Part shown: one piece after another, positions 1-33,238 of the stretch | How the letters are laid out: each line of letters begins with the position of its first letter | How positions within the stretch are numbered: position 1 is the stretch's first letter | DNA from: a phage | DNA: 33,238 bases | Reading direction: 5' to 3' (one strand) | Assembly: GCA_018175035.1 (NCBI GenBank) | Contig: GCA_018175035.1_4099.2 | The notes under the pieces: model-generated | The model's database searches: none | What the model was told of the DNA's origin: nothing | Seen by the model: only the letters and a program-made list of their open reading frames with translations | Position numbers and translations under genes: made by a program

Positions 1-69
1 GTGGAGTACTTTGATGATGGTGATGATAGTATCTATATCGATCTAGATGACGATGACGACGATGAATAA
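1..69 (+). CDS. 3' end of an upstream gene (5'-partial); acidic Asp-rich C-terminus
   Basis: Frame-1 open from window edge to TAA at 67-69 (...DDGDDSIYIDLDDDDDDE*); terminator hairpin follows. Confidence 0.3.
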   Translation: MEYFDDGDDSIYIDLDDDDDDE

Positions 70-74
70 TGTAC

Positions 75-105
75 ATAGCCCGACATAAGTTCGGGCTATT
101 TTTGT
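75..105 (+). terminator. Rho-independent terminator
   Basis: Stem 75-83 / 91-99 (9 bp, core AGCCCGA/TCGGGCT), 7-nt loop, then TTTTT. Confidence 0.6.
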
Positions 106-115
106 AAGGGGATAT

Positions 116-391
116 ATGAATTATAAAGTTCTACAATATACATACAGTGTTTTGTTTGATTTACATCACAATGGAAGATATCTCAATACAATACGAGAAA
201 ACACATTCACTCATACTATCTGGATTAATCACTTAATAATGATACGTGAATATTTTGTTAATAGTGAGATAATCATTCGTGGTAAAAAACAGAAGATAGA
301 ACAAGTTAATAGTTTTGGTGGTAAATTAGTACTATCATTTATAGATAGTAATACTAATGAAAGATATAGTATAGATTTGGTGGACATATGA
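116..391 (+). CDS. Hypothetical small protein, paralog family A (N-terminal xxTYK motif)
   Basis: ATG with AAGGGG SD; N-terminus MNYKVLQYTYSVLFDL resembles neighbouring ORFs. Confidence 0.6.
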   Translation: MNYKVLQYTYSVLFDLHHNGRYLNTIRENTFTHTIWINHLIMIREYFVNSEIIIRGKKQKIEQVNSFGGKLVLSFIDSNTNERYSIDLVDI

Positions 392-654
392 ATTATAAAG
401 ATTTCCTACTAACATACAAGATTATTCGAGATTTAGCACACGACAATGATAGCCCTAGTCTAGAAGACACATGCACTGAAATGATTCATACGATTCGTGG
501 TAAGATTAAAAAAAAATTCAGTACTGTTATTATTGGTGATGACCATGCAGAATTTTCTGATATAATCATTAGACGTGATGGTAAAGTTGAGGTTCAGTAC
601 TACACTGATTTTGGATTTACCAGTATTCCGTTGGAGATATTCCCTTGGGATTAA
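388..654 (+). CDS. Hypothetical small protein, paralog family A
   Basis: ATGA overlap with upstream gene; N-terminus MNYKDFLLTYKIIRDL. Confidence 0.6.
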   Translation: MNYKDFLLTYKIIRDLAHDNDSPSLEDTCTEMIHTIRGKIKKKFSTVIIGDDHAEFSDIIIRRDGKVEVQYYTDFGFTSIPLEIFPWD

Positions 655-956
655 ATTTAAATGATATACAATTCACTTATAAGATCCTATATGATTTGTA
701 TGATGTATACCTTGTTAGTAACAAAATAGGTTCACATAACCCATACAAAGAACAACCATTTATTGATTTATATATTGAGTACTTAGATTCAGTAGGTGAA
801 TATATAAAAAAGAATTACAGTACTTTTATCGACGGAAATGATATATTCGAGTTCTCTGGAGTTAAATCATACAATGGGATTATCCATGTTGAATTTCTTG
901 AAATAACCGATAGGGGATTTATCGAGATTAAAGTTGTGAAGTTGGTGAATTTATAA
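645..956 (+). CDS. Hypothetical small protein, paralog family A
   Basis: TTG start (no in-frame ATG), GGAG 8 nt upstream; N-terminus ...DIQFTYKILYDL. Confidence 0.5.
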   Translation: MGLNLNDIQFTYKILYDLYDVYLVSNKIGSHNPYKEQPFIDLYIEYLDSVGEYIKKNYSTFIDGNDIFEFSGVKSYNGIIHVEFLEITDRGFIEIKVVKLVNL

Positions 957-966
957 GAGGTTACAT

Positions 967-1278
967 ATGTTATTAAATGATATACAATTCACATACAAAT
1001 TTTTGTATATCCAATACGCTACGGTTGATGCTGGAGAATATCTCTACGGTGAAATCTATCGTTCGGTATGGATAAAGTTTTTGGATGAATTACATGAATA
1101 TTACCATGATTTGTGTATAGTTCGTGATAATAAAATATACAAATTCCGCGATATTGTTAGTCATAGCGGTAAGCTACGATTGGAATTAAGTACTGATAGT
1201 GATGTTGATTGGATTGGTGTAAATTTACTGGAGTTGGAGAATGAAAAACAACTTAAAGGAAATACAAGTATTTTATAA
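967..1278 (+). CDS. Hypothetical small protein, paralog family A
   Basis: ATG with AGAGG SD; N-terminus MLLNDIQFTYKFLY. Confidence 0.6.
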   Translation: MLLNDIQFTYKFLYIQYATVDAGEYLYGEIYRSVWIKFLDELHEYYHDLCIVRDNKIYKFRDIVSHSGKLRLELSTDSDVDWIGVNLLELENEKQLKGNTSIL

Positions 1279-1525
1279 ATTCTTATACTTGTCATATGTA
1301 AAAGATGAGTACTATGAAAGTGTGTATTATTTTTTATGGCAACATTACCGTACTATAGTAAGAGATTTATATATAGGAAAATCTATCATATCCAATGGTG
1401 AAAAATGTATATGTACTGATGTTGTTAGTTTTAATGGTTCTTTAACACTGTGTTTCAGATGCGATAATAATAATGGGTCATTTTCATTAAACGTATATCA
1501 GTTAGAAGGAATAAATTTTGAATAA
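1241..1525 (+). CDS. Hypothetical small protein, paralog family A
   Basis: ATG with GGAGTTGGAGA SD; N-terminus ...EIQVFYKFLY, later LYIGKS; overlaps previous ORF by 38 nt. Confidence 0.55.
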   Translation: MKNNLKEIQVFYKFLYLSYVKDEYYESVYYFLWQHYRTIVRDLYIGKSIISNGEKCICTDVVSFNGSLTLCFRCDNNNGSFSLNVYQLEGINFE

Positions 1526-1718
1526 ATGTCCATATTGTAACAGTACTCAATTAGCTCGTTTCCGTTTAGATTCAGACTGGGCGACTGGTGCTGGTGATTT
1601 CTTCCCTATTAATGATGATGCAGAATACACCGAAGAACAGCACAAAGATTTTGATAAATCATGGCGACCTGACATTGAGTGCATTTATTGCCTTAATTGT
1701 GAGCGTGTTCATGACTAA
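1518..1718 (+). CDS. Small zinc-ribbon protein (CxxC...CxxC)
   Basis: TTG start with GAAGGA SD; CPYC near N-terminus and CLNC near C-terminus. Confidence 0.45.
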   Translation: MNKCPYCNSTQLARFRLDSDWATGAGDFFPINDDAEYTEEQHKDFDKSWRPDIECIYCLNCERVHD

Positions 1719-1974
1719 AGCTGAACTAATAGTTCATACATATAAAATGATATCAAGTACTGAGTTATCATATAGTGCAGATAATCCAGTACTAGATTAT
1801 TTTGTTGAATTATTGAAAGAGCATTATATTGGTAAATCACTGATTCTTAATAATATTAATTTCACGGTAAAGGATGTAGCACCTGGAAAAAACGTACTAA
1901 TAGTATGTGTTACTTCATCTGATAACCCAGTATACCCAATATCAATAATTTTTGAGATATTAGGAGATTTATGA
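1711..1974 (+). CDS. Hypothetical small protein, paralog family A
   Basis: Internal ATG 1711 of track ORF 1588..1974 chosen (the longer form would fully overlap the zinc-ribbon ORF); contains HTYK and HYIGKS motifs. Confidence 0.5.
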   Translation: MTKAELIVHTYKMISSTELSYSADNPVLDYFVELLKEHYIGKSLILNNINFTVKDVAPGKNVLIVCVTSSDNPVYPISIIFEILGDL

Positions 1975-2261
1975 ATATCATTTTAATGCAGAAAACATAT
2001 GCTATATTGGTGAAAGATTATTCCATTACTTTCGATTCACAAGAAAGTGCTCTACAGAACCTATACAAAAACGTAACACAAGAATACAGAAATATGTTTT
2101 CTGACTTAGTAGTAGGAAGGTATTTCAGTACTAGAAAATACCCAAAACTTCAAATAGTTGATGTTTCTTTTTATTTCAATGGTCATATTACTATTCATAG
2201 TTTAGACCAAGATTCAACAACGTACTTAAACTTTTCATTTGATGAGGTAACATTTTTATGA
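1971..2261 (+). CDS. Hypothetical small protein, paralog family A
   Basis: ATGA overlap; N-terminus MNIILMQKTYAILVKDY. Confidence 0.6.
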   Translation: MNIILMQKTYAILVKDYSITFDSQESALQNLYKNVTQEYRNMFSDLVVGRYFSTRKYPKLQIVDVSFYFNGHITIHSLDQDSTTYLNFSFDEVTFL

Positions 2262-2431
2262 GAACAGTATTTTTTATCTGGAGTCTTTTTTCATTGGCAG
2301 TACTGACAGTATGTGGGATTTGTTTACTTTCGACAATGAATGTCTGGTACATTAATTTACTATTCCCATTCGTAGGTGTAGGTTTAGGATTTACTTTACA
2401 TAGTGTTTGTAAGGATTTTAATGGCAAATAA
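2258..2431 (+). CDS. Small hydrophobic membrane protein (57 aa, two predicted TM segments); not in ORF track
   Basis: ATG 2258 overlapping upstream stop (ATGA); translation MRTVFFIWSLFSLAVLTVCGICLLSTMNVWYINLLFPFVGVGLGFTLHSVCKDFNGK*. Confidence 0.4.
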   Translation: MRTVFFIWSLFSLAVLTVCGICLLSTMNVWYINLLFPFVGVGLGFTLHSVCKDFNGK

Positions 2432-2705
2432 ATCGAATGAAGTACTTGTTGCTGAAACAATGAAGATGGTTTATGCCATAACAACTAGTAATGATTTGTC
2501 TTACCCAATTAAGTCCAAGTTGAGGGATATAACTCTTCAGGTTATACAGCAGTACTACAAATCTAAACACAAAAGTATTATTAATGTTTATCGTGACTAT
2601 GAAAGGATTCGCATTTTGTTCTGGAACAAGAATCGAGTTCGTTCGGAATGTGATATAGAAAACTTTAAATTTGAGAATCTTTATTGTTACAAAGCGGGAC
2701 AATAG
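2421..2705 (+). CDS. Hypothetical protein
   Basis: First ATG (MANKSNEV...) inside track ORF 2403..2705, which starts at GTG. Confidence 0.5.
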   Translation: MANKSNEVLVAETMKMVYAITTSNDLSYPIKSKLRDITLQVIQQYYKSKHKSIINVYRDYERIRILFWNKNRVRSECDIENFKFENLYCYKAGQ

Positions 2706-2723
2706 CTCAAGTAGTGATATAAT
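2694..2723 (+). promoter_or_regulatory. Sigma70-like promoter with extended -10 (GTGATATAAT), weak -35
   Basis: TGaTATAAT at 2715-2723; -35 position reads CGGGAC; same 10-mer recurs at 11433 and 19136. Confidence 0.35.
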
Positions 2724-2763
2724 ATTGGATGAGGAACAATAACTAACACAAGGAGTGTGTAAA

Positions 2764-3687
2764 GTGCCAAGTAAAAAGCCAGATTCTGAAGTATTCAGAC
2801 TGGTTGATGAAAAATTGAGTTCAATTGGTTCATCGGTAAAAATGGATAGAACAACATACACTACTATATCAAACAAATCAACTTTTTTCTGTGATGAATG
2901 TGGGTTTAGTAAAAATATCATAGTTAGGAATGTGTACAAAAATGGAATATTTTGTCACTGTCCCACATTTAAAACTTTATATAATAAATTGGGTGAAATT
3001 AATTCAAAATTAAAATTAGATATTTCCACATTCACAACTACAAAAAACAAATCTAGATTTTATTGTGACGATTGTGCGTTTGAAAGATATATGACGGTGC
3101 ATGATGTTAAGTCTAGAGGTTCATATTGTAAATGTCATTCATCATATTGTATGCCGTTAGATATCGACGAAGCATATAACACTATTATGAATAAAATAAA
3201 AGATTACTCAAATACAATATATATGGATAAATCTACATACCGTGGTACACAATATAAGGTTAGATTTTATTGTACAGCGTGTAATTTTGACAAATATATT
3301 AATTATAGTAGAGTTAAATGTGGATCTCTTAACTGCAATTGTATCAGACCAATCCCAGAAGAAAGTAAATTATATATTTTAGGAATATATGAACAAAATA
3401 TTTTAATAAAATATAAAGTTGGTATTTCTACAAAGATTGATAAATCAAGACTAATTAGTATTAGGTCAAAAACTAATTTTATAGTAGAGGAATTATATTA
3501 TTTTACTGGAAATACCGAAGTTATTAAAAGTGTAGAATATAATATTTTAAATCTGCTTAAAAATAGTAGTAAATTGCCAAAGGATTATTTTGGTGATGGG
3601 TATACTGAAACATTTGATTTACAAGACATAAATCTTGTTATTGATTATGTATGTAAATGTTTACTCGAAAATAAATTAAAAATATGA
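2764..3687 (+). CDS. Cys-rich protein with three zinc-ribbon-like repeats and a C-terminal T5orf172/GIY-YIG-like domain (tentative)
   Basis: GTG start 8 nt after AGGAG (track start 2755 is also GTG); three repeats of (R)F(F/Y)C(D/T)xC...C(H/K/N)C; C-terminus YILGIY...KVGIS...GDGYTETFDL. Confidence 0.55.
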   Translation: MPSKKPDSEVFRLVDEKLSSIGSSVKMDRTTYTTISNKSTFFCDECGFSKNIIVRNVYKNGIFCHCPTFKTLYNKLGEINSKLKLDISTFTTTKNKSRFYCDDCAFERYMTVHDVKSRGSYCKCHSSYCMPLDIDEAYNTIMNKIKDYSNTIYMDKSTYRGTQYKVRFYCTACNFDKYINYSRVKCGSLNCNCIRPIPEESKLYILGIYEQNILIKYKVGISTKIDKSRLISIRSKTNFIVEELYYFTGNTEVIKSVEYNILNLLKNSSKLPKDYFGDGYTETFDLQDINLVIDYVCKCLLENKLKI

Positions 3688-3712
3688 AAATCATAAACAC
3701 AAGGAATGTGAA

Positions 3713-4441
3713 ATGATAGATAATATAAAATTTGCAACAGAAATGGCGAATCAACTCAATATTGCAAATTTCCAAATGTTAACATCTGTTATGGCTGAAC
3801 ATGCTGCGGCATATTCATCTAGCGGTATACAATGTGGACAAGCTAACATGTTAGCTGATGTTTATAGTGAAGTTCAAAGCAAACAATATAGCGTAAAGAC
3901 ATACAAGGATAAGTTCGTAAGTCTTTATATGAATGAAGATATTTCAGAAGACCGCAAATTCACCGATTTTATTATTGAACGCCGTATTAGTGGGGTTTCA
4001 GACCCAAATGCAGCAAGTGATATTGTATTCGATGAGGTATTAAAAGATATATATGAAAATGAATTGAAAAGTAAGAATCATTACAATGTACGTGAAACTA
4101 ACACAGTGCTAGTTGGATATGATGAAGACGACCAATATTTCTATTTTCGTATAACAGAAGTTCCATTTGAATATAAAAAACCATCCACTACATCGGTAAA
4201 AGAATTCACTGAGAAGAGTAAAAACTTCAAGAAACACGAAGGAAACCGTTGTAGTATTAATGGTTATGATGAAAATGGTGTTCATGTTTATGAATGGGTT
4301 TCACCTAATTGCCAAACATACACTCGTTGCTTGAAAAAACGTTATAATTTAGAAGAGCATGAATCATTCTATTTTAAAGTTAAGAAGCAAGGTTACACTC
4401 GCCCCGCCGATTCTGAATTGATGGGTATGATATATTTCTAA
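3713..4441 (+). CDS. Hypothetical protein
   Basis: ATG with AAGGA SD; 242-aa ORF. Confidence 0.65.
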   Translation: MIDNIKFATEMANQLNIANFQMLTSVMAEHAAAYSSSGIQCGQANMLADVYSEVQSKQYSVKTYKDKFVSLYMNEDISEDRKFTDFIIERRISGVSDPNAASDIVFDEVLKDIYENELKSKNHYNVRETNTVLVGYDEDDQYFYFRITEVPFEYKKPSTTSVKEFTEKSKNFKKHEGNRCSINGYDENGVHVYEWVSPNCQTYTRCLKKRYNLEEHESFYFKVKKQGYTRPADSELMGMIYF

Positions 4442-4451
4442 GGAAACTTCT

Positions 4452-4733
4452 ATGGATTTTTATCTACACACATGGACATACGAACAATATATTACATTAT
4501 ATCTTGAAATTATTAACACAGAACCTAGGTGTGGTTGTTGGTTCGCAGATATCATAAAAGAGTATGCTGACGAGTTCGAGTTTGTGTATCTTGGGTCTGA
4601 TATATTTGTAAAAAGTGTAGGTAAAACCGGACGAATCACTGATATAGATTACGACACTGTTAGTGTGAATTTCTATGTTGATTTTCCTGATGCTGGCGTT
4701 GATGGTGTATATTGTCTATATGAAATAATTTAA
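4452..4733 (+). CDS. Hypothetical protein
   Basis: ATG with AGGAAA SD; followed by terminator. Confidence 0.6.
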   Translation: MDFYLHTWTYEQYITLYLEIINTEPRCGCWFADIIKEYADEFEFVYLGSDIFVKSVGKTGRITDIDYDTVSVNFYVDFPDAGVDGVYCLYEII

Positions 4734-4740
4734 ATTTTAA

Positions 4741-4764
4741 GGCCAGCGTTTGCTGGTCTTTTTT
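4741..4764 (+). terminator. Rho-independent terminator
   Basis: Stem GGCCAGC / GCTGGTC (7 bp incl. one G-U), loop GTTT, then TTTTTT. Confidence 0.6.
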
Positions 4765-4777
4765 CGCAGGTACAAAG

Positions 4778-5080
4778 ATGCTCAGTATAGATTTAATTAA
4801 CAGTACTATCAAAATGTTGGCTGATTTGGTGAGACAATCAAATGGAACTTTATATTCTGCAATGTATAAAATGTTTGACCGATATATCAAGGATTGTAAC
4901 ATATCATTATATGGACTTGCTGTTGATATAGACGATTACTATGGAATTAATACTTCATATAAAACAGGAATTTTAATTGGTATTAATATAAAGATGGGGT
5001 ATTTCCCTTATTACTGTATAGGATTACCAGATAATACTTTGGTAGAATATCCAGCCAGTACTATTAAATTAAGAGGATAA
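4778..5080 (+). CDS. Hypothetical protein
   Basis: ATG ORF, 100 aa. Confidence 0.5.
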   Translation: MLSIDLINSTIKMLADLVRQSNGTLYSAMYKMFDRYIKDCNISLYGLAVDIDDYYGINTSYKTGILIGINIKMGYFPYYCIGLPDNTLVEYPASTIKLRG

Positions 5081-5087
5081 AACTAAA

Positions 5088-5666
5088 ATGAATGTATTAG
5101 AATTAAGTACTAAGCTGATTAGTATGCGTAATGAGTGGTACGATTGGTTTTATAATGGTACTGATATGGATTTTTCAAAATATCCATTTATGGAATCAGG
5201 ATGTGATGCAAGATACCGCTGGTTGAGCAAAGATTGTTCTGGTTTACATATTCTAGTTGACGATAGTGGTCAGGGAATTATAAAAGATTTACTTCAAGTT
5301 GAACAACTCGTCCATGATAATTGGTGTGATAACGATCCATACCTTGGAAATATGATTTATGTAAGTGAAGATGATTGCATATTCGTTATCCAGCGTCATG
5401 GTAATTCTATGTTTTATGTAGCAGACAGCAGTACTCCAGAAGGTGCAGCAGCCGATGGTCTTATGCCTAAGATTGATATATTGGAATTTGGATTACCTGA
5501 GCACTTCCAGATTAGTACTTTATACGATATTCCACCACTTGAGTTCTTTGAAGAATTTAAATTGTACTACAATGATCTTCAAAAATTGAGTACTGATCGA
5601 CGCATTGAAATAACTGTTAAGTACATGGACGGAACGAAATTAACTGATACGGGGATAGAATTTTGA
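5088..5666 (+). CDS. Hypothetical protein
   Basis: ATG with AAGAGGA SD; 192 aa. Confidence 0.65.
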   Translation: MNVLELSTKLISMRNEWYDWFYNGTDMDFSKYPFMESGCDARYRWLSKDCSGLHILVDDSGQGIIKDLLQVEQLVHDNWCDNDPYLGNMIYVSEDDCIFVIQRHGNSMFYVADSSTPEGAAADGLMPKIDILEFGLPEHFQISTLYDIPPLEFFEEFKLYYNDLQKLSTDRRIEITVKYMDGTKLTDTGIEF

Positions 5667-6352
5667 TTAAAGATTTAGATAGAATTTTATATGTACTAAG
5701 GGGTGTAATTACATTACATCCACAAATCAATCGAATTGAAAGTACATTTCAGTTGGAGTCAAGAGAAACTCCATATTCACATATATCAAATGTAGTTGGT
5801 TCACTCAGTACTGAAGACTCGCCTTACGATATTTGTGTATGTGAAGTACAACCAAGTTCGGATCTTGGATTTGCTATTTTTGATAAAAATCAAAATCTCA
5901 TTAGTATGTTTCAGTGCAATAATCCTTTTTGGAAAACATGCCTGTATCCAGAGTGGGCGATGCTTGATCCAACCAAGAGTACCATTAAAGTTTATGACTC
6001 TAAAAATGATGAAGTCGTTATTGATTTGGATGAGTCAATGTCAGAGGAAGAACACTTTCAGCTAATGATGATGCGTGCTATGCCTGAGTACAATGCAATG
6101 ATTAACACTGTGCAATACATTAAGGATACTATGCCATCATTGCGTACACATGAGTTTTGTCATCCTGTATTGTATGAACATTTGGATTTAGATTTCAGTA
6201 CTATTAAATTTAAAGATAGTGTTATTAGATATATCCAAGAGGTTACTAAATTTGATTTTATTAGTACTATGAACAATAATCCAAAAACTAATTTTAGGCA
6301 TCAGTACAATGAATCTTTGTCCGGTGGACGCGATACAAGTTGGTGGAAATAA
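5663..6352 (+). CDS. Hypothetical protein
   Basis: TTG start overlapping upstream stop, GGGGA SD 8 nt upstream; 229 aa. Confidence 0.55.
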   Translation: MIKDLDRILYVLRGVITLHPQINRIESTFQLESRETPYSHISNVVGSLSTEDSPYDICVCEVQPSSDLGFAIFDKNQNLISMFQCNNPFWKTCLYPEWAMLDPTKSTIKVYDSKNDEVVIDLDESMSEEEHFQLMMMRAMPEYNAMINTVQYIKDTMPSLRTHEFCHPVLYEHLDLDFSTIKFKDSVIRYIQEVTKFDFISTMNNNPKTNFRHQYNESLSGGRDTSWWK

Positions 6353-6353
6353 T

Positions 6354-6617
6354 ATGAATATTAAAGATAGATTACAATTACTATACACTATTGAACAGGC
6401 TGCTTTTGAACTTGTTAATAAAATCTCCGAAGAACTTCCCAAAGGAACTATAGTTCGTGTAATTGAGAGGGATTATGAATCTGGAGAAATTGAAGAACTA
6501 GTACTAACCGTGAATAAAGTAACATACTATGAATCTGAGTTGGCTATCCAATGTATATCGGAAGATGGTAAAATATACTATTATGACACTGGTGTAGATA
6601 TAGAGGTAATAAAATGA
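6354..6617 (+). CDS. Hypothetical small protein
   Basis: ATG 6354 directly after upstream TAA, GGTGGAAA upstream; track start 6309 would overlap upstream gene by 44 nt. Confidence 0.5.
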   Translation: MNIKDRLQLLYTIEQAAFELVNKISEELPKGTIVRVIERDYESGEIEELVLTVNKVTYYESELAIQCISEDGKIYYYDTGVDIEVIK

Positions 6618-7756
6618 CCCTTTTACAAATATATGAAGATTTAATGCACTTATGTAATACAAACGATGCGTTTTTTTATGTGGATCATAAAAGTCCTGCT
6701 GGTGGTACGTATCGTGTATTCAGTTATCGTCTAGCATCATACACTGATTTCATGCAACCAAATGCGTTGGAAACCCGTGGCTCTATGTGGGAAATTGATG
6801 AAGAAGGTGACATGATACGTTGTGCAGCACGTACAATGAAAAAGTTCTTCAATGCTTACGAGAATCCTGCTACAATGTTCCCTGCTAACACCACATGCGA
6901 TGACATTGCGGTAGTGATGCCTAAGTTGGATGGTTCGATTATCAGTACTTATCGTGATAATGATGGTGAGATTCGTTGTAAATCACATACTGCATTGTAT
7001 TCTGACCATGCGATTAACAGTACTCGACTTATTAACGAGAACCAGAATTTGTACCAGTACATCGACGAAGCGGAACGTTTAGGTTACACAGTTAATATGG
7101 AGTATACAAGCCCAGAGTACCGAATTGTATTACCATATCAGGTAGAACAACTGTTTGTACTGAACGTTCGACATCGTGTGAGTGGTGAGTTGCTATGTGG
7201 TAAAGCACTACGTGATAAGTTTCCATGTCTTGCACAGTACAGTACTAATATGACTGGAAAAGATATTCATCACACTTTTCCGGTACGAAATACCTTCCGT
7301 GAAAGCGTGGAGGAAGTTCATAAAATGCTTGATATTGAGGGTTTTGTGTGCATCCTAAATAATGGGACAATGTGTAAAATAAAGACTGACTGGTACAGTT
7401 CATTACATCTTACAAAAGATAGTATTATTATTGATTCTCATTTATATGAAGCAGTATTAAATGGTTCAAGTGATGATTTAAAACAATTGTTCAGTACTGA
7501 TGAATATGCTATGCAAAAGATATTAAGAATGGAACAATTGGTATTTTCGTGCTATAATGCATTACAAGATGAAGTAGAAAGCTTCGTCAAGGAACACAAG
7601 CACTTGGAGCGAAAGGAATTCGCAATGAAGGTTCAGGAGTGTTTAACTAATGAACTGAATCGTCAGGGCTTGGCCTTTGCAATGTATAACAATAAGAAAG
7701 TTGATTACAAAGAGACTCTTATAAAATACATGAAAATTGTACTAAAGGATTTTTAG
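6614..7756 (+). CDS. rnlA: RNA ligase 1 (T4 Rnl1 / gp63 family)
   Basis: N-terminal region closely resembles T4 Rnl1 as I recall it (FFY..D...G.TYR.FSY..ASY.D...P.ALE.RG...E.D....R...R.M.KFFN..ENP.TM); KxDGS nucleotidyl-lysine motif (PKLDGS); ~380 aa. Confidence 0.9.
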   Translation: MTLLQIYEDLMHLCNTNDAFFYVDHKSPAGGTYRVFSYRLASYTDFMQPNALETRGSMWEIDEEGDMIRCAARTMKKFFNAYENPATMFPANTTCDDIAVVMPKLDGSIISTYRDNDGEIRCKSHTALYSDHAINSTRLINENQNLYQYIDEAERLGYTVNMEYTSPEYRIVLPYQVEQLFVLNVRHRVSGELLCGKALRDKFPCLAQYSTNMTGKDIHHTFPVRNTFRESVEEVHKMLDIEGFVCILNNGTMCKIKTDWYSSLHLTKDSIIIDSHLYEAVLNGSSDDLKQLFSTDEYAMQKILRMEQLVFSCYNALQDEVESFVKEHKHLERKEFAMKVQECLTNELNRQGLAFAMYNNKKVDYKETLIKYMKIVLKDF

Positions 7757-7786
7757 TACTATCTAGCCTAAGCACAAGGAGAAGTG

Positions 7787-8041
7787 ATGGCTAAACCTAA
7801 GTATAAAAATGACGGTTCCCTTTCTCCGACTGAGTTCAGGAAAATACAAGAAGAAATCGATGAATTACAGCACAAACGCTCAATGAAAGGTGTGAAGATA
7901 AGTAAGAAACGAATCGAGAATACCTTCGGATGTAGTAGTACTGAATACAAGAAGAAAAGGAAACCAAAAGGTGTTAAGCCGAGAATACATGATGTAACTC
8001 GCTATACATCGAAACGTGAAAATAAATTTGATCCACTATAA
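7787..8041 (+). CDS. Small highly basic (Lys/Arg-rich) protein, possible nucleic-acid binding
   Basis: ATG 5 nt after AAGGAG; track start 7784 is GTG. Confidence 0.55.
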   Translation: MAKPKYKNDGSLSPTEFRKIQEEIDELQHKRSMKGVKISKKRIENTFGCSSTEYKKKRKPKGVKPRIHDVTRYTSKRENKFDPL

Positions 8042-8050
8042 GGAGTTCAT

Positions 8051-8281
8051 ATGAAAGTTGAAGTTCAGCATAGTATTGTTCAGGATATGTCAGTAGTTAA
8101 ATTTCTTTCTCTGAAAGATTACTTCAGATGTATCAAGTTCCTAGAAGAATCTCAATTACAGTGGACCCCATTAAAGTACAGTTCATCCAATGATACTGCT
8201 AGTATTCGTTGTGATGAATCTGTACTTGTGAAAATCTCCAAGCGATTTGGAGTAGGAAAAGTTAATGAGCACAGTAAGTGA
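8051..8281 (+). CDS. Hypothetical small protein
   Basis: ATG with GGAG SD. Confidence 0.55.
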   Translation: MKVEVQHSIVQDMSVVKFLSLKDYFRCIKFLEESQLQWTPLKYSSSNDTASIRCDESVLVKISKRFGVGKVNEHSK

Positions 8282-8519
8282 CCTAAAATACTACAACAAA
8301 ACTGCGGATACGTTTATTACTCATTTATATGAAGAATTTAGTCGTATCCGTAAGGAATATACAGGTAAATGTATTTTATATAGTTCTTATCATAGTGGTG
8401 GAATTGAAAGTGCTTACATTACTAAAGTGAAGTTTTCTGATGACTATCAATTACTCTTTGAATTAGATGATTGTTTCGTTATTGAAGCTTGTTTGATAGT
8501 GGATGTTCTAGATAATTGA
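8265..8519 (+). CDS. Hypothetical small protein (paralog family B-like, YTGKCILY)
   Basis: ATG ORF overlapping upstream gene by 17 nt. Confidence 0.5.
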   Translation: MSTVSDLKYYNKTADTFITHLYEEFSRIRKEYTGKCILYSSYHSGGIESAYITKVKFSDDYQLLFELDDCFVIEACLIVDVLDN

Positions 8520-8525
8520 GGACAT

Positions 8526-8840
8526 ATGAATAAAGAACTTGTATTTGAGAGGATCGAAAAGTTAAAGTACATTGAAAAGGAACTAATAGAATCTGTCGAA
8601 TCAATGGTCGAAGATTACGTTTTCGATTTTAAGAAAACATTGATTGGATGTAAAGTTAAATGCTGGGATCATACAATCAGAGAATGGTTCAGTACTATAA
8701 TTCTTGATGTTAAAGTATCGCGTACTGCTATTGGTAATTTAGTAAATGGTGAATGCTTTGTATACACTGAATACAATAACGGAACAAGAAACCTTTCAAG
8801 AGGATGGCACAAACTCGAAGATGTAGAATTCATTGAGTAA
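8526..8840 (+). CDS. Hypothetical small protein (paralog family B-like, LIGCKVKCWD)
   Basis: ATG with GAGGA SD. Confidence 0.55.
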   Translation: MNKELVFERIEKLKYIEKELIESVESMVEDYVFDFKKTLIGCKVKCWDHTIREWFSTIILDVKVSRTAIGNLVNGECFVYTEYNNGTRNLSRGWHKLEDVEFIE

Positions 8841-8852
8841 CAAGGAGTAATA

Positions 8853-9785
8853 ATGCCAACTATTACACTAACAGTTGGATTACCTGGGTGTGGTAAAACC
8901 ACATGGGCAGTTCAAGAAATTAAAAATGCCAAATCCAAGACTATCAACATCAACCGTGATGATATTCGTGAATCTATGGCTGGGTCACATGATGCTTACA
9001 AATTCAACGATGCTAATGAGCAGTACGTAACTAATTTACAGTTCAGTGCAGCAAATTCAGCAGCAGAGAATGGTTGGAACATCATCATATCCGATACAAA
9101 CCTTAAACAACATTTCCGTAATCTCTGGAAAGTATGGGCTAAAGATAATGGTTATGATTACAAAGAAAAGAACTTCTATGATGATTTTGTACCTAATGAA
9201 GACCGTGGTGCAGATGTTCATGAATTCTTTAAGATTAAAGAGTTCGTAAAACTTTGTAAGAAATATAACCTCCAGCGTGAGCGTTCAGTACAAGATGATA
9301 TCATTGACACAATGGCAGATACGTACTATTATAGTAAGGCATTACACATTGGTTACTATGGTAATTCACGCGAAGCTGCTATCATCGTTGATATCGATGG
9401 AACTCTTGCTCATAAATGGGGTCGTAATCCTTACGATGAAAGTACTGTTCTTCAGGATACACCTGATGAAGAAGTTATTTTGTCTATTATCGCTGAAGCA
9501 GTTTTTCATAAACGCAAGATTATCGTCATGAGTGGGCGTACTGAAGGGTGTCGTGCTGATACCGAACAGTGGCTTAAGAATTGGGGTGTTCCTTACGATG
9601 CATTGTTTATGCGAGATATCGATGATAAACGTCCTGATGATGTTGTAAAATTCGACCTGTACATGAAAAATGTGGTTGATCATTACGATGTTAAAAAGGT
9701 ATATGATGACCGCGATCAAGTTGTATTCATGTGGCGTAAGCTACTTGGGTTGAAAGTTTTCCAAGTGGCTGAAGGAAATTTCTAA
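8853..9785 (+). CDS. pseT: Polynucleotide 5'-kinase / 3'-phosphatase (T4 PseT/Pnk family)
   Basis: AAGGAG SD; N-terminal P-loop GLPGCGKTT with NINRDD; C-terminal HAD phosphatase motif DIDGTL; C-terminus ...DDRDQVVFMWRKLLGLKVFQVAEGNF resembles T4 Pnk as I recall it. Confidence 0.9.
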   Translation: MPTITLTVGLPGCGKTTWAVQEIKNAKSKTININRDDIRESMAGSHDAYKFNDANEQYVTNLQFSAANSAAENGWNIIISDTNLKQHFRNLWKVWAKDNGYDYKEKNFYDDFVPNEDRGADVHEFFKIKEFVKLCKKYNLQRERSVQDDIIDTMADTYYYSKALHIGYYGNSREAAIIVDIDGTLAHKWGRNPYDESTVLQDTPDEEVILSIIAEAVFHKRKIIVMSGRTEGCRADTEQWLKNWGVPYDALFMRDIDDKRPDDVVKFDLYMKNVVDHYDVKKVYDDRDQVVFMWRKLLGLKVFQVAEGNF

Positions 9786-9789
9786 TACA

Positions 9790-9820
9790 AAAGGGATCAT
9801 ATATTGGTCCCTTTTTCTTT
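9790..9820 (+). terminator. Rho-independent terminator
   Basis: Stem AAAGGGATC / GGTCCCTTT (9 bp incl. one G-U), 7-nt loop, then T-rich tail. Confidence 0.55.
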
Positions 9821-9852
9821 TAAGGTACATTATAGTGAATGTAACAACACAG

Positions 9853-10011
9853 ATGTTATTACAAAAAGACTACTTAGAAAATATAGAACGATACTATAGA
9901 TTGTCTTTGTATGAAAATAAGCATAAAAATTATAGTTTTGATAAACTACTAAATTCCAGTACTGATGATTATCTATTTTCATCAATGTTTTATGTGAGAG
10001 GTTTATTATAA
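9853..10011 (+). CDS. Possible small ORF (52 aa); not in ORF track
   Basis: ATG 9853, stop TAA overlapping next ATG (TAATG); no clear SD. Confidence 0.3.
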   Translation: MLLQKDYLENIERYYRLSLYENKHKNYSFDKLLNSSTDDYLFSSMFYVRGLL

Positions 10012-10271
10012 TGGATAAATTTCACACAGATATAACACAGATAGGTAATCTTATCAATAGTCTAATTACTGATTTAGAAGAAAAGTACTTAGGTAGAAAT
10101 GTATACGTAGAAATGTATGAAACATATGGTGTTATTGATATGATTTATTACAGTGCATTGAAGTGTGAAATACGTTTAACAGTATGTTTGTTTGAAAAAA
10201 ATACATTCAACAGAAGTACTGCAATTCGCCAAGTTGGAGTTGATGATATAGAATTATACGAGGAACAATGA
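10011..10271 (+). CDS. Hypothetical small protein, paralog family B (KYLGRNV motif)
   Basis: ATG ORF; motif DLEEKYLGRNVYVE. Confidence 0.55.
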   Translation: MDKFHTDITQIGNLINSLITDLEEKYLGRNVYVEMYETYGVIDMIYYSALKCEIRLTVCLFEKNTFNRSTAIRQVGVDDIELYEEQ

Positions 10272-10522
10272 TGTTTGAGCAGGACTTAGAGATATTCAAA
10301 AGTTATATTGATTACTTGACTATATTAGAAAATGATTTAACTACAAAGTACAAAGGCATTCGTGTTCTGTGCTGGTATGATGATTGGGATTATAAACGTG
10401 AACTCACGATTGATCGAATTTATTTCAGTGACGGTGTACTAAATGTACATGGTGTAAATGATTTTGGTCATTCATATACATATTCTAATAATGCTAAATT
10501 TAAAAGGATCTACAATGAATGA
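10268..10522 (+). CDS. Hypothetical small protein, paralog family B
   Basis: ATGA overlap; motif DLTTKYKGIRVLCW. Confidence 0.55.
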   Translation: MMFEQDLEIFKSYIDYLTILENDLTTKYKGIRVLCWYDDWDYKRELTIDRIYFSDGVLNVHGVNDFGHSYTYSNNAKFKRIYNE

Positions 10523-10817
10523 ATATTATCATAATTTATTCGATTACATAAAACTAATAGATGATCTTTCTTTTGACTTTCTCAGTACTGAAAAAGTTCT
10601 TGAACCTCTCTATTATGATTGTATTAGTTCACTATGTTTAGATGAAAAAGAGATATTAGCAAACAACTTACCATCCACGGTCTGTACAATCAATGGTTCC
10701 AAGGCATTAGTGTGCGAGGTTAATTTTCATAAATCACTTAATACAATTGTTTACAAGTTCGATAACACTTGGGTAAATCATGTAACCAGTAATATTAAAT
10801 CTGTGAGATTTTTATGA
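10515..10817 (+). CDS. Hypothetical small protein
   Basis: ATG 10515 (MNEYYHNL...) chosen inside track ORF 10458..10817; 8-nt overlap with upstream stop. Confidence 0.5.
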   Translation: MNEYYHNLFDYIKLIDDLSFDFLSTEKVLEPLYYDCISSLCLDEKEILANNLPSTVCTINGSKALVCEVNFHKSLNTIVYKFDNTWVNHVTSNIKSVRFL

Positions 10818-11110
10818 ATATAAAAAAATTATTTGAACAAGTAAATTTATTGTACTGGTGTTCAGACGGGTCAGATAAAGAAAATAGTGAAGCTTTTTTA
10901 GAATTATTCAGAAATGAAATACACATAATTAGAAGATACTTAATTGATAATAAAACTGAAGTAAAAGTTAGATACCATAATGGTACTTTAAAGAATGGTA
11001 TAATTATTGGATTGATAGTTACACGAATGTCTAGTAATATTAAAGTTGCAGTAAGATTAATGACTGATGATGGTGTCTACACAATAGAAGCTAGTGAGAT
11101 TATATATTAA
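10814..11110 (+). CDS. Hypothetical small protein
   Basis: ATGA overlap. Confidence 0.55.
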   Translation: MNIKKLFEQVNLLYWCSDGSDKENSEAFLELFRNEIHIIRRYLIDNKTEVKVRYHNGTLKNGIIIGLIVTRMSSNIKVAVRLMTDDGVYTIEASEIIY

Positions 11111-11416
11111 ATGGATATACAAACATTCAATAAACTTAAGTACTATGATAATGGTTTTGCATTAATAATTAACGAACTTGATGGAATACCATACGAATAT
11201 CATAATCAATTAATGAAGATAATAAAATGTATATGTGAAGAATTAAAAAGTATATTTAAAAATGAATATGTTTATGATTTAGGTAATAGTAGCAAAAAAC
11301 TATACATAAAGAAATTCTGGGGAACGCATTGCGGTTTGATGGTCGATTTAGGTTTAAGTTTAGACGATAATTCTGAATCATGTTCATTATATATAGATGA
11401 AATGCGAATATCATGA
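11111..11416 (+). CDS. Hypothetical small protein
   Basis: ATG immediately after upstream TAA. Confidence 0.55.
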   Translation: MDIQTFNKLKYYDNGFALIINELDGIPYEYHNQLMKIIKCICEELKSIFKNEYVYDLGNSSKKLYIKKFWGTHCGLMVDLGLSLDDNSESCSLYIDEMRIS

Positions 11417-11456
11417 GACGTATCAGAATTCGGTGATATAATTTGATTACATCACC
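11414..11456 (+). promoter_or_regulatory. Sigma70-like promoter (extended -10 GTGATATAAT) embedded in inverted repeat GGTGAT-N13-ATCACC
   Basis: TGaTATAAT at 11434-11442; -35 position TGAGAC; inverted-repeat arms 11432-11437 and 11451-11456. Confidence 0.35.
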
Positions 11457-11473
11457 AATAGGGAGAAGTTGAA

Positions 11474-11800
11474 GTGAATGGTTCGTTTTTAACAATATTA
11501 GAAAAGACAACCGAGATGCTTTCTAGCTCGTTAATGCAGATTTTCAGTACTAATAATTTATACAATACCCAGGTGTTAGATTCAATTAATAATAACTATG
11601 TGGTAAGTATATCTGATGAAATATGTCCATTTAACGCGTATTCAATTTATAGTGTAGAAGAGTTTCGTATATCCGAGATTCGATGTGGTTTTGGTGCTTG
11701 GTTAGTTCTAAATGAACGTTCAGGGTTGTCTTTATACATCGAAGAAGTTAGTAAATTTATATACAAAGGAGTAGAATATGTTAACCCCAATTATTCTTAG
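11474..11800 (+). CDS. Hypothetical protein
   Basis: GTG start 7 nt after GGGAGA SD; 108 aa. Confidence 0.5.
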   Translation: MNGSFLTILEKTTEMLSSSLMQIFSTNNLYNTQVLDSINNNYVVSISDEICPFNAYSIYSVEEFRISEIRCGFGAWLVLNERSGLSLYIEEVSKFIYKGVEYVNPNYS

Positions 11801-12407
11801 CAGTGCATATGTAATCGGTATTATTATTTCTGGTATGCTTGCATATAACTATAACCGAAGTGTTCTAGGTTATGTAGTACTTGGTACAGTACTAAGTCCA
11901 GTGATTGCCATTGGTCTTCTTGTTATGCTAGGTGAGAAAAATACAAGCTTCTTTATTACTAAAGAACTTGATAAAATCACTCCAGCACCAGAAACAGTTA
12001 TTCCAGAAGTTAAAGAAGAAGTTAAAGAAGTTGAAGTTCAAATGCAAGTTAAAGTGTATAATACACTTGAAGAAACTGATCCTAAAGTTGTAGTGAATGT
12101 AGTTCCAGTCGTTGAAGATGTGAAACCAAAAGCTCCTAAAGTACAGAAAAATACTAAAACTGCAAAGAAAGCTCGTTACACTAAAGGTAAGAACAAAGGT
12201 AAATCTAAGGATGAACCACAACTAGGTGTTCATGACCATACTGCACAAATTGCAACGGCAGCGACCGCAGCAGCAATCGTAACATCACCAATCTACAACA
12301 ATGATGATTACAGTGATTATAGCCGTCACAGCAGTTCTTCCTCTGATTCTTGTTCCTATGATAGCTCTAGTTCTGATTCAAGTTCATCGTCTGGAAGTTG
12401 TGATTAA
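11778..12407 (+). CDS. Membrane-anchored protein with Lys/Glu/Val-rich linker and Ser-rich C-terminal tail
   Basis: Two hydrophobic N-terminal segments; C-terminus SSSSSDSCSYDSSSSDSSSSSGSCD. Confidence 0.6.
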   Translation: MLTPIILSSAYVIGIIISGMLAYNYNRSVLGYVVLGTVLSPVIAIGLLVMLGEKNTSFFITKELDKITPAPETVIPEVKEEVKEVEVQMQVKVYNTLEETDPKVVVNVVPVVEDVKPKAPKVQKNTKTAKKARYTKGKNKGKSKDEPQLGVHDHTAQIATAATAAAIVTSPIYNNDDYSDYSRHSSSSSDSCSYDSSSSDSSSSSGSCD

Positions 12408-12736
12408 TGTCAATGAAACCACTAATTCAACATAATATTTTTTATAGGTCATTATTCAAAATTCAAGATGATTTTTATCAGACGTTGAGTAATGATCTTA
12501 TAGGTAAAACTGTACGATATTCGGAACAATACATCAAACGTATGACAAGTCAGTATATTGACCCTGAATACGAATACGACATTGAACACATTAATCCCAA
12601 TACTAGAATGAAAATCATTGAGATATTTAAGAATGGGAGAACTATAGGTGCTGAAATTGAGTACTTGAATTGTGATTGTTACATAGATACAGAGTTGAGT
12701 TTGGATTATCTTGTTTTAGTGGATGATGAGGAATAA
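12407..12736 (+). CDS. Hypothetical small protein, paralog family B-like (LIGKTVRY)
   Basis: TAATG overlap. Confidence 0.55.
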   Translation: MSMKPLIQHNIFYRSLFKIQDDFYQTLSNDLIGKTVRYSEQYIKRMTSQYIDPEYEYDIEHINPNTRMKIIEIFKNGRTIGAEIEYLNCDCYIDTELSLDYLVLVDDEE

Positions 12737-12738
12737 TT

Positions 12739-12954
12739 ATGATAACATTTTTTGCAATATATGGATTTGTAGCATTTGTTACATTTATAACCAACTTTCT
12801 AGTACTTAATTGGGGTTGTTTTAAAGATGAAATCATGATTATCATGAATCTCCAAACAGCAGCACTGATGGCTATTATTTGGCCTGTAACATTAGTATAT
12901 ATTTTTATTTCACTTACCCAAGATATTATTAACAAATATAAGAGAAAGAAATAA
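12739..12954 (+). CDS. Small membrane protein (two predicted TM helices)
   Basis: ATG ORF; hydrophobic, C-terminus KYKRKK. Confidence 0.5.
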   Translation: MITFFAIYGFVAFVTFITNFLVLNWGCFKDEIMIIMNLQTAALMAIIWPVTLVYIFISLTQDIINKYKRKK

Positions 12955-13205
12955 TGTTCAACACTGACTTATCACATCTGCGATATCTTATGTCTTTGGC
13001 TGATGATTTTATAAATGATCTGAAGCCAAAATATATTGGTCAAGAAGTACGATTAATAAACTCCAGAGGGTATGGAAAGTATATTATTACTGATATGTAT
13101 ATTAGTGGTGGTGAATGGCGTTTTAAAATTAATACTTATCTTAAAGATGGTTCTTTTGCTGGAACACAAGTTACTAAACACACTAATATTATATGGTTGG
13201 AGTAA
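12954..13205 (+). CDS. Hypothetical small protein, paralog family B (KYIGQEV)
   Basis: TAATG overlap; motif DLKPKYIGQEVRLIN. Confidence 0.55.
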   Translation: MFNTDLSHLRYLMSLADDFINDLKPKYIGQEVRLINSRGYGKYIITDMYISGGEWRFKINTYLKDGSFAGTQVTKHTNIIWLE

Positions 13206-13207
13206 TA

Positions 13208-13951
13208 ATGAAACACTTCTTAGAAGTAACCGTACCTGATGATAAAGATTTATACATTGTAGGTGATTTGCATGGTAATGGTAAACTATGGGATGCTACA
13301 GTGAAAGAATTTGGTATTACACACAATGATTATGTTTTCAGTGTAGGTGATATTATCGACCGTGGAGAACAAAATTCAAAGCTCCTTTTTGAATTTTTGT
13401 TCGGAGAAAATCGTTACATGATTGCGGGTAATCATGAGATGATGTGCGTTGATTCGGAAACACTTCGAGATTGGTATCATTGTTGGATAAGTAATGGTGG
13501 TGATAAATTCCTTGATGAAGTTGGAGGAACAGGCATTCAATTCTTTCGTCAGTACTTAAAGGATCTCCCTATGATTATCCAAATCAATCACCGAGGATTG
13601 AAGATTGGGTTAGTTCATGCTGGTGTTCCGTTGGAATATACAACATGGGAACGATTTGTTAATGGGACAAAATCACTTAGTGCTGATATAATTGATAAGT
13701 GCTTGTGGGATAGAAAAACATTCGATTATTGTAGAACTAATAATACATATTATGCACCTAAGTTAGATGGAGTGCATTGTGTCTTTAGTGGACATACAGC
13801 AGTTACAGATCCACTCATTTACGGTAATCGCATTTGGATTGATAGTCAGTTCTTGACGGGTGACTTAACTCTCGCTACTCCACAAAGTGGTGGAATGAGA
13901 TACTTACGTAAAGAAAAAGATGAGTACTCATTCAATCGTTTCAAAAGGTAA
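13208..13951 (+). CDS. PPP-family Ser/Thr phosphatase-like metallophosphoesterase (lambda PPase / ApaH-like)
   Basis: Motifs GDLHG, GDIIDRG, GNHE; ATG 13208 with GGAG SD just after upstream stop (track start 13193 overlaps upstream gene). Confidence 0.8.
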   Translation: MKHFLEVTVPDDKDLYIVGDLHGNGKLWDATVKEFGITHNDYVFSVGDIIDRGEQNSKLLFEFLFGENRYMIAGNHEMMCVDSETLRDWYHCWISNGGDKFLDEVGGTGIQFFRQYLKDLPMIIQINHRGLKIGLVHAGVPLEYTTWERFVNGTKSLSADIIDKCLWDRKTFDYCRTNNTYYAPKLDGVHCVFSGHTAVTDPLIYGNRIWIDSQFLTGDLTLATPQSGGMRYLRKEKDEYSFNRFKR

Positions 13952-13956
13952 TAATT

Positions 13957-14199
13957 ATGCATGATGTAGTTAAAAAATATTTGAATGATAGATATATTAT
14001 GAAAAAATCTATTAATTCTATCCTAAAAGACCATGCTAATCAAATACGTGAGATTCTATCAAATAAACTTATTGGTTGTTCAGTTGAGTTCAACTACAAA
14101 AAGAATGTCGTGAAGATTGGAGTTATTAAACGTGTAGTTGCTGTTTATGACCAAAAGTATATGTTGAAATTGAATATGATGGTAAATTATCACAATTAA
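13957..14199 (+). CDS. Hypothetical small protein, paralog family B-like (LIGCSVEF)
   Basis: ATG with AAAAGG SD. Confidence 0.5.
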   Translation: MHDVVKKYLNDRYIMKKSINSILKDHANQIREILSNKLIGCSVEFNYKKNVVKIGVIKRVVAVYDQKYMLKLNMMVNYHN

Positions 14200-14235
14200 G
14201 TACTGAAGATTTAACATTTTTATAAGGAAATAGAA

Positions 14236-14463
14236 ATGAAAGTAATTCAAGTTATGGTAGAAAAATACCAAACTGAAGATGGTCGTATTTTTGATTCAGC
14301 TAAACAAGCTGAACACCATGAACGTATTATTTCGGGTGCACGTAAAGTATGTCCTACATGTAATGGAACACAACAAGTACCGTCAGAAGATTACCGCAGC
14401 TTTTATGCTTGTCCACACTGTGATGGGAAAGGCTACGTAGAAAAACAAGAGGTATGGAAATGA
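14236..14463 (+). CDS. Small zinc-ribbon protein (CPTC...CPHC)
   Basis: ATG with AAGGAAA SD; two CxxC pairs. Confidence 0.55.
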   Translation: MKVIQVMVEKYQTEDGRIFDSAKQAEHHERIISGARKVCPTCNGTQQVPSEDYRSFYACPHCDGKGYVEKQEVWK

Positions 14464-14873
14464 AATTGTATTGTTTAACTAATATGTACTGCCAAGGTGT
14501 CCAAGCTGGTATTCAAGCATTCCATGCTGGTGTTAAACTAATTAAAGAATATGAAGGTACTGCTTTCAGTACTATTATTGATGAATGGTACTATGAACAC
14601 GAAACTATTGTAGTACTAAATGCTGGTGGACATGATAAGTTAAATTCTTATTATAACAACCTTAGCAAACAGGGAAAAGTTCCGTTTGCCAAATTCAATG
14701 AAGCTGGATTGAATGATGCTATTACCTGTGTAGCAGTACTGTGTACGTCTGAAATGATTGAAGACATGGCTGTTATGCGTATGAATCTTCCTGCTGGTGA
14801 TCAACTAATGCAAGTAAAATATGGTGCATTGTTTGACACACTAAAAGCAATCAGTACAATGAGGACTATTTGA
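14460..14873 (+). CDS. Hypothetical protein
   Basis: ATG 14460 with AAGAGG SD at 7 nt (ATGA overlap); track start 14454 has no SD spacing. Confidence 0.55.
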   Translation: MKLYCLTNMYCQGVQAGIQAFHAGVKLIKEYEGTAFSTIIDEWYYEHETIVVLNAGGHDKLNSYYNNLSKQGKVPFAKFNEAGLNDAITCVAVLCTSEMIEDMAVMRMNLPAGDQLMQVKYGALFDTLKAISTMRTI

Positions 14874-16072
14874 TGGATTTTCCAGAGAAGTTATTTGTTG
14901 CACGTTCCTATGTAAACCACAACCAAGTTGATGGTTTTATTATCGATGCAACAAAATCACATACAAAAGCGTTTGAAACAAAGAAAGAGAGAGCAGAGTA
15001 CTGGGCAAAGAAGAACAATCTTCCATCGTTATATATTGACAACGTTCCAACTACTGGATTTTGTGTAGTTGATAAATTAACAATTCATGCACGAGAAACA
15101 TATTTCACAATCCGTCACCCAGAAGGATTTGAATTTATGATTAGTGCCAAAAACATGAATGATTTAATTATCAATAACGATATAATCAAAGGTGTTTTTG
15201 TAGACCCAATGTTTTTCAACAATAACTTAGAATTAATTAATGGTAAAACAAAAACATTTGCTAAGTTAGTTGAAAAAGAAAATAAAAAAGAACAACAAAA
15301 AGAAACTGTAGCAGGTCTTAAAGTTGGTGATGGTTTCACGTATCTCAAAGAAGATTACTATTACTGCGGTAAAGTACATGCAATTTGTATAAAGAAAACT
15401 AAAGAATTTGCATACCCCGACAAAAGTTCTGTTTATCATTTACTTTTTAACAGTACTCGTGGAACTTATGCATTGAATCAACGTTTGGATAATTACAATC
15501 TTGAACCTCGTGCACTCCTGAATAAGAAGACTACGGCAGATGAAGAAATTAAACTTGCTAATGAATTTTGGCAAAGCTATAGAACAAACAGACATAACCC
15601 ATTAGGTGAATCTAATATTCCAGTACTGGTACACAATAAATCATTTAAAGCAAAAGACCTTAAAATTAAATACGAAGAAATAAATGTTGATGATCTTATG
15701 AATAATGGACGTTTCAACGAGAACGTACCATTTATGACTAAAGATAATGAACAAACATATCGCGTATTTTTTGGTGTAAGTAATAATACAACGCGTAGTT
15801 ATTATGGGCGTAGTGGAGATTATAATATCCATTATAATGATAAATTTGAACGCTTTAGTGCATATCCAGTTCAAATTGATGATAATGGGATTATGGTAAT
15901 GGATGTTGATATTAATGAACACTCATCATTTAGTACATGGAATGGCTATCGTTCCCCATTCTTCCCACCAAATGAACGCAAAACATCAAGCACTCGTTAC
16001 TACCAAGACAAACCATGTCACGTCCAACTATCAATTAGTAATCCACTTTATATTGGAAAGTATTATCTATAA
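14873..16072 (+). CDS. Hypothetical protein (399 aa)
   Basis: ATG overlapping upstream TGA; GAGG SD 8 nt upstream; track start 14870 is TTG. Confidence 0.65.
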   Translation: MDFPEKLFVARSYVNHNQVDGFIIDATKSHTKAFETKKERAEYWAKKNNLPSLYIDNVPTTGFCVVDKLTIHARETYFTIRHPEGFEFMISAKNMNDLIINNDIIKGVFVDPMFFNNNLELINGKTKTFAKLVEKENKKEQQKETVAGLKVGDGFTYLKEDYYYCGKVHAICIKKTKEFAYPDKSSVYHLLFNSTRGTYALNQRLDNYNLEPRALLNKKTTADEEIKLANEFWQSYRTNRHNPLGESNIPVLVHNKSFKAKDLKIKYEEINVDDLMNNGRFNENVPFMTKDNEQTYRVFFGVSNNTTRSYYGRSGDYNIHYNDKFERFSAYPVQIDDNGIMVMDVDINEHSSFSTWNGYRSPFFPPNERKTSSTRYYQDKPCHVQLSISNPLYIGKYYL

Positions 16073-16083
16073 AGGAATATACA

Positions 16084-17502
16084 ATGAGCATTTTAGCAAT
16101 TCTTGAAAGCATTAAAAATACTAGCAGTACACTAGGCAAAAAAGCTATTCTTGAACAAAATAAAGATAATGTAACTTTACAAAAAGTACTGAAATATACA
16201 CTAGACCCTTCTATCGTTAGTGGCTATAAGAAGCTCCCTGCCGCTGATGACGTATATCAACATATGACGTTAGATGAAGCAATTGATAAGCTAGAATGCA
16301 TTTACAAGCGTGATGTGACAGGAAATGCGGGGCGTGATTTCATTGCTTCAGTACTGGGTTCAGTATCAGAAGATGATCAAGAAGTTCTCCGTAAAATGCT
16401 TACTAAAAACCTTGATTGTGGTATTCAAGAAAAGAACTGCAATGATGTATTTGGTAAAGGCTTTATTAAAGACGAACCATATATGCGTTGTTCTTTGATT
16501 GACAAAAAGACTGCAAAGAACATCAACTTCAAAGATTATGGTTACGCTATATCAGAAGTGAAAATGGATGGTCAGTACTTGAACCACGTTGTCATTAATG
16601 GTTCATTAACTTCTACATCCCGTAATGGTAAACTATACGACTTCCTGGGTTGTCGTGATGGTGAGATGGCAGGTCTTGCTCACATCATCCAAAGTAAAGA
16701 TGAACGTTTTAGTAGTGGTGTAGTCTTTATGGGTGAAGGTGTAGTACTGGACAATGATGGAGAAACCATTCTCCCACGCACTACTGGCAATGGTATAATT
16801 CAGAAAGCTGGAAAAGATAGTATCAGTCAGAATGAAGCAATGCGTACTGTATTTGTTCTATGGGATGTTGTTCCATATGATGCATTTTGTGAAGGTGTAT
16901 GGGATGTAAAACGTAAAGAACGTCGCGAGATCTTAGTAGATGCAATTAACGAACTCAGTAGTGATTTTGTTCGTATGGTTGGATTCCGTAAAGTTCTAAA
17001 CATCAAAGAAGCATTTGAGTACAATAGTGAACTAATGAGCGTAGGTGAAGAGGGTTCAGTACTGAAATGTGAAGATGGTATCTGGAAATCTCACACTTCT
17101 CCTAAGCAATTGAAAATGAAACTCAAAATGCAACTGGACTTGCGTATTGTTGGTTTCAATGAAGGTGAAGGTAAGCGTAAAGGTAGCCTTGGTTCTTTAC
17201 AACTGGAAAGTGCTTGTGGTACATTGAAAGTTAATGTAGGTACTGGAATTAAAGAGAAAGACGCAGAATGGACGTTTAAAACCATTTGGGAAAGAATGCA
17301 AGAACTCATCGGTCAAGTAGTAACAGTAGAGTGCAATGATATTGTATTCGATAAGCGTACTGGTGAGCCATCACTGTTCTTACCAGTGTTTATTGAATTT
17401 AGATTTGACAAAAACACTTGTGATGATTATACTCGTATCTTAGAAATTCGTGAGAGTGCAGTTGAAGTGTTCTCAAACAGTATTATTGACGCATTAGGTT
17501 AA
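16084..17502 (+). CDS. ATP-dependent DNA ligase (T4 gp30-like)
   Basis: N-terminus ...STLGKKAILEQNKDN resembles the T4 ligase N-terminus as I recall it; adenylation motif I KxDG (VKMDGQ); ~470 aa; AAAGGA SD. Confidence 0.9.
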   Translation: MSILAILESIKNTSSTLGKKAILEQNKDNVTLQKVLKYTLDPSIVSGYKKLPAADDVYQHMTLDEAIDKLECIYKRDVTGNAGRDFIASVLGSVSEDDQEVLRKMLTKNLDCGIQEKNCNDVFGKGFIKDEPYMRCSLIDKKTAKNINFKDYGYAISEVKMDGQYLNHVVINGSLTSTSRNGKLYDFLGCRDGEMAGLAHIIQSKDERFSSGVVFMGEGVVLDNDGETILPRTTGNGIIQKAGKDSISQNEAMRTVFVLWDVVPYDAFCEGVWDVKRKERREILVDAINELSSDFVRMVGFRKVLNIKEAFEYNSELMSVGEEGSVLKCEDGIWKSHTSPKQLKMKLKMQLDLRIVGFNEGEGKRKGSLGSLQLESACGTLKVNVGTGIKEKDAEWTFKTIWERMQELIGQVVTVECNDIVFDKRTGEPSLFLPVFIEFRFDKNTCDDYTRILEIRESAVEVFSNSIIDALG

Positions 17503-17521
17503 CCATTTATTGGAGGTAATT

Positions 17522-18313
17522 ATGAAATTTGTTGTAACATCTGATGTACACGGTGGGACTGATTACCTCCATAGTGGTGATTACAGTGATACAGTACTGA
17601 TTATTGCTGGGGACTTCGATGAAGTTAAACGCAGTCGTTACCGTACTGGTATCGAATCACTATGTAAGCAGTTTAAGAATGTAGTACTGGTTCCTGGCAA
17701 TCATGAATATTATGGTTCCAATATCCACAAAACGCATAAAGTACTGTCCGATATACAAGATGAGATTCCAAATTTCATCTTTTTGCAAAACAAATTTGTA
17801 TGGCTGGATGGAGTACTGCTTGTTGGTAGTACTCTGTGGACAGACTTCGATAAAGGTAATTCTTTGACGAAGTTTGATGCTCGTCAGAAGATGAACGATT
17901 ACAAACATATCCGTCATGGAACAACATCAGAGCCTTGGCGTAAGAAACTGACACCAGATGATACTGAGTTTATGCATCACAAAGATAAACAATTTATCAA
18001 AAATTCTATTGACACAGTTCGCTTTATGCATGATAATGATTTCAAGGTCATCGTGGTTACCCATCACGCACCAAGTTATCAAAGTATTTCACCAAAATAT
18101 AAAAATGATTCACTGAATGGTTGTTACTGTTCCGATATGGATCAGTACATTGAAGATTTGGGTGCTGATGTTTGGATTCATGGTCATGTTCATAGTAGCT
18201 TTGACTACCACATTGGTAAGACACGTATCATTTGTAATCCACGAGGCTATGAATCATACAGTGGAGCTTGTGAGAATTTTGATTACAATCCTAAATTTGT
18301 ATTTGAAATTTAA
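17522..18313 (+). CDS. Calcineurin-like metallophosphoesterase
   Basis: Motifs SDVHGG, AGDFDE, PGNHEYY, GHVH; ATG 17522 after GGAGGT (track start 17510 is TTG). Confidence 0.75.
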   Translation: MKFVVTSDVHGGTDYLHSGDYSDTVLIIAGDFDEVKRSRYRTGIESLCKQFKNVVLVPGNHEYYGSNIHKTHKVLSDIQDEIPNFIFLQNKFVWLDGVLLVGSTLWTDFDKGNSLTKFDARQKMNDYKHIRHGTTSEPWRKKLTPDDTEFMHHKDKQFIKNSIDTVRFMHDNDFKVIVVTHHAPSYQSISPKYKNDSLNGCYCSDMDQYIEDLGADVWIHGHVHSSFDYHIGKTRIICNPRGYESYSGACENFDYNPKFVFEI

Positions 18314-18325
18314 TGAGAGGATATT

Positions 18326-18709
18326 GTGTCATTAATTTATTTTGAACTACCAGAATATACCAATTATCCAAGCCGAGTTATTTGCTCAGTTTATAGTAAT
18401 GCATATCATCACTTGTTAGTGAATAGTAATAAAGCTGTGCATTATTATCGAAATAAAGAACCACGTACATTAAAGAATCGTTATGGTTTTGACCCAACTA
18501 ACACTGAAGTTGAACTCTGTGATCTGTTTGGGGAAGTAATGGTGGTGTTGAAACGAGATATTCATCTTTTCCATACATACAAACTTAATCAGTACTTTAT
18601 GGAAACACTGTCTATACGTTCCCATGCTCCGATGATTAAAGTTGATTTGAATTATGTTGATGATAAATTGAAATATGATTTTATAAATTCACTTGTTTAT
18701 TTGGAGTAA
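18326..18709 (+). CDS. Hypothetical protein
   Basis: GTG start 5 nt after GAGAGG SD; 127 aa. Confidence 0.5.
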   Translation: MSLIYFELPEYTNYPSRVICSVYSNAYHHLLVNSNKAVHYYRNKEPRTLKNRYGFDPTNTEVELCDLFGEVMVVLKRDIHLFHTYKLNQYFMETLSIRSHAPMIKVDLNYVDDKLKYDFINSLVYLE

Positions 18710-18710
18710 T

Positions 18711-19115
18711 ATGAATATACGTTCAGTACGAATATTTTCATTTGTTGACATGAATGAAAAACACTCTTATGTGTTTGAAACTGTCAATAAGTTAAATCCT
18801 CATACGGCAAAAATGATTGAAACCATGAAGATCTTGAGTTTGCATATAGAAGTTTACTATCTTCATGACGATTCTGTTTTTGTATATGATGATGGATGGT
18901 ATGACGGTGTGTTTTATGATGACATTAGCACTACTGCTGATTACTACTTTCTAGTGAGTAATCCACTATTCAGTACTAAAACTTTGTTTGACATTACCGA
19001 TACAAGCGTGTATGATACAAGTCATGTTGAGTTACTTAAGTTTGATCCAGTATTATTCAACAAAGAGACGGCGTATTGGATGACTGATTTCTTTTCAAAT
19101 ATTCCAGTAAAATAG
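18711..19115 (+). CDS. Hypothetical protein
   Basis: ATG 18711 after TGGAG SD, directly after upstream TAA. Confidence 0.5.
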   Translation: MNIRSVRIFSFVDMNEKHSYVFETVNKLNPHTAKMIETMKILSLHIEVYYLHDDSVFVYDDGWYDGVFYDDISTTADYYFLVSNPLFSTKTLFDITDTSVYDTSHVELLKFDPVLFNKETAYWMTDFFSNIPVK

Positions 19116-19116
19116 T

Positions 19117-19145
19117 TTGGACATTTTAAATCTTAGTGATATAAT
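19117..19145 (+). promoter_or_regulatory. Sigma70-type promoter TTGGAC-N17-TATAAT with extended -10
   Basis: -35 TTGGAC 19117-19122; 17-bp spacer; TGaTATAAT 19137-19145; about 35 nt upstream of the ClpP gene. Confidence 0.6.
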
Positions 19146-19179
19146 ACTCACAACAACGAAATAATAGAGGAAATTAATA

Positions 19180-19875
19180 ATGGTTGAACAATTCATGTTT
19201 GGTGGTTATGCTAATGGCGAAGTACGTAACATTTCTATTCCTTACGTAGTTGAGAAAGTTAATGGTTCAGAACGTACATATGATCTAGCATCTCGTATGA
19301 TGCAAGACCGTATCATTTTCCTTGATACTGATTTCAATGATCAAATGGCACATATCATCAAACAACAATTGGTATGGTTAGACTCACAAGGTGATTCCCC
19401 TATTACATTCTACATTAGTTCACCGGGTGGTTCAGTACACGCAGGTTTGGGTATTGCAGATGTTGCTAAGTCTTGTATTTCCCCAATTCGCACTGTAGTT
19501 ATGGGTTATGCAGCATCAATGGGTTGCTATACACAATCTGTTATTGGGACTAAAGGTTTCCGTTTAGGTGGTAAACGCTCATACTTCATGTGTCACCAAG
19601 TAAGTTCTGGTACACAAGGTCTAATTACTGACCAGAAGATTTCACTTAAACATTCTGATGCCCTAAACACTCTATTGACTAAAGAAATTGCAGAAGCAGT
19701 TGGTGTATCACACGAACAACTACTGAAAGATGCGGATCGTGACCTGTGGTTGAACGCTGAAGAAGCACTCGAATACGGTGAACATGGTTTCATTGATGGT
19801 ATCATCCTCGGACCACGCAACGAAGAAGGTAAGTATCTCGTCAAACGTCGCGGTGGCGTTGAAGAGTGGGTCTAA
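19180..19875 (+). CDS. clpP: ClpP-family serine protease proteolytic subunit
   Basis: Strong ClpP pattern: YSRMMQDRIIFL, SSPGGSV.AG, catalytic Ser in GYAASMG, His in MCHQ, Asp in DRDLW, C-terminal EALEYG. Confidence 0.85.
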   Translation: MVEQFMFGGYANGEVRNISIPYVVEKVNGSERTYDLASRMMQDRIIFLDTDFNDQMAHIIKQQLVWLDSQGDSPITFYISSPGGSVHAGLGIADVAKSCISPIRTVVMGYAASMGCYTQSVIGTKGFRLGGKRSYFMCHQVSSGTQGLITDQKISLKHSDALNTLLTKEIAEAVGVSHEQLLKDADRDLWLNAEEALEYGEHGFIDGIILGPRNEEGKYLVKRRGGVEEWV

Positions 19876-19889
19876 TTTGAATTTCATTT

Positions 19890-19916
19890 GATGCCTCATT
19901 TGGGGCATCTTATTTC
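19890..19916 (+). terminator. Rho-independent terminator after clpP
   Basis: Stem GATGCCTC / GGGGCATC (8 bp, one G-U), loop ATTT, T-rich tail. Confidence 0.5.
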
Positions 19917-19926
19917 TGGAGATTTT

Positions 19927-20217
19927 ATGAAAGTTCTTGTACGTAATAATACTGAAGTCAATGATGTGTTAGATGATTCAGAGTTTATTAATACCGCATT
20001 AGATCAGATTAGTGCAGTGGCTATTGAATTGAAAGGTGTTGACGAGGCAGAACGAGTACTCAATGGTTTTTCTATTGTTCTCGAATTAATGCAAGAAGTT
20101 CTTATTAAAAAGAACATTAATCCAATTAACGCAGTTCAACACGCAGAAGCTATGCGTCAAGAACATGGCACATTCTCAGATAAAAAATTCATCAGTACTG
20201 ACGAGGGGAAAGAATAA
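19927..20217 (+). CDS. Hypothetical protein
   Basis: ATG 19927 (MKVLVRNN...) after GGAG SD; track start 19888 is TTG inside the terminator. Confidence 0.5.
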   Translation: MKVLVRNNTEVNDVLDDSEFINTALDQISAVAIELKGVDEAERVLNGFSIVLELMQEVLIKKNINPINAVQHAEAMRQEHGTFSDKKFISTDEGKE

Positions 20218-20218
20218 T

Positions 20219-20665
20219 ATGTCTAATGCACAATACAAAGAAGGTTCTGCCGCGTTTAAAAACAAAGTAGTTTTTAACAATGAACAGCTAAAATCACAGC
20301 ACCCATTATTCCGTCAAGGATATCGTGCTGCACAAGCTGAAGCTATGAAGAAAAATAACGTAACCTTCCCAACAACTCTGTATGATATTCCCAAACGTCC
20401 TTCAGTGTTTAAAGCAGAATGGACTGACATTATGGCAGCGACAAAGCGTCCACGTTTTGCTAAATTACACACCGATGAAGGTCGCTGGTTGCTAATGGGG
20501 ATTATGAAAGCAGTTGAGAATCAATCTCATAAGATTGTTCGTTATAAAGATGTTGTTGCTATGGTTGATAAAGCATTTGACCTTGTACTTCAATATGGTT
20601 ATGATGAAGGTGTCCTAACTGTTTCTGATTGTGAAAAATATCAGTACACCCCATATCAAAAATAA
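20219..20665 (+). CDS. Hypothetical protein
   Basis: ATG 20219 directly after upstream TAA, GAGGGGAAAG SD; track start 20165 overlaps upstream gene. Confidence 0.55.
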   Translation: MSNAQYKEGSAAFKNKVVFNNEQLKSQHPLFRQGYRAAQAEAMKKNNVTFPTTLYDIPKRPSVFKAEWTDIMAATKRPRFAKLHTDEGRWLLMGIMKAVENQSHKIVRYKDVVAMVDKAFDLVLQYGYDEGVLTVSDCEKYQYTPYQK

Positions 20666-20676
20666 TATTACAAATA

Positions 20677-20704
20677 GGAATCCAGTACTGGATTCCTCTT
20701 TTTA
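20677..20704 (+). terminator. Rho-independent terminator
   Basis: Perfect inverted repeat GGAATCCAGTACTGGATTCC (centre CAGTACTG) followed by TCTTTTTATT. Confidence 0.6.
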
Positions 20705-20789
20705 TTGCTGTATATCAATTTTCATCGATCAAAAAATGATCTATATAAGCTAAATACCCAAGGAATCATTGTTACTAGGGTAGGTGAAT

Positions 20790-21338
20790 ATGCAGCAATA
20801 TAATTTAACTGAAGAACAAAGTGATATTTTTTATCATCATATGTTTTTAATTGATGAGTTTGCTTTGAAAATTAATTCTGAAGCAATTGATATATTGAAG
20901 AAATGGTATTCATGTTATAATAAAAACAAAAAGTGGTATTGGTTTAATAGAAATTTAAAGTCATTTTTAAAAACAATAACACAAGTTGATAGTGTAGAAA
21001 TGATACATAGTTCAATTGGATATAGTTATTTGACTAAACACAATAATACTATGATGTTATCAGGGTTTAAAGTTGAAAGAATTTCCAAGTTAACAGGTTT
21101 GTCATTAGAAACAATTCTATATGATATTGAGAAAATTTGGAAAACTATAGAATTAATGCATAAAAATATGTCATTCATATATAGAAATTATGATATATTC
21201 ACTGATGTACGACAATATCATAATAAACCGTATGTATTGGATGAAAAGTACTATAATCATATGGAAGTTTGTTCTAAACTCGTTGATGATTGGAATCTAG
21301 AGGGACATAATGAAATACACACACCTAAGTATAGATGA
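20790..21338 (+). CDS. Hypothetical protein (very AT-rich gene)
   Basis: ATG 20790 after GGTAGGTG; track start 20784 is GTG. Confidence 0.5.
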   Translation: MQQYNLTEEQSDIFYHHMFLIDEFALKINSEAIDILKKWYSCYNKNKKWYWFNRNLKSFLKTITQVDSVEMIHSSIGYSYLTKHNNTMMLSGFKVERISKLTGLSLETILYDIEKIWKTIELMHKNMSFIYRNYDIFTDVRQYHNKPYVLDEKYYNHMEVCSKLVDDWNLEGHNEIHTPKYR

Positions 21339-21834
21339 TACTAATATCTGGTTAGATAACATAATCAAGACATTAGAATTAATTAAACTTACATTACAAA
21401 AAACTACAGATATTGAAATTAATATTAAAAAAGAAATATTAAACTATTATCATAGAAACAACTATAGCACGTTTATCTCTAAATTAATTTATGGATTATA
21501 TGATATTGAAGATATTTGCATCGGTTACAGTACTGGTATTTGCTTCACTGTTAATGGTTTAAAAAATGATTTAAATTTCAGACTTTCCGATGAAGAGCAA
21601 GATTTTCGTAGATTTTGTGATAATATTATGGATACAGATAAAATTACATTTGTTATTGAATTAAATCAAACGTGGTCTACATATGCAGATAAACCATTTG
21701 AAATTAATGAAACAGATGTGTTAAACTATATTCGAGTTATGAAAATTCATGATTTGTGTAAAAACGCATTGTTAAGTATTGGAGCTTATAATGAAACATA
21801 CGACTTGGTTGAAGATAGCAGAAGTAGTTGCTGA
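21310..21834 (+). CDS. Hypothetical protein (very AT-rich gene)
   Basis: ATG ORF overlapping both neighbours (29 nt upstream, 44 nt downstream). Confidence 0.45.
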   Translation: MKYTHLSIDDTNIWLDNIIKTLELIKLTLQKTTDIEINIKKEILNYYHRNNYSTFISKLIYGLYDIEDICIGYSTGICFTVNGLKNDLNFRLSDEEQDFRRFCDNIMDTDKITFVIELNQTWSTYADKPFEINETDVLNYIRVMKIHDLCKNALLSIGAYNETYDLVEDSRSSC

Positions 21835-22270
21835 GGAAAGTAAATGTATTTCACAAAAAGTTGGTTGTGTTATTGTTAAAAATAACCGAGTATTGAGTAC
21901 TGGATACAATGGTACTCCATCAAAACAACCAAATTGCTGTGATGTGAATCAACACTTAGTCAATGATGGGCGTTTTCAAGACTGGGTTAGTGATGAAGCA
22001 AAGCATGAACATCATGAGTGGAGTAATATTCATGAAATCCATGCTGAAATGAACGCTTTACTCTATAGTTCTCCTACTGAACGTCAAGGTGCTACTCTTT
22101 ACACAACACTACAACCATGTTATACTTGTTCTAAGTTGATCGCAGGTAGTGGGATTTCACGTGTAATTTATCACAAAAGTTATCCACGAACACCACCTGA
22201 AGCGATTAAAGTACTGGAAGATGCTGGGATTATTGTTAACTGCATTTATGACAAGGGTATGAATCAATGA
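21791..22270 (+). CDS. cd: Deoxycytidylate (dCMP) deaminase
   Basis: Zinc-deaminase motifs HAEMNAL and PCYTCSKLI; N-terminus ...ESKC.S.KVGCVIVKNNRVLSTGYNG resembles T4 Cd as I recall it; ATG after GGAG SD (track start 21779 is TTG). Confidence 0.85.
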   Translation: MKHTTWLKIAEVVAEESKCISQKVGCVIVKNNRVLSTGYNGTPSKQPNCCDVNQHLVNDGRFQDWVSDEAKHEHHEWSNIHEIHAEMNALLYSSPTERQGATLYTTLQPCYTCSKLIAGSGISRVIYHKSYPRTPPEAIKVLEDAGIIVNCIYDKGMNQ

Positions 22271-22521
22271 CATTTATGATTGTTGGATTTCTATCAATAT
22301 TAGTATTATTTTTTATAACAGTAATGTTTGTTATTGATGATAATGACATTTCTCAACGAAACTATGAAGTGCGTTTTTCTGCACAAAATAATAAGTACTA
22401 TATTGTAAACTGTATACACCGTAGTGAGAAAAGGGTAACAAGTAGATTTGGATTTACCATTTATTATAAAGACCGAGTAGAAGCTGACATGATTTGTCAG
22501 AAGCTTAATACTGTAGAATAA
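22267..22521 (+). CDS. Small membrane-anchored protein
   Basis: ATGA overlap with cd; hydrophobic N-terminus. Confidence 0.5.
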   Translation: MTFMIVGFLSILVLFFITVMFVIDDNDISQRNYEVRFSAQNNKYYIVNCIHRSEKRVTSRFGFTIYYKDRVEADMICQKLNTVE

Positions 22522-22550
22522 AAAAAAGGAGCCACAAGGCTCCTTTTTTG
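22520..22550. terminator. Bidirectional Rho-independent terminator between convergent genes
   Basis: A-run, stem AGGAGCC / GGCTCCT, loop ACAA, T-run; symmetric so functional on either strand. Confidence 0.65.
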
Positions 22551-22928
22551 TTAACCAGGGATGTTACAATAATACAAATCCCAAGGGTGATATTTCATTT
22601 CTCCAGTACTCAATTTAATTTTATGAAACTGGAATGATTCGGCAAATGCACTATCATCAATCTTAATACAAAAAGTATTTTTTGCTAAAGTTGGTGCAAT
22701 CTCTAGTGCAGTTTTAGATGCATCTAATCTGATTTTATCTTTATCAAAACTTGTTATAGTTACAAAACGATAAACATTAAAATCAGTGTCGATAAGATCG
22801 TAAACACAACTAGAACGTTGATTAAAGATGTTCAAGTTATATTTCAATTCACCGTTTATATTAGCGGCGGTTACACAAAAGCCGCCGATATTGAATGGTA
22901 ATTTACCTTGTGCTGCTATAGCTTTCAT
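22551..22928 (-). CDS. Hypothetical protein (125 aa); the only convincing minus-strand gene
   Basis: ATG preceded on the minus strand by AGAGGA at 8 nt; stop abuts the bidirectional terminator; competing + strand ORFs here lack SD. Confidence 0.55.
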   Translation of the reverse strand: MKAIAAQGKLPFNIGGFCVTAANINGELKYNLNIFNQRSSCVYDLIDTDFNVYRFVTITSFDKDKIRLDASKTALEIAPTLAKNTFCIKIDDSAFAESFQFHKIKLSTGEMKYHPWDLYYCNIPG

Positions 22929-23080
22929 ATTTTATTTCCTCTTATTAATAAACAACTACTTTTACAGATTGTTGTACCTTTTATATTTACACCGTCAACT
23001 AAATATCCACCTAAAGTGAATGGAAATTGGTCTTGTCCTGCGATTGGTTTTCCCATTAAGGGCACTCCTTATAAAAAAGC

Positions 23081-23110
23081 TTTACATTTGGTATGTGTTT
23101 GTGATAGAAT
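23081..23110 (+). promoter_or_regulatory. Candidate sigma70 promoter TTTACA-N18-TGaTAGAAT
   Basis: -35 TTTACA 23081-23086; extended -10 TGaTAGAAT 23102-23110. Confidence 0.4.
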
Positions 23111-23175
23111 CTTCACAGTGATTGTACTAAGGGGATTATCAGATGAGGGAAATTTGAGTTAAGTACAGAAAAAGT

Positions 23176-23204
23176 TTGACTTAAGTGTTTAAGTACTATA
23201 TTAT
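23176..23204 (+). promoter_or_regulatory. Candidate sigma70 promoter TTGACT-N17-TATTAT
   Basis: -35 TTGACT 23176-23181; -10 TATTAT 23199-23204; about 35 nt upstream of the 23238 gene. Confidence 0.45.
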
Positions 23205-23237
23205 TTATATCTTCCTAACCAAAATTAAGGATTTGTT

Positions 23238-23846
23238 ATGAAAAGACTATGGCTTGAGGTAGTACAAGCAGTAATGCTTCTGATGTTGATAAATTTTCCA
23301 GCCAGTGCTGGTATTGAAAGTAAAAATGTGATAAAGTACAATCCTGAAACACGTAATGTATATTTCATCTCAGATATTACGGATGGGTCACTAAAGCGTA
23401 TGATGGAGTTGTATGATAAAGAACACTATGATACCATTACCATCACATCGCCAGGTGGTGATTTTGATGCTGGGATTAAAATGGCAAACTTCGTTAGAGA
23501 CAATGGTATAAATTTAATTGTTTCTAGGTATTGCAACTCAGCATGTACTGTGGTATTCTTCAGTGTAGCTTTTGAAAAGCGATACATGATAAATCGCTCA
23601 GTACTGGGTCTTCATAACATTTCGATTAAAAGTAATGTTACTGATGGTGATAATTCATTTGTGTCTGTAAGACAGCTATCAACTTTTACCGAAGAAATGG
23701 CAACAAAGGTAGGTTTCCTTTTTTCACTATATGCAGCAAATGGAATCCCACCAGAAGTTCTATTTAGAGTTAGTCGTTCTCGTGGTGAAGATGTTGTAAT
23801 ATTAACAAAACCAGAACTGGTTTTTTACGGTTCAGTCAAACAATAA
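23238..23846 (+). CDS. Secreted (signal-peptide) ClpP/S49-like serine peptidase-fold protein
   Basis: N-terminal hydrophobic signal (LLMLINFPASAG); ClpP-like SPGGDFDAG, then CNSAC and GLHN in ClpP Ser/His positions; AAGGA SD. Confidence 0.55.
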   Translation: MKRLWLEVVQAVMLLMLINFPASAGIESKNVIKYNPETRNVYFISDITDGSLKRMMELYDKEHYDTITITSPGGDFDAGIKMANFVRDNGINLIVSRYCNSACTVVFFSVAFEKRYMINRSVLGLHNISIKSNVTDGDNSFVSVRQLSTFTEEMATKVGFLFSLYAANGIPPEVLFRVSRSRGEDVVILTKPELVFYGSVKQ

Positions 23847-23916
23847 AAATAATTAAAATAACAGGATGATTATGATGTACTTCCTTTGTTATTAATTATA
23901 TTGAGATTATATAACT

Positions 23917-24177
23917 ATGACAAACATCCAAAACTTGACATCTATTATTTTTTATGCTACTGTAGTAATGTATGCTACAGTTATTTTTCTAACAGTTTTC
24001 ATTTACAAAGATTATCGTAATGGCTTTATTGATCCAACTACAATGAAGTTCAATTCAAAATTCGAAGCAATAATTTATTATGTACTATCAACTTCATACT
24101 TGGTGTGCCTAATGTTGTTAGGAGCACTAATTTATATCTTATACACAACATTATTTGCAATTGGAGCTATTTTATGA
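23917..24177 (+). CDS. Small integral membrane protein (two TM helices)
   Basis: ATG ORF; hydrophobic segments. Confidence 0.5.
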   Translation: MTNIQNLTSIIFYATVVMYATVIFLTVFIYKDYRNGFIDPTTMKFNSKFEAIIYYVLSTSYLVCLMLLGALIYILYTTLFAIGAIL

Positions 24178-24767
24178 CCTGTATTATTGCACACACTGAC
24201 GGAGTAAGTTCTTTTATTGCTGGGGATAAGTTAGGAAGCAATGGATTTACAAAAACTGTTCAAACTGAGCCAAAGGTATTCGAGAAAGAATTTATCAAGT
24301 TACATGATGATGGACTAACTAGAACTAAAGAAGTAATGGCATTGGGTTATACTACATCATTTCGTATGGGTCAGTTGTTAAATTATAACCTTAATTTACC
24401 TGAACAAGATGCTAGTCAAACATTTTCACAATATTTGGTTCTTAAAGTTATTCCAATCATTCGTCAAATGTTTAAAGAAGAATGGGGTGCACGAGATGCA
24501 TCACAAGATGTAGGTGGTGGACAATTTATCATTCTCCACAATCATACAATCTATGAAGTTCAAGAAGACTTTTCAGTACTACAACCTAAAACAAGAATTA
24601 CCGCAGTAGGTAGTGGGACATATCATGCAATTGCAGCAATGCAAGCATATATTGAAGTTGAGAACGAATCTAAAAAACCACTACACGAACGTATCAAATC
24701 AATTTTTAAAATTGTTAGTGATAATGTAACAAGCGTAAGCGAAGAGTTTGATGTTTTAAAATATTAA
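24174..24767 (+). CDS. HslV/proteasome beta-subunit-like N-terminal-nucleophile hydrolase
   Basis: ATG 24174 (ATGA overlap, GGAG SD); N-terminus MTCIIAHTDG...IAGD parallels HslV MTTIVSV...IAGD with Thr at position 2; C-terminal AVGSGTYHAIAA parallels HslV AIGSGG.YA.AAA. Confidence 0.7.
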   Translation: MTCIIAHTDGVSSFIAGDKLGSNGFTKTVQTEPKVFEKEFIKLHDDGLTRTKEVMALGYTTSFRMGQLLNYNLNLPEQDASQTFSQYLVLKVIPIIRQMFKEEWGARDASQDVGGGQFIILHNHTIYEVQEDFSVLQPKTRITAVGSGTYHAIAAMQAYIEVENESKKPLHERIKSIFKIVSDNVTSVSEEFDVLKY

Positions 24768-24794
24768 AAGTACTAATATTATAAGAGAGAATAG

Positions 24795-24989
24795 ATGATG
24801 GCATACACAATTTATGAATGGGTTTTGAGTTTTTTTATAGTTTTTTCTATTGTTGTAATTTATAACAATGCTAAATGCTTATATAGAGACTTGAAATCCA
24901 ATGGTTATCACAAAGATAATAATTTTATGTATGCCTATCATATTGGAATCATTCTGTTATTATCAATATATTTAATTGTTTTTTTATAA
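24795..24989 (+). CDS. Small membrane protein
   Basis: ATG ORF; two hydrophobic segments. Confidence 0.4.
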   Translation: MMAYTIYEWVLSFFIVFSIVVIYNNAKCLYRDLKSNGYHKDNNFMYAYHIGIILLLSIYLIVFL

Positions 24990-24998
24990 GGATTGAAT

Positions 24999-25751
24999 AT
25001 GATATCAGAAAAATTTATAAGCAATGAAGGTAAAAAGCGATTACTGATTATATCAGGTGCAGGACTTTCTGTTGAAAGTGGTATGGAACCTTTTCGATTT
25101 GATGATGGTTTGTGGGATACATTTAAAATTAATGATGTATGTAACATTGCTAGTTTAACTACGAAATATCACGTTGTTCATTCCTTCTATAATACATTAC
25201 GTGTAAAATTGGGACAATGCGAACCCAATGCAATGCATTATTTTATAAAATCGTTAGAAGATCAATATGGTGATTGCTTCCTTCATATGACTTCTAACAT
25301 GGACGATCTTTATACTCGTATTGGTGGTCATGAGCTTAAACTTCATGGAAACTTGTGCGAAGTTATTGAAAATTATAGTATCAATTCCGATGATTATAAT
25401 GTTATTAACTGCGGATACGAACCATACATACCAAAACATGATGTTTTTGCTAAACCAAATGTAGTAATGATTGGAGAATATCATCGTTATGTTGATGGTA
25501 TTCGCTTACCAATTTACGAAGAACGAAATAATGTGTTGAAATCTCTTAATGAAAATGATACAGTTATTGTAATTGGTAGTAGCGATACAGTACTGGTATG
25601 GTCGAGATTAGCAGCAGCATTACCATGTTATAGTGTTAATGTTAACATTCGTAAAAATGATAATGATTTTTTGTTTAATGAAAAAGTTATCAAGCCAGCA
25701 ACCAAAGCAATACCGCATCTAGAGACTATAATTAAGGAACGTATGAAATGA
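24999..25751 (+). CDS. Sir2 (sirtuin) family protein, NAD-dependent deacylase / ADP-ribosyltransferase fold
   Basis: Sir2 motifs GAGLSVESGMEPFR (GAGxS...SGxPxFR), TSNMDDL (T/QNxDxL), LHGN, VVMIGE, VIVIGSS; no obvious 4-Cys zinc ribbon; ATG after AAGGA (track start 24993 is TTG). Confidence 0.75.
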   Translation: MISEKFISNEGKKRLLIISGAGLSVESGMEPFRFDDGLWDTFKINDVCNIASLTTKYHVVHSFYNTLRVKLGQCEPNAMHYFIKSLEDQYGDCFLHMTSNMDDLYTRIGGHELKLHGNLCEVIENYSINSDDYNVINCGYEPYIPKHDVFAKPNVVMIGEYHRYVDGIRLPIYEERNNVLKSLNENDTVIVIGSSDTVLVWSRLAAALPCYSVNVNIRKNDNDFLFNEKVIKPATKAIPHLETIIKERMK

Positions 25752-26299
25752 GTGTTAAAGAAGTTCCCTTTGGTGAATATGGCACACGTGCAAATTTTGT
25801 ATTTTGTTATTTCTTTGCAAGAAAATGCAACCCTTACAAAAACTATGAGTTGAATGATATACCAGAAGTAAATTTAGTATTACTGCAATTACGATGGGAT
25901 GGTCTTCTTGGTGGATGTGGTGGAACCGTAGAAAGTACTGATATCTCACTAGAAGATGCGTTGCGTCGTGAAGTTCAAGAAGAAATGGATTACAATATTT
26001 TTGTTTCCCATCTTCGACCACTCAAAACTTTTGAAATTTACCCAGGTGCAAACAGTCACAGTTTTAGCTATGAAGTAACCTATGACGAGTTGAAACACAT
26101 TAGAGATGGATACACTAATGCTAAACATGCAAGTGCAGAAGTTGCTGGTGTAAATTTATGTCATATTTCTCGTTATTCTAAGGGACAAAATCGAGAAGCG
26201 GGATATAATAATCTTATGACACAGAACTTCATCGGTACAGCAAAACAAGAATTGGAGTATCTGGTTCAAAAAGAAAACTTACTAATTAGTTATCTATAG
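25748..26299 (+). CDS. Putative Nudix-fold hydrolase (divergent Nudix box)
   Basis: ATGA overlap with Sir2 gene; GGCGGTVE...LRREVQEEMDY resembles Nudix box Gx5Ex7REUxEExGU with a 4-residue insertion and D in place of the last G. Confidence 0.45.
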   Translation: MSVKEVPFGEYGTRANFVFCYFFARKCNPYKNYELNDIPEVNLVLLQLRWDGLLGGCGGTVESTDISLEDALRREVQEEMDYNIFVSHLRPLKTFEIYPGANSHSFSYEVTYDELKHIRDGYTNAKHASAEVAGVNLCHISRYSKGQNREAGYNNLMTQNFIGTAKQELEYLVQKENLLISYL

Positions 26300-26308
26300 G
26301 AGTTTAAC

Positions 26309-26629
26309 ATGTCTTACTCAATGTTTTTGGATGATATTCGTGATGCAAATCTATATTATCCAAACCAAGATATGGTGGTATGTCGTGACTTTAAAAGTGC
26401 ATGTGAATATGTTATTGAAAATGGAATTCCAGCATTTGTATCATTCGACCATGACTTGGGTGATGTGAGCGAAGACGAAAAGACTGGATATTCTTTTGCT
26501 AAGTTTCTTATTGATTATATGTTTGATAATAATATTAAAGAACCGTTTGAGTACTTTGTTCACAGTAGTAATCCTGTTGGTAAAATTAATATTGAAACAT
26601 ACTTAAACAATGGATTTAACTCATTATGA
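26309..26629 (+). CDS. Receiver-like domain protein resembling the cyclic-phosphate-processing receiver (CPR) family (tentative)
   Basis: Pattern FLDDIR...SFDHDLG...TGY...HSSNPVG matches my recollection of this family; AGGAG SD 8 nt upstream. Confidence 0.45.
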   Translation: MSYSMFLDDIRDANLYYPNQDMVVCRDFKSACEYVIENGIPAFVSFDHDLGDVSEDEKTGYSFAKFLIDYMFDNNIKEPFEYFVHSSNPVGKINIETYLNNGFNSL

Positions 26630-26928
26630 TTCAAACACACATCAAAAGTCTTATTTGTACTGTTCTGTTAGGTGCAGGAGTTCTTTGGTTCGGACAGTAT
26701 CACGAGAACACTAAGCGTACCAACATTCACTACAATACCGCAGAAGTTGTTAGTTTAGGACAATGTAGCGAGTCCAAATGTTCATTTATGTATAAAACCC
26801 AAAGTGGTGAAGTACGTAATGGACTATCAAGAGAACCAGTTTCAATTGGTCAACTTGTTTACCAGGAGTGCTGGGAAGAAAAGGTTCGAGGTTCACGTTG
26901 CTATGTTGAATACGAACCAAATATGTAA
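26626..26928 (+). CDS. Membrane-anchored / exported Cys-containing small protein
   Basis: ATGA overlap; N-terminal hydrophobic helix; four Cys. Confidence 0.5.
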   Translation: MIQTHIKSLICTVLLGAGVLWFGQYHENTKRTNIHYNTAEVVSLGQCSESKCSFMYKTQSGEVRNGLSREPVSIGQLVYQECWEEKVRGSRCYVEYEPNM

Positions 26929-26952
26929 TAATCCGAGTCAATAACATTAGTC

Positions 26953-26985
26953 GAGTACAAGGATGTACTCATAACTCAAGGATGT
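26953..26985 (+). promoter_or_regulatory. Hairpin plus 9-bp direct repeat CAAGGATGT overlapping the PhoH ribosome-binding site
   Basis: Stem GAGTACA / TGTACTC with loop AGGA (26953-26970); CAAGGATGT at 26958-26966 and 26977-26985, second copy carries the SD. Confidence 0.3.
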
Positions 26986-26988
26986 TTT

Positions 26989-28428
26989 ATGAAAAAATAT
27001 ACAATTGACACAAACGTACTACTATCTGACCCTAATGCATCTATTGCTTTTGATGGTGCTGCAATCATTCTACCATTTACAGTACTGGAAGAATTGGATT
27101 CAATTAAGAGTCGTAATGTAGATGTTTCACGCGATGCTCGTGTTGCTATTCGTAACATTGAAGCAATTATTGCAGATGCATCACATGATGAGATTAGTAG
27201 TACTGGTGTTAATATTGCTGATGTTCATACCAATATGAATCCTGATAGCAAATTGTTTGTTATTACAAACGAAGAAGCTGAAGCACTAATTCGTACTAAA
27301 GGTTCAGAAGAGAAAGTTCAAACCCTTCTCAAAAGCACAGTACCTGATGATAAAATCATTCTGGTAGCTTTAGCAACAGAATCAGTACTGGTAACTCGTG
27401 ATATCAACATGCGTATCAAAGCACTAAGTTATGGTGTCGAGGTACAAGATTATCGCCATGATATTGTTATTGGTGATAGTGATTTGATTCACATTGGTCA
27501 ACACCATTTGGAAATTAATTTTTGGGAAGTATATAGCAACTTATCCAATACTAATATTCAATCCGAACAAGTTGGTCGTCGTTTGTATCATTACATTTCT
27601 AAAAGCTTGATTGAACATTTGCTTCCACAAAATCTATGCATCGGTGATTATCTATATGATGATGCAGACGTATTATTTGTGTACGAAGGTCAATCAGCAA
27701 TTGAGGAAGATGATGGAACACTAACACCAGAAGATATTTTGGTATTCCAAGATATTGGACAATCAGTAGCTTTACGTGCTAAAGTATGGGATATTAAAGC
27801 AAAGAATATCCAACAAGCACTCGCCATCAACAGTATTCTCGATCCTGATGTACATCTAACAGTACTGCTAGGTTCTGCTGGTACTGGTAAAACACTAATT
27901 ACGATTGCTACTGCATTAGAATTAGTACTGGAAAAACGTAAATACGACCGAATCATCTTCTCTAAAACTCAAGACTCACAGTTTGAAGATATTGGTTTCT
28001 TGCCAGGTTCAGAAGCAGAAAAAGTGATTCCATTCTGTGGAGCCGCAATTGACGCGTTAGAGTTTCTTCATAAAGATGATGCTAACCCACAAGGTAGTAT
28101 TGAAGAGATTATGAAACGTAATGTTATTCAATTTAAAGCACTAAACTTTGTACGTGGACGTTCATTCACCAACACTATTCTAGTAGTTGATGAATTCCAA
28201 AACATTACACCTGCACAAGCCAAAACAATCTTGACACGAGCAGGATTAAACTGTAAAGTAGTAATTATGGGTAACTTGAGTCAGATTGACAGTAAGTTTA
28301 TTAGTCCTGTTAACAGTGGTTTGACATATGTAACTGAGAAGTTTAAAGATTGGGCAGGTTGTCGTGTCATCGAACTAGAAGGTGTTGTTCGTTCACCACT
28401 TGCAGAATTTGCTGAAGAAAATATGTAA
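26989..28428 (+). CDS. phoH: PIN-domain PhoH-like ATPase (PhoH2/YlaK-type)
   Basis: N-terminal PIN-like region (YTIDTNVLLSDP...LEELD); Walker A GSAGTGKT, Walker B VVDEFQN; 479 aa. Confidence 0.85.
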   Translation: MKKYTIDTNVLLSDPNASIAFDGAAIILPFTVLEELDSIKSRNVDVSRDARVAIRNIEAIIADASHDEISSTGVNIADVHTNMNPDSKLFVITNEEAEALIRTKGSEEKVQTLLKSTVPDDKIILVALATESVLVTRDINMRIKALSYGVEVQDYRHDIVIGDSDLIHIGQHHLEINFWEVYSNLSNTNIQSEQVGRRLYHYISKSLIEHLLPQNLCIGDYLYDDADVLFVYEGQSAIEEDDGTLTPEDILVFQDIGQSVALRAKVWDIKAKNIQQALAINSILDPDVHLTVLLGSAGTGKTLITIATALELVLEKRKYDRIIFSKTQDSQFEDIGFLPGSEAEKVIPFCGAAIDALEFLHKDDANPQGSIEEIMKRNVIQFKALNFVRGRSFTNTILVVDEFQNITPAQAKTILTRAGLNCKVVIMGNLSQIDSKFISPVNSGLTYVTEKFKDWAGCRVIELEGVVRSPLAEFAEENM

Positions 28429-28431
28429 TAT

Positions 28432-28465
28432 TGTATGGGACATTATGTCCCATACATGATATAAT
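28432..28465 (+). promoter_or_regulatory. 25-bp near-perfect palindrome (12-bp arms) overlapping a promoter with extended -10
   Basis: Arms 28432-28443 / 28445-28456 (TGTATGGGACAT-T-ATGTCCCATACA); TGaTATAAT 28457-28465; -35 position GGGACA inside the palindrome. Confidence 0.4.
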
Positions 28466-28496
28466 GTTGTTATCATAATACAGAAGGAGATATAAA

Positions 28497-28685
28497 ATGG
28501 CTAAACAACCTAAGAAAAAAGAACCAGTAGCAAAAGTTAAGAAAGAGAAAGTTATTCAATCTAAAGAACAACGTATGTACGAACAACGTAAGAGTGAAAC
28601 CCTATCCGGTCTTCAAGCTCTACGCAAACAAGGTGTACTAACTCGTGCACAGTACCGTGAACTAGTAGCTCAGAAAGGTTTTTGA
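28497..28685 (+). CDS. Small basic protein with SHOCT-like C-terminus (tentative)
   Basis: AGGAGA SD; Lys-rich N-terminus; C-terminus LSGLQALRKQGVLTRAQYRELVAQ. Confidence 0.5.
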   Translation: MAKQPKKKEPVAKVKKEKVIQSKEQRMYEQRKSETLSGLQALRKQGVLTRAQYRELVAQKGF

Positions 28686-28704
28686 TTCATTTGAAGACAT
28701 ATTG

Positions 28705-28769
28705 TGGAGTTCTTAATAAATACTTTTATAAGAATAATAATACTTTTTATTAAATTAAAAAGAACTCCA
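28705..28769. repeat. 10-bp inverted repeat flanking a 45-nt A+T-rich segment with short direct repeats
   Basis: TGGAGTTCTT (28705-28714) / AAGAACTCCA (28760-28769); internal ATACTTTTAT and ATACTTTTTAT. Confidence 0.3.
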
Positions 28770-28788
28770 TGTGTTATTTCAGTTTTTC

Positions 28789-28816
28789 GTCCCTGTCTTT
28801 TGGCAGGGATTTTTTA
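28789..28816 (+). terminator. Rho-independent terminator
   Basis: Stem TCCCTG / CAGGGA, 8-nt loop, then TTTTTT. Confidence 0.6.
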
Positions 28817-28911
28817 TATCTATATCTTGACAAAAGGAACAAATCATGAGAACATGTATTAAAGGAAGAATGACTTTCCATTAGGTTATTTTAACTTAAA
28901 GGAGATTTCAT

Positions 28912-29469
28912 ATGTTTTTTGACCAAACATTTACGTTGTATCACGATTCTGGTAAAGTTGAGATTATTGATAATCTGTTAGAGTACATTGCGGAACATGA
29001 CGGTATAGACCGTTTCCACAGTAAGATGAAATTCGATTTAGCTGAATTCAACAAAAAGAATCGTGAAACATTTTGGAAGAACCGTTTCTATTACGAAATG
29101 TTTCCAGAAAAGTTTGTGGGTTATTATCTTTGTACTGAAAAAGGATTACTTGTATCTCCTGATTTACTTATGGGTGAATACATGATACTCTATAATGAGT
29201 ACTGGGAACATAAACGTAAAGCTCGTGATACGGAATGGCGACATAAGCGTTCGTATATGTACAAACATAACCACTCCCGATACAAGCGTCCTAAGACACA
29301 ACAAGAGCGTCGTATGGCTTGTGCAGTACTGAAGGATGAGGGGGAACCTGATATACGTGGAAGACGTAAGATGCGTTCATTACCATCGTATTGGGACGAT
29401 ATCAGAACAAGACATAGTACTGGCTGGAAATACAGTACTAAACGTAAACATCAATACAAAGGGAGCTAA
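28912..29469 (+). CDS. Hypothetical protein with Arg/Lys-rich C-terminal half
   Basis: AAGGAG SD; 185 aa. Confidence 0.6.
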   Translation: MFFDQTFTLYHDSGKVEIIDNLLEYIAEHDGIDRFHSKMKFDLAEFNKKNRETFWKNRFYYEMFPEKFVGYYLCTEKGLLVSPDLLMGEYMILYNEYWEHKRKARDTEWRHKRSYMYKHNHSRYKRPKTQQERRMACAVLKDEGEPDIRGRRKMRSLPSYWDDIRTRHSTGWKYSTKRKHQYKGS

Positions 29470-29496
29470 TGCTCCCTAATTTTATAGGTGAACTTT

Positions 29497-29826
29497 ATGA
29501 ACAAAATTGACGTTACTGTAGTGATTGGTTATATTGAAATTGAACCGTGTGGCATTGATACCTTTATTGACACTCTTAATAAGTATCGTGCTGAATATAA
29601 CGGTCACATTAGTCTTTCACCAGACAGTGGTTACGGCGGTTTTCATGGATACAATGTAATTTGGACCAGAGAAGAAACTGACGAAGAATATAATACACGA
29701 ATTGAAGCTGAATCTAAAAGATGTGAAGAAATTGAACGTCAAGAAATGAAACACTTAATGAACAAGAAATCATTAAGTACCGAAGAGAAATCTAAACTGC
29801 TAAAATACATCAAGGATTACATGTAA
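29497..29826 (+). CDS. Hypothetical protein
   Basis: ATG 29497 (MNKIDV...), GGTG 6 nt upstream; track start 29488 is GTG; small hairpin GGGAGC-TAAT-GCTCCC at 29461-29476 precedes. Confidence 0.5.
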   Translation: MNKIDVTVVIGYIEIEPCGIDTFIDTLNKYRAEYNGHISLSPDSGYGGFHGYNVIWTREETDEEYNTRIEAESKRCEEIERQEMKHLMNKKSLSTEEKSKLLKYIKDYM

Positions 29827-30476
29827 TGAAAAATGTAACTCAAGAAAAGATTCTGTACCTTGCAAAGTACAATGGTGGTTTCAATATCATTAGCCGTGAG
29901 TACAGTGGTAATTTGGCTAAGTTGATTGACAGTTTGTTAGAATTTGATTTCATTAAATGGGAAACTAATGAACTTTGGTACGAATATGCTGGTCAGAAAT
30001 GGGAAAGTGATTATGATAATGCAATACATTCATACACTATCACCAAAGCAGGTGAAGTTCGATTAGCCATTATGCGTTGTGCATATACTTACAAAAATCA
30101 TAAAGGTGAAGAAAAACATATTCGCAGAAATGAAGAGCTATTACTTCTCATGGAAGCAGCAAAAGTTACAATGCATGATTTGTTCCACCACCCACGTTGG
30201 TATGAAAATCTAACAAAAGCAGAGTACAAAGCTTTACGTTACATTGATGAACAAAACAACACCCCAGTTGAAGTTGATGATGTTAGTGATGATGAACTAA
30301 GCCTCAAAAATGTATTTGAAAGTACCAGTACTGAAAGTATTACAGACATTTCTGTACAGATGGCACTAAAAGCAATGGAACTTTTCAAGACACAATATGA
30401 AGGACACAGTGCTGAAGAAGTAGAGCGTGAGTTTATTACTCGTGTACAAATTGCGTTACATAAAAATAAAAAGTAG
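29826..30476 (+). CDS. Hypothetical protein
   Basis: TAATG overlap; 216 aa. Confidence 0.6.
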   Translation: MKNVTQEKILYLAKYNGGFNIISREYSGNLAKLIDSLLEFDFIKWETNELWYEYAGQKWESDYDNAIHSYTITKAGEVRLAIMRCAYTYKNHKGEEKHIRRNEELLLLMEAAKVTMHDLFHHPRWYENLTKAEYKALRYIDEQNNTPVEVDDVSDDELSLKNVFESTSTESITDISVQMALKAMELFKTQYEGHSAEEVEREFITRVQIALHKNKK

Positions 30477-30482
30477 GTTCAT

Positions 30483-30662
30483 ATGAAAATTTTACTTGTA
30501 CTAATAGCAGTAGTTATGGTATTATCTTGTTCAGTTAGTAATGGTAAGTACATTTACATGTCTGCTTTCGAAGAAGCACCGACAAACTGTGTACAAACTC
30601 ATTCAGGTATTATGCTAATTAATGGAAGACCTTCAATTGAATACTTATGTATAGGGGATTAA
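30483..30662 (+). CDS. Small exported protein, possible lipoprotein (59 aa); not in ORF track
   Basis: MKILLVLIAVVMVLSC... hydrophobic signal with Cys at position 16 (imperfect lipobox VLSC). Confidence 0.4.
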   Translation: MKILLVLIAVVMVLSCSVSNGKYIYMSAFEEAPTNCVQTHSGIMLINGRPSIEYLCIGD

Positions 30663-30665
30663 AAT

Positions 30666-30896
30666 ATGAAATTATTGTGTATTGCTATTGTTTCTTCTAT
30701 TGTATTTCTAAGTGGGTGTGCTCCTAAATTTGATGAGATGGATGCTGAAATTATCCGACAAGGTTTAACAAAACTAAATCACGAAGGAACACTTTATGCA
30801 TGTCATACTATGCGTCATGGTCAAGATCTGAACTTAATGTGTAGAAAGATTGTGAATCGCAAACGTCTTAATACTGTTCCGAAGGATGCACAATGA
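30666..30896 (+). CDS. Predicted lipoprotein (76 aa)
   Basis: Signal peptide with canonical lipobox LSGC (MKLLCIAIVSSIVFLSGCAP...). Confidence 0.55.
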   Translation: MKLLCIAIVSSIVFLSGCAPKFDEMDAEIIRQGLTKLNHEGTLYACHTMRHGQDLNLMCRKIVNRKRLNTVPKDAQ

Positions 30897-31063
30897 AAGA
30901 AGTAATTGGCTACAAATGTAAAAACTGCGGGAAAGATAAAGGAAAACATTCTATTCAAGGTCTGGCCTGCCCAAATCCAGGACGTGGTAACTTCAGAGGT
31001 TTCAGTACTGAAAAGTCGTATGAACCTGATAATACGAAACCTGTCATGGGCTACAAACTATGA
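30893..31063 (+). CDS. Small zinc-ribbon-like protein (56 aa); not in ORF track
   Basis: ATGA overlap at both ends; MKEVIGYKCKNCGKDKGKHSIQGLACPNPG... Confidence 0.4.
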   Translation: MKEVIGYKCKNCGKDKGKHSIQGLACPNPGRGNFRGFSTEKSYEPDNTKPVMGYKL

Positions 31064-31419
31064 GTGATTATGTTGCATTCCTATACCGATTTGGTGTTGC
31101 ACAAGAAAAGCACATTATCCGTATGCCAGCATATGGTGAGAAAGGATGGTATAAGAGTATTATTAGTGTAGGTGCATTTCGTGACCGCGAAGCAGAATAC
31201 TTCCTTAAAAGTCTCAATAATGAACCTATTCGCTTCTCGCTCCAGTGTTTATCAGAATGGGAGGCAAGTAATAAAATCACAGCAGAATCAATGCAAGCTG
31301 TATGTGGCATTCAAAATTATGTCCATCCATATGACAATCTTCCTTGCACTGTGCATAATTCAGTGTTTGACTTTTACAAAGCAGTAGGGTATGATTATAA
31401 AAAGAAACGTTATGTTTAG
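31060..31419 (+). CDS. Hypothetical protein
   Basis: ATGA overlap; 119 aa. Confidence 0.55.
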   Translation: MSDYVAFLYRFGVAQEKHIIRMPAYGEKGWYKSIISVGAFRDREAEYFLKSLNNEPIRFSLQCLSEWEASNKITAESMQAVCGIQNYVHPYDNLPCTVHNSVFDFYKAVGYDYKKKRYV

Positions 31420-31423
31420 CATT

Positions 31424-31451
31424 AGTACTGCCACAGTGGGCGGTACTTTTT
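31424..31451 (+). terminator. Rho-independent terminator
   Basis: Stem AGTACTGCC / GGCGGTACT (9 bp, one G-U), 6-nt loop, then TTTTT. Confidence 0.6.
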
Positions 31452-31464
31452 AATTGGGGATAAT

Positions 31465-32079
31465 ATGACAACATCTGAAAAGTACTGGTGGATTTTGGGT
31501 CATCCTAAATTCATAAACAAAGATATGGTTCCAGCTAGGATTGATATAGAACCTCATGATGTGTGTCCAATGACAAATCGAATTGAAGATTTCAAAGCAT
31601 TGAATACAAAGACTCAATTTTGGGTAGAATTTCTTTCACCAATGTATATTGAGCAAGACGACGAATGGGTACAAGCACATGATTATCAATTGGATTGTGG
31701 TGGTGATACGTATGAAGAGGCCATTGATGAATTATACAAAAATGTGCTAAGAACATATGGTGATTACACCCAACAAGAAGCGGACGATGAATTTAATAAG
31801 ATCCATGTAGCTATTTCGACATCATCAATTTATAATCCCACTAAAACAGTTTGGGAGGAACGACACAGTTGGTGTTCATGTGTAATCGATGAAGAAACCA
31901 AAGAAAAAATCATCGATGACATAAAAAATTTAAAAAATACAATCCAAGCCTTGCGTGCATTCATAAAGTCTTGTACAATAGAAGAACAGCAAGAGGCAAA
32001 GATACATTTGGAGAGTGAAGAATGTAAACTTTGGGTTCTAGAAAAATCACTTGAAAAGGGTATAGACTTAGACTTATGA
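31465..32079 (+). CDS. Hypothetical protein (acidic, 204 aa)
   Basis: ATG with GGGGA SD. Confidence 0.6.
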   Translation: MTTSEKYWWILGHPKFINKDMVPARIDIEPHDVCPMTNRIEDFKALNTKTQFWVEFLSPMYIEQDDEWVQAHDYQLDCGGDTYEEAIDELYKNVLRTYGDYTQQEADDEFNKIHVAISTSSIYNPTKTVWEERHSWCSCVIDEETKEKIIDDIKNLKNTIQALRAFIKSCTIEEQQEAKIHLESEECKLWVLEKSLEKGIDLDL

Positions 32080-32444
32080 ATAGTAAATTGGAGAAACTTG
32101 TTGAAGAATTACGCCGGATGCCACCTATTGAGCAAGTAGGGAACTACAAGCGGTATCGTGTGATTGCTCGTGCACTGGATAAAAAAGGTCGAGTACTGGC
32201 AACTCGCACAAATTCTTATACACAGACTCACCCAGTACAGAAGGGTTTCGCCATTCGTGCTGGGCGACCGCAAGGTGAGTTTCTTCATGCTGAAATTTCA
32301 TGTTTACTGGCTGCTCGTGCTGATGTTCATACTTTACTGATTGCACGGATAAGTAAAGATGGAATTCCTGTTCCGGCTAAACCATGTGAAATTTGCTCAT
32401 TAGCAATAAAAGAATATGGGGTGAAAGAGATTATCCACACATGA
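32076..32444 (+). CDS. Small zinc-dependent deaminase-fold protein (CDA / dCMP-deaminase / TadA-like), second deaminase in the window
   Basis: HAEISCL and PCEICSLAI about 30 residues apart; N-terminal YRVIARALDKKGRVLATRTN like the deaminase substrate-loop region; ATGA overlap. Confidence 0.65.
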   Translation: MNSKLEKLVEELRRMPPIEQVGNYKRYRVIARALDKKGRVLATRTNSYTQTHPVQKGFAIRAGRPQGEFLHAEISCLLAARADVHTLLIARISKDGIPVPAKPCEICSLAIKEYGVKEIIHT

Positions 32445-32662
32445 AAATTGAAAGATATGCTAAGCATACTGTTGGGTGTGTAAATGATATATTCTATTAT
32501 TATATTTTTGCACCTGAACTACGTTTTCAAATCACAACATACAATGATGGCAGATTTAAAGATACAAACTTCCTCATAACCGACTTAGCAAAGTATGCGA
32601 ATACAGAACATTTTAATCATTTAGTATTTGTGTACTGTATACCAAACCCAAATAAAAAGTAG
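32441..32662 (+). CDS. Hypothetical small protein
   Basis: ATG 32441 overlapping deaminase stop (ATGA), chosen inside track ORF 32393..32662. Confidence 0.4.
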   Translation: MKIERYAKHTVGCVNDIFYYYIFAPELRFQITTYNDGRFKDTNFLITDLAKYANTEHFNHLVFVYCIPNPNKK

Positions 32663-32672
32663 GAGATTAAAA

Positions 32673-33032
32673 ATGGCTAAAACAATTTCTTTAAAAAATG
32701 AAAATGTAGGACAACGCAAAGATGGTTTCTTTGGTTTTTCTTGGACAACATTATTCTTTGGACCGTTCCCTGCATTGTTTCGTGGTGACTTTATTACGTT
32801 CATCGGTGCATTCGTAATTTACTTCATCCTCAACGCAGTGTCATTTTGGATTGTGGGTACAATTGCAATGGTTGTATGGGCATTTCTTTATAATAAGTAC
32901 TACACCGTGAATCTCATCAAGAATGGGTATAAATTCAATGGCACACATGAAGAAAATGCTGAAGCTGCAATGGCTTTGCAAATTGATTTGAATAAAAACA
33001 ACACAGTTGATAAAAATAAAGATCCTGAATAA
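32673..33032 (+). CDS. Membrane protein with DUF2628-like motif (tentative)
   Basis: ATG 32673 after AGGAG SD; GFSWTTLFFGPFPALFRGDF followed by hydrophobic helices. Confidence 0.5.
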   Translation: MAKTISLKNENVGQRKDGFFGFSWTTLFFGPFPALFRGDFITFIGAFVIYFILNAVSFWIVGTIAMVVWAFLYNKYYTVNLIKNGYKFNGTHEENAEAAMALQIDLNKNNTVDKNKDPE

Positions 33033-33238
33033 ATGGAAAAATATGACATAATTTACGATTATTATGGTAAGGCTTATATGAAGTGTGGGCGTTATGTTGA
33101 ACTCTCTAATAGAGAATCAATAGATCCCCACACTCTTATAACAATTCATAATTCGTACTATAAAAAAGTTACAATAGCTAATTTCGCTACATACGTGAAT
33201 AATCCATTATTTCCTTACATTATTCAGTACTACTGTAG
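33033..33238 (+). CDS. Hypothetical protein, 5' end only (runs off window)
   Basis: ATG directly after upstream TAA; open to window end. Confidence 0.35.
   Translation, partial: MEKYDIIYDYYGKAYMKCGRYVELSNRESIDPHTLITIHNSYYKKVTIANFATYVNNPLFPYIIQYYC

Follow-up and report, generated by a model that had tools for sequence, protein, structure and literature searches.

In the zinc deaminase fold, a zinc ion held by one His and two Cys residues activates a water molecule, and a Glu residue shuttles the proton. Several described systems with this fold come near to the gene studied here. The viral dCD enzymes of cyanophage S-TIM5 (PDB 4p9c) and PBCV-1 (bi-DCD, PDB 7fh4) are small, single-zinc and stand-alone, with the motifs HAE and PCxxC and an Asn at the end of strand 2. 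T4 Cd and ComEB (PDB 1vq2, 2hvv), which belong to superfamily PF00383, have in addition a second zinc site and a region beyond strand 4; the residues of T4 Cd that bind deoxycytidine are N40, A105, E106 and P131 (PMC12697855), and the insert in dCMP deaminases has been read as a cap limiting access to soluble substrates (Iyer et al. 2011). The tetrameric CDA and blasticidin-S deaminase (BSD) are small as well, about 120-135 aa, and the Bd3614-like deaminases, with a phyletic range of Bdellovibrio and chlorophytes, are described as having no strand 5 (Iyer et al. 2011). As for the number of such enzymes in one phage, CBB has been stated to have two CMP/dCMP deaminases (PMC5259590).

Below we report the analysis of a 122-aa deaminase gene in a window of phage DNA, by which we mean the whole 33,238-nucleotide stretch analysed (contig GCA_018175035.1_4099.2). 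The window comes from an Asteriusvirus, that is, a 121Q/PBECO4-type, Rak2-like jumbo phage of about 350 kb to which CBB is related; the "T4-like" label given to it in the first-pass annotation is wrong. The features discussed are the following.

21791..22270, + strand: canonical dCMP deaminase of the ComEB/T4-Cd type (cd; 159 aa from the ATG at 21791), with NxxP, HAEMNA, TLYTT and a Tyr after strand 4
31465..32079, + strand: 204-aa ORF upstream of the small deaminase, function unassigned (phrog_16370), with its stop codon in an ATGA overlap with the start codon of the deaminase
32076..32444, + strand: 122-aa minimal zinc deaminase gene with ATG start, orthologue of 121Q gp490
32211..32240, + strand: N46 to Q55 stretch of the family motif N-S-Y-x-K-T-H-P-x-Q, from conservation in both alignments
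32286..32294, + strand: codons of H71-A72-E73 (zinc ligand His and catalytic Glu, start of helix 2), read directly and conserved in the alignments
32346..32348, + strand: codon of R91, the Arg of strand 3 that is peculiar to the family and nearly invariant in both alignments
32382..32396, + strand: codons of P103-C104-E105-I106-C107 (two Cys zinc ligands, start of helix 3), read directly and invariant in the alignments

The 122-aa gene is shown to be genuine and under purifying selection, with a deaminase fold and intact catalytic residues. Comparison with three orthologues gives dN/dS of 0.03-0.13, the Pfam model PF00383 is matched with 28.9 bits (E 1.1e-6), which passes the cut-off of 25, and the predicted structure is a confident deaminase core (pLDDT 92.8). 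Its predicted elements are helix 1 (aa 3-14), strand 1 (28-34), strand 2 (40-45), a family-specific insert (47-69) with a helix at 53-61, helix 2 bearing HAE (72-80), strand 3 (86-92), helix 3 bearing PCxxC (105-114) and strand 4 (118-121), which is followed by the stop codon. All parts of the core are present, namely H/C-x-E on helix 2, P-C-x-x-C on helix 3 and the beta-alpha-beta arrangement, while the model has neither helix 4 nor strand 5, strand 4 directly preceding the end; only 15 residues lie beyond CxxC, compared with 46 in the canonical cd of the window. The 122-aa sequence by itself found nothing meaningful in a PDB search, and deaminases were reached only by family profiles. The earlier claim of a second, minimal zinc-deaminase-fold gene beside cd holds, with HAE at residues 71-73 and PCEIC at 103-107 and with both genes verified; the zinc ligands and the catalytic Glu, whose possible misplacement had been raised against it, stand at the correct positions.

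The canonical cd is recognised by all of PF00383 (78 bits), PHROG 174 (5e-62) and the ComEB model TIGR02571 (5e-19); its ORF may alternatively start at 21779. Against PHROG 174, the small deaminase scores 51 bits and cd 212 bits, and the two proteins align with 23% identity over 98 residues (E 0.003). This identity, together with the lack of nearly all dCMP-deaminase/ComE synapomorphies, agrees with the first-pass view that the small deaminase differs from cd. Two deaminases are already annotated in relatives (121Q gp490; CDS0227 and CDS0250 of E9.1), orthologues of the 122-aa protein being named "dCMP deaminase" in public records, and the small deaminase is kept alongside cd in every Rak2-like locus examined. 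In a related Asteriusvirus genome of 352 kb, the loose pattern [HC][AS]E-x15-60-[PS]CxxC is matched by 2 of 1359 stop-to-stop ORFs of at least 60 aa, and the two are the small deaminase and the canonical cd. A third deaminase in Asteriusvirus is rejected by this whole-genome scan, and since it gives only two deaminase-fold ORFs, the "tRNA-specific adenosine deaminase" mentioned in the Sharanji paper is most likely one of the two.

Compared with the viral dCD enzymes, the 122-aa protein is alike in being small, single-zinc and stand-alone and in having HAE, PCxxC and the Asn at the end of strand 2, and 4p9c is the top PDB profile match of its family (1.7e-11). However, helix 4 and the parallel strand 5 are missing, in place of which long-form relatives have an antiparallel hairpin, and it shows no HAExNA, no GxNG/NxxP and no Tyr after strand 4, having instead its own T-H-P-x-Q, the strand-3 Arg and a longer loop leading from strand 3 to PCxxC. 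With T4 Cd and ComEB it has in common the superfamily PF00383, the predicted chemistry and probably the same dUMP pathway, but not the clade synapomorphies, the second zinc site or the region beyond strand 4. The helix-4 division with parallel strand 5, tested as a mark of that clade, is absent, and the failure of the synapomorphies, including the Tyr after strand 4, indicates that the small deaminase lacks the region C-terminal to strand 4 of the canonical enzymes. At the residue level, N46-S-Y-T, HAE-I-S-C, T86-L-L-I-A and the ending IIHT stand against NGTP, HAEMNA, TLYTT and VIYHKSY in cd. The insert at aa 47-69 is similar in length and position to the dCMP-deaminase/ComE insert, but has one helix and no Cys, so that this is a resemblance only.

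The conservation of these features was studied in two alignments, A1 with 22 homologues (down to 34% identity) and A2 with 150 family representatives. H71, A72, E73, P103, C104 and C107 are all invariant in A1; in A2 this holds for E73, C104 and C107, and the conservation of H71 and A72 is at least 90%. N46 and P53 do not vary in A1 either, where H52, Q55 and G115, the last at the start of strand 4, each reach at least 90%, and N46, H52 and P53 each reach at least 90% in A2. The family has motifs of its own, N-S-Y-x-K-T-H-P-x-Q and the Arg on strand 3, while PF00383 is matched by all 150 representatives (best 3e-16). By motif position, N46, A72, E73 and P103 match N40, A105, E106 and P131 of T4 Cd, and all four are invariant in A1. 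On the whole, the minimal-deaminase family consists of more than 1000 sequence clusters, almost all of them viral; outside viruses, one restrictive search pattern gave three matches in 185,579 species genomes, all on short MAG contigs. The long-form relatives end in a CDA-like beta-hairpin (strand 4, turn, strand 5), and a tail of this type is present in 38 of 167 members. Our analysis shows that the family stands apart from the canonical dCMP-deaminase clade. We found no assay of any member in the searchable literature, and for phiKZ gp260 (PHIKZ260), a member from phiKZ, only a TSS mention, a study of the early infection phase having assigned to it its own primary TSS (PMC8244752).

As to the gene neighbourhood, the 204-aa ORF lies directly upstream of the deaminase in 13 of 13 Rak2-like loci surveyed and is absent from this place in other lineages; the two genes may be translationally coupled. 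A Pfam search of the deaminase's neighbours in the window gave no domains, and their PHROG matches are all of unknown function. Six gene contexts of the family contain mostly small hypothetical genes with no conserved partner, and among the contexts examined there is no toxin, immunity or secretion-domain architecture, nor are defence or anti-defence genes consistently adjacent. RNR genes (NrdA/B, NrdD) or glutaredoxin are found within 5 kb in several of 27 deaminase lineages surveyed, and in the 121Q locus the deaminase is followed, about 1.7 kb further downstream, by the start of nrdD. The link to RNR genes is thus only partial, and many large phages have such genes; both points are counted against the main reading given below. 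A ThyA-like gene lies within 5 kb in 1 of 80 family loci.

It is of interest to see how phages with this family obtain thymine nucleotides. The Asteriusvirus genome has 34% GC. Its thymidylate synthase and that of a phiKZ-like phage carry Asn177 (E. coli numbering), the dUMP-specific residue, as well as Cys146, and an E. coli Dut probe detected no homologue in either genome. In the phiKZ-like genome OQ031493.1, which has 36.5% GC and encodes ThyA, the sole deaminase-fold ORF found among 858 ORFs is the family member, the record covering 95% of the genome, so that a second deaminase could sit in the missing 5%. In the complete genome of Aeromonas phage 4L372XY (35.7% GC), it is the sole deaminase-fold ORF among 544; this record annotates thymidylate synthase and RNR genes, and the annotated thymidylate synthase is not matched by an E. 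coli ThyA probe. The hosts of both phages are presumably GC-rich.

Our main reading, to which we give a probability of about 0.55, is that the 122-aa protein is a predicted active zinc hydrolytic deaminase of a phage-restricted minimal clade, converting C to U in cytosine (deoxy)nucleotides for the supply of dTTP. Zinc would be held by His71, Cys104 and Cys107, and the proton would be shuttled by Glu73. The substrate would be free dCMP, or possibly dCDP or dCTP, and the product would go to the phage's own dUMP-specific thymidylate synthase, so that the nucleotide pool would be pushed towards T for a genome of 34% GC in a host which we take to have about 51% GC. The insert at aa 47-69 probably caps the pocket, and R91 may bind phosphate or substrate. 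What the enzyme acts on, the capping by the insert, the oligomeric state and how the work is shared with cd are parts that we infer. The intact catalytic set across the more than 1000 clusters and the dN/dS of 0.03-0.13 are counted for this reading, as are the match to the deoxycytidine-binding positions of T4 Cd, the occurrence as sole deaminase-fold gene found in two other phages, Asn177 and Cys146 of the thymidylate synthases with no Dut homologue detected, the RNR and glutaredoxin neighbours, the TSS of PHIKZ260 and the almost purely viral distribution. If the protein were a mere duplicate of cd, one would have to explain why all Rak2-like phages keep both; in these phages the two enzymes probably prefer different phosphorylation states, or are regulated or timed differently, and a narrow substrate difference (dCTP or dCDP as against dCMP, or CMP) is possible. 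Three observations are counted on the other side: nearly all dCMP-deaminase/ComE synapomorphies are missing, including the Tyr after strand 4; the TadA-like enzyme 6l2m is matched by the family profile with 3e-9, close to the dCD values; and fold searches do not separate the substrate classes.

Among the alternatives, we consider it possible, though clearly less probable than dTTP supply by a cytosine nucleotide deaminase, that the family with THPxQ and the strand-3 Arg is a separate phage-born lineage, with dCD-like motifs on a CDA-like hairpin or truncated four-strand scaffold, whose substrate is unlike that of canonical Cd, for example dCTP/dCDP or a defence-made or modified cytosine nucleotide. 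Deamination of dCTP or dCDP would be a direct source of dUTP in phages lacking Dut.

A deaminase acting on a non-canonical or unwanted cytosine nucleotide and not on bulk dCMP, such as 5-methyl-dCMP from Dcm-methylated host DNA or a chain-terminating CTP analogue made by a defence system, or one that sanitises the pool, seems to us doubtful. Such a role would explain the coexistence with cd in all Rak2-like loci examined, and the protein has conserved pocket motifs of its own in THPxQ and R91. In addition, annotated phage dCMP deaminases of PF00383 have been found to prefer 5mC or 5hmC nucleotides (10.1101/2024.12.05.627091) or dCTP (PMC12697855), showing that annotation is a poor guide to substrate. 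However, being the sole deaminase-fold gene found in the phiKZ-like and Aeromonas phages fits a core role and not a niche one, defence and anti-defence genes are not constant neighbours, the thymidylate synthase carries Asn177, and a thymidylate synthase gene is linked in just the one locus of 80, unlike in the modification-associated class, where the NEB study places 70% of the deaminases on contigs with predicted cytosine modification within 3 kb of such a gene (10.1101/2024.12.05.627091). The same Asn177 and the same 1/80 linkage, with the absence of reported hydroxymethylase and glucosyltransferase genes in the RaK2 paper and the CBB paper (PMC5259590), leave the relation to DNA modification suggested in the first-pass annotation unsupported, and a hypermodification role was rejected. 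Since an ordinary nucleotide-metabolism function is already labelled in public records, the window gene is no pointer to hypermodified DNA.

It seems rather unlikely that the protein deaminates a free base or nucleoside for salvage, be it cytidine/deoxycytidine as in CDA or cytosine, guanine or another heterocycle. The fold offers some ground for it, in that the strand 4 to strand 5 hairpin of the long-form relatives has the topology of CDA/BSD, the loop from strand 3 to PCxxC reads in the alignment as longer and CDA-like, CDA/BSD structures give the longest alignments (104-107 residues, against 94-97 for dCD/TadA), and Foldseek places blasticidin-S deaminase and CDA beside dCD with E of about 1e-3. 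The synapomorphies of CDA are nevertheless absent: the motif is PCEICS and not PCxxCR, the minority type HAE stands in place of the usual CAE, and the Glu at the end of strand 5 is missing with strand 5 itself. The CDA model TIGR01354 gives 13.7 bits against a cut-off of 113.65, and profiles favour dCD over CDA (1ux1) by about 7 orders (1.7e-11 vs 1.4e-4). Moreover, the near-invariant Arg and a Lys beside the zinc site suggest that the ligand is an anion (phosphate), and it is RNR genes, not nucleoside salvage genes, that occur as neighbours.

An RNA-editing deaminase acting on tRNA or rRNA, as a divergent offshoot of the TadA/Bd3614 branch with its strand-5-less forms, is in our view quite improbable. 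The family profile matches 6l2m, from Mycoplasma, as noted above; several members are called "TadA" by JGI pipelines; and an unusual tRNA-Ser(ACU) with A34 occurs in a related Asteriusvirus. The Bd3614-like deaminases are a precedent for the missing strand 5, and weak Bd3614-deam (PF14439) matches appear in 23 of 150 members, though not in the window protein, with MafB19-deam matches in 91 of 150. Both are non-specific, since the window's canonical cd also matches MafB19-deam (1e-15) and Bd3614-deam. In contrast to Bd3614, the 122-aa protein has HAEIS and not HAExN, CEIC without Met, and a strand 4 ending in H-T and not in an acidic residue; a single N-terminal helix precedes its core, where Bd3614 has a globular domain, and its family ranges over phages. 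In contrast to TadA, it has KPCEIC in place of EPCxMC and a large insert where TadA is open, it lacks both the basic residue that follows strand 4 and the two additional C-terminal helices with their conserved E and F, and the NCBIfam TadA models do not match it. The usual substrate, tRNA-Arg(ACG), is supplied by the host, and the phage has none. I34 on tRNA-Ser(ACU) would misread AGA, and the occurrence of the family is not correlated with that of phage tRNAs bearing A34, which are lacking in the phiKZ-like and Aeromonas phages. The TadA-like role and the tRNA substrate, which the first-pass annotation had entertained, are both unlikely on these grounds.

Finally, a polynucleotide cytosine deaminase related to MafB19 toxins, attacking ssDNA or dsDNA of host or competitor or serving as a mutator, is highly improbable: although some MafB19-clade features are present (an Asn that ends strand 2, HxE, a Gly that opens strand 4 and, in the long forms, the hairpin division; Iyer et al.), PF14437 is matched by those 91 of 150 members and some phage "dCMP deaminases" act on ssDNA in vitro, the window protein itself has 12.3 bits against PF14437, below the cut-off of 27, it has neither a toxin architecture nor a secretion domain, no neighbour resembles an immunity gene, its insert probably closes over the pocket, and an uninhibited enzyme would damage the phage's own genome.

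Our analysis shows that the names "dCMP deaminase" and "TadA" are being carried onto a large phage-only clade without the defining features of either family. If the family is the separate lineage considered above, with a substrate unlike that of canonical Cd, jumbo phages keeping both enzymes would run two non-redundant routes from C to U, and these proteins, at about 100-122 aa, would rank with the smallest active deaminase scaffolds in nature, which could be of interest for enzyme engineers. A deaminase that works with four strands and no strand 5 would be useful as a minimal scaffold. In model phages such as phiKZ, a member of the clade is the sole gene of this fold found. Knowledge of the substrate would complete the map of dTTP supply in nucleus-forming and other AT-rich jumbo phages.

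The window is 96% identical to the Asteriusvirus jumbo coliphages 121Q, PBECO4, phAPEC6 and slurp01 (about 350 kb), which are Rak2-like phages; as T4 is only a distant relative of these phages according to the RaK2 paper (PMC3622015), the "T4-like" framing of the first-pass annotation is abandoned. Throughout positions 1-33238 almost every long ORF is on the + strand, the GC skew is positive (0.11-0.19) and the G+C content is 30-36%. The genes discussed here are as follows.

6614-7756, + strand, RNA ligase (named from the annotation of the orthologous region in phage E9.1)
8853-9785, + strand, polynucleotide kinase (named likewise)
21791-22270, + strand, cd, the canonical dCMP deaminase
23238-23846, + strand, protease (named from the E9.1 annotation)
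24105-24767, + strand, adjoining HslV-family peptidase (named from the E9.1 annotation)
24993-25751, + strand, Sir2-like gene, overlapping the Nudix hydrolase gene by 4 nt
25748-26299, + strand, Nudix hydrolase of the Nudt16-like type (PF22327, 8e-19)
31465-32079, + strand, ORF of unassigned type, 204 aa (phrog_16370, no Pfam hit)
32076-32444, + strand, small deaminase, ATG start, 122 aa

The small deaminase has HAE at residues 71-73 and PCEIC at residues 103-107, with 15 residues remaining after CxxC. The stop of the 204-aa ORF runs into its start codon (ATGA), and its own stop into the ATG of the next gene, showing that it lies within a tightly packed co-directional array. It passes the cut-off of Pfam PF00383 (28.9 bits against 25) and matches PHROG 174 at 3e-13, and the AF2 model, for which 22 homologues were used, has high confidence scores (pLDDT 92.8, pTM 0.85). 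When the 1359 ORFs of a related phage, complete in sequence, are scanned for a loose HxE...PCxxC pattern, only the small deaminase and cd match. The zinc ligands and the Glu are invariant across homologues with identity as low as 34%, and essentially so among 150 distant family representatives, while dN/dS against three orthologues is 0.03-0.13. Overall, the gene is more than a chance motif match, and our analysis confirms that a second deaminase-fold gene accompanies cd, with its zinc ligands and catalytic Glu correctly placed. This observation is correct, yet not new, since databases and publications already include the gene alongside cd: its orthologues in 121Q (gp490) and E9.1 are both labelled "dCMP deaminase", a name that E9.1 also gives to cd, and two CMP/dCMP deaminases feeding thymidylate synthase are stated for the related phage CBB (PMC5259590).

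The predicted order in the AF2 model is helix 1, strand 1, strand 2, an insert, helix 2 (HAE) and strand 3, then a longish loop, helix 3 (PCxxC), strand 4 and the end of the protein, with helix 4 and strand 5 absent. The insert has 22 residues with a helix at 53-61; that of the S-TIM5 dCD is of the same length, and in TadA the matching segment is short. The family profile matches PDB 4p9c (S-TIM5 dCD, E 1.7e-11), 6l2m (Mycoplasma TadA-like, 3e-9), 2hvv (S. mutans dCD, 1e-7), 1vq2 (T4 Cd, 4e-6) and 1ux1 (CDA, 1.4e-4), so that the sequence affinities point in the direction opposite to the architecture. We then compared the protein with published synapomorphies. None of the dCMP-deaminase/ComE sequence motifs (NxxP, HAExNA, TxxxT, Tyr after strand 4) is present, unlike in the window's cd, which has them all, and the zinc-bearing bihelical insert and helix 4 of that group are both missing. 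The TadA and CDA sets are failed as well, and only generic features are common with the MafB19 and Bd3614 clades. We therefore regard the small deaminase as part of a distinct phage clade of the superfamily rather than of Cd/ComEB; in this phage clade strand 5 is predicted to be lost or to form a hairpin.

At E<=1e-10 an exhaustive profile search recovers 1059 clusters formed at 50% identity, with members nearly all of 100-140 aa. Isolated phages having the family are Rak2-like jumbo phages of Escherichia, Klebsiella, Erwinia, Yersinia and Xanthomonas, phiKZ-like phages (PHIKZ260), Aeromonas Plateaulakevirus, T4-like cyanophages and Salicola phage SCTP-2. When 185,579 species genomes are scanned with one restrictive pattern, only three match, each on a short MAG contig, which roughly indicates a viral family. 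Its members have the consensus N-S-Y-x-K-T-H-P-x-Q ... L-H-A-E-I ... (strand 3) R ... A-K-P-C-x-x-C ... G-(I/V)-K-x-(I/V)-x-(Y/H)-T. On helix 2, H-S-E replaces H-A-E in a phiKZ-like phage (12729-13238), in Aeromonas phage 4L372XY (17947-18342) and in several metagenomic members, showing that this clade has no strict need of the Ala that in T4 Cd contacts the base.

The circumstantial lines favour, with a probability of roughly 0.55, a dC-nucleotide deaminase for dTTP supply, which would convert a cytosine (deoxy)nucleotide, dCMP and dCTP being candidates, to dUMP or dUTP for thymidylate synthesis, and which in Rak2-like phages would share this work with cd. No assay of any family member is found in the searchable literature, and recent studies show that annotation is no guide to the phosphorylation-state and 5-substituent specificity of phage "dCMP deaminases" (10.1101/2024.12.05.627091; PMC12697855). 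In the phiKZ-like phage (OQ031493.1, 95% of the genome scanned, 36.5% GC) and in 4L372XY (complete genome, 35.7% GC) the family member is the only deaminase-fold ORF found, and no canonical cd is found in either by HMM, phmmer or motif. The hosts of both are GC-rich. A thymidylate synthase gene is detected in the former with an E. coli ThyA probe, and is annotated in the latter, but without a match to the probe. AT-rich phages with GC-rich hosts and a thymidylate synthase are the setting where C-to-T conversion is most needed. The thymidylate synthases of the Asteriusvirus and the phiKZ-like phage carry Asn177 together with Cys146, which marks them as dUMP-specific, and an E. coli Dut probe detects no homologue in either genome. 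In T4 Cd the dC moiety is bound by N40, A105, E106 and P131 (PMC12697855), corresponding by motif position to N46, A72, E73 and P103, all four invariant in the alignment with 22 homologues. In addition, a study that covered the early infection phase maps a separate primary TSS to PHIKZ260 (PMC8244752).

The neighbouring genes are a further circumstantial line. Within 5 kb of the deaminase, in 80 IMG/VR loci representing 27 deaminase lineages (70% identity), NrdA/NrdB occurs in 3-4 lineages, NrdD in three and glutaredoxin in four; at the orthologous locus of 121Q, nrdD-nrdG lies about 1.7 kb downstream. The phrog_16370 ORF is directly upstream in 13 of 13 Rak2-like loci, and is not adjacent in the other phage lineages surveyed. 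In one group of metagenomic phages (loci L026-L038, L050 and L059) a recurring set of genes follows the deaminase at a distance of 1-5 kb downstream; by eye, it comprises a putative ATP-grasp gene, two of amidoligase type and a class-II glutamine amidotransferase.

Less probable is a distinct substrate, for example dCTP, a modified nucleotide or one that derives from defence. Deamination of free bases and nucleosides, or of DNA, has only small probabilities: the CDA-like hairpin and MafB19-like features would fit, but the profile scores are against it, the neighbourhoods examined have no toxin context, and the pocket is probably capped. Editing of tRNA, also suggested at first, is unlikely. 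Outside the window, the related Asteriusvirus OR844650.1 does have an unusual tRNA-Ser(ACU) with A34 (32413-32504 of its own locus, minus strand), whose anticodon loop, CUACUAA, differs at one position from that of E. coli tRNA-Arg(ACG); apart from tRNA-Arg, bacteria rarely have tRNAs with A34. However, an inosine at this site would lead to misreading of AGA, none of the seven tRNAs in the related Asteriusvirus genome is Arg(ACG), and TadA features are missing. As A34 tRNAs are absent from the phiKZ-like and Aeromonas phages, the family as a whole shows no such link. Finally, the proposed relation to DNA hypermodification is not supported: the Asteriusvirus thymidylate synthase has the dUMP-specific Asn177, a ThyA-like neighbour occurs in one of the 80 loci, against thymidylate synthase within 3 kb of 70% of deaminases on predicted modified-cytosine contigs (NEB study, 10.1101/2024.12.05.627091), and neither RaK2 nor CBB is reported to have genes for hmC or glucosylation (PMC3622015, PMC5259590).

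Elsewhere in the window, the overlapping Sir2-like and Nudix genes hint at a function in NAD or ADP-ribose metabolism, or in anti-defence. The RNA ligase and polynucleotide kinase, by their E9.1 names, are the T4-type tRNA-repair pair countering anticodon nucleases. Beside the protease and HslV-family genes, we note that an HslV-like gene pair and a PhoH-like gene are likewise present in 4L372XY.

In the searchable literature we find no description of a phage-only clade with strand 5 lost or hairpin-forming that is the sole deaminase-fold gene found in the scanned genomes of a phiKZ-like and an Aeromonas phage. The recognition of this large and minimal clade, which is mislabelled as Cd or TadA, is possibly new.
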